Assembly: GCA_963803805.1 (NCBI GenBank)
Contig: CAWDOD010000006.1
Span: 160,001 to 224,000, forward strand
Source of the DNA: an uncultured cyanobacterium
GTDB taxonomy: Bacteria > Cyanobacteriota > Cyanobacteriia > Cyanobacteriales > CAWCAG01
DNA length: 64,000 nt
Direction: 5' to 3'
The stretch's first letter is position 1. The number at the start of each line of letters is the position of its first letter. Below, one piece after another: positions 1-64,000 of the stretch. The notes beneath the pieces are model-generated. The model had not been told where the DNA came from, searched no databases, and worked only from the letters and a program-made list of their open reading frames with translations. The position numbers and the translations under genes are program-made.

Positions 1-1989
1 ACCCTTTGTCGTGGTAATAGTCACGATGATTTCTATTATCAACATCCAGAAAAAATTACTGGAGATCCTCCCCCCGTTCCTTTTCTTTCTATGTCTCAAA
101 AAGAAATTCTCCAAAGGATGTTAGCTAAAGAGTGTTTGCGAAGGGCTTTTTTAGCTGCGGGAGTTGAATGGTGGGAAGTTGATAAGCCACCGGATAGTCA
201 TGGAGAATTTGGCTTAGTAACTAGTAAGAAAAAACCAAAAGGTTGGCAAGAAAATGAAGACCGTCGTAATCAAGTCAAAGAGTGGTTAGAAAATGAATCT
301 GACGTTCAAGAAATAGTCAAAGCATTGCTTATTGGTGTTAAAGATGTAGATGGTGAGGGACTAAAATCATACGCCCGTCGCTGCCTATTTTGTGCTATCG
401 AAAAATGTGTTGATAACTTAGAATTAACTGGAAAAGGATTAGCAGAACGTCTAGCAGAAGGAGGCGTATTACCGATGTATGGAATGCCTTCTAGAGTCAG
501 GAATTTGTATCATCATAAACCTCAAGGAGGTATTCAGCCTGGGGAAATTGACCGAGATTTAGACTTAGCAATAACCGAATTTGCCCCCGGTTCAGAGAAA
601 ACTAAAGATAAAAGAATTTATCAGTCAATTGGTTTTACTGCACCCTTGTTATTAGACAAAAAAAGTCTTGTAGCTGCTGATCAACCTCTATCAGAACGTA
701 AGTGGATGTTTCGATGTAGTTGTTGTCAGCATACCGATATTAAAGATACAGAATTTGATTATGAAGAATGTCCTACTTGCCATGCTAAAGCTGAAACTGA
801 AAAACAACCAGGATTTAGAGTTTTTCAATGGGCTGTTCCTTTAGGTTTTCGTACTACCTTAAAACCTGGAAGTGATGCTAAAACTGAATACAGTATCTTA
901 AATGCTGGTGCTGGTAGTGTTGCAGAATCAAAACCACAAAAATTTGAATCGATAGAACATACTAATAGCCAAATTGCTTTTGCTTCCGGCGGTAGAGTTT
1001 TCCGAATTAATGATAACCAAGGTCGTTTGTTTAAAGGAAGTATAGGGAAAACGACAGGAAATAAATCATTAAAATTGAACCAACAGTGGATTGATGAAAG
1101 ATTTCAAGAACGTAGTAGCAATTACGATAGTAAAGGGGTAAAATTTGAACCAAAGAGTGAAAATGAAGCTATAGCTATTGTGGCCCCTAAAACTACCGGG
1201 GTACTAAGAATACAACCAGTTAATGTGCCACCAGGTTTATGTTTAGATCCCCTAAAATTTGGTTCCGGAGTCAAAGCAGCTTTCTATTCTGCTGCCTTTA
1301 TTATTCGTTCTGTAGTAGCTGAAAAATTAGATATTTCCCCAGAAGAATTAGATATTAGTAATCTGCGTCAAGTGGAAGTAAATGGTCATAAAGTTGGGGA
1401 AATTATTATTAGCGATCGCTTAGCTAATGGTTCAGGTTTTACCGACTGGTTATCTCAAAACTGGCAACAAATTCTTCAAGAAATTGTTAAACCTAATTCC
1501 ACTCAATTAATTAGCAGTTTCGCAAGTTCGTTGATTTCTGAAAAACATCGCCACGATTGTGACTCTTCTTGTTACGATTGTTTAAGACAATACCGCAATA
1601 TTAACTATCATGGTTTGCTAGATTGGCGCTTAGGAATCTCTTTACTGAAGATTCTCGCTAGTGAATCTGAAAAATGTGGCTTAGAAGGAGACTTTTCCGG
1701 GCCAGAACTTAAAAACTGGTTAAAGCAAGCCCAAGAACTTAGAAATACCTTCTGCACTTGTTTTAGTTCTTGTAGTCCCCAAACTTTTGCTAGTTTACCA
1801 GGTTTTGAAATAGGGAACAAACAGGTGATAATTGTTCATCCCCTCTGGAATCTCAAACCAGAAAATAGGCAGGGAATCTTAGCAGAGGCAGTCTCTATTA
1901 CATCAAACAGGGAAATAGAGCCTCAATTTTTAGATAGTTTTAATCTTTTGCATCGCCCTAGTTGGTGTTATCAAAAAGCTTTAAATTAA
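1..1989 (+). CDS. C-terminal part of a large DEAD/DEAH-box helicase with DUF1998 (MrfA/DruE-like); 5' end lies outside the window
   Basis: Frame 1 is open from base 1 (TLCRGNSHDDFYYQHPEKITGDPPP). Contains CxxC pairs, the DRLANGSGF motif and C-terminal CDSSCYDCL...YRN, typical of DUF1998. Confidence 0.8.
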   Translation, partial: TLCRGNSHDDFYYQHPEKITGDPPPVPFLSMSQKEILQRMLAKECLRRAFLAAGVEWWEVDKPPDSHGEFGLVTSKKKPKGWQENEDRRNQVKEWLENESDVQEIVKALLIGVKDVDGEGLKSYARRCLFCAIEKCVDNLELTGKGLAERLAEGGVLPMYGMPSRVRNLYHHKPQGGIQPGEIDRDLDLAITEFAPGSEKTKDKRIYQSIGFTAPLLLDKKSLVAADQPLSERKWMFRCSCCQHTDIKDTEFDYEECPTCHAKAETEKQPGFRVFQWAVPLGFRTTLKPGSDAKTEYSILNAGAGSVAESKPQKFESIEHTNSQIAFASGGRVFRINDNQGRLFKGSIGKTTGNKSLKLNQQWIDERFQERSSNYDSKGVKFEPKSENEAIAIVAPKTTGVLRIQPVNVPPGLCLDPLKFGSGVKAAFYSAAFIIRSVVAEKLDISPEELDISNLRQVEVNGHKVGEIIISDRLANGSGFTDWLSQNWQQILQEIVKPNSTQLISSFASSLISEKHRHDCDSSCYDCLRQYRNINYHGLLDWRLGISLLKILASESEKCGLEGDFSGPELKNWLKQAQELRNTFCTCFSSCSPQTFASLPGFEIGNKQVIIVHPLWNLKPENRQGILAEAVSITSNREIEPQFLDSFNLLHRPSWCYQKALN

Positions 1990-2047
1990 TGAGAGTAATT
2001 TAGTATTAGTGGCCGAATGTAGCTCAATATGTGTTATCCTGATGTTT

Positions 2048-2141
2048 GATCCGGACCTACGCAATCGCAACGCTCAAATCTTGTCAGAACCGGAAGGTAG
2101 CAGCAATACGAGATGCTTGTAATAGGCGTAGAATCCGGGTC
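2048..2141 (+). ncRNA. ffs: Signal recognition particle 4.5S RNA
   Basis: Conserved helix-8 motif GTCAGAACCGGAAGGTAGCAGC; terminal pairing GATCCGGA...TCCGGGTC followed by a T run. Confidence 0.9.
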
Positions 2142-2147
2142 TTTTGC

Positions 2148-3578
2148 TTAGGTTAGAGATTTCAGTATTGCTTGCAACTTAATTTGTACCTCAGCAAACT
2201 CTTTGCGAGGCTGAGAACCCGCTACAATACCTGCTCCTGCATAAAGTCGAGCGCTATTTTTCCGAATTAAAGCAGAACGAATACCGACAATAAATTCGCC
2301 GTTACCTTGATAATCTACCCACCCTAAAGGGGCAGCATACAAAGAACGGTCAAAGTTTTCGTAGCGGCAAATTTCTTCACAAGCTACAGGAGTAGGAACT
2401 CCTGCTACCGCAGGAGTTGGATGAAGTTGAGCCACAATATCCAAAAGATTTATATTCTCTGGAACTTCTGCTGTAATCTTTGTCCAGAGGTGTTGAATAT
2501 TGGAAAGACGCAAGACTCGCAGAGGATATTGAAAGGGCTTTAAACCCGATTCTAAGAGGCGTTGAGTAATGAAATTACTGACTGCCCGATGCTCCCGCCG
2601 TTCTTTCTGAGAATGGAATAGTTGGCTAGCTAGGCGCATATCCTCACAAAAGCTTTTTCCCCTTGGTGCAGATCCAGCCAAAGCATCAGTAACTAGTTGG
2701 TTATTTTGGATACTAATTAAGCGTTCTGGACTTGCACCCACAAAGTTATCTCCTTGTCCATTACTAAGAGAAAATATGTAACAGTCAGGATGTCTTTTGC
2801 GTAGATTATATAAAGAATTAATCAGCTTAAAAGGCTCCGGTGAAGTAACATCCAAAGCATGGGCAAGAACAATTTTACTAAACTTGTTAGCCTTGATTGA
2901 TTTTAAAGCTGAAGCAACGGCTGAAGTAAATTGATGGGAACTATCTGATTTAGAGTCTTTGTTAAACTGTTTATGGTCTTTACTCCTAAAATTAAGTTTG
3001 AGAGGAGCAGAAGAATTAATTGTTTTGATTTGTTGTTTTAGTTGCTTTATGGTGAATGCTATATCTGTATGGGGAGAAATAGCCAAATTAGCCACCAAAA
3101 CACAACGACCTTTTTTTTGTGCTATTTGTAACTTCGGTAAAAATATTGTTGCCGAAGGAAAAGGAGAATGATTACTTGATTTTTTGGCAACAAAGGTAAA
3201 GCTACAGAAAAAATGAGGTCCAGAAAAGGGCAAATGAAGATCACCAACTTTGACAATTTGTTTCTGACAATCCTGAATAAATTGTTGAGATTGCTCAAAG
3301 CGAGTCAAAGGAGCTTCAGTCTCTATAGTAAGAGATTGGGCTGTTCCATAACCAGCGATCGCTTCTTGTTTTCGAGGGTTTTCCCAATAGAAATGAATTT
3401 GATTAGGCTGGGCTATTTTTTGACATATAGCCAAAGGGTCTATATGGTTAATTTCTTGGGACAAGCTAACAATTTGCAAACAACCTTTGCTTCGAGATTT
3501 CTCTTGGCAAGTTAAAAGAAACTGATGTAGTTCTCGCTCGTCTTGCAGAATTCGATCGCGGTAAGGAATGGCTAGCAT
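2148..3578 (-). CDS. menF: Isochorismate synthase
   Basis: Chorismate-binding motifs GASPERL, ALAGSAPRG, LHPTPAVAG, YAGAGIV; divergent from menA. Confidence 0.92.
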   Translation of the reverse strand: MLAIPYRDRILQDERELHQFLLTCQEKSRSKGCLQIVSLSQEINHIDPLAICQKIAQPNQIHFYWENPRKQEAIAGYGTAQSLTIETEAPLTRFEQSQQFIQDCQKQIVKVGDLHLPFSGPHFFCSFTFVAKKSSNHSPFPSATIFLPKLQIAQKKGRCVLVANLAISPHTDIAFTIKQLKQQIKTINSSAPLKLNFRSKDHKQFNKDSKSDSSHQFTSAVASALKSIKANKFSKIVLAHALDVTSPEPFKLINSLYNLRKRHPDCYIFSLSNGQGDNFVGASPERLISIQNNQLVTDALAGSAPRGKSFCEDMRLASQLFHSQKERREHRAVSNFITQRLLESGLKPFQYPLRVLRLSNIQHLWTKITAEVPENINLLDIVAQLHPTPAVAGVPTPVACEEICRYENFDRSLYAAPLGWVDYQGNGEFIVGIRSALIRKNSARLYAGAGIVAGSQPRKEFAEVQIKLQAILKSLT

Positions 3579-4047
3579 GGAGGTAGGTGTCTAAAAAAAA
3601 CATTTTTTTCACCTCTATTGAACATTAAATGTTATGTCCTTAGAGGGGGGGTTGCTGTCCTTATCACTACCAGGCTTCCACAGACATCGGCTAGGGGTTT
3701 GGGTTGGCCTATTTCCGAGTCAAGACGCTTGGAGTTATCAGATGGCTAGTATCGGATACTATATCCAATACATTTAGTAAATACTCCGGACAATTTTTAA
3801 TCTGGATGTGGGAAAATTTCGATCTCTGGTGACTACTTTAGTTTGTATCCCTGATTTTTCGACCAGCTCAATGACCTATTATCGAAAATCCTTCCAGACT
3901 ATGATTAGTCCTAGAGCAATTACTACTTTGGTTATTGTCCCTTATCTGTTGTTAAATTAACAGTTGGACAATTTTAAAACCGACTAACTGACTTGTAATA
4001 GGTCAAATCAAGATATCAGTTTCAAGTAATTAAATCAATTTCGTCTA

Positions 4048-4962
4048 ATGACTACAACACGATTGGAGAAAAAATCGGATAACCAACTTTGGTTAGCTGC
4101 TATTAAGCTACCGATGTATAGCGTAGCAGTTGTACCAATTACTGTGGGGACTGCTGTTGCTTTTGCCGAAAATAAAATTATTCATGGAGAGATATTTATA
4201 ACGTTTTTACTCTCAGCAATTTTAATTATTGCTTGGCTAAATATCAGTAATGATGTTTTCGATGCTGAGACAGGAATAGATAAAAATAAAGCTGAATCTC
4301 TAGTTAATTTGACCGGTAATAAAACATTACTATTTTGGTTAAGTAATTTATTTTTGGGCTGCGGTATACTAGGTATTCTCGCCATTACCTATTTACAACA
4401 AGATTGGACAGTACTTAAACTTATTTTGCTTTGCTGCATCTTAGGTTATACCTATCAAGGGCCACCCTTTCGCCTTGGCTATCAGGGGTTAGGGGAATTA
4501 ATTTGTTTTGTTGCTTTTGGCCCTTTAGCTGTTGAAGCTGCTTACTATTCTCAAACTCAAAATTTCTCTTTAACGACTATATTTACTTCTGTAATTGTTG
4601 GTATTACGACATCAATAATACTCTTTTGTTCCCATTTTCATCAGGTTGAAGATGACTTAGCAGCAGGTAAGTTATCACCTCTGGTTCGCTTGGGTACAAA
4701 AAAGGGTTCTCAAATACTAATTGGAGCAGTAGTTAGTATTTATATGTTGGTTTGTTTATTTGTAGCTGTAGGTTATTTGAGTGGGTGGGCTTTGATAATT
4801 TTGCTAAGCTTTCCCCTTGCCTACGAATTAGTCGATCACGTATGTCAGTATCATAGTCAACCTAAAAAAGTTAAAAGCTGTAAATATATAGCTGTAAAAT
4901 TACACTTTTTTAGTGGCATTTTGTTAACTCTAGGTTTACTTTTATCTACTGTTAATCTGTAA
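4048..4962 (+). CDS. menA: 1,4-dihydroxy-2-naphthoate phytyltransferase (UbiA family)
   Basis: NDVFDAETGID, YQGPPFRLGYQGLGE and SHFHQVEDD motifs; multiple TM segments. Confidence 0.92.
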   Translation: MTTTRLEKKSDNQLWLAAIKLPMYSVAVVPITVGTAVAFAENKIIHGEIFITFLLSAILIIAWLNISNDVFDAETGIDKNKAESLVNLTGNKTLLFWLSNLFLGCGILGILAITYLQQDWTVLKLILLCCILGYTYQGPPFRLGYQGLGELICFVAFGPLAVEAAYYSQTQNFSLTTIFTSVIVGITTSIILFCSHFHQVEDDLAAGKLSPLVRLGTKKGSQILIGAVVSIYMLVCLFVAVGYLSGWALIILLSFPLAYELVDHVCQYHSQPKKVKSCKYIAVKLHFFSGILLTLGLLLSTVNL

Positions 4963-5053
4963 CAACTTTTTAAAGTCTTGTAGTCCTTTGTTTTTGGTTT
5001 TTAGTTTTAGGTAAGGAGAAATGATCAATAACAAAGGACAAGTTGCTTATTTT

Positions 5054-5948
5054 ATGTTAAGTATCGAAAATATTAATAAAACCTACGCTCAAAGATTAGT
5101 TCTCAATAATTTGTGTTTAAGCATAAAAGCAGGGCAAGTTTATGGTTTAATAGGGCCTAATGGGGCTGGCAAAACTACGACTATTAATCTTCTTGGTAAT
5201 TTAATTAAACCTGATAGTGGTGCTATTTACATTAACAATCAGTCTGTTTCTGAAGTAACTAAGAACTTAATCGGTATTGCTCCTCAAGAAAATTTACTCT
5301 ATAAAAGTCTTAGTTGTGAGGAAAATCTCAATTTTTATGCCCAGATTTATGGGCTGCGGGGAAAGCAGCGTCACCATCAAGTGAGGGCGAGTCTTGAAGC
5401 TGTTAACCTCTTGTCGAGACGTGAAAGTCCTGTAGAAAGTTTGAGTGGGGGGATGCAGCGACGGCTTAATATTGCGGTTGCTTTAGTACATGAACCTCAA
5501 CTAGTGATTCTCGATGAACCTACTACTGGCTTGGATATTGAATCCCGTTATGAAATTTGGGGGCTAATTCGTTTCCTTCAAAGCCAAGGTAGGACTATTA
5601 TGTTAACAACTCACCTTTTAGATGAAGCTGAACGTTTATGTCAGTGTATTGGCATTCTTAACCGAGGAAGTATTGCTGCTGAAGGTAGTTTAGGGGAGTT
5701 ACGTCAGCTTGTTGCAGCACAAGAAATAGTTACTATTAAAACATCTCAAGAAGAAAAGGCGATCGCCAGGGGCAAGGAGTTAGGTTTTAGTCAGCGACGT
5801 TACAACGGTGATTCTTGCTTTTTGGTTGCCTCAGCCTCTGGAATTATCAGAAATCATCCATCAATTTGGCGGTATTCCTTTAGACTCTATTGTTCGCCAA
5901 CCAGTTGGTTTGGAACATATTTATTTGGAAGTTACTCAAAGAACATAA
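5054..5948 (+). pseudogene. ABC transporter ATP-binding protein with an apparent +1 frameshift near 5812
   Basis: Walker A GPNGAGKT, LSGGMQRR signature, LDEPT. The family-like C-terminus (LAFWLPQPLEL...LEHIYLEVT*) lies in another frame ending at TAA 5946-5948. Could be a sequencing error. Confidence 0.65.
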
Positions 5949-5965
5949 TCTACCTGATTTCAACA

Positions 5966-6565
5966 CTAAACTTTGTTAGCAACAGGTTCACATAGAGCAT
6001 CTCTAATGGCTTCTAAACTGCTAGAATCTCTTACCATCATAGCATGGCTAAAAACTGTGAGTTTAACTTCTTTGCCAACTCCTAGCTTTGAACTTTCTGG
6101 AGGGACAATAATAAAGTCATAGGGAGTCCATAAAGAGGTGAAGTTGAGCTGTTTTAAAATTTCCACATCTCTATTTAAGTCTTGTAAAAAAGCACTTTCT
6201 GGCTGCATTTGTATACAGCCAGGAATAGGTAGTGAGTATGCCAAATAAGTGCCGTTATGGGGAGCAGAAATCGTTATAAAACGCTCTACTTTTTTAATTC
6301 CTCCTAACTTTTGTACATAGTAACGAGTTACTAGTCCTCCCATACTTAACCCTATTAAATCAATAGGTTGAGAGTCCCGAAAAGCTCTTTCAATATAGTC
6401 TGCAACTTGTAGCGCTAATTTATCTAAACCTACGGTAGCATTACCTGGTGATAAATCAATACGGTGAACTTCCCAGCCAAGAGAAGTTAAATAAGCATAC
6501 ATTTTATTGAATATGCTTTTTTTTCTAAAAAAGCCATGGATTAGTAAAACAGGATTTTTCATCAA
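5966..6565 (-). CDS. Alpha/beta hydrolase (lipase/esterase)
   Basis: PVLLIHG, GLSMGG nucleophile elbow, SAPHNGT, catalytic His in SHAMM. Confidence 0.85.
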   Translation of the reverse strand: MMKNPVLLIHGFFRKKSIFNKMYAYLTSLGWEVHRIDLSPGNATVGLDKLALQVADYIERAFRDSQPIDLIGLSMGGLVTRYYVQKLGGIKKVERFITISAPHNGTYLAYSLPIPGCIQMQPESAFLQDLNRDVEILKQLNFTSLWTPYDFIIVPPESSKLGVGKEVKLTVFSHAMMVRDSSSLEAIRDALCEPVANKV

Positions 6566-6806
6566 AATTCAGAAATTTATAGGGTTTGCATTAACATTTT
6601 TACAATTTGTTCCGGTTTTTTGCAGATCAGCCTAGAGTATCTTATTTACAACTTCGGTGAAGTTGAATCTTCAAGTATCAATTAACGAGCGCCATTATTG
6701 TGTTAAAAACGGGGTGAGGGGAACTAAGCTAAATTGAATAATTTAATCTGTCCCTATATTTTTCTACTAGAAAGTAGCTTTAAAATTTATTTTCAAATCA
6801 TCACTA

Positions 6807-8570
6807 ATGAATATGGATTTTCGTAATACAAACACCCTTTGGGCTTCTATTCTTGTCGAAACTCTTAAATGCTTAGGATTAACCACTGCAATTATTTGTC
6901 CCGGTTCTCGTTCTACTCCTTTAACTATAGCTTTTGCTCAACATGAACACATAGAAGCAATCCCTATTTTAGATGAACGTTCTGCTGCTTTTTTTGCTTT
7001 GGGTATAGCAAAGAAATCTGGTTTTCCTGTTGCTTTAGTTTGTACTTCTGGTACAGCAGGGGCAAACTTTTATCCGGCAGTTATTGAAGCAAGGGAAAGT
7101 AGAGTACCTCTATTAGTTCTGAGCGCAGATCGCCCCCCAGAATTAAGAGATTGTCATTCTGGACAAACTATTAACCAGATTAAATTATATGGCGATTATC
7201 CTAATTGGCAAACGGAGTTAGCTTTGCCTGTCCCAGAAACAGAAATGTTACGCTACTTACGACAAACAATGGTGCAAGCTGTTAGGCGATCGCTATTTCC
7301 GGTGAGTGGACCTGTTCATCTTAATATACCCTTCCGTGACCCTCTAGCCCCTATTGAAGAGAGGATTAGAACATTTTATAAGACATCCCTTCATTTTAAT
7401 CCAGAAGAATTTTTCGCAGCTATTACCCCTTATAATCCTAACTTTATACCGCAAACTTCCCAGCCTGTTTTTCTTATTCCTGAATCTAATCAAGGCATAA
7501 TTATTGCCGGGGTTGCTCAACCTCTTGAAGCAAAAGAATATTGTCAAGCAATTGCTTATTTAGCTCAATATTTAGGATTCCCTGTATTAGCAGAGGGGCT
7601 TTCTCCCTTGAGAAATTATGCAGATATTAATCCTTATTTAATCTCTACTTACGATCTTATTTTACGTAATCAAAAAATTGCTACTAAGTTAACCCCAGAA
7701 TTTGTGATTCAGTTCGGACAAATTCCTACTAGTAAGGTACTAAGAAGTTGGTTGTCTAATACCAAAGCTAAGCATTTTATTATTGACCCTAGTGGTGAAA
7801 ACCTTGACCCTCTTCATGGTAGAACTATTCACCTTAACTTACATCCTGAACAATTAATTGATCCTTATTTAAAAGAATACTTCAAAAGTGATATCCCAAC
7901 TAAGGTTCCTACCCCTTACTTACAGCTTTGGTTAAAATCAGAAGAGAAAATCAGGGAAGAAATAAATCAAAAAATGTCAGCAACCGAGAGACTTTTTGAA
8001 GGGAAAACTGCTTGGTTGCTTGCGAAAACTTTACCAGCACAAACACCAGTTTTTATTGCTAATAGTATGCCGGTAAGAGATGTAGAATATTTTTGGTTAC
8101 CTAATAATCGTCATTTACAACCTTTCTTTAATCGAGGAGCTAACGGTATTGATGGTACTTTATCCACAGCATTAGGCGTTGCTCACCACAATAAAAGTAG
8201 CATCCTGCTAACAGGTGATCTTGCTCTTTTACATGATACAAATGGTTTTTTACAGCGTCATAAATTTTTGGGTCATTTGACCATTATTTTGATTAATAAT
8301 AATGGTGGTGGCATTTTCCATATGCTGCCTATCGCTGATTACGAACCACCCTTCGAGGCATTTTTTGCTACTCCTCAAAACATTGACTTCTCACAATTAT
8401 GCAAAACCTATAATATAGAGCATCAAATTATCAATTCTTGGTCAGAGCTTAAGTCTTTATTAAATCCTTTACCTAAAACAGGCATAAGGGTTTTAGAATT
8501 ACCAACGAGCAGACACAAGGATTCTTATTGGCGGAAAGAGTACTTGAATAGTTTTGCGGATAATCACTGA
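6807..8570 (+). CDS. menD: SEPHCHC synthase
   Basis: [29 protein letters not shown] and ThDP-binding GDLALLHD...NNNGGGIF motifs. Confidence 0.95.
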
Positions 8571-8614
8571 AGAAATACAACAGTTTTTATTACCCATACA
8601 ATAGTGGAAAACTC

Positions 8615-9610
8615 ATGAAGGTTGCTGTTTTTAGTGCGAAATCCTATGATCGCAATTTTTTAGAAGCTGCTAACGGTGAGGGAAAGCACGAGTTGTTTTT
8701 TCTTGCTCCTCACTTAACTTTAGAAACTAGTCTTTTAGGGAAAAACTGTGAGGGGGTTTGTGTTTTTGTTAATGATCAGTTGAATAAGGATGTTTTAGAG
8801 GAGATTGCTAAAGGAGGAACAAAATTAATTGCCCTACGTTGCGCGGGCTATAATAATGTTGACTTAAGAGCAGCAAAAGAATTAGGTTTAAAAATAGTCA
8901 GAGTTCCTGCTTATTCTCCCTATGCTGTAGCAGAACATACTATCGGTTTAATTCTTACCCTCAATCGTAAAATTCACCGTGCTTATTTTCGGGTTAGGGA
9001 AGATAATTTTTCTTTAGAAGGATTATTGGGATTTGACCTTCATGGGGCTACGGTTGGTATAGTTGGTACAGGAAAAATTGGCGCAATTGTTGCGAAAATA
9101 CTTCAGGGATTTGGTTGTAATTTACTAGTTTATGATCTTCATAAAAATCCGGATTGCGAAGCTTTAGGAGCTAAGTATGTGGAATTATCAGAATTGTTTA
9201 CTAATTCTGATATTGTTACTCTTCATTGCCCTCTAGTTCCTCAAACCCATCATCTTATTAATACAGAATCCCTAGCTAAGATGAAGAAAGGAGTGATGTT
9301 AATTAATACTAGTCGGGGAGGATTAATTGATACTAAGGCAGTAATTAATGCTCTTAAATCTGGCAAAGTTGGTTATCTTGGTTTGGATGTTTATGAACAA
9401 GAAGCTAATTTCTTCTTTGAAGATTTTTCTAGCCAAATTATTCAAGACGATATTTTCCAACGTTTGCTAACTTTCCCTAATGTTTTAATTACCGGACATC
9501 AAGCCTTTTTTACGAAGAATGCTTTGCAAAATATTGCTGAGACAACTATTAATAATATTACTCAAGTTGAGTTAGGTAAAGACTGCGCTAATGAGGTGAC
9601 GATGAACTAG
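8615..9610 (+). CDS. ldhA: D-lactate / D-2-hydroxyacid dehydrogenase
   Basis: [47 protein letters not shown]. Confidence 0.85.
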
Positions 9611-9692
9611 AGTATTTCAATAAATAAAATCTCCTCTAAAGTCTAAGGTTTTAGCAACTAGCAACTAGCAATTAGCTAATTTAGACCAGATA

Positions 9693-9764
9693 AGCTGGTG
9701 ACAAGATTTGAACTTGCGACCGGCTGATTACAAATCAGCTGCTCTACCACTGAGCTACACCAGC
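9693..9764 (-). tRNA. trnT: tRNA-Thr(TGT)
   Basis: Reverse complement GCTGGTGTAGCTCAGTGGTAGAGCAGCTGATTTGTAATCAGCCGGTCGCAAGTTCAAATCTTGTCACCAGCT folds as a cloverleaf with anticodon TGT. Confidence 0.95.
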
Positions 9765-9824
9765 ATTAAACTTCATATAGGATAACATTAATTGAAGAAT
9801 GAATAATAAGTAATATCTAATTAT

Positions 9825-10478
9825 TCAACTAGATGACGATTCTAAGGCAAAACGTACCAATTCAGCGCGGTTACTAGTTTCTGTCTTCCTCAGCAGGCTA
9901 CTAACGTACTTTTCGATGGTACGATGACTTAAGTGCAATTGTTGGCCAATTTCGATGTTAGAAAGTCCTGTAGCTAATAAATTAAGGACTTGTTGCTCTC
10001 GTTCGGTGAGATGGAAAGATTCTGGTAGGGGAGGAGGAGATTTTGGTGATTGTGAGGTTTTAGTTAAAGATTTTTGAGAAGAAAAACGTAACTCCGACTG
10101 GACAACTTGCGATCGCTCTAGCAAGTTACGAATAACCGCTCCCAACTCTTCCATTTCAAAAGGCTTAGGTAAATAAACATCACAGCCAACTTGATAACCA
10201 AGAATACGCTCTTCTGTGGTGTTACGTTCTGTGAGAAAAACTACAGGCATTAAGCGGAATTGTGGGCGCTGACGCACCTGCTTAACTAATTCATAACCAT
10301 TTTTTCGGGGCATTCTAATGTCAGCTACCATCAAATGGGGATGATAGGTTTCTAGCCGCTCAAGGGCCTCTTGTCCATCACAAGCTGCGACAACCGAGTA
10401 GCCTGATAGTTCCAGGTAATCACTAACAGCTAACCGAACACCAGGATTGTCATCAGCAACTAATATTAACAGAGGCAT
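9825..10478 (-). CDS. NarL/LuxR-family response regulator (Ycf29-like)
   Basis: REC domain (ADD, DIRMP, KPF) plus LuxR HTH (LTEREQQVL...GLSNIEIG). Confidence 0.88.
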   Translation of the reverse strand: MPLLILVADDNPGVRLAVSDYLELSGYSVVAACDGQEALERLETYHPHLMVADIRMPRKNGYELVKQVRQRPQFRLMPVVFLTERNTTEERILGYQVGCDVYLPKPFEMEELGAVIRNLLERSQVVQSELRFSSQKSLTKTSQSPKSPPPLPESFHLTEREQQVLNLLATGLSNIEIGQQLHLSHRTIEKYVSSLLRKTETSNRAELVRFALESSSS

Positions 10479-10658
10479 ATTTTTTTTTGCTACTCTACAG
10501 AATTACTATACAATTAATTTTCTGTAAAGCATAGTTAATATTACTTATAGTATTTCTTGTGGTTATGAGGTACAAACTTTTTGCTTTGAGGGAGTGGGAT
10601 AAGAGTACGATTCCAGTACAGCAAAGATGAAATTAAAATAGAGCCAACCGATAGATAA

Positions 10659-11111
10659 TTAAACTTCTTTAACTGAACCAAGGAACTTTTGCGGAGGATT
10701 ATCAGGCTCACTACACTTTTCTAACGAAGCGATCGCAGTACCTTGTGCATGATGTTCTTTCTGTCTTTTAACATAGTTAACCGCCACATCTAATTGTTTA
10801 CTACCTAAAGAAAAAACCCCATATCCGCTTTGCCACTTAAATACTTGTTCTGAAACAAGTTCCTTGTTGAGGTAATGTGTACTGCTACCTTTAATCTTTT
10901 TAACAAACTCAGAAATAGGCATTTGAGGAGGAATCGAAGCCACAAGGTGAAGATGATCTTCTGTACCACCGAGGGCGTGAATGAGACAATTAAGGGCATC
11001 GGCCTTACCAATAATGTAGCGGTGGAGTATGACTTCTTTTTGAGGAATAATTAGAGGAAGTCGGTTCTTCGTCGTCCAAACAAAATGGTAATACAAACGC
11101 CAGAGGGCCAC
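10659..11111 (-). CDS. tnpA: Y1 HUH transposase, IS200/IS605 TnpA or RAYT-like; no tnpB nearby
   Basis: YHFVWTTKNR, HUH motif DHLH, KGSS, WQSGYGVFS and catalytic Tyr in YVKRQKEHH; GTG start with GGAG upstream. Confidence 0.9.
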   Translation of the reverse strand: MALWRLYYHFVWTTKNRLPLIIPQKEVILHRYIIGKADALNCLIHALGGTEDHLHLVASIPPQMPISEFVKKIKGSSTHYLNKELVSEQVFKWQSGYGVFSLGSKQLDVAVNYVKRQKEHHAQGTAIASLEKCSEPDNPPQKFLGSVKEV

Positions 11112-11141
11112 AATATCTTTGCTCCGAATTGCGAATCAATA

Positions 11142-12433
11142 ATAATGGTATCAACCCTATACCGCTAAGGATTAAAATCCATAGCTAATAGCTTAAGTCA
11201 TCTTGAAGATGACTCCCAAAACTTCGGTGGAAAACAGGATAACAAAACCTTGATTTAATTTCTCCCCCTAGTCATGTTCAGATGACTTTGGCTATTAGCC
11301 ACCGAATTAATTCGGTGAGCGGGTAACATTAATTTAATCGCGCCAATTAACGATAATGGTATCAACCCTATACCGCTAAGGATTAAAATCCATAGCTAAT
11401 AGCTTAAGTCATCTTCAAGATGACTCCCAAAACTTTGGTGGGAAAACAGGATAACAAAACCTTGATTTAATTTCTCCCCCTAGTCATGTTCAGATGACTT
11501 TGGCTATTAGCCACCGAATTAATTCGGTGAGCGGGTAACATTAATTTAATCGCGCCAATTAACGATAATGGTATCAACCCTATACTGCTAAGGATTAAAA
11601 TCCATAGCTAATAGCTTAAGTCATCTTCAAGATGACTCCCAAAACTCTGGTGGGAAACAGGATAACAAAACCTTGATTTAATTTCTCCCCCTAGTAGTCT
11701 TCAGATGACTTTGGCTATTAGCCACCGAATTAATTCGGTGAGCGGGTAACATTAGTTTAATCGCGCCAATTAACGATAATGGTATCAACCCTATACTGCT
11801 AAGGATTAAAATCCATAGCTAATAGCTTAAGTCATCTTGAAGATGACTCCCAAAACTCTGGTGGGAAAACAGGATAACAAAACCTTGATTTAATTTCTCC
11901 CCCTAGTCATGTTCAGATGACTTTGGCTATTAGCCACCGAATTAATTCGGTGAGCGGGTAACATTAGTTTAATCGCGCCAATTAACGATAATGGTATCAA
12001 CCCCATACTGCTAAGGATTAAAATCCATAGCTAATAGCTTAAGTCATCTTGAAGATGACTCCCAAAACTCTGGTGGGAAACAGGATAACAAAACCTTGAT
12101 TTAATTTCTCCCCCTAGTCATGTTCAGATGACTTTGGCTATTAGCCACTGAATTAATTCGGTGAGCGGGTAACATTAATTTAATCGCGCCAATTAACGAT
12201 AATGGTATCAACCCTATACTGCTAAGGATTAAAATCCATAGCTAATAGCTTAAGTCATCTTGAAGATGACTCCCAAAACTTTGGTGGGAAACAGGATAAC
12301 AAAACCTTGATTTAATTTCTCCCCCTAGTCATGTTCAGATGACTTTGGCTATTAGCCACCGAATTAATTCGGTGAGCGGGTAACATTAGTTTAATCGCGC
12401 CAATTAACGATAATGGTATCAACCCTATACTGC
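11142..12433. repeat. Tandem array of six 211-212 bp REPIN-like units plus a 24-bp terminal partial unit
   Basis: Units start at 11142, 11353, 11565, 11776, 11988, 12199 and 12410 (partial). Each holds two inverted ~55-bp halves made of nested palindromes. Confidence 0.97.
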
Positions 12434-12463
12434 AAATCAACAATAACCAGCATCCCTAAAGAT

Positions 12464-12493
12464 AAAAAAAGGTGGCCAACTGGCCGCCTTTTT
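12464..12493. terminator. Rho-independent terminator of the porin gene, potentially bidirectional
   Basis: A7-GGTGGCCA-AC-TGGCCGCC-T5 hairpin about 25 bp past the porin stop. Confidence 0.8.
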
Positions 12494-12517
12494 ATTTAAA
12501 ACCTCGATTCTGAGTGA

Positions 12518-14194
12518 TTAGAATGTGAAGGTTGTACGCAAAACACCAACATAAACAGTGTCGTTAGCGTCATTGTGTTCAGGGTTGAAGATAACTATCA
12601 CTCCAGGAGTGATGAGAACGTTATTGCTAACTCTGTATTTGTACAATGCTTCTAAGAGATAAGAAGTATCAGGATCTTCACGGCCTGCAATATCATTGCT
12701 AGTTACTTTAGGAGGCATACCAAACGCAAGACCTAAAACGTTACCTTCACCACCTAAATCTTTGAAACCAACACGGGCTGTCCAATTCCAAATATCAGCA
12801 CTATTGCCATTAACTTCGTCTTCTGCATCTACGTAACCAACCCAACCACCAACACTAATAGTGTCGGTGAGGGCGAAGTCACCTTGAATACCAAAGCGGT
12901 TAGCAGATGTTGGTTGATCAACGCCTCCAATTCTAAAGGGATCGTTAGCGTTGCTGCTACCTACACTACCACCAAGACTAACATCGTCACCGTCAGGGGC
13001 GCCATCGCCTGAATAGTAACCACGACCGTAGGTAGCAGATAAAGCTAACTTATCTTCAAGAAGACTCAAGTTAAGCTGAGCTAAAGCAGTATAACTTCCG
13101 TCGAACAAAACACCTTCTTTATCAGCAGGGTTATTCGCACTAGGAACACCATAAGCTAGTTGCAAATTAGCGTTATCGCTAAACTCAAAGGTTAGCCCAG
13201 CACCTGCATCCACAGGAAAGCGGTGTACCGCAGGATTACGACGATTAAAACGAGATAAAGCACCAGTACCGCTGCTGGCAAATAGAGGGTTAGTTTCCTC
13301 AAGTAGGTCATTTTCACTAATTACTGGAGCAATTATAAAGCTAACTCTATCACCCAAAGGAGCTTGGTAGTACAATCTGTTAAGATTAACATTATTTCCT
13401 TGGTCTGCTTCATAACCCAAACGGGCCATGTCTGTACCTGTTCGGTTGTCCATTGGGAAGGTATTACCAGCTTGTAGACGAGTCCTTAAGCGATCTCTGC
13501 CAGTAAAGCTAGTGTCTAATGTTAAGCGGACGCGATCGCTTAAGGTAATATTGTCGTCAACGTCTACAGTACCATTACCACCAGTAACAGCTTTTTTATC
13601 ACCAAAAGCACTATCTAAACTGAAGATAACCTCACCTTTCAACTTAGTGGTAGTGGAGAATTGATGATCTTCAACAAAAGCAACACGCCCTTCTAAGTCA
13701 TCTACCCTTGCACCCAAGGTAGCTAACTCTGCTTCAAACTCTTGAACCAAACGACGTAGAGTAACTAAGTCTTCACCATCTACACTGCCGATGTTTTCTT
13801 CTACCCACTCCATACAACGGCTCACCGCTGCTGCAAACTCATAGCGAGTGATGTTGCGTTGACCTTTGAAAGTTCCGTCAGGATAACCCACAATACAGCC
13901 ATACTTGTCAACCATCTTTTGTACAGCACTAAACCAGAAAGGATCGATATCTGATAGCTGGTTAACGCTAGTAACCTGATCTAATGATGTTTCGTCGCCA
14001 TTATAGTCGTTGATTTGTTGCAACATCTCTTCTGTAGAGAGAGATGCGTCGGCAACTTCAACAGAAGCATTTGCTTCGCTAACAACTGCTTCGGTAGCAG
14101 GAGTTTCAGCAGCGAAGGAACTATTAGTGACAAACAAAGAAGCACCTAGTACAGCAGGAGCAACTTTACAAACTTGCCAGAGCAATTTTGACAT
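12518..14194 (-). CDS. Cyanobacterial outer-membrane porin (SLH + OprB-like barrel, SomA/SomB type)
   Basis: Signal peptide, SLH (YGCIVGYPDGTF...TRYEFAA), coiled coil, FSTTTKLKGE, C-terminal LRTTFTF. Confidence 0.93.
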   Translation of the reverse strand: MSKLLWQVCKVAPAVLGASLFVTNSSFAAETPATEAVVSEANASVEVADASLSTEEMLQQINDYNGDETSLDQVTSVNQLSDIDPFWFSAVQKMVDKYGCIVGYPDGTFKGQRNITRYEFAAAVSRCMEWVEENIGSVDGEDLVTLRRLVQEFEAELATLGARVDDLEGRVAFVEDHQFSTTTKLKGEVIFSLDSAFGDKKAVTGGNGTVDVDDNITLSDRVRLTLDTSFTGRDRLRTRLQAGNTFPMDNRTGTDMARLGYEADQGNNVNLNRLYYQAPLGDRVSFIIAPVISENDLLEETNPLFASSGTGALSRFNRRNPAVHRFPVDAGAGLTFEFSDNANLQLAYGVPSANNPADKEGVLFDGSYTALAQLNLSLLEDKLALSATYGRGYYSGDGAPDGDDVSLGGSVGSSNANDPFRIGGVDQPTSANRFGIQGDFALTDTISVGGWVGYVDAEDEVNGNSADIWNWTARVGFKDLGGEGNVLGLAFGMPPKVTSNDIAGREDPDTSYLLEALYKYRVSNNVLITPGVIVIFNPEHNDANDTVYVGVLRTTFTF

Positions 14195-14550
14195 AATTTC
14201 TTAGCCTCAACACCTAAAAATACAAGGAATTTTTTTAATGATCTAGCGATGTACTATCATAACCACATCTTACTTGAGATAGAGTAAACAACAGGTTAAG
14301 GAATTAGTTATCTTCACTCTATCTCTTCGCTGTTTGAAAAATATTTATATGTAAGCTGGTATCTTGACTTTGATAAGAATTTATGCAGTCAAAATACAGA
14401 ATTGTAGTGAATTTCACTGCATTTTTAACCTATGCTCTCAGGGTAGAATATAATCCTTAAGCTAGGGTTAAAATGAACATTTCGCAGGTAGCTCAAGACT
14501 GAAAAGTTTACTCGTGTTTTTATTGTTACGTTCCCAAGGCTACTCAAAGT

Positions 14551-14690
14551 GCGATCGCAATTAATTTATCTCTGTGGTTTACTAAATTATTGGCAGAACG
14601 TCCTAATTTTTCTAGGAGGTTGTTACGATTGGTAATAGCTGGTTGGAAGTCAGGTTGAATTTCTATGGCTTTGTTAAAAGAAGCGATCGC
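14551..14690 (-). pseudogene. 3'-end relic of a TPR paralogue bounded by HIP1 sites
   Basis: Translates as AIASFNKAIEIQPDFQPAITNRNNLLEKLGRS, matching the C-termini of both neighbouring TPR genes; no start codon; GCGATCGC at 14551 and 14683. Confidence 0.8.
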
Positions 14691-14758
14691 CCCCGACAGT
14701 ACGAAAACAGTTTATTTACATAATGCCCAATACTTCCTGACTTTTGAATTAAAACTTT

Positions 14759-15919
14759 TCAAAAAGAAGAGCCTTCTAATCTTTCTAGGATAACGTTGCG
14801 ATTATTAATAGCGGATTGGAAGTCTGGTTTAATCTCCAAAGCTTTGTCATAGGATAATAGCGCTTCTTGGTAGTTCTCTAATTCGTAGAGAATATTGCCG
14901 CGATTGTACCAAATTCTACTATCATTAGGTTTAATTTCTAGAGCTTTTTCATAGGATAATAGGGCTTCTTGGTAATTCTCTAATTCGTAGAGAATATTGC
15001 CGCGATTATGCCAAGTTTCACTATTATCAGGTTTGATTTCTAAAGCTTTGTTATAGGATAGTAGGGCTTCTTCGTATTGTTCTAATTTACTTAGGGAAAC
15101 ACCACGATTATGCCAAGTTTCACTATTATCAGGTTTGATTTCTAAAGCTTTGTTATAGGATAATAGTGCTTCTTCATATTGTTCCAAGTTACTTAGGGCA
15201 GCACCACGGTTATACCAAGTTCTACTATCATCAGGTTTAATTTCCAAAGCTTTGTTATAGGATAGTATAGCTTCTTCATGTTGTTCTAATTTACTTAGGG
15301 CAACACCACGGTTATACCAAGTTCTACTATCATCAGGTTTAATTTCCAAAGCTTTGTTATAGGATAGTATAGCTTCTTCATGTTGTTCTAATTTACTTAG
15401 GGCAACACCACGGTTATGCCAAATTCTACTATCATCAGGTTTAATTTCTAAAGCCTTATCATAGGAAGCTATCCCCTCTTCATGTTTTCCTACATCTCCT
15501 AAAGCATTGCCGCGATTATACCAAGCTTTATAGTGGTTAGGATTAATTTCCAAAGCTTTGTCGTAGGAGTCTATTTCCTCTTGATGCTGCCCTAAATCTC
15601 CTAGTACAACACCACGATTATTCCAAGCAGCATCGTAGTCGGGTTTAATTTCTAAAGCTTTGTCGTAGGATAACAACGCTCCTTGATATTGTTTCAACTT
15701 TTTTAAAGCGTTGCCACGATTATACCAAGCTACATGATTATCAGGTTCAATTTCCAAGGATTGATCATAAGCCGCTATGGCCTCTTGATAGCTTTTCTCT
15801 CCGTGTAATTGATAAGCTTCAGAAAAAAGCTTGTTTGCTCTGGATTTGCCCGTGAAACCACAAGCAGATAGAGAGAGAATGAGAATAACAGGAAGAGTTA
15901 ATTTGTAGCTAAGTTTCAT
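14759..15919 (-). CDS. TPR-repeat lipoprotein
   Basis: Lipobox LSAC; about ten 34-aa TPRs (W.NRG..L...YEEA..SYNKALEIKP), several near-identical at DNA level (102 bp). Confidence 0.9.
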   Translation of the reverse strand: MKLSYKLTLPVILILSLSACGFTGKSRANKLFSEAYQLHGEKSYQEAIAAYDQSLEIEPDNHVAWYNRGNALKKLKQYQGALLSYDKALEIKPDYDAAWNNRGVVLGDLGQHQEEIDSYDKALEINPNHYKAWYNRGNALGDVGKHEEGIASYDKALEIKPDDSRIWHNRGVALSKLEQHEEAILSYNKALEIKPDDSRTWYNRGVALSKLEQHEEAILSYNKALEIKPDDSRTWYNRGAALSNLEQYEEALLSYNKALEIKPDNSETWHNRGVSLSKLEQYEEALLSYNKALEIKPDNSETWHNRGNILYELENYQEALLSYEKALEIKPNDSRIWYNRGNILYELENYQEALLSYDKALEIKPDFQSAINNRNVILERLEGSSF

Positions 15920-16109
15920 AGATTGAGTGATGCAGAATCAAGATGACAATTAAAGTTGAGCTGTATTTTAGTTAGGCTCAAGAAAAGTTTCTTTGTTTCT
16001 CAAAGATAAATATTCTTAGCAACATAAACATAAAATAAGTAGTAATTATTGCGATCGCTCGTATTATTACTAATGCTTGCGATCGCAATTAATTTGTTTT
16101 TATCGTCTA

Positions 16110-17210
16110 CTAACTATTAAGAGAACTTCCTATTTTTTCGAGGAGATTGTTGCGGTTGTTGATTGCTGTTTGATTGTTGGGGTTAAGTTCAATAGCTTTT
16201 TGATAAGATTCTAGAGCTTCATCATAGCGCTCAAGAGATTCAAGGGCAAAACCGCGGTTGTTCCAAGCTTTACTATAGTCAGGTTTAATCTCCAAGGCTT
16301 TTTCATAAGAGACTAATGCTTCTGAGTGTTTTCCTAAGAATGTTAGAGCCGTACCACGATTAAACCAAGCTGAACTATTATTAGGGTTAATCTCCAAACC
16401 TTTGTTATAAGATGCTAATGCTTCAGCATATTTTCCTAAGTTCCTTAGAGCAACGCCACGATTAAACCAAGCTGAACTGTTGTTAGGCTCAATCTCTAAA
16501 GCTTTATCATAGGATGTTACTGCTTCTGTGTAATTTTCTATGTTTACTAGAGCATCGCCACGATTAAACCAAGCTTCACTGTCATTAGGTTCAATCTCTA
16601 AGACTTTATCGTAAGATGCTATTGCTTCGGTGTAGTTTCCTAGATTAGATAAAGCCAGTCCGCGACCATACCAAGCTGAACTCTTTTTAGGTTCAATTTC
16701 TAAAGCTTTGTCGTAAGATGCTATAGCTTCGGTATAGTTTCCTGACTCTATTAAAGCACCACCACGATTATTCCAAGCTGAACTATCGTTAGGTTTAATC
16801 TCCAAAGCTTTGTCATAGGATGCTACTGCTTCTGTGTAATTTTTTATGCTCACTAGAGCATTGCCTCGGTTATACCAAGCTGAACTCTTGTTAGGCTCAA
16901 TTTCTAAAGCTCTGTCGAAGGAAGCAATCGCCTCTTCGTACTTTTCTAGTTTCACGAGGGCAGCACCCCGATTTGTCCAAGCCTTGTGGTAGTCAGGCTC
17001 AATCTCTAAAGCTTTGTCGTAAGATTCGATTGCTTTTCCATAACGCCCTTGACTGAAGAATTGATTACCTTCGGAGTAAAAATCTTCTGCTGTGGTTGCT
17101 TCAGCAACTTCTATTGCTGGGGCTGCTAACACAGGTGGTTCAATCAAATTACCAGTAGATAAAGATAAAGCAACAATGCCAGGAAGAGTTAGTAAGTAAC
17201 GAAGTTTCAT
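16110..17210 (-). CDS. Secreted TPR-repeat protein, paralogue of 14759..15919
   Basis: Signal peptide similar to the neighbour (MKLRYLLTLP vs MKLSYKLTLP); about nine TPRs. Confidence 0.9.
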   Translation of the reverse strand: MKLRYLLTLPGIVALSLSTGNLIEPPVLAAPAIEVAEATTAEDFYSEGNQFFSQGRYGKAIESYDKALEIEPDYHKAWTNRGAALVKLEKYEEAIASFDRALEIEPNKSSAWYNRGNALVSIKNYTEAVASYDKALEIKPNDSSAWNNRGGALIESGNYTEAIASYDKALEIEPKKSSAWYGRGLALSNLGNYTEAIASYDKVLEIEPNDSEAWFNRGDALVNIENYTEAVTSYDKALEIEPNNSSAWFNRGVALRNLGKYAEALASYNKGLEINPNNSSAWFNRGTALTFLGKHSEALVSYEKALEIKPDYSKAWNNRGFALESLERYDEALESYQKAIELNPNNQTAINNRNNLLEKIGSSLNS

Positions 17211-17551
17211 AATTTGGTTAGCTCAAGATAAATATTACAATTGAGGTTCAGTCGCATTTTCATGACTGCCTTCTAAGAGTATTTATCTGTTTCCCATGCA
17301 GAAATACGCAAACTACCAATCTTCTGTGTTAACGAAATATAGCGAAGAATTAAGAATCTTTGCCTTTCAAAACTATTTAATTGCTTAACTATCTCCTCAA
17401 AAGCCCAGAAACCAAGCTATTGCACCAATCTAAACTAAACCCTGCTCTCATAAGCCAGAAAATAGTGTTTACCTTAGATCTGAGACAATGCTCTAGAGCA
17501 AATTAATTCAACTACTATAAGTATTCACAACGGAACTGGAGGTACGATTAT

Positions 17552-19078
17552 ATGAAACTGGCTTATTGGATGTATGCAGGCCCCGCCCACATTGGCACTC
17601 TACGTATTGCTAGTTCTTTTAAAAACGTCCATGCCATCATGCACGCTCCTTTGGGGGATGATTATTTTAATGTAATGCGCTCAATGTTAGAGCGGGAAAG
17701 GAACTTTACCCCAGTTACAGCTAGTATTGTGGATCGCAATGTTTTGGCTAGAGGTTCCCAAGAAAAGGTTGTTGATAATATTACTCGCAAAGATCAAGAA
17801 GAAAGTCCTGATTTAATTGTTCTTACCCCTACCTGCACTTCCAGTATTCTCCAAGAAGACTTACAAAACTTCGTAGATCGCGCCCAAATTGAGTCTAAAG
17901 GGGATGTTTTACTCGCAGATGTAAATCATTATCGGGTTAATGAATTACAAGCGGCGGATCGGACTTTAGACCAAATTGTTCAATACTATATTGCTAAGGC
18001 TCGGAAAAAAGGCGACTTGGTGACGGAGAAGACAGCCAAGCCCTCGGTGAATATTATTGGTATGTCTACCCTGGGCTTCCATAACCAACATGATTGCACA
18101 GAGTTGAAGCGCTTAATGGCAGATTTGGGAATTGAAGTTAATGCAGTGATTCCTGAAGGTGCTTCGGTAAACGAACTTAAAAGCTTGCCCCGCGCTTGGT
18201 TTAACCTTCTTCCCTATCGAGAATTGGGCCACATGACTGCTCAATATTTAGAAAAAGAATTTGGGATGCCCTATGTTGATATTACTCCTATGGGGGTGGT
18301 GGAAACAGCCCGTTGTTTGCGTAAGATTCAAGAAGTTATTAATGCCCAAGGGGCAGAAGTTGATTACGAAGAGTATATTGATAACCAAACTCTTCATGTT
18401 TCCCAAGCTGCTTGGTTCTCACGTTCCATTGATTGTCAAAATCTAACGGGGAAAAAAGCGGTGGTTTTTGGGGATAATACCCATGCTGCGGCGATGACCA
18501 AGATTTTGGCTAGGGAAATGGGTATTCATGTGGTTTGTGCCGGAACCTATTGCAAGTATGATCAAGAGTGGTTCAAAGAACAAGTTAGTGAATATTGCGA
18601 CGAAATCCTCATCAGTAATGATAACGGCGAAATTGGTGATATGATTGCCCGTCACGAACCATCGGCGATTTTTGGAACCCAAATGGAACGTCATGTAGGT
18701 AAGCGTTTAAATATTCCTTGTGGGGTCATTGCTTCTCCTATTCACATCCAAGATTTCCCCATTGGTTACAAACCTTTCTTAGGTTACGAAGGAACCAACC
18801 AAATGGCTGATTTGGTTTACAATTCCTTTACCCTGGGTATGGAAGACCACTTATTAGAAATCTTTGGAGGACATGATACCAAAGAAGCCATTCATAAAGG
18901 AATTTCTGCTGACTCTGACCTCAACTGGACAAAAGATGGTAAGGCCGAGTTAAATAAGATTCCAGGCTTTGTTCGGGGTAAGGTGAAGCGTAATACAGAA
19001 AAATTTGCCCGCGATCGCGGTATTACCGATATCAATGTTGAAGTTCTCTATGCTGCTAAAGAATCTGTAGGGGCTTAG
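17552..19078 (+). CDS. chlB: Light-independent protochlorophyllide reductase subunit B
   Basis: [16 protein letters not shown]-terminus, [14 protein letters not shown]-terminal PCP-red domain; SD GGAGG. Confidence 0.98.
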
Positions 19079-19221
19079 ATTCTGGTCTGTTAATTGAAAA
19101 TTGACGGGGAAAGGGGAAAGGGAAAATCCTTTTCCTTTTCTCCTCACATGGTAAATTGCATCTCCAAACGGTATGATTTTGTTAGATATGTTTGTGTAGA
19201 ACAATACCGGATAACATCTTT

Positions 19222-19974
19222 ATGCTTTCCCTCGAAATACCACAAACCTCTTCTCAGGCAAAATTAGCTAAGACTAGCAAAATTTTGGTAGTAGAAGACG
19301 AGAATTTAATTCGGCAAATGGTTGTATTAGCTTTACAGGAGGAAGGCTACGAGGTTACAACAGCCACCGATGGACGCGAAGCTTTAGGATTTTTTCAAGA
19401 AGAAGAGTCGAATTCCCAGGACTTTCCTTTTGATCTAATTGTTTTAGATTTAATGTTGCCGCAAATTAATGGTTTGGATATTTGCCGCTTACTACGTTAT
19501 CAAGGCAATATCGTACCAATTTTGATTTTAAGCGCTAAAGCTAGCGAAACTGATCGCGTTTTAGGCTTGGAAGTTGGAGCAGATGATTATCTGACTAAAC
19601 CCTTTAGTATGAAGGAATTAGTGGCTCGTTGTCGTGCTTTATTACGGCGACAACGTTATAGTTCCCAAGAACAGCATTCAACTCTCAAATTTAAAGAAGT
19701 TACTTTGATTCCCCAAGAATGTCGAGTAACCGTCCGAGATGAAGAAGTGAATCTTTCTCCTAAAGAATTTAAACTGCTGGAACTATTCATTGGCTATCCT
19801 CGACGAGTTTGGTCAAGGGAACAGCTAATTGAGCAAGTTTGGGGCATAGATTTTTTAGGGGATACCAAAACAGTTGATGTTCATATTCGCTGGTTGCGAG
19901 AAAAACTGGAATTAGATCCTAGTAAGCCAGAATATATTATTACCGTGCGGGGTTTTGGCTATCGCTTTGGCTAA
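19222..19974 (+). CDS. sphR: PhoB-like OmpR-family response regulator
   Basis: REC plus winged helix (KTVDVHIRWLREKLE); in order with a kinase and phoU. ATG 19222 preferred as start. Confidence 0.85.
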   Translation: MLSLEIPQTSSQAKLAKTSKILVVEDENLIRQMVVLALQEEGYEVTTATDGREALGFFQEEESNSQDFPFDLIVLDLMLPQINGLDICRLLRYQGNIVPILILSAKASETDRVLGLEVGADDYLTKPFSMKELVARCRALLRRQRYSSQEQHSTLKFKEVTLIPQECRVTVRDEEVNLSPKEFKLLELFIGYPRRVWSREQLIEQVWGIDFLGDTKTVDVHIRWLREKLELDPSKPEYIITVRGFGYRFG

Positions 19975-20088
19975 TTAGCTAACAGCTAGATCATTGATTA
20001 CTCGTCATTAGTTCTTGATTTAAGTTAGGGAGAACAACTATTTTCGGTTGTACCCTCTAAGATCGATCACAAAGAACCAAGGACACCG

Positions 20089-21441
20089 ATGATTAAGATA
20101 GTAGCCGCTTTCATCTTGGGTTTAAGCCTAGGAATAGGCTTTGGGCTATGGCGACAGCGAAAGTTAAACTCTAGGCTCAGACAAGTTCTAACTTCTTTAT
20201 CTGATAACAAAACTGATACAGTTGCTTTACCGATGGTTTATCAGGTGCGGCAAGAAATTAGTCGCTCTTATCAGCAACGCCTAGAACTAAAAGCAGAAAT
20301 TCAAGAGTGGCAGCATCTACTTAACTCTGCCCCTGTAGGCTATCTACAGGTAGATGAAGAAAATCGTTTATTGTGGTGCAATCTACAGGCACAAAAACTA
20401 CTCAAAATAGATCGTTGGCAACCAGGACAGTTACGTTTAATTCTAGAGTTGGTACGTTCCTATGAATTGGATCGTTTAATTGAACAAACCCGGATTTCCC
20501 AAAAATCCCACACTAGGGAATGGGTATTTCATACTACTAATTATCAAAAACAAAACCCTTTACAAACTTCTCTTTCGGTAAGGGGTTTTAGCTTGCCCTT
20601 GCCTCAAAAACAAGTTGGCATTTTTATTGAAAATAGACAGCATCTAGCAGAATTAGAACGTTCGCGCGATCGCAGCTTTTCTGATTTAGCCCACGAACTA
20701 CGTACTCCCTTAACTTCGGTTAGTTTAGTGGCAGAAGCATTACAAACGCGCCTCCAAGGTATAGAACTTTCTTGGGTAGAACAAATGCTAACTGAAAGTA
20801 ATCGCTTGATGCAATTGGTACAAGATTATTTAGAAGTTAGCAATTTAGCAGAAAATCCTTACCAAAAGTTAGTAAAAAGTCCCCTAGTTTTAAAAGACTT
20901 AGTATTTTACGCTTGGCAAATTTTAGAACCTATTGCCCAAAAAAAGCAAATTAAAATTGCTTATTCTGAAGTCAAAAGTATTTCTTTAGAAGCAGATAAA
21001 TCTCGTTTAACTCAGATTTTCATCAATCTTTTAGATAATGGCATTAAAAATAGTCCTGCTGGTGAAGTTATTCGAGTTGAGGTAAAAACAATTACTCCAA
21101 CTTCCCCTGAACCCTTACCAATTTTAGAAAAAGATACATTAGAGACAGATGTTTTCGTCCAAATCAATATAATTGATGCAGGTAGTGGCTTTTCTGAATC
21201 CGATTTACCCTATGTATTTGAAAGGCTCTACCGAGGAGATATCTCTCGCAAACGCCAAGATTCTGACTACCAAAATTTAGCAGCGTTACCCATAAGCAGT
21301 GGTAGTGGTTTAGGGCTTTCCATTGTTCAAGAAATAGTCAAAGCCCATAACGGTTCAATTCAAGCCAAAAATCATCCTCAAACAGGTGGTGGTTGGCTGC
21401 AAATTCAGTTACCTTTGATGGGTAATTTTAATTCAGGGTAG
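20089..21441 (+). CDS. sphS: PhoR-like sensor histidine kinase
   Basis: N-terminal TM, PAS-like region, H-box AHELRTPLT, GSGLGL; lies between sphR and phoU. Confidence 0.85.
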   Translation: MIKIVAAFILGLSLGIGFGLWRQRKLNSRLRQVLTSLSDNKTDTVALPMVYQVRQEISRSYQQRLELKAEIQEWQHLLNSAPVGYLQVDEENRLLWCNLQAQKLLKIDRWQPGQLRLILELVRSYELDRLIEQTRISQKSHTREWVFHTTNYQKQNPLQTSLSVRGFSLPLPQKQVGIFIENRQHLAELERSRDRSFSDLAHELRTPLTSVSLVAEALQTRLQGIELSWVEQMLTESNRLMQLVQDYLEVSNLAENPYQKLVKSPLVLKDLVFYAWQILEPIAQKKQIKIAYSEVKSISLEADKSRLTQIFINLLDNGIKNSPAGEVIRVEVKTITPTSPEPLPILEKDTLETDVFVQINIIDAGSGFSESDLPYVFERLYRGDISRKRQDSDYQNLAALPISSGSGLGLSIVQEIVKAHNGSIQAKNHPQTGGGWLQIQLPLMGNFNSG

Positions 21442-21552
21442 AGACGAAATGTATACAAAAACACTAATCAACCATTATTTTTTATCCACAAACAAGAAAT
21501 TCCCTTAGACTTAATATCAATTTAATTAATTGTTTTTTAAAATTATTCCTTT

Positions 21553-22245
21553 TTGCCAGTGAACTTGTCTTTGCAAACTAACAATTCTCAATCCTTATAT
21601 CATTCCTCCAACATGGAGTTTGAGCGTGCCTTAAGACGCTTAGAACAAGAAGTCTTACGCATGGGAGCATTAGTTGAGCAATCTTTTCGCTTAAGCCACC
21701 AAGCCCTTTTTGAACGCAATCTTGAAGTGATTGAAGCAATAAACTCCCTTGATAACCAAATAGATGCTTACTATCGTCAAATTGAACGAGAATGTGCCGC
21801 TTTGATGACACTCCAATCTCCCGTTGCCCAAGATTTAAGAATATTAAGTGCTTTTATGCAATTAGTACGGGATTTAGAACGTATTGGAGATTATGCCGAA
21901 GATTTAGCAGAAATGGCCATTAAGCTCTTACCTTATTCTCCCCATGACTGCCTTTCGGAAATTGAAACTATGTCCCGCCATGCCCAAGCCATGTTAGCCG
22001 TTAGTTTAGTTGCTTTAACGGATTTAGAGCCTAATGCCGGACAAATAGTTAAAAAGCTTGATGATACTGTAGACGAAGCCTATGATAATCTTTATAACAC
22101 TTTAGCTTCGCAACGAGATATTAAAGGAGTAGTAGAACCAATTTTGATTCTTGGTTTAGTTATTCGCCATCTAGAAAGAATGGCAGATCATGCTACTAAC
22201 ATCGCTCAAAGGGTTTCTTATATTGTTACAGGACATCGATCTTAG
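21553..22245 (+). CDS. phoU: Phosphate signalling protein PhoU (SphU)
   Basis: Two PhoU repeats (DLERIGDYA, HLERMADHATNIA); exact start uncertain. Confidence 0.93.
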   Translation: MPVNLSLQTNNSQSLYHSSNMEFERALRRLEQEVLRMGALVEQSFRLSHQALFERNLEVIEAINSLDNQIDAYYRQIERECAALMTLQSPVAQDLRILSAFMQLVRDLERIGDYAEDLAEMAIKLLPYSPHDCLSEIETMSRHAQAMLAVSLVALTDLEPNAGQIVKKLDDTVDEAYDNLYNTLASQRDIKGVVEPILILGLVIRHLERMADHATNIAQRVSYIVTGHRS

Positions 22246-22319
22246 GTAATGGCTAATAGCTAGTGGCTAGTGGCTAGTTGCTAATAGTTTTCACTCACTC
22301 ACCCCATCTCCCTAGCTCC

Positions 22320-23741
22320 CTAAAAAGAGCGCAGGAAGTTAAACAGCTTCGGCAAAATTCTTTGCAGCCTTTCGTTTTTGGCATATTTGTATTTAGTTAA
22401 CTTTAATGCTGCTTTAGCATTTACTTCTGTTAAAGTTGGGTAAATGTGAATGCCTTTTAATGCCGAAACTTTTAACTTATTAGCCATTGCTAAAACAACT
22501 TCATGGATTAATTCTCCTGCGGAAGCACCAACAATATGTGCGCCGAGAATTTCTCCGTTACCTTTAGTAATAATCTTACAAAACCCTGCTGTAGCTCCTT
22601 CTGCTTGGGCGCGATCTACATCAGCAAACTCTTGTTTGTTAATATAAATATCATCTCCGTAACGCTTCCTAGCTTGTTCTTCGCTTAAACCCACGCGGGC
22701 AAGTTCAGGATCTGTGAAAGTTGCCCAAGGAATAACTTGGTAGTTAGCTTTGCTGAAAGGAAAAAACAGGGCATTGGTAGCAGCAACCCCCCCTTCATAA
22801 CCTGCTACATGGGTAAACTGATAACCACCAATAACATCCCCACAGCCATAGATACGGCTGTTGGATGTTTGGAGTTTCTCATTGACTTTAATACCTTTTT
22901 GGTCATACTTAACCCCTGCTGCTTCTAGGTTAAGGGTTTCAACATTGGGGGCGCGTCCTGCGGCTACTAAAATTTCTTCAACCAAGATTTTCTCATCTCC
23001 AGCAATAATACACTTTTTCCCGTCAACAACTGCAACTTTTTGCGCCCGACTTGCTTTGAGGATGCGAATACCTTCTGATTCAAATTGTTTTTCTACTACT
23101 TGTGCCGCTTCTGGATCTTCTTTATGTAAAATATGTTCTCGGCTAGCGATAATGGTAACTTCTGAACCCAAGCGATGGAAAGATTGTCCCAATTCACAAC
23201 CGATTGGCCCCGCACCAATAATAGCTAAGGATTTAGGACATTCTTTGAGGGAAAAAACCTGTTCATTAGTTAAGTAACCAGCCTCTTCTAAACCTGGTAT
23301 GGGAGGAGCAGAGGGGCGAGAACCTGTGGCAATAACGAAGGCGCGGGCTTTGAGCTGGCAATCCCCCACAACGAAGGTTTTATGATCTGTGAATTGACCA
23401 GAACCAAAAATCACTTCTACTCCCAAACTGCGAAATCTTTCTGGGGAATCATTAGGTTCAATAGCTGCAATTACCTTTTGTACATGGCTATTGGCTTGGG
23501 CAAAGTCAATTTTCACAGACTCAGTATGAATACCAAAACGGGAGGCGTGTTTAGCTTCGTAGGCGCTACGGGCAGCATGAATTAAAGATTTGCTAGGAAC
23601 ACAACCATACCAGAGACAATCCCCTCCTAAACGGTCTTTTTCTACTAAGGCAACCTTTGCTTTTAGTTGCGCCGCAACACTCGCTACAACTAACCCTCCG
23701 GAACCTCCACCAATGACAACAACATCATATTCAACTGCCAC
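22320..23741 (-). CDS. Pyridine nucleotide-disulfide oxidoreductase (MerA/LpdA-like family)
   Basis: GGGSGG FAD site, GGDCLWYGCVPSK redox pair, GAGPIG, HIYPT; no C-terminal Cys-Cys. Confidence 0.85.
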   Translation of the reverse strand: MAVEYDVVVIGGGSGGLVVASVAAQLKAKVALVEKDRLGGDCLWYGCVPSKSLIHAARSAYEAKHASRFGIHTESVKIDFAQANSHVQKVIAAIEPNDSPERFRSLGVEVIFGSGQFTDHKTFVVGDCQLKARAFVIATGSRPSAPPIPGLEEAGYLTNEQVFSLKECPKSLAIIGAGPIGCELGQSFHRLGSEVTIIASREHILHKEDPEAAQVVEKQFESEGIRILKASRAQKVAVVDGKKCIIAGDEKILVEEILVAAGRAPNVETLNLEAAGVKYDQKGIKVNEKLQTSNSRIYGCGDVIGGYQFTHVAGYEGGVAATNALFFPFSKANYQVIPWATFTDPELARVGLSEEQARKRYGDDIYINKQEFADVDRAQAEGATAGFCKIITKGNGEILGAHIVGASAGELIHEVVLAMANKLKVSALKGIHIYPTLTEVNAKAALKLTKYKYAKNERLQRILPKLFNFLRSF

Positions 23742-24096
23742 ACTTACACCTTCTCTTGCTTCAATAGAACTGGATTAGTAAATTTATTTTTCCCTTTCTT
23801 ATGGTTAGTTTACTGCCAAGGAGTTTTGAGGGGATTAGTTTAAACTGAGAGTTAAATAATTTTTCCCTTGCAAATAGTCAGATTTAGTGACTACTCCAGA
23901 AGTTAGAAAAGCATTTCTTATTTCTATTTCTTTATGGGTAAGCTAAATAATTTGCAAGTCTTACTTGGGAACCAAGCTTTACTAGCTTAATTTAACTTAG
24001 TATGAAAAGGAAGTTTAAGTATGACAATAAATATATTTACGCAGGTACAAAGCTTAAATATTTGTTGTTTACTCTATGAGAGGAGCTATTAAGTCA

Positions 24097-24792
24097 GTGT
24101 TTTTTCACAAAAAAGAATTAATTAACAAAGCAATAAATGTTAAAGAAGCAGATCCACGTTTTGCTCAGCTTCTATTAGAACAATTTGGTGGTGCAACCGG
24201 GGAACTTTCTGCCGCTTTACAATATTGGGTACAGTCTTTTCATGTTGAAGATGCTGGCATCAAAGATATGTTACAAGACATTGCTGTAGAAGAGTTTAGT
24301 CACTTAGAAATGATTGGCAAACTAATTGAAATTCATACAAAAAATGTTGACCAAACAGATGCTTATAAAAGTACTTTATTTGCTGTACGTGGTCAAGGGC
24401 CTCATTTCTTAGATTCTCAAGGTAGCGCTTGGACAGCTACTTATCTCAACGAAGGTGGTGATGTGGTTAGGGATTTACGGGCAAATGTTGCGGCTGAAGC
24501 TGGGGCGCGACAAACCTATGAATCTTTAATTAAATTAGCACCAGATGAAGGAACAAAAGATGCCTTAGTGCATTTATTAACTCGTGAAATTTCTCATACT
24601 AAAATGTTTATGGAAGCATTAAATTCTCTTGGGAAATTGACCGATCCTTTCTTTGGTAATGTTCAGCCTGATGAAACAGTTGATCTTTATTACAACTTAT
24701 CTACTAATGGTGATGGTAAAGATGAACGTGGTCCTTGGAATTCTGATAAAAATTTCAAGTATGTAGCTGATCCTATGAAAGAAAAGTCCTAA
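24097..24792 (+). CDS. Manganese catalase (KatB-like)
   Basis: EQFGGATGELSAALQY, EEFSHLE and REISH ligands; GTG at 24097 (MFFHKKE) follows AGGAG. Confidence 0.9.
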   Translation: MFFHKKELINKAINVKEADPRFAQLLLEQFGGATGELSAALQYWVQSFHVEDAGIKDMLQDIAVEEFSHLEMIGKLIEIHTKNVDQTDAYKSTLFAVRGQGPHFLDSQGSAWTATYLNEGGDVVRDLRANVAAEAGARQTYESLIKLAPDEGTKDALVHLLTREISHTKMFMEALNSLGKLTDPFFGNVQPDETVDLYYNLSTNGDGKDERGPWNSDKNFKYVADPMKEKS

Positions 24793-24817
24793 AATATTTA
24801 GCTGATAAATCTTAACT

Positions 24818-24845
24818 AAAGGCGGGTTTTAGACCCGCTTTTTTT
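24818..24845 (+). terminator. Rho-independent terminator
   Basis: AAAGGCGGGT-TTTAG-ACCCGCTTTTTTT after the catalase stop. Confidence 0.8.
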
Positions 24846-24995
24846 AATTAAAAATTAAAGGAATAAGCTAAGACGCATTCAAACTAGGATTTCTAAGATT
24901 AATTAAATAACCGCCAACTTTTTTACAAGAGTGACTATTGACTATTGGCTATTTTCTCCCCTCACAAACGAATTTAAAAGCATAACAGCTTGTTA

Positions 24996-25178
24996 TTAGT
25001 TTGCTTTCTCTTTGGCAGCACAGGGGTTCTCCTTACCAGAACAAGGATTAGCCTTTTCTGTGGTTGCGTCTTCACTGCTATTTTTGGTTTTTGCCCCACA
25101 GGGATTAGCACAAGCAGTTACCATACCAACGCTTAAAATAGAAGCAGCGGCAAGGGTTGCAAAATACTTTATTTTCAT
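24996..25178 (-). CDS. Small putative lipoprotein with three NPC motifs
   Basis: Signal peptide with lipobox-like VTAC; ANPCG, ANPCS, ENPCA. Confidence 0.75.
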   Translation of the reverse strand: MKIKYFATLAAASILSVGMVTACANPCGAKTKNSSEDATTEKANPCSGKENPCAAKEKAN

Positions 25179-25232
25179 AACAATTTTTCTCTTCAGACCT
25201 GTTACAATTTGTCTTTAATTAAAGCTGCCAAG

Positions 25233-25272
25233 CTGAATTTTCCCTGAGAACTAACTGGGGAAGTGCTGAGAA
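25233..25272. promoter_or_regulatory. Four 11-bp-phased CTG(A/G) direct repeats, candidate OmpR-family binding site
   Basis: CTGAATT (25233), CTGAGAA (25244), CTGGGGA (25255), CTGAGAA (25266), upstream of the NPC lipopeptide. Confidence 0.5.
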
Positions 25273-25610
25273 TTACTAAAGATTTTTTTTGAACAATCAT
25301 TACAAAAATATTAATTATTTTCTCAGCTAAAATTTAGAAAGTAATTAGCTAAAAATAATCTTTTTTTTCTATTTTTCGTTAAATTAAAAAGAATTATAGT
25401 CATTTTTGTAGAAGTCATGTGTCGTTAAGAACTTTTTTTGCTAATTGCTAATTGCTAATTGTTAGGCAGCTATAGTCATGATTTATTACATTAGTGCTTA
25501 AGCTGATGTGCATTTAAACTGTGTATGACTCAACTAGGAAATAAGCCCTAAAACTCTCCCCCCATCTCCCTATCCCCCTATCTCCCCATCAAACCTAATA
25601 AGTAAATTAA

Positions 25611-26276
25611 ATGACTGACAGCTTAAGCTATATTGCTGATTTTAACCATAAATGGAAAATGAATAACAACCATCAAAGTTGGCTGGTAAACAATGAAGGA
25701 AATCACTTAACTTATGGAACTCTGGGGGTTAATCAAGAAACAAATAAACCCTACCGTCTTTATCGCTTTTTAACAGATTTGGAAAATATTATTGCAGAAA
25801 TTCCAGAAGATAGTCAAAGACTAAAAGCAATTACACCTTTAGTTCGCCGCTTACTAAGTACTTCTTATTGGTTACAAGGGGAATATTTAGAACCCGATCC
25901 AGAGCAAGGTTGGTCTGTATTAATGCTTTATGATGAACCTAATTTTCCCTTGACAATTCAAACAGTAGTTTGGTTGCCAGGCAAAGTTTCTCCTATTCAT
26001 AATCATGGCACTTGGGGGTTAGTAGCTTTGATTAATGGTAAGGAAAAAAATACTTTTTGGCGGCGCGATAGGAAAGCCGAGTTTCCTGATAAATTGTCTC
26101 AAGTTGGAGAGCAAGTTTTAGAACCGGGCGATATTATTAGTTTTTTACCAGGGGCAATTCATAGTGTAGAAGCTTTAGGGGAAGAGCCGACAGTTACTTT
26201 CAATATCTATGGCGAAACAGATTATGAAAATCGCTTTGAATTTGATATGAAAACCAATTTAGCAACTAAGTTTTAA
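25611..26276 (+). CDS. Cupin / cysteine-dioxygenase-like protein
   Basis: SPIHNHGTWG...IHSVE three-His cupin motif. Confidence 0.8.
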   Translation: MTDSLSYIADFNHKWKMNNNHQSWLVNNEGNHLTYGTLGVNQETNKPYRLYRFLTDLENIIAEIPEDSQRLKAITPLVRRLLSTSYWLQGEYLEPDPEQGWSVLMLYDEPNFPLTIQTVVWLPGKVSPIHNHGTWGLVALINGKEKNTFWRRDRKAEFPDKLSQVGEQVLEPGDIISFLPGAIHSVEALGEEPTVTFNIYGETDYENRFEFDMKTNLATKF

Positions 26277-26298
26277 TTAGCAGCAACTAAGCAATAAA

Positions 26299-27732
26299 AT
26301 GACATTTTTTAGCGCTCTGCGCTCAATTATAAATCAAGTTAAATATCAAGTTGATCCTCATTCTTTGAGATTACGTTTAACAGTAGGAATTGCTGCTTTT
26401 TCTTCTCTGGGCATAGGAGGAATTGCTCTGTGGACTAGCTGGAAAATGCAAGATATTTTAATTACTACCCATAAGAAAAATTTAATTTATATTGCTGAAC
26501 GCTTTCCAGAAGATGTTGAAGCTTATAGCGAAATGTTTACGATGGAAACTGCTGTGGGGAAAGCTATTAAGAATATTGGTAGCCAAAGTGTATTAATTTG
26601 GGTTGAACGGGATGGTAAAATTATTGCTAGGTCAGAGGCTCTCCAAACAGCTACTAAAAAAGATGCTTTAGTAAAAAGATCGCCAATTGCTGCTATTCCT
26701 AAAATTTATGAAGTTCAAGGAAGTTATTGGGTAATTTGTAGTACTCCTTTGCAAGTTGAAAATGCTACAGTAGGAGAATTTTATCTAGCCCAAGATATTA
26801 CTAAAGACCAAATTATGTTTTGGCATATGATTTCTAATTTGTGTCTTGCTAGTTTCCTGGCCCTTTGTATTATCACCTTAGCAATGGCCTTTTATATTCA
26901 GCGCTCCCTTCAACCCTTAAAAAGAATGAGTCAGTTAACAGAAACAGTTTCTGCTGACCATTTAGGAGAAGTACAATTACATCTAGAAAATGCTCCTAGT
27001 GAAGTTAGGGAATTAGCTCAAACTTTTGAACAAATGTTAGTGAGGCTTGATCGAGCTTGGGAGCAACAAAGACAATTTGTCAGCAACGTCTCCCATGAAT
27101 TGCGTACCCCTTTAACCATCGTTTCTGGCTATTTACAAAGTACTTTACGTCGCGGAGATAATCTTAGGGAGCCTCAAAGAGAAGCTTTAGAAATCGCTTC
27201 TTCTGAAGCAAATCGCACCATCCAACTTTTGCAAGATTTATTGGATTTAGCTAGGGCTGATAGTGGTTATTTATCTTTTCATTTACAACCGTTGATACTA
27301 AATAATTTAGTAGCAGAAATCGTCGGCATGGCAAAACAATATAGCAATCGAGAAATTGAGATTAAGTCTCTCAGTAAAAATATTGAAGTAAAAGCAGACC
27401 GAGATCGGCTCAAACAAGTACTACTTAACCTTATTGATAATGCTGTTAAGTACTCCGATGACTGCCAACCTGTAACAGTAGTATTAGAACAACTTCAAGA
27501 ACAAGCTACTATCCAGATTTGCGATCATGGCCCAGGTATATCTCTACAGCATCAAGTCCGTATTTTTGAGCGATTTTACCGTATTGATGAAGCTCGTGGT
27601 CGCTCTACTGGGGGTACAGGTTTAGGTCTATCCATCGTTAAAACTTTAGTTGAGGGGATGGGAGGTTTTGTTTCTGTGCGCTCAAATCCTGGGCAAGGAA
27701 GCACCTTTACAGTAACTTTACTTTTAGTTTGA
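26299..27732 (+). CDS. HAMP-domain sensor histidine kinase
   Basis: Two TM helices, HAMP, SHELRTPLT, NAVKYS, GGTGLGL. Confidence 0.9.
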   Translation: MTFFSALRSIINQVKYQVDPHSLRLRLTVGIAAFSSLGIGGIALWTSWKMQDILITTHKKNLIYIAERFPEDVEAYSEMFTMETAVGKAIKNIGSQSVLIWVERDGKIIARSEALQTATKKDALVKRSPIAAIPKIYEVQGSYWVICSTPLQVENATVGEFYLAQDITKDQIMFWHMISNLCLASFLALCIITLAMAFYIQRSLQPLKRMSQLTETVSADHLGEVQLHLENAPSEVRELAQTFEQMLVRLDRAWEQQRQFVSNVSHELRTPLTIVSGYLQSTLRRGDNLREPQREALEIASSEANRTIQLLQDLLDLARADSGYLSFHLQPLILNNLVAEIVGMAKQYSNREIEIKSLSKNIEVKADRDRLKQVLLNLIDNAVKYSDDCQPVTVVLEQLQEQATIQICDHGPGISLQHQVRIFERFYRIDEARGRSTGGTGLGLSIVKTLVEGMGGFVSVRSNPGQGSTFTVTLLLV

Positions 27733-28150
27733 TTCTCTGATTTGCTTCTAAAGTTATTATTGAATACATAAGTATATTTAGCGATAGTCTAATATAAATT
27801 AAATTAAACTGATTATCGAGTTTTCATAGCCAGAATTGGTTTATTGGAAACAGTTTCAAGGTTTAATACTTGATTTTTGTCTTCCTAATTCTGGGAGATT
27901 ATGTCGTTAAACTTACATTTATTCATAAAATAAAGGTACACATACCGATAGTAATGTTATGGTGTATTTTGTATTCACTTAGTTCATACTAAAATCTAGT
28001 TTAGTTACAAAAAAATAAAATTAGGGAGGGTCTAGCTTTTCTTTAATTTGCCCAGGGTGTAGAGAATCGAGTTTTAGGTAGCCTTCAAACTATTTGATAA
28101 TTGGCTAATTAATAAATTTTTGAGTTTTGAACTCTACAGCTTTGAGGTTT

Positions 28151-30224
28151 ATGTTAATGAGTTTTATCTTAAACCAACTCTTAAGCGACCTGCAAAATTG
28201 ACTACGCTACGGTGAGAAAAAATTTAACAATTAAAGAAACTTCACCTCAAGCTCAACGTTTTGCTGATAATGGTACTCAAATTAAGCCAGGAGAGAATTT
28301 ATCTTTAGCTATTCCTGAACTATTTGGTTTAGAAGGAATATTTGAAGATATTTTACTAGGTAAACGTGACTGTTTCGAGTTAAAGAGTATTGCTCGGCAT
28401 CAAGATACTGCTCCCAGTTTATATTTTGATTTATCTATAGTAACAGGAGTTGAAGACTGGGATTCAGAGCAGCAAATCCTCATTTTTTTTGTGGAGACTA
28501 CAGAAAAGATTGCTATGCAACAAGCTTTGTTACAAAGAACTAATGAAGCTTACTTACTTTTAAGTCAATTAACTTCAGCTAAGGATTATATTGATAAAGT
28601 AGTTGATCATATTGCAGATTCTCTATTAATTACAGATTCTCAAGGATATATAAAAAAAATTAATCGAGCGGCTCAAATCATGTTTGGCTACAGCCAAGAA
28701 GAATTGCAAGAAAAACATCTTACTTATCTTTTTAAAGCCCAGACTATAGAAGAACAAATTAAACAAGGCACAGTAACAGAACAAACATTTCTAGAGGCTA
28801 GTTGTCGAAATAAGCAAGGTAAAAATTTTAATATAGCTTTTTCTTGCGCTTCTTTTCTAAGCGAAACAGAAGAAGAAGCCTTTGTCTATATCGGACGAGA
28901 TATTACTGCTAACAAAAATAGAGAAAAGGCGATTTATCAACTTAACACAGAACTATCTCAAGAAGTTGAAACTAACACAGCAAAAATGCGAAAAGCCATG
29001 ACCAAATTAGAAATTGAAGTAGCTGAACGCCAGCGTACAGAAGCTCGTCTAAGTAGTTTGCTTAACTCTCTTCAAGATGTAGTTTGGTCTATGTCTGCTC
29101 CTGATTTCCAGCTTCTTTATCTTAACCCTGCTGCGAAGAAACTTTATGGTTATTCGGTGGAGAACTTTTACTGTAATCCTCAGTTATGGTTAGATGTAAT
29201 TCATCCTGAAGATTGCCAGAAATTAACTGATTTTTTCCCAACTATTTTGTCCCAAGGTGATGGAGAAATAGAGTATCGTATTGTACATTCCACAGGAAAA
29301 GTTTGTTGGCTTCGTAATCGAGGTTGGTTAATTGTTGATAAGTTAAATCAGGGAATGCGTATTGATGGAATTATCACCAATATAACTGAGCGTAAACATT
29401 CAGATGCTTTAAATAGAGCTAAGTTAGTTCAAAGTGAAAAAATGTCTAGCTTAGGGATGATGGTAGCGGGATTCGCTCACGAAATTAATAATCCTTTAAG
29501 TTTCGTTTATAGTAATCTTGATTATGTTAAAAGCTATACGAAAGACCTTTTAGAATTAATTGAAACTTATCAACAATTAAACCCACAAAAAAACACGATT
29601 ATTACTCAAAAAGAAGCTGAACTAGAGTTTGATTTTATCAAAGAAGATTTACCAAAAATTTTCCAATCTATGGACTCAGGGGCTAGCCGTATTCGCAATT
29701 TAGTATTAAACCTACGGAACTTTTCCCGCTTAGGTGAATCAGCAATGAAGCCTGTAGATATTCATGAAGGTATTGATAGTACTTTGACCTTATTACAACC
29801 ACACTTAAGGGCTAAAGGAAGTCGTCCCTCAATTGAAATCATTAAAAATTATAGTGATTTACCCCATATTCTTTGCTATCCTAGCAACCTTAATCAAGTA
29901 TTTATTAACATTATCACTAATGCTATTGAAGCCTTTGAATTAGTTAAGTTAGAAAACTTTAATCCTAAAATCAAGATTTCTACTAACTTTAGTCAATCTC
30001 ACTCTGTTTGCATTAAAATTGCTGATAATGGCCCTGGGATGACCAAAGAGGTTTTAGAAAAAATATTTGATCCTTTCTTTACTACCAAACCAATAGGCTC
30101 TGGCACAGGGCTAGGTTTATTAATTAGCTACTCAATTATTGTAGAATCCCATAAAGGTTGTATTTACTGTAATTCGGCTCCTGGAGAAGGTTCAGAATTT
30201 GTAATTAAATTACCTTTAAAATAA
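28151..30224 (+). CDS. PAS-PAS histidine kinase; N-terminus appears split by a +1 frameshift at about 28194-28197
   Basis: Main ORF 28212..30224 has PAS domains, AHEINNPL and GTGLGL. ATG 28151/28157 with GAGG SD joins it if one A of CAAAATT is removed. Confidence 0.8.
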
Positions 30225-30275
30225 ATTATTGGAGGGATTATCAATGGTATAACTTCTGTCAAAGTTAAAAGCAAG

Positions 30276-30959
30276 ATGAAAATACTTTTAGTTGATGATG
30301 AAGCGGAATTAACTAAACCATTAACCCAGGTACTGTCCCAAGAAGGTTATAAAATAGATGTAGCTGATAACGGTGAGGTGGGAATTGGTTTAGCTCAAGT
30401 AAATGATTATGATCTACTCATCTTAGACTGGATGTTACCCCAATATTCTGGATTAGAAGTTTGTCAAAAACTACGCTCTCAAGGAAACACTACACCTGTT
30501 CTTTTTCTCACAGCCAAAGATACTATAGATGATCGGGTAATAGGTTTGGATGCTGGAGCTGATGATTACTTAGTTAAACCTTTTGAACTACGAGAACTAT
30601 TAGCTAGAGTTCGGGCATTGCTGAGACGTTCTCCTGGCTTAGATTCCTCTTCAACAATGCCCCGTCTCCAAGTCGCTGATTTAGAATTAGAACGAGAGAA
30701 TCAATTAGCTTATCGACAAGGAAGGGTGATCGAACTTTCAGAAAAAGAAGTTAAGTTACTTGAATATTTTATGGCTCATCCTGGGCAGTTGCTGACTCAT
30801 AAACATATTTACCATTACCTTTGGTCAAAACAAGAACAACCGAGCAGTAATGTTCTCGCAGCCTTGGTACGTCTTTTGCGCCGTAAAGTCGAAGCCAAAG
30901 GAGAAAAACCTTTAATTCATACTGTATATGGCAAAGGCTATCGTTTTGGAGATAGTTAA
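30276..30959 (+). CDS. OmpR-family response regulator (RppA-like)
   Basis: REC (DDE, DWMLP, KPF) plus winged helix ending TVYGKGYRF. Confidence 0.9.
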   Translation: MKILLVDDEAELTKPLTQVLSQEGYKIDVADNGEVGIGLAQVNDYDLLILDWMLPQYSGLEVCQKLRSQGNTTPVLFLTAKDTIDDRVIGLDAGADDYLVKPFELRELLARVRALLRRSPGLDSSSTMPRLQVADLELERENQLAYRQGRVIELSEKEVKLLEYFMAHPGQLLTHKHIYHYLWSKQEQPSSNVLAALVRLLRRKVEAKGEKPLIHTVYGKGYRFGDS

Positions 30960-30962
30960 TCT

Positions 30963-31076
30963 CTAGTTGCGAACTTTGTGATCCTTATTAAGTTTAGATT
31001 GTTTGTCACTGAACAAAGTTTCCAGGGTTACAGCAAAGTAAGTTACATAACCCATCAAAAATAAAAGTCCTAGCAT
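30963..31076 (-). CDS. Putative 37-aa small membrane protein, absent from the ORF track
   Basis: MLGLLFLMGYVTYFAVTLETLFSDKQSKLNKDHKVRN*; GGAGG SD 8 nt before the ATG; fits without overlap. Confidence 0.5.
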   Translation of the reverse strand: MLGLLFLMGYVTYFAVTLETLFSDKQSKLNKDHKVRN

Positions 31077-31251
31077 AAGTCTTACCTCCGCTTTTGATTT
31101 CTAGTTTCATTTGTGGATACACCCGAATAGTTTTCTTTTCCGGATATTTTTCTTAGCAAAGGTGCTATTGATTTAATTTGCATCCAAATCCTATCTTAAG
31201 GCCCTAATGAAGATTTTGGTTTTTATAACCAGGAAATTAAATGATTTTTCC

Positions 31252-32757
31252 CTATTGATCACGATTAAGGGGTAACAGCACCCGAAAAACTGTTCCCTTG
31301 TCTAATTCAGTCTCTACTTTAATTTCTCCTCCTTGTAACTCTAAGGCATTCTGCACAATAGCTAGCCCTAAGCCAGTGCCTTGAATATTTCCCACATTAC
31401 TGCCACGATAAAAAGAATCAAATAACTTATCTAGTTCTTTTTGAGGAATGCCTATACCCCGATCTTTAATTGTAAAAATTGCTTGTTCCTTTTGTACAGA
31501 AAGACGTAAATCAATGGTTTCTCCTTCCGGGGAGTATTTGAGAGCATTAGAAAGTAAGTTGGTAAGAACTTGCCCCAATAAATTCTCATCTACAACTGCC
31601 CGGAGCTGTTCTTGAGGAGAAGTAAAATGAATAGTTTGATTACTAGTAATACGAACCTTAAGCTGTTCTAGAGTCTCTCGGCAAAAATCAACTAAATCCA
31701 AAGGAACAGGATTAAACTCTAACTTACCTGCTTCAGCTTGACCTACTAACAACATATCATTAAGTAAGGTAATCATTTGGGAAATAGAGGCTTGGATACG
31801 TTGGAAATTTTTGCGTTTTTTAGGCTCTAAATGATCCCCTTCGTATAACTCCAATAATTCAGTGCAGGAACGGATAATAGTTAAGGGAGTACGAAATTCA
31901 TGGGAAACTGTGGAAATGACTTTCGATTTCAATTCATTAACTTCTTCAGACTTTGCCAATGCTTCCTTAACTTTAGCTTCAGCTTTTTTCTGACCATCTA
32001 TATTTCTGCCTTCTGCAATTAACAAAATCACTTTCCCTGTTTTATCCTTAAGGGGTTTAAGGGAAAAATCAATCCATTCAATTCCCCCTCTGGCCCTTTG
32101 CAATTCAATTTCTTGGTGAACTAAATTTCCTTCCCCAGTTCTAAGCACAGCCGTCTGTAACCAATTTTGCAGTTTGGGGGAATAGTTCCAAGCGCTACCT
32201 TCCCAAAAATAGTTATTAATAACTTCTTCTTTGGTAGAATCGCAAAATTGCAACGATGCCCGGTTTATTTCTAAAACCTTCCCTTCTGGGGTTAGTAACG
32301 CCATTAGTTGCAGGGTATTTTCAAAAATAATATAGCGAAAGCGTTCCTCGCTTTCTTCTAGTTGTTGCCGATGTTTGCCCCTTTCTAAGTTATAGGAAAT
32401 AGTTTTTACTAATAGGGGAGTGGTGATGTCACTTTTAACTAAATAATCTTGCGCCCCTTGGTTTAAAGCTGCTAAGGCTAGCTTGCCCTCCGCCTCAGCT
32501 AGTACCACAATGGGGATATTCGGTACAGCTAAATGCAATTTTGTAATAGTCTCTAGATTTTGGGAATCTGGGAGGTTGAGGTCGAGAAATATTAAATCTA
32601 TTGCCCCTTGCTCACAAATTGCGATCGCCTCAGTTGATTTTTGAACTTGTTGCAATTTCCACTCTTGTTTACCTGAACTAACCAATACTTTACGTAGCAA
32701 ACTGGCATCAGTTGGACTATCCCCTACTAAGAGGAGGTGAATTGGTATTTGCTTCAT
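31252..32757 (-). CDS. REC-PAS-histidine kinase
   Basis: N-terminal REC (LDLNLPD), PAS, SHEFRTPLT, NALKYS, GTGLGL. Confidence 0.9.
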   Translation of the reverse strand: MKQIPIHLLLVGDSPTDASLLRKVLVSSGKQEWKLQQVQKSTEAIAICEQGAIDLIFLDLNLPDSQNLETITKLHLAVPNIPIVVLAEAEGKLALAALNQGAQDYLVKSDITTPLLVKTISYNLERGKHRQQLEESEERFRYIIFENTLQLMALLTPEGKVLEINRASLQFCDSTKEEVINNYFWEGSAWNYSPKLQNWLQTAVLRTGEGNLVHQEIELQRARGGIEWIDFSLKPLKDKTGKVILLIAEGRNIDGQKKAEAKVKEALAKSEEVNELKSKVISTVSHEFRTPLTIIRSCTELLELYEGDHLEPKKRKNFQRIQASISQMITLLNDMLLVGQAEAGKLEFNPVPLDLVDFCRETLEQLKVRITSNQTIHFTSPQEQLRAVVDENLLGQVLTNLLSNALKYSPEGETIDLRLSVQKEQAIFTIKDRGIGIPQKELDKLFDSFYRGSNVGNIQGTGLGLAIVQNALELQGGEIKVETELDKGTVFRVLLPLNRDQ

Positions 32758-33205
32758 AGGACTTTCTGGTGCAAGGAGTAACCTAATTGCTTCCTAGCTA
32801 AAATTTTCTGTTTGCCTAACAACGGTAATCTTCAGTTGGTACAATCTCGGTTCATTGCAGCCTATAGCCACTGTTGCCTCAGAGTTTTCCTTGAGTACTC
32901 AAGGAAAAATTACAAGCCATAGGCATTGTAAGGCAAAACTTTAGCTAAGAAAAAGAAAGAAATTACGTAGAAAAGTAACAAACTTCTTTTTGTCAAATCT
33001 CTTACTGGTGGAAAGCTTTCTAAATAGAGCGATCGCGCCCTTTTGTTTTAGCACTATAAAGTCCTTGATCTAGAAATAAATAAGTCCAAATTCGACTTCT
33101 ACAGAGCTTCTAAGATTTGGGTTTGAGGGGATCTCAAGAGCGGAGACGCTTTGCGAAGGCGCTTATGGTTGCCGTAAAGCTATAGTCACTCTTTCACTTT
33201 ATCAA

Positions 33206-34447
33206 TCATCCACCTTTACAAGCGCTCATAATAGTAACAGGATTAAGAGGGCTAAAACGAGTTAATTGAGCGATGGGAAGAGAACGAGATATTTGTACAT
33301 TGAGAAGATGGTAAGACCAATGATTACTTTTGAACCAATTTAAAGCAATATTGAGATGTTCTAAAGTAGCCAAAGCTAGAACAACAATTCCTTGAGCATT
33401 TAACTTGTAATCGCAAACTTCAAGTATTTCTTTTAAGTTGCCACCGCTACCACCAATGAATACTCTATCTGGATTTAGCAAATCTTGCAAAGAATCCGGT
33501 GCTTTTCCTCCTAGGGCAATTATATTACTTACTTGTAATCGCTGACAGTTTTGCTTGATTAAATTAATACCTAAAGCGGTTTTTTCCAAGGCAAATATTC
33601 TAGAATCAGGACAAAGACGAGCAATTTCTATAGCCACAGAACCTGTTCCTGCACCAATATCCCAAATAACTTGCTGGGGTTGTAAAGCTAACTCCCCTAA
33701 AACCATTAAACGAACTTCCCGCTTCGTCATCAATCCGGGACGATCGCTAAAGCTCAAAAAGGCACTATCTGGTAAACCAAATAGAGGTAAGTTTTCTAAA
33801 TTTGGAAAGTGATTGTTGCGTAATAAAATAACGACATTTAGGGGTGAAAAATCCTCTTCTTTTAGCTTTTGTGGGGTGAAAGAAGTGATTTTCTCTTCTT
33901 CTCCTCCTAAATTTTCACAAACCCAAAAATCGTAACTTACAGGTGAATTTAACTCTAAATAAAGACGAGCGATCGCAGCAGGACTATGATCATGATCTGT
34001 CAAGATAGCAATTTTTTCTGTTCCTTCTTTAAAGAGCTTAATCAACTCTTCTAAAGAACGGCCGTGAACACTAACAATTTTGGCATCTTGCCACGGAACC
34101 TTGAGGCGATTAAAAGCTAATTGAATAGAACTAAGATGAGGATAAAAACAGATACTTTCCGAAGGAAATTCTGCTAATAACAATCTTCCTAAACCGAAAA
34201 ATAAAGGATCTCCTGATACTAACACCACAACTCTTTCCTTTGCTTCCCAAAAAGAGTAAAGTCGAGCTATTGCAGTCGCGAAATCCTTTAATACCAAGGA
34301 TTTCCCTTCATATTGAGGAAAATAGCTTAAATGGCGATCGCTCCCTACCAAAACAGTTGCTTGATTAACAATTTCTAAAACTGATACTGTCAAACCCATA
34401 GCACCGTCTAAACCAATACCTACAACTTGAATAGAGTTGTTTGTCAT
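33206..34447 (-). CDS. cbiET: Bifunctional precorrin-6Y methyltransferase/decarboxylase CbiE/CbiT (CobL)
   Basis: VSGDPLFFGLG, SVHGR, MTKREVR, WDIGAGTGSV, FIGGSGG. Confidence 0.92.
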   Translation of the reverse strand: MTNNSIQVVGIGLDGAMGLTVSVLEIVNQATVLVGSDRHLSYFPQYEGKSLVLKDFATAIARLYSFWEAKERVVVLVSGDPLFFGLGRLLLAEFPSESICFYPHLSSIQLAFNRLKVPWQDAKIVSVHGRSLEELIKLFKEGTEKIAILTDHDHSPAAIARLYLELNSPVSYDFWVCENLGGEEEKITSFTPQKLKEEDFSPLNVVILLRNNHFPNLENLPLFGLPDSAFLSFSDRPGLMTKREVRLMVLGELALQPQQVIWDIGAGTGSVAIEIARLCPDSRIFALEKTALGINLIKQNCQRLQVSNIIALGGKAPDSLQDLLNPDRVFIGGSGGNLKEILEVCDYKLNAQGIVVLALATLEHLNIALNWFKSNHWSYHLLNVQISRSLPIAQLTRFSPLNPVTIMSACKGG

Positions 34448-34497
34448 GCCACATTGCTAATTGCTAGTTATTGTTGAAAAGATAATTGATAATTGAA

Positions 34498-35376
34498 TCA
34501 TTGAACGGACTTCTTCTTCCGACGAACACGCCAGAAGAAAATAGCTGCTCCTAAGACTAGCAAATAAGGGCTGTGAACTGCTAACCAAATGCCCAAACGC
34601 AGTAAACCCATCGTCAAGCCTTGGAAAGATTGGGTGGCATTACTCCACGCCTTCTGCATTTGAGAACCCACAGGAGGTTGGGAATTGCTAGCCACAGAAG
34701 CAGTTAAATTGAGGGTAATAGTAGAATAAGCGACTCGGTTAGTTAAATTATCTAGTTGAGCGTCAATTTGCTCAATAGAGCTACGAATATTACTCAACTC
34801 CTTAGCAACTTGTAGAGTATCTCCCATTGAACCAGAACGATCCATAATTTTCAGCAAGGAGTTTTCTGTTTGCCGCAAATTACGCAACCTTGCCTTTACA
34901 TCCACTAACTGATTGCTAACATCCTCAGCAGCAATAGACTCACTCTCCAAAGTACCTAATCCTCTCAAAGCCTCAAGAGTCGGTTCTAAGTTAGCTTGGG
35001 GAACACGGATTTTGAGCAATGCTTGGTGACGACTACCAAAATTTTGGGGTTGGCTATTTTCTAATCCTAAAACATCTCCCTTTTGCTGCTTGGCAATGTC
35101 AGAAGCCCTGTCTAAAGCTTCTTCAATAGATTGCACCTCTAAAGCCAGATCTGCTGTCTTGGCTAACTGAGGTGCAGTTTGGGAGGCTTCTTTGGGTTGC
35201 TCCGGATTTCCTTGTTGAGAGTCAACAGTTGCTGATGACTCTGCAACGCTAGTAGTGACTTCTCCTTCCCCCTGTTCTGCCATTTCCCCAGCAGAACCAC
35301 AACTGACTAACAACATACTAGCAAGTAAGGCACTGAATAAAAATTTAGGTTGGGAAGAAGAAGTAATGGGTTTCAT
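34498..35376 (-). CDS. DUF4349-type lipoprotein
   Basis: Lipobox LVSC, IRVP, EDVSNQLVD..ARL coiled coil, V.YSTI.L, C-terminal TM; start at MKPITSS assumed. Confidence 0.75.
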   Translation of the reverse strand: MKPITSSSQPKFLFSALLASMLLVSCGSAGEMAEQGEGEVTTSVAESSATVDSQQGNPEQPKEASQTAPQLAKTADLALEVQSIEEALDRASDIAKQQKGDVLGLENSQPQNFGSRHQALLKIRVPQANLEPTLEALRGLGTLESESIAAEDVSNQLVDVKARLRNLRQTENSLLKIMDRSGSMGDTLQVAKELSNIRSSIEQIDAQLDNLTNRVAYSTITLNLTASVASNSQPPVGSQMQKAWSNATQSFQGLTMGLLRLGIWLAVHSPYLLVLGAAIFFWRVRRKKKSVQ

Positions 35377-35610
35377 TTGGTATCCCCGATTGATAAGATA
35401 AGCCAAGACTTCCTACATCTTTACTCTAATTTATTCCCGAAATGCTTACTTTTGAATTTTGAATTGACCCTGTTCCCTATCAATTTTCATATTCTTTTCT
35501 CAAAAAAATAAGAGTGTTCCAGATTTAAAATTGCCCCACCCAGAAAACATCTACTGATCTTCCTGTGGCAATGTAGTAGAAAGAAAACGCAAACCCTGCC
35601 TTTTGAACCC

Positions 35611-36270
35611 ATGAGTCAATCTATCTCTTTATCCTGGTCAAAACTAAAGGTTCAAACTCCTAACCAGCCTGTTAGCCCTGAAAAGCTCTCTAACTATGAC
35701 CTAATTGTCTGTTGTCAAGAAGATATTAAACCAGACAAAGCTGCCTTCTCAGAGCTTCTGCGTAGATATCAACCTCACGTAGAAAAGATGTTGTATCATT
35801 TGGCTCCTGATTGGCAAGATAGAGCAGACTTAGCCCAAGAAGTTTGGATCAGGGTTTATCGCAATATCAACCGATTGAAAGAACCAGTTAAGTTTAAGGG
35901 TTGGTTAAGCCGCATTGCCACTAATTTATTTTACGATGAACTGCGTAAGCGTAAAAGAGTTAGTCACCCTCTTTCTCTAGATGCTCCTCGCAAAATGGAT
36001 GATGGAGAAATGGATTGGGAAATAGCTTCTGACTATCCTAGCCCCAATGATAACCTCACAACTAGGGAATTTTACGACCAACTTAAAGTAGCGATCGCCG
36101 AATTACCAGAAGTCTTTAGAACTACCATTATTCTTCGTGAAATAGAAGGATTAGCTTACGAAGAAATTGCTGAAATGACTGAATCCTCCTTGGGTACTGT
36201 CAAATCCAGAATTGCCAGAGCTAGGGCTAGATTACAATCTGAACTTCAAAACTATCTTAAAGAAGATTAG
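35611..36270 (+). CDS. sigG: ECF sigma factor SigG
   Basis: LAPDWQDRADLAQEVWIRVYR, FYDELRKRKR, LGTVKSRIARAR. Confidence 0.9.
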   Translation: MSQSISLSWSKLKVQTPNQPVSPEKLSNYDLIVCCQEDIKPDKAAFSELLRRYQPHVEKMLYHLAPDWQDRADLAQEVWIRVYRNINRLKEPVKFKGWLSRIATNLFYDELRKRKRVSHPLSLDAPRKMDDGEMDWEIASDYPSPNDNLTTREFYDQLKVAIAELPEVFRTTIILREIEGLAYEEIAEMTESSLGTVKSRIARARARLQSELQNYLKED

Positions 36271-36386
36271 TTTCCTCTTTTCGGCAACGATTTTTTGCTC
36301 AGAGCGTCAACATTGATATTAGTATTGTGTGAAGGAGCTTTTATGAAGCTCAGGGTGATTTCTAAAAGTTCCATGGTGATACTACT

Positions 36387-36926
36387 ATGAACCGCAAATT
36401 TGATGCTCGCAAAAATATGAAGCCGTTACAAGATCGGTCAACAGAAATGAACAGCCAAGGGCGGGATCGCTTTGAATTACTAAGTGCTTATTTTGATGGG
36501 GAAGTTACAGCCGCAGAACGTAAGAAAGTACAGAAATGGCTTGATAGCGATCCTCATACCAAGCAACTATACTCTCGTCTACTCAGAATTCGTCACGGTT
36601 TAAAAGCAATGCCTCTACCTACTAGTGAGGTTTCAGCAGAGGAGATTACCAGAAATGTTTGGCGAAAAATTAACCAGCGCCGTCTGCACAATGTCTTAGT
36701 TTGGGGAAGTGGTGCGATCGCAGCTTTGTTTGTGGCTACAATCTCAGGTATAGTTCCCGGAGAATTCTTACCAGGAATGCGCGTTGCTAATTCTCCAGAA
36801 CCACAAAGAGATTTAGAAACTTTGGAAATAGCAGTTAATGAGCCTGCCATAGAAATTCCTAAAGCACCTATATCATCTTCCCAGAAAAGTTTGAATGAAG
36901 AAGATATAGAGAAGGGAATTAGGTAA
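36387..36926 (+). CDS. Anti-sigma factor for SigG
   Basis: RFELLSAYFDGEVT anti-sigma domain plus one TM; directly after sigG. Confidence 0.85.
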   Translation: MNRKFDARKNMKPLQDRSTEMNSQGRDRFELLSAYFDGEVTAAERKKVQKWLDSDPHTKQLYSRLLRIRHGLKAMPLPTSEVSAEEITRNVWRKINQRRLHNVLVWGSGAIAALFVATISGIVPGEFLPGMRVANSPEPQRDLETLEIAVNEPAIEIPKAPISSSQKSLNEEDIEKGIR

Positions 36927-36963
36927 TTAGGTAATAGGTAAATAGGTGGAATTTGCAACTCAT

Positions 36964-36994
36964 GGGGAGGCGATATTGTCGTCTTCCCTATTTT
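36964..36994 (+). terminator. Probable rho-independent terminator
   Basis: GGGGAGGCGATA-T-TGTCGTCTTCCC followed by TATTTT. Confidence 0.55.
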
Positions 36995-37148
36995 GTGGCA
37001 GTTAGCAATTAATATTTCTATCGCAAAAAAATATTTTAAAAATTTCCTGAAAACATCTACAAATTTTAGTATTTTAATTATAAAAATGTCCGGATAGAGT
37101 GAGGAATTTTCTTAATAGATTAGTGTGTAGCAAGGAACCTAAAAATTC

Positions 37149-38297
37149 ATGCGATTATCTAGCCTCACTTTATACACATTAACTGCATTAATTGCAGGTG
37201 GAAATGCTGTTCAAGCTAATGAAAATACCTTGGTTCCAGATTTGGCTGAAGAACCAGAAACACCTGTTGATTTAATAGCAGAAGATGATACAGATGAAAT
37301 TTCTGAAGTAGCAACGCCTCAAACAGAGGTACTTCCTCCAGAAAATCGACTTGCCCAAGTAGAGTTTTCTTCTCAACAAACAGCAACTCAACCTATTGAG
37401 TTAGACCAATTGCCCACCTTAAAAACTTCCACCCAAGCAGAAGAACTAACAGCAGAAACCACTCAACCAGAAAAAACTCAGCTAATTGCTGAATCTCAAG
37501 AATGTAACGCTAACAACTCAAACAGTTCTGAACAGTTTGAGGAAATTGCTTCAACTCAACTCTTAGCCCAAAAGCGGTTTCAACGCTGTCCTCGCCCTTT
37601 AGAAGTTGAACCTTTAGAAGTGCCGGAAGTGGATGCTTTTGCAGCCTCCCCAGCCTTAAGCATTTATATTCCTGTTGGTTATGGTGCGGATCGTAACACC
37701 ATTTTCACTTCCCATAGCTATCAATCTGCGGTCAGAGTAGATGATGGTTCAGTTTATTCGGCCGGGGTTGGAGTTGGTTTAGGAGATGCAGACAAAGCCG
37801 TTGGCGTTGAACTATCCTACGCCTTAGATACCAATAACGCCTTTGGAGATGGGGGTTTTAATACCAAAGTACACAAACGCTTTGGTGATGATTGGTCAGC
37901 CGCTTTAGGTTGGAATGGTTTACTTAATACCAGTCGTCATGACTTTGAGCAATCTTTTTATGGGGCAATCACTAAAGTTTTCCGCACCCAACCTTCCTTA
38001 AATGATACCTTTAGTCGGGTTTCCGTCACAGCCGGATTAGGGGATGGACAGTTTCGTTCTAATGGCGCTGTGGCAGTAGGTGACAACAACATTAACGCTT
38101 TTGGTAATGTTGCGGTTCGTGTAGCCCGTCCTGTGAGTTTAATTGCAGAGTGGACAGGACAAGATTTAGGTTTGGGAGTTTCCATCGCACCCTTTAAAAA
38201 TATTCCTATCGTCATTACCCCAGCCTTGAGAGATGTTGCAGGTGCTGGTAACGGGGCCAGATTTGTGCTTGGTTTGGGCGCATCTTGGAGATTGTAA
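37149..38297 (+). CDS. Secreted / outer-membrane beta-barrel-like hypothetical protein
   Basis: Signal peptide, acidic linker, alternating beta-strand C-terminal region ending ASWRL. Confidence 0.7.
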   Translation: MRLSSLTLYTLTALIAGGNAVQANENTLVPDLAEEPETPVDLIAEDDTDEISEVATPQTEVLPPENRLAQVEFSSQQTATQPIELDQLPTLKTSTQAEELTAETTQPEKTQLIAESQECNANNSNSSEQFEEIASTQLLAQKRFQRCPRPLEVEPLEVPEVDAFAASPALSIYIPVGYGADRNTIFTSHSYQSAVRVDDGSVYSAGVGVGLGDADKAVGVELSYALDTNNAFGDGGFNTKVHKRFGDDWSAALGWNGLLNTSRHDFEQSFYGAITKVFRTQPSLNDTFSRVSVTAGLGDGQFRSNGAVAVGDNNINAFGNVAVRVARPVSLIAEWTGQDLGLGVSIAPFKNIPIVITPALRDVAGAGNGARFVLGLGASWRL

Positions 38298-38322
38298 ATA
38301 TTAAGTTAAGGATGTAAAAATC

Positions 38323-38736
38323 ATGCAGAAACTTCATTCTGTGAGTTTAGCTATCAGCTTATCTTTGATTGCTGGGACAGCCTATACAAATTCTGTTCAA
38401 GCCCAAAGCTATTCTGATATTACAGGTACTAACATTTGGAATAATGTTGCCCCCATTAGCGGTGATGGTTCTCAGTTAGATCCTGAACTCGCCGAAAGGA
38501 TTGAAATGTTGAATCGGGAGTCCGCAGAAGCATACAACGAGTGTAATGCAGCTATAACCCTCGCTGAGCAAAATACTCCCCCCGTCCGTCGTTATTCACG
38601 ACAACCAAATAACAATGTCGCAGTTCCCATTGCTTGTCAGCAATTAGAAGCATTGCGAGTAGAAATGGATGATTTGCGGTTTGCTTTGGCAAATGAGTCT
38701 GAGTTAACTGCGAATACTGATTTTTCTACTTGGTAG
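38323..38736 (+). CDS. Secreted hypothetical protein
   Basis: Signal peptide (VQA), SDITGTNIWNN motif, two Cys. Confidence 0.7.
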   Translation: MQKLHSVSLAISLSLIAGTAYTNSVQAQSYSDITGTNIWNNVAPISGDGSQLDPELAERIEMLNRESAEAYNECNAAITLAEQNTPPVRRYSRQPNNNVAVPIACQQLEALRVEMDDLRFALANESELTANTDFSTW

Positions 38737-38802
38737 AGGAACGGCTAAGTGCGGTGCGACCCCAAAGCCGACAAGTGCAAGGGAACGCGCACCGGTTGCT
38801 AA

Positions 38803-39453
38803 TTGAAGGAATATTTTGGAGAGATGAAACAGAAAACTTTAAAGAACTATTCGTTGTTTTTCAGCGTGATCGCCACGGGGTTATTTAGCTTTTTGGCAAC
38901 CCCTAGCCAAGCACAAGACTTTTTTTCTAATCAAAGTATTGAGTTTGAAGAAGATACTGTTGTTGAGTTTGAATTTATTCAATCCCACGGTTCTTATCAA
39001 GCTACTTTGGGTATTAAAGATGAAACCACCGGAGAAGAAACGGTATTATTCCGGGAAACTCAACCCTACGATAGTTTTGGTTCTTTCACTGCTGAAAGAA
39101 GTTCTACAGGTAACAATGATTTGGGAACTCAAACAGATTTCGTTGGTACGGTAGAAGGGGGAACAGTTCAAAATCGCTTTAGCGAACAACTATTCAAAGC
39201 TGGACGCAAATACTCTTTCTTTTTAGAATCAGTGAGTCCCACAGGACAAACCAGAAGAACTGTGGTTTCTACCCAAAACTTTGCCCGCTTTAACGGTAAT
39301 CTAGATGGTGGTGCAGTTGGCAGTAGAACTGGTACACAACTAGCTTGGGAAGATGGCGGACAAGTTGAGGTCGGTAATGACAGCGATTTCGATGATTTCG
39401 TCATTGAAGCTGGAGGTTATTTAATTGATATTATTTGTCCGCCTTTTGAGTAA
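38803..39453 (+). CDS. Secreted protein, DUF4114-like
   Basis: Signal peptide (start possibly ATG 38824); C-terminal WEDGG...DSDFDDFV motif. Confidence 0.65.
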   Translation: MKEYFGEMKQKTLKNYSLFFSVIATGLFSFLATPSQAQDFFSNQSIEFEEDTVVEFEFIQSHGSYQATLGIKDETTGEETVLFRETQPYDSFGSFTAERSSTGNNDLGTQTDFVGTVEGGTVQNRFSEQLFKAGRKYSFFLESVSPTGQTRRTVVSTQNFARFNGNLDGGAVGSRTGTQLAWEDGGQVEVGNDSDFDDFVIEAGGYLIDIICPPFE

Positions 39454-39489
39454 TTGCTAATGGCTAGTTGCTAATGGCTAGTTGCAATA

Positions 39490-39551
39490 GTAGGGGCGGG
39501 TTTTGAGTTAAATTGTGAGATCAACATTAAATTAAATAAACCCGCCCTAAC
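39490..39551. repeat. GTAG-type REP-like inverted repeat
   Basis: GTAGGGGCGGGTTT...AAACCCGCCCTAAC. Confidence 0.7.
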
Positions 39552-39590
39552 ACACAATTTTGCTATGGAATACATCACTACCTCCATCGC

Positions 39591-39647
39591 TGTCGAAATA
39601 TAGTGTCTTTTTCTAAAAAAAATCTCAAACAACACTACATATAGCGT
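39591..39647. promoter_or_regulatory. Tandem NrdR-like boxes
   Basis: TGTCGAAATATAGTGT (39591, 11/16) and ACACTACATATAGCGT (39632, 14/16) versus consensus acaCwAtATaTwGtgt; 41 bp apart. Confidence 0.6.
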
Positions 39648-39690
39648 ATGATTTGTAAGTTCCCCATACTTGAGTCAATTATCTTTCGCC

Positions 39691-42666
39691 GTGAATCATC
39701 TACAGGAGTGGTCTGCAAGTTGTGTTGATGACCAACTTACTCGTCTTAATGTTATCCCTTTAGAAGGGGCGCAACCCTACGACTATCTTTTTTATTCTGA
39801 AACTATTCCTCGGAGAAATGATGGCCGGGTTAGTACTCAATTTCTTAAACGTTACGAACATACTGAGGAAGGGGGTTGGTGGTGTTCGGGTATTGATCTC
39901 CTGACAGGATATGAAGATAATTGGGGTTGTTTTAAGCCGGAAAAACCTCGTTATACCGCAGATCGGCAGAAGGTAATTAAGTACGAACATCCTCCAAAAG
40001 CACCCACCGGAGTTTTTGCTTTACGGGTTCCTCTTCATCTTTGGGAACGTATTGCCCATCGCTATAAGCAAAAACTTTCTCCTCAAAAAGTTAAAGCGGG
40101 CTTTTGGCAGTGGTTACAAAATCATCCCGAAATTCCCCTTTGTATCACCGAAGGGGCGAAAAAAGCTGGGGCTTTACTTACCGCTGGTTATGCGGCGATC
40201 GCACTTCCTGGTATTAATGGGGGCTACCGAGTACCAAGGGACGGTAGGGGAAGGAGAGTTGGTAAATCTCACCTGATTCCTCAACTCCTAGCCCTTGCTG
40301 GGGGAGGAAGAGAGTTTTATCTGGTTTTTGACCAAGATTCTAAACCTCGCACCATCAAAGCTGTTGATGCTGCTATACGCCGGACGGGATATCTGCTTAC
40401 TCAGCAAGGTTGTCCGGTGAAGGTGGTGGTTTGGGATCAAGAATTTGGTAAAGGGATTGATGATTTAATTGCTATTCGGGGTGAAGGTTTTTTTGAGGAG
40501 ATTTATCAACAGGCAGCTTCTTTTGATCATTGGAAAGCGAAATCCCTCAACCGCTTAACCTATCAAAGTGATCTCAAAGTTAATCAACGTTACTTGCCAC
40601 CTTTAGATATTCCCGAAACTGCCAAGTTAGTTGCCCTGAAATCAGCTAAAGGAACGGGGAAAACTAAATTTTTAGAAGGTGTAGTGGCTGAAGCTTTAGA
40701 AAGGGGACAGTGGGTTTTAGTTTTGGGGCATCGAGTACGCTTAGTAGAAGCCCTTTGTCAGCGTTTTGGTTTAAATTATGTTACGGAAATAAAAGATTCT
40801 CAACAAGACTCCCTTTTGGGTTATGGTTTGTGTGTGGATTCTCTCCACCCCAACTCCCAAGCCCAATTTAATGCCCATGATTGGTTTGATGGGGTAGTTA
40901 TTATTGATGAGGTGGAACAGGTTCTTTGGCACGCCCTCAATTCTAGTACCTGTAGTAGCAATCGAGTTGCCATTCTTAAATCCTTAAAAACCTTGATGCA
41001 AAATGTTTTAGGAGGTAGTGGTCAAGTTTTTGTTACCGATGCTGACTTAAGCGATTTAGCTTTGGATTATTTAATTGCTTTAGGGGGAGTTGAGATCGAA
41101 CCTGTGGTAATTGAAAATACCTGGCAACCTGGCATTGAGGAAGCTTGGCAAGTTTATCATTACCCAGAAAGTAAGCCGAAAAGGTTATTAAAAGATTTAG
41201 AAAAACATATTGCCGAAGGGGGAAAGCCTTTTGTTTTTCTTTCTGCCCAAAAGTTAAAAAGTCAGTGGGGAACTTCCAACTTAGAGTCCTATTTACAAAA
41301 GCAGTTTCCCCAGAAAAAGATTTTGCGTTTAGATTCAGAATCGCTGTTAGAACCTAGTCATCCCGCTTCTAATTGCATCACTAAATTAAACCAAGTCTTA
41401 CCCCATTACGATATTGTTTTAGCAAGTCCGGTAATTGAAACTGGTATCAGTATTGACTTACAAGGGCATTTCACCTCGGTTTGGGCGATCGCCCAAGGAG
41501 TGCAAGCAGAAAACAGTGTCAGACAATCATTAGGACGCATTAGAGAAAATATTCCTCGCTATCTTTGGGTTGCCCCCTATGGGTTTAATCAAGTGGGGAA
41601 TGGTTCTACTTCTATTCCTACTCTCCTTTCCTCTGGGCAACGACTTACGCAACTTAATGTCCGTTTGTTACAACAATCAGATTTTGCTTCCCTAGATGAC
41701 TTAGATACCGGGTTTCAGGCAGAATCATTAATGTGTTGGGCGAAAATGGCGGTGCGTTTTAATGCTGGGATGGTGCAATATCGAGAGACAATCTTAAGGG
41801 CTTTGCAAGCAGAAGGGCATCATCTCCAAGAAGCACCTCCTTCTGTGGTTAATAAAACCAACTCCCCGACAAACTCCCTTACTGAAGCGATTACAGAAGT
41901 TAGAGACAGGAATTATGAAGCGGAATGTCAAGGGATTGCCTTTGCAAAAGATATTAGCGATCACACTTATAATACCCTGAAAAAACAATTAATTAAAACC
42001 CCAACTCAAAGGCGATCTCAACGCAAACATGAACTTAAATTGCGTTATGGCATCCCGGTAACAACTCAACTAGTGATTAGGGATGATGGCGGTTGGTATC
42101 AGAAAATTCGCCTCCATTACTTTCTCACTGTAGGGAAGGAACATCTAGCGGAAAGGGATAGGTTAGCAGCCCAAAGATTGATTAATAGTGGTGAAGGGAG
42201 TATCTTTTTACCGGATTTTAACCGTTCTCAATTAGGGGCAACCATCGGCACAATGGAGATCCTGGGTATTCCTGTGTTGTTGGGGCTGAGGGGAAAGGAG
42301 TTGAAAAATAGTGATACCGATTTGCAAAAAATGGCGCAATTAGCTTTAAGTAACCGTTCGGAAATTAAAACTTTGGTAGGTTTGGGATTGGCGAAAAACT
42401 CTAGTCCGATTATGATTATTCGACGCTTCTTAGATAAAATTGGTTATAGTTTGCAATATCTACGTTGTGAAAGCCAAGGGAAAAAACGGATTAGGGTTTA
42501 TCAAATCAAAGAACCATTGGATAATCGCTTTGAGGTGTTTAAGTATTGGTTTGCTGGGGAAGGATATTACAAAAATCATCATTTAGCAGCAGATTTATTT
42601 CCTTGTTTAAATAGTACTGATTATCCTCAAGAAAGTAATCATGTTCAACTTTCTCTTGCTTTATGA
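39691..42666 (+). CDS. CyRepA1-family primase/helicase (DUF3854 Toprim-like plus SF2-like helicase)
   Basis: KYEHPPK, ITEGAKKAG, FDQD, KGIDD, Walker A SAKGTGKT, IIDEVEQV, ASPVIETGISID; GTG 39691 (MNHLQEW) is the likely start. Confidence 0.88.
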   Translation: MNHLQEWSASCVDDQLTRLNVIPLEGAQPYDYLFYSETIPRRNDGRVSTQFLKRYEHTEEGGWWCSGIDLLTGYEDNWGCFKPEKPRYTADRQKVIKYEHPPKAPTGVFALRVPLHLWERIAHRYKQKLSPQKVKAGFWQWLQNHPEIPLCITEGAKKAGALLTAGYAAIALPGINGGYRVPRDGRGRRVGKSHLIPQLLALAGGGREFYLVFDQDSKPRTIKAVDAAIRRTGYLLTQQGCPVKVVVWDQEFGKGIDDLIAIRGEGFFEEIYQQAASFDHWKAKSLNRLTYQSDLKVNQRYLPPLDIPETAKLVALKSAKGTGKTKFLEGVVAEALERGQWVLVLGHRVRLVEALCQRFGLNYVTEIKDSQQDSLLGYGLCVDSLHPNSQAQFNAHDWFDGVVIIDEVEQVLWHALNSSTCSSNRVAILKSLKTLMQNVLGGSGQVFVTDADLSDLALDYLIALGGVEIEPVVIENTWQPGIEEAWQVYHYPESKPKRLLKDLEKHIAEGGKPFVFLSAQKLKSQWGTSNLESYLQKQFPQKKILRLDSESLLEPSHPASNCITKLNQVLPHYDIVLASPVIETGISIDLQGHFTSVWAIAQGVQAENSVRQSLGRIRENIPRYLWVAPYGFNQVGNGSTSIPTLLSSGQRLTQLNVRLLQQSDFASLDDLDTGFQAESLMCWAKMAVRFNAGMVQYRETILRALQAEGHHLQEAPPSVVNKTNSPTNSLTEAITEVRDRNYEAECQGIAFAKDISDHTYNTLKKQLIKTPTQRRSQRKHELKLRYGIPVTTQLVIRDDGGWYQKIRLHYFLTVGKEHLAERDRLAAQRLINSGEGSIFLPDFNRSQLGATIGTMEILGIPVLLGLRGKELKNSDTDLQKMAQLALSNRSEIKTLVGLGLAKNSSPIMIIRRFLDKIGYSLQYLRCESQGKKRIRVYQIKEPLDNRFEVFKYWFAGEGYYKNHHLAADLFPCLNSTDYPQESNHVQLSLAL

Positions 42667-42756
42667 GAAGAAAGAAATAGAGTTTATCTTGCCCTATTTT
42701 TAAGTAAATGTTACGAAATATGAATCGTTTTTTTCTGTTTTTTGGCTAATTTTTCC

Positions 42757-42797
42757 TTGACAAGCTAAAATTAGTTTAGATAATGAGAATATTAACA
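42757..42797 (+). promoter_or_regulatory. Candidate sigma70 promoter overlapped by a Fur-box-like site
   Basis: TTGACA (42757), 16 nt, GATAAT; GATAATGAGAATATTAACA matches 13/19 of the classical Fur box. Confidence 0.4.
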
Positions 42798-43015
42798 ATT
42801 TTTTAAACGAAAGTACATATTTCCCATTATAAAATAATACCATCAAAGGTAAATAGAATCAATGGGAAGATTATTTTTATTTCGCCGCGAAACCTAGTTT
42901 AAATAATTGCGGTAGAGTTAGTGAGGTGAACATTCCTTAGCTGTTATTATAAATGCTTTAAGACAGAAATTGCCTCTTACAAATAGCAACTAGCCATTAG
43001 CCATTAGCAAATCCT

Positions 43016-43771
43016 ATGTTTGAAAAATCCCACCAAGATCCACCAGGTTTATGGGGTATGGTTGCATTAGGTTCCTTGGCCATTCATGGCTTATGTTTCT
43101 GGTTATTATGGGGAATATTCTTACCCAATCGTGCCAAGGGAGATGAAAAGGCAACTATTCCCATCGAAATTATTGCGGTCAAGGCTAATCAATCTCCTGT
43201 AGATACTCCCAAAGCTAGTATTCAGCCTCAAAAGCCCCCTACAATCCCAAATAGTAAACAGATTCCCACTCTTCCACCCCAACCTAATCAACCTCCTACT
43301 CCATCTCCCTCAACTACTCCATCTCCCTCACCTAGCCCCACTCCAACGCCAGAACCAAGTGTCTCTCCTTCTCCTGGTCTTCCTAAAGGTAATAAAGGAT
43401 TTAGAGTTAATGTAGGCCGATTTGAACGTACAGGGACAAACATAGATAATCTGGGCCAAGATGTTGATACCATTGACCAACCAGCAACAATTAAACCTAA
43501 CTACAAGATTCTTTTTAACCATCTCAATTTACTAGGCTTTTCTACACAACAGCCTTTAATTTTTGAAGTAATTATAGTGGTTGAGACTAATGGTAAAGCC
43601 AATGTTGATCCTAGTTCTCCTGTAATAGTTCAGCAAGGCAATATTAGTCAAGCAGCAGCTAAAGCCTTAGCCGCAGAGATTATTAGAGAGTGGGAGTTTA
43701 ATCCTACTGTTATAGAAGAAGGATTTGTCGCTTATTCCTACCATCTCCGATTAAGTACCAATCCCCTCTAA
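43016..43771 (+). CDS. Proline-rich membrane-anchored protein, TonB-like
   Basis: N-terminal TM with SLAIH (SxxxH) motif, (PS/PT)n linker, C-terminal W.F.P motif. Confidence 0.55.
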   Translation: MFEKSHQDPPGLWGMVALGSLAIHGLCFWLLWGIFLPNRAKGDEKATIPIEIIAVKANQSPVDTPKASIQPQKPPTIPNSKQIPTLPPQPNQPPTPSPSTTPSPSPSPTPTPEPSVSPSPGLPKGNKGFRVNVGRFERTGTNIDNLGQDVDTIDQPATIKPNYKILFNHLNLLGFSTQQPLIFEVIIVVETNGKANVDPSSPVIVQQGNISQAAAKALAAEIIREWEFNPTVIEEGFVAYSYHLRLSTNPL

Positions 43772-43821
43772 TTTTTCTGCAAACAGTAGCAATTTATGTT
43801 AACCTTATTTAGTTATAGACT

Positions 43822-43892
43822 GCGGGCGTAGTTTAGTGGTAAAACCTTAGCCTTCCAAGCTAATGATGCGGGTTCGATTCCCGCCGCCCGCT
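43822..43892 (+). tRNA. trnG: tRNA-Gly(TCC)
   Basis: GCGGGCGTAGTTTAGTGGTAAAACCTTAGCCTTCCAAGCTAATGATGCGGGTTCGATTCCCGCCGCCCGCT; anticodon TCC. Confidence 0.96.
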
Positions 43893-43929
43893 TAATTTTG
43901 TATATTGCTGGTAGATTAGAGGTGAAGTT

Positions 43930-44116
43930 GCGATCGCCCCTCTCGTAGGGTGCGTTAGGCTGCTATTATTCATCGGGCCAAATAAACACGATTAAATTAT
44001 GCCGTAACGCACCAACTCCCTTTAGTCAGTTGTTTTTGGTGCGTTACGCAATGAAGAAGAGTTAAAGTATTTTCGATGAGTATTATGACTTTGCTAACAC
44101 ACCCTACAAAATCAAC
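43930..44116. repeat. HIP1-linked GTAG...CTAC REPIN-like element, copy 1
   Basis: GCGATCGCCCCTCTC-GTAGGGTGCGTTAG..TAACGCACC..GGTGCGTTACG..GCTAACACACCCTAC-AAAATCAAC. Confidence 0.85.
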
Positions 44117-44139
44117 TACTAATAGCTACAGTTGTATTA

Positions 44140-44577
44140 ATGCCTAACAAAGACAAATACCACGAAAATGTTAAAAATGCCCTTCGTAAAGATGGATGGA
44201 TTATTACCAATGATCCACTGCATTTGAAGTGGGGTAGGAAAGATTTGTATGTTGACTTAGGGGCAGGAAAATTAGTGATTGCAGAAAAAGAATCACAAAA
44301 AATTGCTGTTGAAATTAAAACTTTTGGTAGCCACTCAGAAGTTGCAGACTTACAAAAGGCAATCGGACAATACTTCACCTACCTGGCTGTAATCAAACGA
44401 ACCTATCCTGATAGAGAATTGTACCTTGCCACTCATGAGGAAGTTTTTGGTGATATCTTTGCAGAAGAACCCTTGGGACAACTTTTATTAAAAGAGTACC
44501 AAATTCCCCTCATCATTTTTGATCCACAACGGGAGGTTATTACTCAATGGTTAACTTGGCAGAATACGGAAAAGTGA
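44140..44577 (+). CDS. xisH: XisH family protein
   Basis: MP.KD.YH..VKNAL.KDGW.IT.DP, DLGA, IAVEIKTF, AIGQY. Confidence 0.92.
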   Translation: MPNKDKYHENVKNALRKDGWIITNDPLHLKWGRKDLYVDLGAGKLVIAEKESQKIAVEIKTFGSHSEVADLQKAIGQYFTYLAVIKRTYPDRELYLATHEEVFGDIFAEEPLGQLLLKEYQIPLIIFDPQREVITQWLTWQNTEK

Positions 44578-44903
44578 TTTGTAATGTCTTAATTGAACAT
44601 ACCAAAATCCCCTACTCCTACGGTGACATTAAACACGAAACAGTTTTTGATAAAGAACAAAACCGCTACATAGTCATGATATTAGGGCGAGAACCCTTCC
44701 CTGAACTTTCTCCGACAGCAACCCGACGAGTTCATGGTTGTTTAATTCACGTCGATATAATCGGTAATCGCATCTTTATTCAACGGGATGGTACAGAGGA
44801 GGGCATTGTTAATGAACTTATTCAAGCAGGCATACCGGAAGATAAAATCGTCTTGGAATACAAATCTAAGCGATTAAGAAAAGACTTAGGATTAGCAATT
44901 TGA
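44547..44903 (+). CDS. xisI: XisI family protein
   Basis: HGCLIHVDI....IFIQRDGTEEGI..EL..AGIP...IVL; overlaps xisH. Confidence 0.92.
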   Translation: MVNLAEYGKVICNVLIEHTKIPYSYGDIKHETVFDKEQNRYIVMILGREPFPELSPTATRRVHGCLIHVDIIGNRIFIQRDGTEEGIVNELIQAGIPEDKIVLEYKSKRLRKDLGLAI

Positions 44904-44989
44904 TAATTTACTCTGTAAGTCCTAAAACTACCACTTATACCCAAAATCTCGCCCCTACTATTACAACATTTTAGGCGTGCCACGCCAGT

Positions 44990-45078
44990 GCGATCGCCCC
45001 TCTTGTAGGGTGCGTTAGGCTGCTATCATTCATCAGGCCAAATAAACAAAATTAAATTTTGCCGTAACGCACCAAAAC
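44990..45078. repeat. HIP1-linked REPIN-like element, copy 2 (first hairpin only)
   Basis: GCGATCGCCCCTCTT-GTAGGGTGCGTTAGGCTGCTAT...GCCGTAACGCACCAAAAC. Confidence 0.85.
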
Positions 45079-45087
45079 TAAGGTCTT

Positions 45088-45225
45088 TTAGGCGTTGTTG
45101 TGCTGAAGAAGAAAGTAGATGCCGATAGTAATTAAGGCGATCGCAAAAGTAAAAGGTGATTCGGCGAAGGTGAGGAAGATAATTAGTAGTTCGAGGATGA
45201 TTTTTAGTTCTTCAATATTTTTCAT
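45088..45225 (-). CDS. Putative 45-aa hydrophobic small protein, absent from the ORF track
   Basis: MKNIEELKIILELLIIFLTFAESPFTFAIALITIGIYFLLQHNNA*. Confidence 0.45.
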   Translation of the reverse strand: MKNIEELKIILELLIIFLTFAESPFTFAIALITIGIYFLLQHNNA

Positions 45226-45373
45226 TTTTGCTGTTTGAACTCTACAATTCCATTGCAATAGGTGTTGTGTTGAGTTCCGTGGTGAGGGAAGTTCTGATTT
45301 TGTGGTGAGTTTGTCTTGAGTGTATTGAGTTTGTGTTGAGAAAGGCTGTAACCCTTATTTGACCGTTATCATA

Positions 45374-45515
45374 GTAGGGTGGGCAAATAAACCATGATTT
45401 TGGGTTGTTATTAATAACAAGAGTTTTGCCCACCTGTTGGCTACAAATATCATGGTGGGCAAATCAATAATAATTTTGATTGTCCATCTCAATAAAGGTA
45501 CTTTGCCCACCCTAC
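45374..45515. repeat. Second GTAG...CTAC REPIN-like family
   Basis: GTAGGGTGGGCAAA..TTTGCCCACC..GGTGGGCAAA..TTTGCCCACCCTAC. Confidence 0.8.
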
Positions 45516-45518
45516 CTA

Positions 45519-46711
45519 GTAGTCTGTCAATCATGAATTTGTGGATAAAGATTCTTGAGACGAACACGGGCATCTTCAGTGGTAAATTGCCAATCTACCG
45601 ACTTTTGCAATCTGTTACGCTCCACACACCAAGCCTGAGTCTCACTCTCTAAAACTTCCCGCTCTCCAATTCGTCTATCCAAGCACTGTCGAGTCAAAGC
45701 AGACAACTCAATCTCAGCAATATTAAGCCAACTTCCATGTTTGGGAGTATGGTGAATTTCCAACTTTTCTACTAAACCACGGGCAGTTGGTGGTTCAAAG
45801 GCTTTATAAAAAGAAGCCTGTGTGTGAGTGTTTAACTGGTCACATACCAAAGTTACGGTTTCACTCTCTGGGTAGTCTTGCTCTAGTAAATGCTGTACCT
45901 GTAATGCCCAATCTACTGCGGTTCTTGTCTGGGTAACTATAACCTTTCGCCAGCCTGAAAGAGGTTCTGTAAATATGAAGAGGTTCGCCGTTCCATTACG
46001 TTCATATTCGTAATCGAATGACTCTGGATATCCCGGTTTGGCCGGTAGCCGAGTGCGAGTTTCTTTAATTAGTTGCACCGGTTTTTCATCCATACAGATC
46101 ATGGGATGCTTGGGGTCATAGGGTCGATGATAAACTTCTAATACATCCTCCATCTGAGCTACAAATTCAGCATTTTTTTGAGGGGGAATGACATATTGCT
46201 TACGCAGATGAGGCTTTAATTGGTTTTTTTTAGCTCTCGTCTGACTGTTTCGTGGCTAATCTCTGGCACAATCTCCAGCTCTGCTAATTTGTCTGCTAGG
46301 AGTCTTAATGTCCAACGTGCTTGCCCTTTTGGAGGCTCTCCACACCTTAAGGCTATTAGCTTTGCCTGCGCTTCTCCATCACATACTTTGGGGCGCGATG
46401 GACTTTTTTGCTTCTTTCTCTCTAATGCTCTTTCTAAACCAACTTCTACTAATCTTTGTCGCAGATTCGCTACTGTGTTTCGGTGACAGCCAAATGTCTT
46501 CGCTGCCTCTTTGTCTGTCCATCCTTGTCCATTCACGTCTATGTTTAACAGTATATTCGCGTGTTTTATCTTATATGCTGCTGCTTTACCCTTTGATACT
46601 AATTCTTGGAGTTGCTGTCTTTCTTCTTCTGTTAATCTCACTATGTAACGTTTCTGCATTTTTTACATTTGCTTCCTGATTCCACTCACAAAATTAATTA
46701 TGACAGACTAC
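45519..46711 (-). mobile_element. IS630-family insertion sequence, apparently intact
   Basis: TIRs GTAGTCTGTCA.../...TGACAGACTAC; TA duplication in a CTAG target (45517-18, 46712-13); two-ORF transposase. Confidence 0.93.
45527..46659 (-). CDS. IS630 transposase: HTH ORF (46216..46659) and DDE ORF joined by a -1 frameshift
   Basis: A8C slippery run at 46223-46231; the -1 frame continues NQLKPHLRKQYVIPP into MDEKP...DQLNTH...HGSWLNIAEIE. Confidence 0.9.
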
Positions 46712-46724
46712 TAGAAGCTAAAGA

Positions 46725-49418
46725 ATGGGACGTTCTCTTAAGGTTTCCCCTGATAATATTAAACGAGTTAAGGATGCGGTTAAACGTAATGGTTATACTA
46801 GTCAGAATGCTTTTATAAAAGCTACAGGTATCTGTAGTAAATCGACTTACAGTAATTTCTTTCGAGGCAAACCAATCGATTTTGATTATTTTGCAGAAAT
46901 CTGTGACAAGCTGGGTTTAGATTGGCAGGAAATATCTTCCCAAGAAACGAATAATCAGCCAACAGAATTACCCTTACCTCTCACCTACGAAAAAGATACT
47001 TGGGTAGGGAGGGAAGAAACTTTAATAGAATTAAAACTCAAGCTACAAGAGAAAATTCGTTTGTTAGTTATTACCGGATTAACGGGGCAGGGAAAAACAG
47101 CTTTAGGGGAAAAGTTAACGCGGGATTTACGGCAGGATGGTAAATGGCATTATTTAAACCCAGCTAATTTTGACGATGCCACCACTCCCAAGGATTTTGT
47201 TGGTTTTGCGGGAAAGTTATTAACAGAGTTGGGAGAAGAACTTAACCCAGAAAGTCTTAATAATGCACAATTTTTGTTCAACAAATTAATAGCTAAATTG
47301 CGTCATCGGGCTTATTTATTACAGTTTGATTCTCTGGAGGTTTTGTTACAAGGTAATGACTTTGTTGATAGTTGGTGGGAGGAATTTTTTAATTCTTTTT
47401 TGGCTAACTCTCAAAGTCGCTTTATCCTCACCTCCCAAGTTTTTCCTCGTCAGTTGTACAAAAGATACAAAGAGTTTCTTGGTGAATATCAATTACCAGG
47501 GCTTGGGGAAAAGGAACAATGGCAACTGTGGCAGAAGTTGTTTTCTCTTCAGGGGAAGGAGTTGCAACGGGACAGTTTACCAGGGCAACATCTCCAACAA
47601 ATCAGCAAGGTTTATGAAGGACATCCTTTGGTGATTAAGGTAATTGCAGGGGAAATTTTAGATGCCTATCAAGGGGATGTGTCAGCTTATTACCAGAGGT
47701 ATGAGGAAGAGTTTACAGTAATTGAACGCAGCGACACCCATGAAGGTTTAGAAAACAAGGTTAGGGCCAGGGTGAAGGTTGCTTTAGCTAGGTTAAAGAA
47801 GGAAGCACCTACGGCATATAGTTTGCTGTTGCGGAGTTCAGTGTTTCGTTTGGCTGTGGTGGCAGATTTTTGGTTGGGGATGTTGCCGGGGGTTAAGGAG
47901 AGGGAAAAGAAAAGGGGCAGAAATGTTTTAGAGTCCCGTTGTTTGGTGATTGAAGAAGGAAATTTACTACGGCAACATAATTTGATTCGCAGCACGGCTT
48001 CTAGTTTGTTGCAGGAGGAGGAGGATTGGCAGGAGGTACACAAACAAGCGGCAAGGTTATGGTTGCAGGATTATGAAGCGGATGCAGAGGCGGAGAATTT
48101 AGTTAAGGTGCAGGGTTATTTGGAGGCGTTTTATCATTTTTGCGAGATTGAGGCTTGGGAGGAGGCTAGTGAAATTTTGGCGATTAAGATGGATACACCT
48201 ACTCAGGAAGATTTAGATAATCAACTGGGTACTTGGGGTTTATATCGCCAGCAGATTGATTTATATAGTCAACTTTTAAACAAATTAGATGATCATTGGC
48301 AAGGTATCTGTTTAACAGGTTTGGGTAATGCTTACTACAGTTTGGGAGACTATCACCAAGCCATTGATTATCACCAGCAGCGTTTAACCATCGCCCAACA
48401 AATCGGTAATCGCAACGGAGAAGGTTCTGCTTTAGGTAATTTGGGAATTGCTTACCACAGTTTGGGAGACTATCACCAAGCCATTAAATATCACCAGCAA
48501 CATTTAACCATCGCCCAACAAATCGGTGATCGCAACGGAGAAGGTAATGCTTTAGGTAATTTGGGAATTGCTTACCACAGTTTGGGAGACTATCACCAAG
48601 CCATTAAATATCACCAGCAGAGTTTAACTATCTTCCAACAAATCGGTGATCGCAACGGAGAAGGTAATGCTTTAGGTAATTTGGGAATTGCCTACGACAG
48701 ATTGGGAGACTATCACCAAGCCATTGATTATCACCAGCAACATTTAACTATCGCCCAACAAATCGGCGATCGCAACGGAGAAGGTACTGCTTTAGGTAAT
48801 TTGGGAATTGCTTACGACAGTTTGGGAGACTATCACCAAGCCATTGATTATCACCAGCAACATTTAACTATCGCCCAACAAATCGGCGATCGCAACGGAG
48901 AAGGTACTGCTTTAGGTAATTTGGGAATTGCTTACGACAGTTTGGGAGACTATCACCAAGCCATTGATTATCACCAGCAACATTTAACTATCGCCCAACA
49001 AATCGGCGATCGCAACGGAGAAGGTAATGCTTTAGGTAGTTTGGGCAATGCTTACGACAGTTTGGGAGACTATCACCAAGCCATTGATTATCTCCAGCAG
49101 CGTTTAACTATCGCCCAACAAATCGGTGATCGCAACGGAGAAGGTATTGCTTTGGCTAATTTGGGAAATACTTATTATAAACTTGAGGATTATTCTCAAT
49201 CTCAACAATACTCTCAAGCAGCATTAGCTATTTTTCGTCAAACTGGCTTTAAATATGGTGAGGCTACAGTACTTAATAACTTAGCTAGAATCAATGAAAA
49301 ATTAGGCAATCTGGAACTAGCCAAACAACAGTGCCAACAAGCCTTAGAAATAGCCACGGAATTAGGCATACCCTTAGTTAAAGAATGCCAAGAGTTGCAA
49401 GAAAAGCTGGGCAGTTAG
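46725..49418 (+). CDS. STAND/NB-ARC-type NTPase with N-terminal HTH-like domain and C-terminal TPR array
   Basis: Walker A GLTGQGKT, Walker B LLQFDSLE, ILTS, GHPL; seven near-identical 40-aa (120-bp) repeats. Confidence 0.88.
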   Translation: MGRSLKVSPDNIKRVKDAVKRNGYTSQNAFIKATGICSKSTYSNFFRGKPIDFDYFAEICDKLGLDWQEISSQETNNQPTELPLPLTYEKDTWVGREETLIELKLKLQEKIRLLVITGLTGQGKTALGEKLTRDLRQDGKWHYLNPANFDDATTPKDFVGFAGKLLTELGEELNPESLNNAQFLFNKLIAKLRHRAYLLQFDSLEVLLQGNDFVDSWWEEFFNSFLANSQSRFILTSQVFPRQLYKRYKEFLGEYQLPGLGEKEQWQLWQKLFSLQGKELQRDSLPGQHLQQISKVYEGHPLVIKVIAGEILDAYQGDVSAYYQRYEEEFTVIERSDTHEGLENKVRARVKVALARLKKEAPTAYSLLLRSSVFRLAVVADFWLGMLPGVKEREKKRGRNVLESRCLVIEEGNLLRQHNLIRSTASSLLQEEEDWQEVHKQAARLWLQDYEADAEAENLVKVQGYLEAFYHFCEIEAWEEASEILAIKMDTPTQEDLDNQLGTWGLYRQQIDLYSQLLNKLDDHWQGICLTGLGNAYYSLGDYHQAIDYHQQRLTIAQQIGNRNGEGSALGNLGIAYHSLGDYHQAIKYHQQHLTIAQQIGDRNGEGNALGNLGIAYHSLGDYHQAIKYHQQSLTIFQQIGDRNGEGNALGNLGIAYDRLGDYHQAIDYHQQHLTIAQQIGDRNGEGTALGNLGIAYDSLGDYHQAIDYHQQHLTIAQQIGDRNGEGTALGNLGIAYDSLGDYHQAIDYHQQHLTIAQQIGDRNGEGNALGSLGNAYDSLGDYHQAIDYLQQRLTIAQQIGDRNGEGIALANLGNTYYKLEDYSQSQQYSQAALAIFRQTGFKYGEATVLNNLARINEKLGNLELAKQQCQQALEIATELGIPLVKECQELQEKLGS

Positions 49419-49440
49419 GGAGCTGAGGAGCTGGGGTTTT

Positions 49441-49665
49441 GAGGAAATAACTCGACGTTTCAAGAAAAAAGCTTGACTTTTCGAGAAAATAACTCGGTGT
49501 TTTGAGAAAGAATGCTCGAAGTTTCAAGAAAATTGCTCGGCATTCCCAGAAAAAAGCTTGACTTTTCGAGGAAATAACTCGGCGTTTTGAGAAAGAATGC
49601 TCGAAGTTTCAAGAAAATTGCTCGGCATTCCCAGAAAAAAGCTTGACTTTTCGAGAAAATAACTC
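49441..49665. repeat. 21-22 bp tandem repeat with an 85-bp higher-order period
   Basis: About 10.5 units such as GAGAAAATAACTCGGTGTTTT and CAGAAAAAAGCTTGACTTTTC; a block of four units recurs. Confidence 0.9.
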
Positions 49666-49689
49666 TGAGTGGGATCGCCCCTCTCGTAG

Positions 49690-50135
49690 TGGCGTGACAC
49701 CGCTAAAATGTTGCTTTAGAAAAGTTGCATAACTCTTTTTATTCACGTTTCTAATCTGAAATACTATTATGTTTGCTACAGATGAATTGAATCAAGCAAT
49801 TGGCTCTGTGCCACTGGCAAGTAACTTTTTAAACAACGATCCCAAATATAAATACACCCTACCACGAGGTCTATTTCCGACGATAGCCCAACCCGGAATT
49901 AGCCAGCCAAATATAACCAACGAAAGAGCGAAGCGGTTAGGAAGGGTTGTAGGGAAACACTTGTTTCCCTGCTGGGGGGTTTGGGGGGTTAATCCCCCAA
50001 TAAAACTAATTCTACCTAACAGATTAACTATAAAGTTGGATTCACTCTTATTGAGGAATAGGAAAGTAACTTATATGTAGCATTATTTTTCATATAAGCA
50101 ATAATCTATAGCACTATTTTAACTGGGTCACGCCA
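49690..50135. mobile_element. Non-autonomous 446-bp MITE-like element inserted into REPIN copy 3
   Basis: Imperfect ~30-bp TIRs (TGGCGTGACACCGCTAAAATGTTGCTTTAG vs rc TGGCGTGACCCAGTTAAAATAGTGCTATAG); GTAG on both flanks. Confidence 0.75.
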
Positions 50136-50299
50136 GTAGGGTGCGTTAGGCTGCTATGGTTATCGGGGCAAATAAACAAAATTAAACTTTGCCGTAACGC
50201 ACCAAAACCTGAAGGGAGTCGGTGCGTTACGCAATGAAGAAGAGTTAAAGCATTTTTGATGAGTATTATGACTTTGCTAACGCACCCTACAAAATCAAC
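50136..50299. repeat. REPIN-like element, copy 3; its HIP1-like leader is displaced to 49671-49689
   Basis: Same orientation and highly similar to copy 1, including the CTACAAAATCAAC tail. Confidence 0.85.
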
Positions 50300-51750
50300 G
50301 ACAATCCTAAACTCCCCGTCAACTTCGCACTCAATTCATGCTTAATCCGATTCAGAATAGAAGCCTCATCCAAAGACTCCAAAATCCTTGTCACCACAGC
50401 TTTGGGGCCATCAGCACCCCAAGAAGCGCCGTTAGCTAAATATTCTTTCGTCACTTGACAAATACCATAGGTAGAAACCCCCGCAACTCCTGCTTGGGTA
50501 ATCGCTACAGAAATATAGGGGGCTAAGGAAACTCCTCCTGTGGCAGGGGCAGAAAGACCTAAAATACCTTTAAGGGAACTTAAACCTAAATTAGCGAACA
50601 GTTCGCTAGCACTGATTCCTCCCATGCTGATGGCGATTTTTTGTAGTAGCCCTATAGCCCCTTGCTGGGTCATGGAGATGCCGTAAAGCTTGGAAAGGGT
50701 TAAAATTGCCGCTACATCAATTACCGCTCCGGTGAACAAATCTACAGCAGTGACGGGGTTAAAGGCGATCGCAACGGCTTTTGCCATCACTGCTTTAATA
50801 ATAATTTGATTAGCTGCTTCTTCTCGGATTTCCATTTTACGCTGTACCAATTGCTCATTAACCTCATCAGCGTAAAGCATTGTATTCAGGGCAACCAATG
50901 ATTTACCTTCCTGGTGCAAAATCTCCAATATTTTTAACTTTAATTCTCCCATTTGTGGCTGCCCCGGCACTCTTTTTGTCCCCACAGTGCCATCTTCGCG
51001 GCGTATGGCTTTAGCGGTTAAGGGAGAGGCAGCCACCATAACAATCTCATCCGGAGAAAGCAATTCTCGCACTCTTTGGTCACGAATGGTACGATAAATT
51101 AATTCTCTGTCTGCATCAGGATATTGATCAATTTTGTTAAATACCAAAATCATGGGTTTGCCAACTTCCCTTAATTGGGAAAGGGCGCTATATTCTACCT
51201 TGGTAATATCCCCAGCAATAACAAATAAAATCAAGTCTGCTTGTTTAGCAATTTGACGGGCTAGAGCTTCGCGGGTTTCCCCATCAACCTCATCAATTCC
51301 TGGGGTATCAATAAGTTGAATTTGTGAGTCCCCCACCCCCGGTAAAGCGACACGCAAGACATTCTTGTCGCTATCACCAATACTTTCTGTATCAACCTGC
51401 CAATTAGCACTGGTGATAGTTTGGGTTACGCCGTGTAAAGGCCCAGTTTCAAAAATGTTTTCCCCTAAAAGAGCATTAAGTACAGAAGATTTTCCCCTCC
51501 CCACCATACCAAAAGCAGCAAGCTGCACTACTGCTTGATCAAGCTTATCAAGCATAGCCCTTAAATGGTCAATTTCTGTTTCTAAGCCTACTTGTTCAGT
51601 GGAGGTTAAATCAAGTTTGTTAACTAAGTTATGGAGAGATTTTTGAGCCTGTTTGTAGTTTAATTCTTCTTGAATTTCTGTGAAACTAAGAATTGTACTA
51701 TCTAATTCTTCTGGTTTCCAGTTAAAGAGGTCAGGGATTTGTTCAGACAT
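50287..51750 (-). CDS. Era-like GTP-binding protein with DUF697-type C-terminus
   Basis: GMVGRGKSS, DTPG, NKID. Confidence 0.88.
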   Translation of the reverse strand: MSEQIPDLFNWKPEELDSTILSFTEIQEELNYKQAQKSLHNLVNKLDLTSTEQVGLETEIDHLRAMLDKLDQAVVQLAAFGMVGRGKSSVLNALLGENIFETGPLHGVTQTITSANWQVDTESIGDSDKNVLRVALPGVGDSQIQLIDTPGIDEVDGETREALARQIAKQADLILFVIAGDITKVEYSALSQLREVGKPMILVFNKIDQYPDADRELIYRTIRDQRVRELLSPDEIVMVAASPLTAKAIRREDGTVGTKRVPGQPQMGELKLKILEILHQEGKSLVALNTMLYADEVNEQLVQRKMEIREEAANQIIIKAVMAKAVAIAFNPVTAVDLFTGAVIDVAAILTLSKLYGISMTQQGAIGLLQKIAISMGGISASELFANLGLSSLKGILGLSAPATGGVSLAPYISVAITQAGVAGVSTYGICQVTKEYLANGASWGADGPKAVVTRILESLDEASILNRIKHELSAKLTGSLGLSLIL

Positions 51751-51847
51751 TGGTTATCAATGATCAATTATCAATGATGCCTAACGGCAACGGCAAGCCG
51801 AACAATGATCAGTTTGTTTTTCTAATTACCTTAATTATCCCCTATTT

Positions 51848-53098
51848 TTAAAAACTTGATCTAAGTCGGGAGTTAGCTACTGCTTCTACTAAGCCGAGGG
51901 AGAGAAGATTGGTTAACAAAGCTGAACGTCCATAGCTTAAAAATGGTAGAGGAATTCCTGTAATTGGAGCCAAACCAATGGTCATGCTAATGTTGAGGAT
52001 GGTTTGGAAAGCAATCATAGAAAGTACCCCAATTGCTAGTAAAGAACCAAAGTCTTCTTGGGCATTAACAGCAATAATCACTAAACGCAGACAAATTAGA
52101 GAAAAGACCACTAAAAGAACAATACAACCAACGAAACCCCATTCTTCCCCTACAGCAGAAAAGATAAAGTCTGTATGTTGTTCTGGGATAAAGTCTAGTT
52201 GAGTTTGGGTTCCACCGTTAAGTCCTCTTCCCCATAATTCCCCAGAACCAATGGCAATGCGAGATTGTATTAAATGGTAGCCTGTACCTAAAGCGTCTTT
52301 GGAAGGGTCTAGAAAGGAGGTGATACGGGCTTTTTGATAATCTTGCAGGACTTCCTGCCAAAGATAAAAACTGAATCCTCCCACAGCACCGTTAATTCCT
52401 AAAGCGATCGCGCTACTTAACCATCTCCAAGGCATGGTTAGCCAAGCTGTTAATGCCATTAAAGCTAACCAAGCACACCAAGCGGGAAAATAGACGTTGA
52501 AGAGAATAGCAGAAGCAATGGGAGAAATCATCAAAACTAGCCAACCGGGGTTTGCACCACCCCAAAACAGCATACCTAAAGTGATGGCTCCAAATACTAA
52601 AGAGGTTCCTAAATCAGGTTGGATGAAAATTAAAATCCAAGGTACACCAGTGATAGCTAGAGTTCGGAAAACAGCCCCTAATGTAGAAGCTGGGCGCTGA
52701 TGAAGTAAGGCGGCTAAGGTGATTATTACCCCTAGTTTGGCAAATTCTGAAGGTTGTACTTCAATACCCCCTAAGTTAAGCCAACTTTGCGCCCCATTGG
52801 TTCTTGTACCAAAGAATTTTACCGCTAAGAGTAGAACGTTGGTTGCACCATAGATAAACCAGTGCCAATGAATTAAGACTTCATAACGCAAACGAGCTAT
52901 AATCGCCCCACAGCAAATGCCAACTGCACCAGCGCTTAAGTGTTTCAAATAGTAATCTGCTCCATCGTTGGTGCTGTAAATTACTAGTCCGCCAAAGGCA
53001 GTTACCCCAACGACTAAACCGAATAGCATCCAGTCTATGTTTTGCCAGGGACTGAGGAAGGACTTCCATTTAAAACTAGTTAGGGTTCTCTGTATCAT
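51848..53098 (-). CDS. rodA: Rod shape-determining protein RodA
   Basis: SEDS motifs QPSEFAK, QPDLGT, PEQHTDFIF, TGIPLPFLSYG. Confidence 0.93.
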   Translation of the reverse strand: MIQRTLTSFKWKSFLSPWQNIDWMLFGLVVGVTAFGGLVIYSTNDGADYYLKHLSAGAVGICCGAIIARLRYEVLIHWHWFIYGATNVLLLAVKFFGTRTNGAQSWLNLGGIEVQPSEFAKLGVIITLAALLHQRPASTLGAVFRTLAITGVPWILIFIQPDLGTSLVFGAITLGMLFWGGANPGWLVLMISPIASAILFNVYFPAWCAWLALMALTAWLTMPWRWLSSAIALGINGAVGGFSFYLWQEVLQDYQKARITSFLDPSKDALGTGYHLIQSRIAIGSGELWGRGLNGGTQTQLDFIPEQHTDFIFSAVGEEWGFVGCIVLLVVFSLICLRLVIIAVNAQEDFGSLLAIGVLSMIAFQTILNISMTIGLAPITGIPLPFLSYGRSALLTNLLSLGLVEAVANSRLRSSF

Positions 53099-53185
53099 CT
53101 AACAATTGGTGGTAGGTAAATGGTCAAGGTAAGGGATATTTTATTTATTTTGCCAGAAAGGTTTTGTTCTTAGTTTGTTCCTTAT

Positions 53186-54247
53186 TTAAGCAAAAGCTGC
53201 TAGGGAAACTTTTCCGGCAATAACCTTCGCAATTTCAACTAACGCCTTAGCTGAGGGAGAATCAGGATTTTCTACGACAATTGGTATGCCGCGATCGCCT
53301 CCTTCCCGTAAAGAGATTTCTAGGGGGATGCAACCTAGTAAGGGAACTTCTAATTCTTGGGAGGTTTTTTCCCCTCCTCCAGAACCAAAAAGATCATAGC
53401 TGCAATCAGGTCGATCTGGGGGTATAAAATAACTCATGTTTTCCACAATGCCTAGCACGTTTACCCCCAATTGCTGGAACATTTTTAAGCCACGACGGGC
53501 ATCGATTAAGGAGACGTTTTGGGGTGTGGTAACGATGACGGCCCCTGCCATTGGTACAGCTTGGGCTAAGGTTAACTGGGCATCTCCTGTACCAGGGGGC
53601 ATATCAACGATGAGATAATCTAATTCTTCCCACTCTACTTGATAAAGAAATTGGCGAATAATACCATTAAGCATGGGGCCACGCCAAATTACTGGTTGAT
53701 CTGGATCGATGAGAAAGCCCATGGAAACTAGTTTGACACCATAGTTAAAGGCCGGCTCTAAAATATCTCCTTGTTCCCCCTTTTGTACTTTGATTTTAGC
53801 ATCTGCTAGTCCTAACATGGTGGGGGCATTAGGACCATAGATATCGGCATCTAATAAGCCAACTTTTGCTCCGGTTTGTGCTAAAGCTACGGCTACATTT
53901 ACCGCAACACTACTTTTACCAACTCCCCCTTTACCACTAGAAATAGCCACGATATTTTTAATGCCAGAAATGGATTGGCGATCCGGTAGAGATTTTTGTT
54001 GAGGGGTTTCTGCTGTGACTTCTACTTCTACTTCTGCAACACCCGATAATTTTTTAACTGCTTTTTGACAATCTTCAACAATAAATTCCCGTAAAGGGCA
54101 AGCAGGAGTGGTTAATACTAAGGTAAAACTAACTTTATTACCTTCAATATTAACGTTACGAATCATATTCAATTCCACCAAACTTTTCTGTAGTTCAGGA
54201 TCTTGTACTGGTCGCAATATTTCTAAAACTGATTCTTTATTGAGCAT
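53186..54247 (-). CDS. mrp: Mrp/NBP35 (ApbC) Fe-S carrier ATPase
   Basis: DUF59 N-domain (TTPACP), SGKGGVGKS, DADIYGP, DMPPGTGD. Confidence 0.93.
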   Translation of the reverse strand: MLNKESVLEILRPVQDPELQKSLVELNMIRNVNIEGNKVSFTLVLTTPACPLREFIVEDCQKAVKKLSGVAEVEVEVTAETPQQKSLPDRQSISGIKNIVAISSGKGGVGKSSVAVNVAVALAQTGAKVGLLDADIYGPNAPTMLGLADAKIKVQKGEQGDILEPAFNYGVKLVSMGFLIDPDQPVIWRGPMLNGIIRQFLYQVEWEELDYLIVDMPPGTGDAQLTLAQAVPMAGAVIVTTPQNVSLIDARRGLKMFQQLGVNVLGIVENMSYFIPPDRPDCSYDLFGSGGGEKTSQELEVPLLGCIPLEISLREGGDRGIPIVVENPDSPSAKALVEIAKVIAGKVSLAAFA

Positions 54248-54462
54248 GGGGAATAGAATATTTATATAAAGTTAAGTAATTAAGTTGTTTAAATAAGCCA
54301 GAGTTTAACAAACTTACATTAGAGTGTAGCAAATGCTGTGAGACTATCTCATTACCTTACCCTTCATAGCAAGGTACACTAGAGTTTAGGTCATGCTGTG
54401 GCAGATATTCTGCGGACAGCAATAACAGCCCAAGGAGCGAAGCTTTTTTATGGGGAGGTTTG

Positions 54463-54744
54463 TTAATCTGATTTAGCATCAGGCATCAAAGTTGCGATCG
54501 CCAACAAAGCAAAACCGATAGCAGCCAAAGACTTTAATAGTCGCGTCGGCAAAACTTGAGCCACTCCTTCCCCAGCAATAACTCCTAAGAAGCTAGCTAA
54601 TAAAAGAGCCGCGACAGAACCTAAAAATACAGCACGGGGAGACTTGCTACTGCCCCCAAGGGCGATCGCCGCTAACTGACTTTTATCACCAATTTCTGCT
54701 AAAAAAACTGTGATGAAACTCAGTCCTAGAAGTTGCCAGTCCAT
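54463..54744 (-). CDS. UPF0016/GDT1 (TMEM165) half-transporter
   Basis: EIGDKSQL motif; three TM helices. Confidence 0.88.
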   Translation of the reverse strand: MDWQLLGLSFITVFLAEIGDKSQLAAIALGGSSKSPRAVFLGSVAALLLASFLGVIAGEGVAQVLPTRLLKSLAAIGFALLAIATLMPDAKSD

Positions 54745-54764
54745 TTAATTTACCCTCCTCTTTC

Positions 54765-55118
54765 TTAAGACTTTATAGCATCCCAGAGCAACGCCACAGA
54801 AACAATTATTAGTAAAGTACCCACAGCAATTTCTTGAATTTTCACAGCTAAGCGCTTAGCCAACCACATACCAACCAAAACCCCTAGTAAACTAGTAGCT
54901 ATTAAAGCTAAAGCTGCCCCGGCAAAAACAAGCCAAGGGGAAGCAGACTCAGCAGTAATTAACAAAGTAGCTAATTGAGTCTTATCTCCCATCTCAGCCA
55001 GAAAGATGGTGATAAAGGTGGAAAGGAAAACATTCCAGAAAAGAGATTTTTCTGGTTTAAGAGTAGGTGATTTTTGAGAATGAGGTGTTGAGGGTGTTTC
55101 AGGGGCTAATTTGGTCAA
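54765..55118 (-). CDS. UPF0016/GDT1 (TMEM165) half-transporter
   Basis: EMGDKTQL motif; tandem with its partner half. Confidence 0.88.
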   Translation of the reverse strand: MTKLAPETPSTPHSQKSPTLKPEKSLFWNVFLSTFITIFLAEMGDKTQLATLLITAESASPWLVFAGAALALIATSLLGVLVGMWLAKRLAVKIQEIAVGTLLIIVSVALLWDAIKS

Positions 55119-55252
55119 GGCGACACCACATTGAATAATTGTACGGCTTTGCCGTTGTTGTAGACTAAATTGATAATGACCTACTGGTAAGTGATTATAC
55201 AGTTTAATTATTAGATAAGGGATGCTCCCAAATCAACTTCTATTATAGATTC

Positions 55253-55609
55253 TCAAAGATGGCTAACATTAGTATCAAAGCGGAGCATTTCTTGACTATC
55301 CTTGCCATAAATATCTTCTATATGCTCATGACAGCAGTGGATAGCGAATTCTGTAAATTCTTCTAACTCAATGCCAAACATTTGCTGGAAATTCTCTGGA
55401 TGAACACGACAGAAACGAGGGCGTTGCTCATAAATCTGGCACTTCTTGGTGGTTTGGTCAAAGTTAATGCACCACCCTTTTTCTCCCACCATGCTTAAGT
55501 AGAGTTGTAATTCTTCCGGAGATAAATAGTCTTCTAAATCAGGTCTTTCTTGAGGGTTGAGATAACAGCAAGCCCCACAATTTTCTACGCAACGCCAAGT
55601 TTTTGTCAT
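55253..55609 (-). CDS. YkgJ-family cysteine cluster protein
   Basis: CVENCGACC, WCINFD, CQIYEQRPRFCR. Confidence 0.85.
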   Translation of the reverse strand: MTKTWRCVENCGACCYLNPQERPDLEDYLSPEELQLYLSMVGEKGWCINFDQTTKKCQIYEQRPRFCRVHPENFQQMFGIELEEFTEFAIHCCHEHIEDIYGKDSQEMLRFDTNVSHL

Positions 55610-55678
55610 TGATCATTTTTTCAAAGAGAACAATTCAAATATTTTTCAAAGGCATTTTTGCCTTTTTATTTGGAGCAA

Positions 55679-56590
55679 CTACACAGATTCATAATCTGCC
55701 AAAGGTGTAGTGTAACTTGTTGATACTTTTTCCTGTTCTACAATAACTTCTTGGTTAAAAAGATGAGTTTGGTTGACTTCTTGCCTTTGTAGCTCCCAAA
55801 CTTTGAGCAAGATTAAACATTCATAAAAGGTTTGCAAAATACACCAAGTAAAACCTGCCTTACCATCCCAGCAACCCCCCAAAATGAAGTACATATAAAA
55901 GAAACGAATCACAGGGCGAAAGGGTAAGCGTAAAGAAAGATTTTTTAAGGCCCGTCTTCTTTTAACTTCCGTATCACCAAAGAATAATTCTTGCCAATTA
56001 ACTTCACCATAGTTGAGTTGATGAAGGGTTTCTTTTGCTTCATCAGTAGAATAACGATTGTGCTTGTCTAACCAACGGCTAAAACCTTTACTACAGGTAT
56101 AGTGAGGATAGTTAGCTTCAAGGAAACCTGTCATGCCTTGACAAACTTCCCTTTCTGCATGACCATAATCTTCAAACCAAACTTTCCCTTGTTGCAACAA
56201 ACGTAGTTGGTAGCGAGGATACTGGGTGCTGTTGCGTATCCAATGGTTCATGAAGATGACTCGTTCTGCAACATAATAACCTACGCAGTCAGGATTTTGA
56301 ATGGCACTCAAGCACTCTTGAAATAACTCTGGGGTCATACGTTCGTCAGCTTCTAAAATGTAAGCCCATTCGTACTTGGTGGGAATATGCTTTAACATCC
56401 AACTACGCTGTTTGCCGTGGGAGTCGAAGAAACGTTGAAATACTCGCACCGGATAACTACTAGCAATTTCTAAGGTGCGATCGCTGCTATAGGAATCTAC
56501 GACAATTACATCATCTGATAAGAGGGCTGATTCAATGCAAGCAGCAATATCTAGCTCTTCATTGTGAGTCAAAATGTAGATAGAAAACAT
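55679..56590 (-). CDS. Family 2 glycosyltransferase
   Basis: ILTHNEE, VVDSYSSDRT, LEADE. Confidence 0.88.
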   Translation of the reverse strand: MFSIYILTHNEELDIAACIESALLSDDVIVVDSYSSDRTLEIASSYPVRVFQRFFDSHGKQRSWMLKHIPTKYEWAYILEADERMTPELFQECLSAIQNPDCVGYYVAERVIFMNHWIRNSTQYPRYQLRLLQQGKVWFEDYGHAEREVCQGMTGFLEANYPHYTCSKGFSRWLDKHNRYSTDEAKETLHQLNYGEVNWQELFFGDTEVKRRRALKNLSLRLPFRPVIRFFYMYFILGGCWDGKAGFTWCILQTFYECLILLKVWELQRQEVNQTHLFNQEVIVEQEKVSTSYTTPLADYESV

Positions 56591-56802
56591 AAAATTATTA
56601 AACTCTTAGAAGCAAATGTTTTGTTTTAGGGAAAAGAAAATCAGGTATCTTTCTGATTAGAGTTTTCTTCTCTAATCGGGAATTTACAGGGAGAAACAGA
56701 ACTATCTTAATAAAGTTTTATTAAAGATAGCAGAGAAATTACCAATAGCTATCATTCAAATTTCTGAATCAAGCAGCTAATCATCTCAGTAATTCTTTTT
56801 AA

Positions 56803-57456
56803 TCAAGGCAAACGCCCTAAAGCTTTTAAGGCTTTTCTTTGATTAGTGCTATCTCCTATATCCCCAAAAATATAAGCTGCTTGATTGAGATCCTGCCTTG
56901 CCCTAGAAATATCTCCCCTTCCTGAGTGAGCTAAACCCCGGTAGTAATAGATTTGTGGCGACTTTGGTTGGATGCGTAAGGCCTGAGTGTAGTCAGCAAC
57001 GGCATCTTGATAATTTCTTAGTTGCTGTTGCAAAGTTCCTCTAGCACTATAAGCCGATAAATAATTGGGATCGTAGTGCAAAGCATAGTTGAAATCAGCT
57101 AATGCCCCTTGCTTATCCCCCATTTGCCAACGAGCATAACCTCGATTGTAGTAAGCTTCAGGAAAACCAGGATTGATTGCTAAAGCTTGATTATAATCGG
57201 CGATCGCTTCGGCATATTTTCCTGATTTAGCATAAACATAGCCTCGATTGTTGTATATTTCTGATTGATTAGGTTGCTCTCCTAAAGATTCCGTATAGTT
57301 AGCGATCGCCTCACGGTAGTTCCCGGCTACAGATTCTTCCATGGCAATATCATAGAAACTATCTGCTCTTTGTTGTTGTAAGCTAGGGGCAATATTCCCA
57401 TAACTTAGGATGGTAGTGATACCAAAAATTGCTAGGGTCTTGTCAAGAAAAGTCAT
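56803..57456 (-). CDS. Secreted TPR protein
   Basis: Signal-like N-terminus; YNNRG/YYNRG TPRs. Confidence 0.85.
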   Translation of the reverse strand: MTFLDKTLAIFGITTILSYGNIAPSLQQQRADSFYDIAMEESVAGNYREAIANYTESLGEQPNQSEIYNNRGYVYAKSGKYAEAIADYNQALAINPGFPEAYYNRGYARWQMGDKQGALADFNYALHYDPNYLSAYSARGTLQQQLRNYQDAVADYTQALRIQPKSPQIYYYRGLAHSGRGDISRARQDLNQAAYIFGDIGDSTNQRKALKALGRLP

Positions 57457-57488
57457 TTTCTAGTTATTACTTATTACTTATTGATTAC

Positions 57489-57674
57489 TTACCCACATCG
57501 GGATTCTTGCTTTACTAAGCCTGTCATGGCAGCTTGTTGCAGCTTCATAAAAGCATTGATATCCTCAACACCGTACTTTGTTCTTTGGAGAAGTTGGCGC
57601 AACTTTTCTTCTGCTTCTATGGTTAAGTAACCGCTAGAAAGAGCTATTGTAACTACCTCACGAATCATCATCAT
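57489..57674 (-). CDS. Small hypothetical protein of a cyanobacterial type
   Basis: IREVV..AL..GYLT.EAE..LRQLL...LQ.A...G.VKQESR pattern; divergent from the sigma gene. Confidence 0.7.
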   Translation of the reverse strand: MMMIREVVTIALSSGYLTIEAEEKLRQLLQRTKYGVEDINAFMKLQQAAMTGLVKQESRCG

Positions 57675-57986
57675 TACTTTTCACCCATGTCTTTTGCCAA
57701 AGAAAGCAAAAGAAAAATTCCTCTTGCTCCTATTTAACTTTTCAGGAAGAGAAGAGGAATTTTATGCAATACAACCACAATCTTTTACAAAACTTTTCAC
57801 AACCTAATGGCTAATTGGAGAAAGCAAAAGTTTTATCTTCATCATTCCCTCACATCCTAATTGTAAAGTTTTGTAACTAAAACATCTCTCTTGCATAAAA
57901 TCCTCATTTTTAAGCAGAGAAGTAGATAGAGGCGAGGCAAACAGCCCTATCTCAAAGAGAATAAAAGTTCTCGGTGTATTGTCAGG

Positions 57987-58622
57987 ATGATGAATGAACT
58001 AGAAGATCCCTTAAATCATTTAGCTCTAACAGCTCAAAAATATCCTCCAGGAACTGTAGAGCGACGCAAGGTTGTATCTCAACTACTAATGCAGCTACAA
58101 AAATCAGGTCAACTTACTCGTCTTTGTCCCCCCTACCATCATCTTTCTCAAGATTTACGTGAAGAAGTAAAGGCGATCGCTATGCAAAAATTGTTCACTT
58201 ATATTTATGAACATATTGAAAAGTATGATCCTCAATATACAGTTGGGCAATGGATTATTTTTTTACTAAAAAAGAGGTTTTTTGTGCAAGCATTTCGCGA
58301 AGTGACCGGATTTCGCAACGGTGTAAAAAGGTTAACTATAGAGGAAATCCCTACCAACTATCTTCCCGATGAAACTAATCCTTTAACTTCCGAGGAAGTT
58401 ATTCAGTATATCGAAGAAGATCCTGAAGGTATCTTTCAATTAGCTTGTATTGAAAAACAAGCTAATGCCAACTTTCGTCATATAGCTATACAAAGATTTC
58501 ACGGTTATTCTTGGTTAGAAATAGAAAGTGATTTAGGGTTTTCTATTTCTACTTTAAGTAGTTTCTATCAGCGACATTTGCAGAGATTTGCTCCTAAATT
58601 TAGAGAATACTTAGCTTGGTAA
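57987..58622 (+). CDS. Divergent ECF-like sigma-70 factor
   Basis: Region-2-like YI..IEKYDP...W..F.LK.RF and region-4 HTH (SW.EI...LG..ISTLSSFYQR); followed by DUF1822. Confidence 0.7.
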   Translation: MMNELEDPLNHLALTAQKYPPGTVERRKVVSQLLMQLQKSGQLTRLCPPYHHLSQDLREEVKAIAMQKLFTYIYEHIEKYDPQYTVGQWIIFLLKKRFFVQAFREVTGFRNGVKRLTIEEIPTNYLPDETNPLTSEEVIQYIEEDPEGIFQLACIEKQANANFRHIAIQRFHGYSWLEIESDLGFSISTLSSFYQRHLQRFAPKFREYLAW

Positions 58623-58650
58623 TTTTAGCTTGAATAAAAGATAAAAAATC

Positions 58651-59601
58651 ATGAATCCACAATACAACAAACTTGAATTTTCAGTTCCCATTACTCAAAA
58701 AATTCATAGTACGGCTCAAAAGTTTCAAAATCAGCAAGCCAATGCTAAAAAATCTCAACAAGTTTATCTTAATACTTTAGCTGTGTATGCTGCTAATTAC
58801 TACTTAGAATGTTTAGGTATTGAAACAGACTTAGAAGTAAGTGATAGTTGGAATCCTGTTTTACAAGCCCTTGCCAACGTAGGAGATTTAGTTGTTAGGA
58901 ATAAAGGTAAACTAGAGTGTCGCTATGTTTTGCCTGGAGAGGACTATTGTTATGTACCTCCGGAAGTTTGGCAAGACAGAATTGGTTATGTTGTCGTTAG
59001 GCTCAATCAAGAATTAACTGAAGCAACTCTGTTGGGATATATCCCTCAAGTAAAAACAGAAAAAGTTGCTATCAAAGAACTAGAATCTTTAGATAGATTA
59101 TTAGAAGTACTTAGTATTGAAGAACTTGAAGAAGTGACAGCAATTAATCAGCAAATAATCAAGCTTAGTCAATGGTTAGAGAAGCGATTTGAACATGGTT
59201 GGCAAGCAGTAGAAGACATCTTACAAAAACCAAGTAATGATTTGTTATTTAGCTTTCGCGGTAAATATAAATTTAGACAACAGTCTACCAATGTGGCTGA
59301 AGGAGCAAAGATTTTAGGTTTGGAAAGGGAAGGAGAAGAAGTTGCTTTGATTATAGGTTTAACCCCAACTCAAGAGTCAGAAATGGACATTTCTGTACAA
59401 GTTTATCCTGCTGGAAAACAAACCTATTTACCCAAAGATTTGCAACTCATGGTACTAGATGAAGGAGGGGAAGCAGTCATGCAAGCTCAAGCAAGAAGTA
59501 CCAAAAATATTCAACTAGAGTTTAGTGGTGAACCAGGAGAAAAATTTAGTGTCAAGGTTGCTTTAGGAAATGTGAGTATCACAGAACCTTTTCTGATTTA
59601 G
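58651..59601 (+). CDS. DUF1822 family protein
   Basis: QVYLNTLAV.A...YL, S.SWNP, LECR, DRIGYVVV, LSQWL..F..GW, C-terminal IQLEFSG..GE.FSV. Confidence 0.85.
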   Translation: MNPQYNKLEFSVPITQKIHSTAQKFQNQQANAKKSQQVYLNTLAVYAANYYLECLGIETDLEVSDSWNPVLQALANVGDLVVRNKGKLECRYVLPGEDYCYVPPEVWQDRIGYVVVRLNQELTEATLLGYIPQVKTEKVAIKELESLDRLLEVLSIEELEEVTAINQQIIKLSQWLEKRFEHGWQAVEDILQKPSNDLLFSFRGKYKFRQQSTNVAEGAKILGLEREGEEVALIIGLTPTQESEMDISVQVYPAGKQTYLPKDLQLMVLDEGGEAVMQAQARSTKNIQLEFSGEPGEKFSVKVALGNVSITEPFLI

Positions 59602-59695
59602 TTAGAGAAATAAAGTTTTTAACCCTTGCTGCCTGCTACCTACTCCCTACTCCCTACCCCCACAAATAACCTGTGCAAATAAACAGGATTTGGTA

Positions 59696-62600
59696 TCACA
59701 TACCGCAACGTTCGAGATAAATTTGTGCTACTTTATCCTGCGGGTTCAGGTCTAAGCATTTCCGAAATAATTTTGCGGCTTGGGAGTGGGCATGACGATA
59801 AAAGAGTTGCAGGGCTTCCTCAAAAAACTGGATAGTATCTGATTTGGCAGCACGAATTTCGGGAGGATCGCCATCGAAAACTTCAAAAACAGCTACAGGT
59901 CGAGATTTTCCTTTTGGGACAATTTGAGCAATGAGGCGAATGTGATATTGGGTTGGGTCTTGGAGTCGGGCTAAAGTATGATGGGAAATTAATAAAGATA
60001 CTTCATATCTTTTCGTTAAATCCTCCAAACGGGCAGCTAAATTAACTGCATCGCTAATGGCGGTGCTATCTAAACGAGATTTACCTCCCACAGTACCCAA
60101 CATCAAAGAACCAGTATTGATACCAATACCAATTTGGATGGGAGGACGTTGGGTTGTCTGCCGAGTTTGATTATATTCCCTTAATGCCTGCAACATAGTA
60201 ATGGCCGCTTTGACGGCATCGTCTGCTTCCCTACCAAATAGGGCCATGATGGCATCACCAATATATTTATCGATGAAACCTTGATTTTCAATGATACTGG
60301 GTTCCATACGGGAAAGATAAGCATTAATAAACTTAAAGTTATCCTCTGGGGTCATAACCTCAGATAAGGTAGTAAAGTTGCGAATATCAGCAAACAATAC
60401 TGACATTTCCTGATGTACACAATCTCCTAGTTGTACATCAGCAATACTTTCTTTGCCTAATAAGGTCAGAAATTGCCTAGGAACAAAGCGAGAACAAGCT
60501 TCGTTGAGTCGCAATAGTCCAGCCGTAAATTTGGCTAATTCTGCTTCTGATGTTTTACGTTCTGTGATATCTTGAAAAGCGGCAATACCGTAGATTATCT
60601 CATTCTGGGAGTTGTAAACAGGAGTTCCCCAAACTTCTAAAGGAATTATTTTATCTCCTTGATGAATTTCTAAATTGTTTGTGGTGGAAGATTCCCCTCG
60701 CAAAGCACGGATTACCGGTAATTGTTCAGTAGGGTATTTTTGGTTAGTGCCAGCTATGTAGTTATCATAAATATCTGCTAGATTTTCTGGCTTCCCACTT
60801 TTGACAATTCCTTTACCTAAAATATTTTGGGCAGTGCGATTAGCGTAGTAAGGTTGAGCCTTTGCATCAAGCACAAATACCCCTACTGGTATAGCTTCGA
60901 GGAATTGGGTAAGTTGACTTTTGCTGGCCTGCACTTTTGCGTAGAGTTGGGCATTTTTAATGGAGATAGCTGCTTGAGAAGAAAGTATAGTTAATAGTTG
61001 CAATCTCTTGGCAGTAAAGGCTCCTGTGGTGAGAGTGTTTTCTAAATAAACCAAGAAAATTAGTTGTCCTTGGTTGGTTATAGGTACGCAGAGAAGGGAT
61101 TGGGGTTGTTGTTTTTGTAGATAGGGGTCATTTGCTGAGAGCTTTTCTTGTTGTAGGTTGTTATAAACTACAGTTTCTTGGCTGCGGACAACATAGTTAA
61201 TAATAGAGACTGGTAAGCGTCTGCCAATGGGAAGGGATTGCAAAACAGAAATAGAATCGCTATCTACCGCTCCTTCTGCTTCAATGAACAAACTACCATC
61301 TTCTGAAGGTAAAATTAAGCAACCTTTGGTTGCCCCCGCATTCTCAATCAAGATTTTCATTAAGGTAGCCAGCAATTTGTCTAGCTTGATTTCTTGAGAA
61401 ATCGCTTGACTAGCTTTGGTGATGGCTATTAAGTCTAAAGTTTCTCCTTGATGGGACGAAGATGTATTATTGTGTTTATCTTCTTGGCGTTCAGGAAGCT
61501 TTTCTAATAAGTAACCATAGTGTCTAACAATATCTTCTACTTTGGCTGTAGCTTGCCAACGTAGGTAGTGATAATGGGCTTTTCCGATGTAGAGTTGAGC
61601 AATTTCTTGGCGATCGCAACTTAAATAAAATCGGGCAGCAAGTTCATAAGCAAGAGCTTCTTGATTGAGATAGCCAGAGTCTTTTGCTTGCTTAATCGCT
61701 TGCTCATAAAACTCTGTAGCTGACCATTTCTGCCCTAAAATGCGAGCTTTTTCTGCTTCGACTAATTGGTATTTATGCTGGAAGTTCCCTGGGGCGTGAT
61801 CAGCCCAAGTTTTCATTTGAACTTGGTTTGTTGTTACCTGTTGTAAATACTCTCGTTGCAAACCACCATCGACTTGAGGATATCTCCCTAGTAATGCTAA
61901 GGAGTAGTAAAATTTATGCTCTGCTAAGGCTAATAAACCCACCATAGAAGGGACATACTGTTCAGCTAAAGCCCCGTTGCTAACAGCAGCAGTAAAGTCC
62001 CCGAAAAGGTAGTTAAGGATAGTTTTGGTGAGGTAAACACAAAACAAGGAACTGAGGTTATTGTTAGCTTGCAATTGAGGTAGCATTATACCTTCATCAA
62101 AAATCTCTCCCACTAAAAGACAAGGGTTTGGGTTTTTCCCTTGCAAATTTAAAACTATTTGTCCCCAAATTTGGGCGTAGTGAAGTTGGAATTGCTGTTT
62201 CAGGCTAGCAATTAGGGCAATGAATTGTTCCTGTTGTTGTTGGACAACTTCTAAAGGTTCCCCAACAAAAAAGAGATTAGAACAAGTTGGCAGAGCCGCA
62301 TAAGCTGCAAACTCAATATCTCCAGTTTCTAAACCGATTTCTATGGTTCTGCGTAAAGGTTCTAAAGATGCCCTAGCTGGTTCTTGCCAATGGCGAATAT
62401 GGGTATTGAAGAGGTTGTGAACTTTACATTGTACTTCCCTCGCTGCAAAGTCATTACTTAGTTGCAAGCCCAACTGACCAAATCTATAACCCTGGGGAAT
62501 TTGTCCCATGACACCACAAAGAAGGAAACCATAAAAGGTGTAGGCATAGGCAGCTAAAGGAGAGTTACCATAGCTAATACACAGATCTACCATAGTAAAA

Positions 62601-64000
62601 GCAATGGGGGAAAGTAGTTCTGGTTTGGCAATGAAAGCTGGGGCAAAGACTAACATCAAAATTCGCAAAGCTGCCAATTTATCAGTTTGAGTCATGGTTG
62701 GTAGTTTATAGAGATCCTCAATAATAATTTCTTGACTAGGGGGAGATGATAGCAAAGTGATATCCAGTATTTCCAAGGCGTGGAGGGCAGTATTTATCGC
62801 CGCTTCCATTTGATTTTGAGCGCCGTAAGACTGGATTTGCACTTGATAGACTTTGATTTTATCTAAAACTGTTTTTCCCTGGCTCAAAACCCTTTGGGCT
62901 AATTCCTCAGCCTGTTTAAAGTTGGTGTTGAGGTATTGGGATTCTACTGCTTCTATATGCAAATCAAGAGTTAAGGCATAGCTGGTTTGCCAACTATCCC
63001 CTGGCAGAAGACTTAAGGCAACATCAAAGTATTTTACGGCTGTTTGATAAGCATTGGCAGCTTTAGCACGCTTCCCTGCTTGGGCATTTAGCGTGATTAG
63101 TTCTTGCTTCTGTTGTCCCCTTTGCAGACATTCTCTACCCTCATTAAGCTGGTTAACAATAGCAAAGATATTCTCTTGTCTTGTTTCCTCAGACCAACCA
63201 GAAGCCAATAGTTGACCAATTTGCCAATGGGTAAGTTTTCTCTCTTGCGGGGGAATCAAAGTATAGACGGCTTGTTGCAAACGATCATGGCTGAACTTAT
63301 ACTCAACTTCTGGCTCAGAACCAAGGTATTCTTCTTGTAAGGGTATAATTAGCTGTTGGGCGATCGCTTCTTGCAAAGCAAAGGTTATTTCTTCTGGAGA
63401 TTTTTCAGTAACAATAGCTAGGGTTTGCAACTTAAACTGATTGCCGATGCAGGCGGCTAATTTGAGGGTTTGTTGAGTCAAGGGTGCTAAAGTTTGAATT
63501 TTAGCTGCCATAAGTTCAACGACATTATCAGTAAAACCCCATTCTCGAATGCGTTTTAAGTCCCATTGCCAACCCCATTCATGGCTATAATCCACTTGAG
63601 GGTATTGGAAGCGAAATAATCCTTCTTGATAAAGAGAGTGTAAGAAGATATTAATAAAGAAAGGATTGCCGTTAGTATGATTTAGAACTAATTGGGCTAA
63701 TGGTTCGACTTTTTCGGCATTACTATTAAAGGTATCAACTATTAGTTGGCTAACTTCTTTTAAACCCAAAGGTTGAAGTGAAATTCTCTCAACAATTACT
63801 CCATTTTGATGAATTTCCTCAAGCATCAAACTTATGGCATGAGTGTTATCAACTTCACTGTCACGATAAGCTCCAATTACGAAGAGATTTGTGATGCCTA
63901 CTAAAAGTTTGGTTAACTCCATTGAAGCCGGATCTGCCCATTGTAAGTCGTCTAAAAATAACACCAAAGGATGTTCTTTTTGAGCAAAGACTTGACTAAA
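59696..64000 (-). CDS. Large AAA-ATPase/TPR-like/GAF/PAS/class III adenylate-guanylate cyclase; 5' part outside the window
   Basis: Frame open to the window edge (HPLVLFLDDLQWAD); GNPFF; GAF (YLEN..GAFT); cyclase motifs FADIRNFT, DKYIGDAIMA, DAVNLAARLE. Confidence 0.9.
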   Translation of the reverse strand, partial: FSQVFAQKEHPLVLFLDDLQWADPASMELTKLLVGITNLFVIGAYRDSEVDNTHAISLMLEEIHQNGVIVERISLQPLGLKEVSQLIVDTFNSNAEKVEPLAQLVLNHTNGNPFFINIFLHSLYQEGLFRFQYPQVDYSHEWGWQWDLKRIREWGFTDNVVELMAAKIQTLAPLTQQTLKLAACIGNQFKLQTLAIVTEKSPEEITFALQEAIAQQLIIPLQEEYLGSEPEVEYKFSHDRLQQAVYTLIPPQERKLTHWQIGQLLASGWSEETRQENIFAIVNQLNEGRECLQRGQQKQELITLNAQAGKRAKAANAYQTAVKYFDVALSLLPGDSWQTSYALTLDLHIEAVESQYLNTNFKQAEELAQRVLSQGKTVLDKIKVYQVQIQSYGAQNQMEAAINTALHALEILDITLLSSPPSQEIIIEDLYKLPTMTQTDKLAALRILMLVFAPAFIAKPELLSPIAFTMVDLCISYGNSPLAAYAYTFYGFLLCGVMGQIPQGYRFGQLGLQLSNDFAAREVQCKVHNLFNTHIRHWQEPARASLEPLRRTIEIGLETGDIEFAAYAALPTCSNLFFVGEPLEVVQQQQEQFIALIASLKQQFQLHYAQIWGQIVLNLQGKNPNPCLLVGEIFDEGIMLPQLQANNNLSSLFCVYLTKTILNYLFGDFTAAVSNGALAEQYVPSMVGLLALAEHKFYYSLALLGRYPQVDGGLQREYLQQVTTNQVQMKTWADHAPGNFQHKYQLVEAEKARILGQKWSATEFYEQAIKQAKDSGYLNQEALAYELAARFYLSCDRQEIAQLYIGKAHYHYLRWQATAKVEDIVRHYGYLLEKLPERQEDKHNNTSSSHQGETLDLIAITKASQAISQEIKLDKLLATLMKILIENAGATKGCLILPSEDGSLFIEAEGAVDSDSISVLQSLPIGRRLPVSIINYVVRSQETVVYNNLQQEKLSANDPYLQKQQPQSLLCVPITNQGQLIFLVYLENTLTTGAFTAKRLQLLTILSSQAAISIKNAQLYAKVQASKSQLTQFLEAIPVGVFVLDAKAQPYYANRTAQNILGKGIVKSGKPENLADIYDNYIAGTNQKYPTEQLPVIRALRGESSTTNNLEIHQGDKIIPLEVWGTPVYNSQNEIIYGIAAFQDITERKTSEAELAKFTAGLLRLNEACSRFVPRQFLTLLGKESIADVQLGDCVHQEMSVLFADIRNFTTLSEVMTPEDNFKFINAYLSRMEPSIIENQGFIDKYIGDAIMALFGREADDAVKAAITMLQALREYNQTRQTTQRPPIQIGIGINTGSLMLGTVGGKSRLDSTAISDAVNLAARLEDLTKRYEVSLLISHHTLARLQDPTQYHIRLIAQIVPKGKSRPVAVFEVFDGDPPEIRAAKSDTIQFFEEALQLFYRHAHSQAAKLFRKCLDLNPQDKVAQIYLERCGM

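Follow-up and report, generated by a model that had tools for sequence, protein, structure and literature searches.

The window, a 64,000-nt stretch of the genome of an uncultured cyanobacterium, carries a gene for a Y1/HUH protein that is headed by a tandem array of hairpin-forming units (Table 1). The initial annotation had described an intact tnpA-like gene without tnpB, and our analysis agrees: the reading frame is intact, its 150-aa product scores 91.7 bits against Pfam Y1_Tnp, and there is no tnpB near the gene, whose neighbors encode a response regulator, an OprB/SLH porin and a 2-hydroxyacid dehydrogenase. The start codon is GTG, where homologues carry ATG.

Table 1. Features of the locus, with positions in the window. 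The GGAG of the leader, the outer CCCGC end of the R-type REP and the hairpin at 12465..12498 were read from the sequence.
Feature	Position	Strand	Description
Y1/HUH gene, 150 aa, TnpA-Y1 subclass 1.2 type	10659..11111	-	HUH is H53/H55 in DHLHLV; W93-Q94; Y113 in YVKRQKEHH; C-terminal LE...DNPP tail
Leader between array and GTG start, 30 nt	11112..11141	-	GGAG ~10 nt before the start
Tandem array	11142..12433		Six units (11142-11352, 11353-11564, 11565-11775, 11776-11987, 11988-12198, 12199-12409) and a 24-nt partial unit (12410-12433)
L-type REP of unit 1	11162..11214	+	CCGC, hairpin 1 with GGATTAAAATCC core, GCTAATAGC box, hairpin 2; recurs in each unit
R-type REP of unit 1	11267..11323	-	Hairpin 1 with CGAATTAATTCG core, GGCTAATAGCC box, hairpin 2; convergent with the L-type; recurs in each unit; profile match spans 11267-11314
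Linker between successive doublets, ~46 bp	11324..11369		In every unit
G+C-rich hairpin between an A run and a T run	12465..12498		Between the array and the end of the porin gene

The tandem array and its compound repeat

The array starts 31 bp upstream of the Y1 start codon. Tandem Repeats Finder reported 11142-12433 as a repeat with a period of 211, 6.1 copies, 97% matches and a score of 2447, which resolves into six in-register units of 211-212 bp, as the initial annotation had proposed, and the first 24 nt of a seventh. The two half-sequences quoted in that annotation are present as written, and the 18-nt palindrome is perfect in five of the six units, unit 5 carrying one change. The units differ in length by their A-run only, periods of 423 bp and 211 bp score equally well, and substitution variants are distributed among the units in mosaic fashion. 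Length variation confined to an A-run is typical of long-read error, as would be expected if assembly had expanded one or two real units into six. Such an artefact is scarcely probable, given the mosaic substitutions, the common occurrence of tandem clusters beside this gene family in other assemblies, and the sequencing depth. In Logan contigs from one metagenome run, too short to span the array, from what may be the window's own source sample, summed contig depth was 34.7 over part of the array and 6.76 over the gene; this roughly fivefold difference fits several copies and is not a copy number.

In each array unit, two copies of a compound REP form a convergent doublet; the REP consists of CCGCC, hairpin 1, a GGCTAATAGC box and hairpin 2. 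The conserved unpaired elements are CCGCC and GGCT(A/C)ATAGC, and no GT[AG]G or CGTC tag stands at the hairpin's foot. Across elements, 92.9% of the stem cells are paired, compared with 69.2% in shuffles, and 265 cells are changed on both sides, compared with 80 in shuffles, a value reached by 0 of 500 shuffles; slid partners pair in at most 44.7% of cells. Both REP hairpins covary strongly across elements.

Folded as single-stranded DNA, the unit reached -37.4 and -36.7 kcal/mol on its two strands, where shuffles averaged -16.5 and -17.6 (z = -6.1 for either strand; none of 200 shuffles as good). Together with the position of the array at the 5' end of the gene, this strong folding could be taken to mean that the array encodes repeated structured RNA, as a series of sRNAs or as a long structured leader that controls the Y1 gene, and the initial annotation had counted an RNA source among its suggestions. 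We found no support for this suggestion. Both strands fold equally strongly, as DNA palindromes would; an Rfam scan of 10400-12600 returned only a plant miRNA at E 0.49, a chance match; promoter-like sites numbered 7 against 6.3 +/- 2.7 in shuffles; and REP modules elsewhere lie in both orientations relative to genes. An RNA-encoding array is thus very improbable. A separate candidate, the 46-bp linker as promoter region of the gene, was dropped: among the upstream regions of 78 homologues, a shared GGGAATACTA-like motif occurred only in Nostocales-type rows, and it matches the linker weakly.

On the 3' side of the gene, neither a REP nor another related hairpin was found in 10479-10658, again as first annotated, and the subterminal hairpins that IS200/IS605 elements carry at both ends are not present as a pair at this locus. 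The hairpin beyond the far end of the array looks like a two-way terminator; a terminator scan of the region called none, and its rule did not pick this hairpin.

Class and copy number of the Y1 protein

The closest solved structures to the Y1 protein are the TnpA proteins of IS608 and ISDra2, and in the alignment with IS608 TnpA (2a6m; E 1e-9) the HUH motif and the catalytic tyrosine are in register. The protein scores 81.1 bits against the NCBIfam IS200/IS605 equivalog NF033573 (cut-off 55), which makes it an IS200-type TnpA by that model, and 20.9 bits against REP_Tyr_transpos NF047646 (cut-off 80), which leaves it outside the class-2 RAYTs. No PDB TnpA-REP chain matched it at E <= 0.01. 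In an alignment of 12 homologues, residues H53, H55, W93, Q94, Y113, Q117, H120 and H121 are invariant, and the tyrosine motif, Y113-V-K-R-Q117-K-E-H120-H121, has the form Y---Q--HH, as against Y---NP in class-2 RAYTs. On score and motif alike, the RAYT identity put forward in the initial annotation is not upheld by sequence.

In the portions of Quentin et al. (2018, BMC Genomics 19:475; PMC6006769) consulted here, TnpA-Y1 subclass 1.2 is described by Y---Q--HH, DH[IV]H and WQ motifs, a length of ~148 aa, a conserved C-terminal tail, low copy number, and hosts that are mostly Cyanobacteria or Bacteroidetes. The present protein shares the tyrosine motif, the WQ motif, the length, the C-terminal tail, the low copy number and the cyanobacterial host, and departs from the consensus in the middle residue of its HUH motif, D-H53-L-H55, which is L here and I or V there. 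Within the tail, L130 and E131 do not vary, and most of the 12 sequences have a D(D/N)PP patch; the match to the published tail is by position only. As judged from these motifs, the protein fits subclass 1.2. It is neither a class-2 RAYT nor an ordinary multi-copy IS200.

The genome of the window holds one copy of the gene, and among 34 genomes with Y1 clade A the gene is present once in 31 and twice in 3, with no identical copies. Named records among 80 related loci are almost all cyanobacterial, a few being titled only "uncultured bacterium". In a quick tree, for which 92 rows were kept of 93 proteins (L134 was left out), the proteins cluster largely by host family. The protein of the window is an outlier in this tree, with an end branch of 0.72 against a median of 0.054, and it deviates from the family at several nearly invariant positions (e.g., Y30H), so that constraint on it may be relaxed. 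Elsewhere, this genome carries a canonical class-2 RAYT, its only other PF01797 match; no REPs of the kind found in the array were present on that contig.

Distribution of the repeat

We found 31 REPs in the genome of the window, 12 of them in the array and the remaining 19 spread over 13 sites outside it. Paired REPs always combine one L-type and one R-type element, and convergent doublets were seen both in this genome and in a second one, G037. All 13 dispersed sites are extragenic and none is covered by an open frame longer than 50 aa. The dispersed copies are 67-91% identical to the array unit, no two are identical, and all are missing the ~46-bp linker of the array. In G037, most of the 15 copies read have outer inverted arms around the doublet, as do two copies of this genome and one of its congener G001; most copies in this genome are armless.

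The locus of the window is reduced to a remnant in G001, where part of a unit remains and a 59%-identical paralogue of the gene lies elsewhere. A contig of a relative skips from 10670 to 12509, and it matches a G001-type allele and not an excision product. At dispersed site L007, the empty site in G001 was recovered by its left flank only. At dispersed site L014, the flanks are 24 bp apart in G001 and 422 bp apart in the genome of the window, a difference to which 55 + 36 nt of additional unique sequence and another small palindromic element contribute. Neither clean element ends nor a clean target duplication was found at these two sites in the comparison with G001. The dispersed REPs are old and diverged; therefore the system looks quiescent in this genome apart from the array. 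The word "domesticated" in the initial annotation is only partly borne out, as G001 has lost the locus and has its paralogue at another place.

The repeat recurs beside homologous genes. Across 80 homologous loci, a REP profile HMM matched at 2.78 per kb within 700 bp of the gene, compared with 0.13 and 0.08 per kb further out, which amounts to a 20- to 35-fold enrichment across many families. The great majority of matches (303 of 334) fall within this distance, 74 of the 80 loci have at least one there and 49 have them on both sides, and the median distance is 45 nt after the gene and 98 nt before it. Because gene-proximal REPs served to build both the profile HMM and the covariance model, proximity as such is partly circular; the fall-off with distance and the genome-wide matches are free of this circularity. 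The strict box motif behaves similarly (1.27 per kb within 700 bp vs 0.17 and 0.12 per kb further out). Local repeats cover 33% of the upstream 600 bp and 30% of the downstream 600 bp, as opposed to 2.8% beyond 1500 bp, and 23 of the 80 loci carry tandem repeats with a period of at least 60 bp within 700 bp of the gene, compared with 7 loci further out. A repeat common to both flanks was present in 58 of the 80 loci, mostly in direct orientation.

Direct repeats on both flanks resemble IS200 ends, and the locus could be an ordinary, if decayed, IS200-type insertion sequence: a selfish transposase with the flanking REPs as its ends, the dispersed doublets as gene-less palindrome-associated elements, and the array as a recombination accident. 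The equivalog score, the kinship to IS608 and ISDra2 TnpA, and the presence of the locus in G000 but only as a remnant in G001, where a copy of 59% identity lies elsewhere, would all suit such an element. The same element would be hard to reconcile with a gene that is single in 31 of 34 genomes, never exceeds two copies and has no identical ones, with proteins that group mostly by host family, with REPs far more numerous than gene copies, or with the bare 3' side of the gene. Its tyrosine motif and C-terminal tail are moreover those of subclass 1.2, which the consulted portions of PMC6006769 describe as lacking the properties of insertion sequences. We therefore regard a decayed IS200 as unlikely. 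The many identical tnpA copies that would have spoken against the initial annotation were not seen.

At the level of genomes, all 34 clade-A genomes have at least three REP model matches and 27 of them have at least 20, matches being counted up to a ceiling of 36 per genome, and none of 65 genomes without REP matches carries clade A. REP matches were also found in 40 of 103 genomes with neither Y1 clade; 13 of these have at least 20, including the nearly closed G133 and G138. For three REP-bearing genomes, G021, G024 and G029 (39, 114 and 134 matches), a profile search found only ordinary IS200-type TnpA in the latter two and no match in G021. The REP-gene link is not exclusive. In addition, the co-occurrence counts overstate the support because related genomes are not independent.

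REPs that abound in 13 of 103 genomes without the gene raise a further alternative, namely that the doublets are the cores of inverted-repeat MITEs moved by another, DDE-type transposase, the vicinity of the gene being a preferred landing site or prone to recombination. The outer inverted arms of G037, of two copies in this genome and of one in G001 would suit such elements, and the parts of PMC3542288 and PMC3184786 consulted describe MITEs of cyanobacteria, 127-224 bp long, that contain several nested inverted repeats and lack a matching transposase. An independent MITE would not be expected to show the 20- to 35-fold enrichment beside the gene at 80 loci of many families, with medians of 45 and 98 nt, or to occur in 34 of 34 gene-carrying genomes; most copies in this genome are armless, and a clean target duplication was not found at the sites compared with G001. 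This explanation appears distinctly unlikely.

Interpretation and comparison with known systems

REP/RAYT systems are the textbook example of a host that retains a transposase along with many short hairpin repeats; to our knowledge, their function is still unknown. These systems are recognized by a single-copy gene linked to a dispersed, extragenic hairpin repeat. Just such a gene, linked to a hairpin repeat without the GTAG tag, was found here and at 74 of 80 homologous loci; therefore we regard the system as RAYT/REPIN-like, in keeping with this part of the initial annotation. We consider it probable that the locus comprises a single-copy subclass 1.2 Y1 gene beside a six-doublet cluster of a family-wide cyanobacterial hairpin repeat, whose hairpins, in single-stranded DNA, are predicted to be bound and cut by the enzyme in the way that REPs are by RAYTs. 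The repeat is likely to be the enzyme's own DNA substrate, in a REP/RAYT-like partnership. The system is REPtron/BIME-like, and it lies on a Y1 branch other than that of the class-2 RAYTs; cleavage of the hairpins by the enzyme is the predicted part of this description.

In the proposed mechanism, the REP hairpins would serve as recognition sites, and cutting and rejoining would take place at the unpaired box or at the conserved AAG just before hairpin 2. The dispersed doublets may have arisen by Y1-mediated single-strand transposition. The six-unit array, like E. coli BIME-2, would have come from unequal recombination or replication slippage between neighboring doublets, not from repeated insertion. 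Growth by local duplication is the most likely origin because the ~46-bp linker is part of each unit and absent from the dispersed copies, and the initial annotation's concatemer of amplified REPIN substrate looks like such a duplication. The mosaic variants, the equal score of the 423-bp period and the tandem repeats beside the gene at other loci favor the same origin. We also considered an array of exactly six units inserted at a CCGC target and set it aside: it is indistinguishable from duplication, the tandem phase is arbitrary, and G001 keeps a partial unit.

A bolder version of the partnership can be formulated, in which the subclass 1.2 Y1 enzyme and the two-hairpin, GGCTAATAGC-box REP constitute a cyanobacteria-wide REPtron whose origin was independent of the class-2 RAYTs. 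The enzyme itself would make the head-to-tail arrays, by nicking at the box and then reinserting unit-length single-stranded circles or priming rolling-circle copying beside its own gene, and the array would document its ongoing activity in cis. We hold this version to be doubtful.

Our search of article texts found no published description of a subclass 1.2 gene paired with REPs, and a search with the box sequence returned only unrelated primer lists. If an IS200-proximal Y1 branch has independently gained a differently built repeat family of its own throughout the phylum, REP/RAYT-like associations would be recurrent and not a one-off. The compound REP, in which a 10-nt box stays fixed while the hairpins on either side vary, would also offer a handy substrate for studying the choice of cleavage site.

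In Table 1 of PMC6006769, as far as the consulted portions go, the REP entry for subclass 1.2 is "no", and its members are generally without IS200-type terminal structures. The present gene and 74 of 80 homologous loci differ in that a compound hairpin repeat flanks the gene, and the partnership, if true, would correct that entry. The REP search of PMC6006769 was, in those portions, set up for class-2 (tnpAREP) genes, and in classes 2.6 and 3 those REPs that lack the GT[AG]G tag needed manual inspection; a search directed at class 2 may explain why subclass 1.2 REPs were missed.

The likeness to REPtron or RAYT-REPIN systems such as E. coli TnpA-REP with its REP and BIME or the Pseudomonas REPINs, reportedly the subject of Nunvar 2010, extends to several features, and the tandem clusters of doublets recall the BIME-2 arrays of E. 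coli. As in the RAYT-REPIN systems of Bertels and Rainey 2011 (PMC3116915), in the part consulted, a single-copy Y1 gene is flanked by its own repeat, and the repeats are extragenic and dispersed and form convergent doublets that fold into one long hairpin, with two REP types alternating. At the present locus, the flanking consists of six doublets on the 5' side and nothing on the 3' side. Unlike RAYT-REPIN systems, the enzyme belongs to class 1, with just 20.9 bits against NF047646; the GTAG/CGTC tag is missing, and each REP is compound, its two hairpins being separated by a conserved 10-nt box; and the dispersed population is small and old, with 19 REPs.

IS200/IS605 elements such as IS608 and ISDra2 are nearest in sequence and, by alignment, in catalytic layout, and many homologous loci have similar hairpins on both sides of the gene. 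Unlike these elements, the locus has a different tyrosine-motif signature, no tnpB and no 3' hairpin, and there is one copy in place of several near-identical gene-plus-ends copies.

Finally, the doublets resemble the cyanobacterial MITEs (Nezha; Wolk 2010; Fewer 2011; Anabaena sp. 90 "type II"; PMC3542288; PMC3184786), which in the parts of these two sources consulted are 127-224 bp long and intergenic, have nested inverted repeats, and occur in genomes without a transposase having matching ends. Those parts link the MITEs to no Y1 gene. The comparison is by description only, not by sequence, and the MITEs may include the repeat described here; if the partnership is true, these "orphan" cyanobacterial elements would gain a candidate mobilizing enzyme.

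The Y1 protein and its class

The initial annotation had described an intact tnpA-like gene without tnpB, headed by an array of six 211-bp units, and this description was confirmed: no tnpB was found among the neighbours of the gene, and the half-sequences quoted for the repeat unit are present exactly so. The protein scored 81.1 bits against the NCBIfam model for IS200/IS605 TnpA (cut-off 55) and only 20.9 bits against that for the REP-associated tyrosine transposase, RAYT (cut-off 80). A sequence search of solved structures matched no TnpA-REP chain; its best matches were IS608 TnpA (E 1e-9), two archaeal homologues and ISDra2 TnpA, and in these alignments the catalytic tyrosine and the HUH histidines line up. 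Alignment with 11 homologues showed that H53, H55, W93, Q94, Y113, Q117, H120 and H121 are invariant and that the C-terminal tail, LE...D(D/N)PP, is conserved. Judged by sequence, this signature is that of the TnpA-Y1 "subclass 1.2" of Quentin et al. (2018) (PMC6006769). Table 1 of that paper enters subclass 1.2 as "no" under REP. The REP search it describes was designed for class-2 (tnpAREP) genes, and in classes 2.6 and 3 REPs lacking the GT[AG]G tag required manual inspection, so that, on this description, differently built repeats could be missed.

The gene is present once in its genome. The sole further PF01797 match is a canonical class-2 RAYT on a different contig, C10, on which we found no REPs of the GGCTAATAGC type. 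With this RAYT and the subclass 1.2 gene, the genome carries two distinct Y1 lineages.

Positions of the features discussed (window coordinates unless a contig, C, or fetched locus, L, is named; G001, a congener)
Feature	Position	Strand	Description
Y1 gene	10659-11111	minus	intact ORF, 150 aa; Pfam Y1_Tnp (PF01797), 91.7 bits
Tandem array	11142-12433		211-bp units
Neighbours of Y1 gene			response regulator with GerE domain, OprB/SLH porin, 2-hydroxyacid dehydrogenase
Class-2 RAYT	C10 ~342.6-343.2 kb (L025:1357-1908), outside the window	minus	183 aa; NF047646, 186 bits; DHFH and YIHYNP motifs
Doublets sharing other outer arms	C2:1205211-1205365; C3:309692-309847; G001 C5:839897-840132 (L165)		ACTTGGAAGGTTG-like arms
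Locus remnant	G001, L135:1385-1520		degenerate R-type box and hairpin 1, linker, unit-end words
G001's own subclass 1.2 locus	G001 C5:1760506-1763934 (L032)		flanked by other repeats
Small palindromic element	C3, L014:1753-1815		GGGCGACCC ... GGGTCGCCC
21-bp repeat	49436-49665		about ten copies
21-22-bp repeat	G001, L032:2597-2665		650 bp downstream of Y1 gene
120-bp repeat	48320-49174		7.1 copies, 94%
102-bp repeat	14826-17025		TPR-like frames (ORF 14759-15919)
14-bp repeats	22250-22287; 39454-39485		heptamer-based

REP architecture and the origin of the array

Tandem Repeats Finder reported the array with a period of 211, 6.1 copies, 97% matches and a score of 2447, and a period of 423 bp scored equally. 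In register it consists of six units, each 211 or 212 bp long, and the 24-nt start of a seventh; the units differ by a few substitutions in mosaic distribution and in how long a single A-run is. As single-stranded DNA, one unit folds at -37.4 kcal/mol (plus strand) and -36.7 kcal/mol (minus strand), against an average of about -17 kcal/mol for shuffled units (z = -6.1 on both strands). Each unit is a doublet of two convergent modules, an L-type and an R-type REP, about 55 nt apart, with a linker of about 46 nt between consecutive doublets. Each module reads CCGC(C), hairpin 1, the unpaired word GGCTAATAGC (the box), some three bases and hairpin 2, and the core of hairpin 1 is GGATTAAAATCC in the L-type and CGAATTAATTCG in the R-type. 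The box is conserved in sequence among gene-proximal REPs. In an alignment of 79 of these, 92.9% of cells across both hairpins were paired, compared with 69.2% in shuffles, and changes on both sides of a pair occupied 265 cells, against 80 in shuffles; none of 500 shuffles reached the observed values, and sliding the partners reduced pairing to 44.7% or less.

Of the 31 REPs that a profile HMM detected in the genome, 12 belong to the array; the other 19 occupy 13 further sites, none of which lies under an open frame of more than 50 residues. The doublet core recurs outside the array but the linker is missing from every dispersed copy, and every pair observed joins one L-type and one R-type hairpin 1. 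Identity of the dispersed copies to the array unit is 67-91%, no copy is identical or nearly so to another, and their stems remain paired through compensating changes. This divergence indicates that the dispersed population is old and that the array alone is young or homogenised.

The absence of the linker elsewhere, the mosaic variants and the two-unit higher-order period lead us to read the array as a local tandem duplication, probably by unequal exchange or slippage between adjacent doublets, in place of the amplified concatemer of the initial annotation. Repeated site-specific insertion beside a CCGC word is a possible alternative, since a tandem array can be read in any phase. Tandem repeats also lie near the gene elsewhere in the family: among 80 homologous loci fetched from named genomes, 23 carry tandem repeats with a period of at least 60 bp within 700 bp of the gene, often of 180-225 bp in 2-4 copies, compared with only 7 loci at greater distance in roughly three times the sequence. 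Six copies was the largest array observed, and its nearest analogue is, in our view, the E. coli cluster of the BIME-2 type.

Other tandem repeats also occur in the window. The 21-bp unit, with 42- and 85-bp higher orders, contains the short palindrome TCGAG ... CTCGA, and a similar repeat lies near the Y1 gene of G001. The 102-bp repeats fall within TPR-like frames and are thus coding repeats unrelated to the array. The 14-bp repeats, such as TGGCTAATAGCTAG, one of which includes the box word, presumably represent the short heptamer tandem repeats that are widespread in cyanobacteria.

Association of REPs with the gene family

Homologues with 56-67% identity are present in many cyanobacteria. 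Across the 80 loci, local repeats occupied 33% of the bases in the upstream 600 bp and 30% in the downstream 600 bp, compared with 2.8% beyond 1500 bp, and 58 loci had a repeat common to both flanks. The flanks that we read had a uniform architecture throughout, with differing stem sequences. The strict box motif occurred at 1.27/kb within 700 bp and at 0.17 and 0.12/kb farther away. The profile HMM gave 334 REP matches across 75 loci, 303 of them within 700 bp, and the density fell from 2.78/kb there to 0.13/kb between 700 and 1500 bp and to 0.08/kb at greater distances; because gene-proximal copies served to build the profile, detection near the gene is partly circular, but the steep fall-off with distance is free of this. 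A REP lay within 700 bp in 74 of the 80 loci and on both sides in 49, at a median distance of 45 nt after and 98 nt before the gene.

In G001, the subclass 1.2 gene has arrays of a 37-bp unit on both sides (4.1 and 6.9 copies) and a 105-bp unit. The hairpins and box around it are unlike those of the window array, which hints that REP type follows enzyme clade. In a sister Y1 clade, 37-41% identical (L038 of genome G023 and other loci), tandem hairpin repeats of similar build adjoin the gene, for example a 119-bp unit in two copies.

We also searched the same 151 sampled genomes of the order with a REP covariance model and a protein profile, defining clade A by a protein copy over 180 bits and the sister clade by 115-151 bits; the counts are descriptive, as related genomes are not independent. 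Clade A occurred in 34 genomes, in one copy in 31 and in two copies in 3, and the sister clade alone in 14 more. All 34 clade-A genomes had at least 3 REP matches and 27 had at least 20, where at most 36 matches per genome were counted, and clade A was absent from all 65 genomes that had no REP match. REP matches were also present in 40 of the 103 genomes with neither clade, with at least 20 in 13 of them, including the nearly closed G133 and G138, which argues against strict dependence on the gene. In an earlier sample, genomes G021, G024 and G029 had 39, 114 and 134 REP matches; a profile search of these returned only ordinary IS200-type TnpA in the latter two and no match in G021. Persistence of the repeats after loss of the gene, draft assemblies that miss gene copies, and a different mobilising enzyme are each possible explanations of REPs without the gene.

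Locus history, mobility and relation to known systems

In G001 the neighbouring genes are about 85% identical, yet scattered across the genome. Downstream of its porin gene the same distal junction is followed by only about 110 bp, and the remnant there runs straight into the final 8 nt of the Y1 frame, with the junction in a shared AAAG. The retained junction and remnant indicate that the locus was already present in the ancestor of the genus and that the gene and most of the array were deleted in G001. The same skip is seen in a contig of a relative from one public sequencing run. Either microhomology or excision of the Y1 type could account for the deletion, as members of the REP family likewise conserve AAG at the base of hairpin 2. 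The subclass 1.2 gene that G001 carries elsewhere is 59% identical, has different flanking repeats, and in a quick tree its protein clusters with Xenococcaceae sequences. Most sequences in that tree cluster by host family, and the window protein has an end branch of 0.72 against a median of 0.054. These observations point to a gene that has mostly been inherited vertically, with losses and replacements, and that behaves neither as a fixed housekeeping locus nor as a multi-copy IS.

IS608 TnpA and E. coli TnpA-REP recognise hairpins on single-stranded DNA, and their tyrosine cuts at a nearby fixed unpaired site. By analogy, the Y1 enzyme would recognise REP hairpins on single-stranded DNA and its tyrosine would cut a fixed unpaired site near the hairpin, for which the candidates are the invariant box and the AAG that is conserved at the base of hairpin 2. 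We keep alive the alternative that a different transposase moves the doublets as MITEs, since outer inverted arms enclose some doublets, in genome G037 and in two copies of the source genome. Most of the 15 doublets examined in G037 (L145-L159) are nested inside outer inverted repeats with GAGATCTTGCACC-like words, about 8 nt beyond the CCGCC ends and at times running into a GCGATC word, and paired REPs are separated by spacers of about 10 nt up to about 190 nt. The ACTTGGAAGGTTG-like arms lie about 45 nt beyond the REPs; the resulting composite element spans about 237 bp and shows 84% identity between the source genome and G001. Direct signs of activity were not seen: the source genome has no near-identical dispersed copies, and no doublet gave a clean pair of filled and empty sites. 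A different small palindromic element on C3 is lacking at the matching G001 site.

Similar-sized cyanobacterial MITEs without a known transposase have been published (PMC3542288, PMC3184786), and were compared with the window repeat by their published descriptions. The locus departs from an IS200 element in both copy number and the two-ended test. The gene fits subclass 1.2 in all but the absence of partner repeats entered for that subclass in PMC6006769, and no paper linking the subclass to a repeat family was found in our searches of the literature on subclass 1.2, on cyanobacterial RAYT/REPIN systems, and on cyanobacterial IS200 elements and MITEs, Nezha among them. The RAYT-like system proposed initially thus stands in part: the protein fails RAYT membership by sequence, whereas in its way of working the system would, by analogy, resemble a REPtron or RAYT-REPIN pair.
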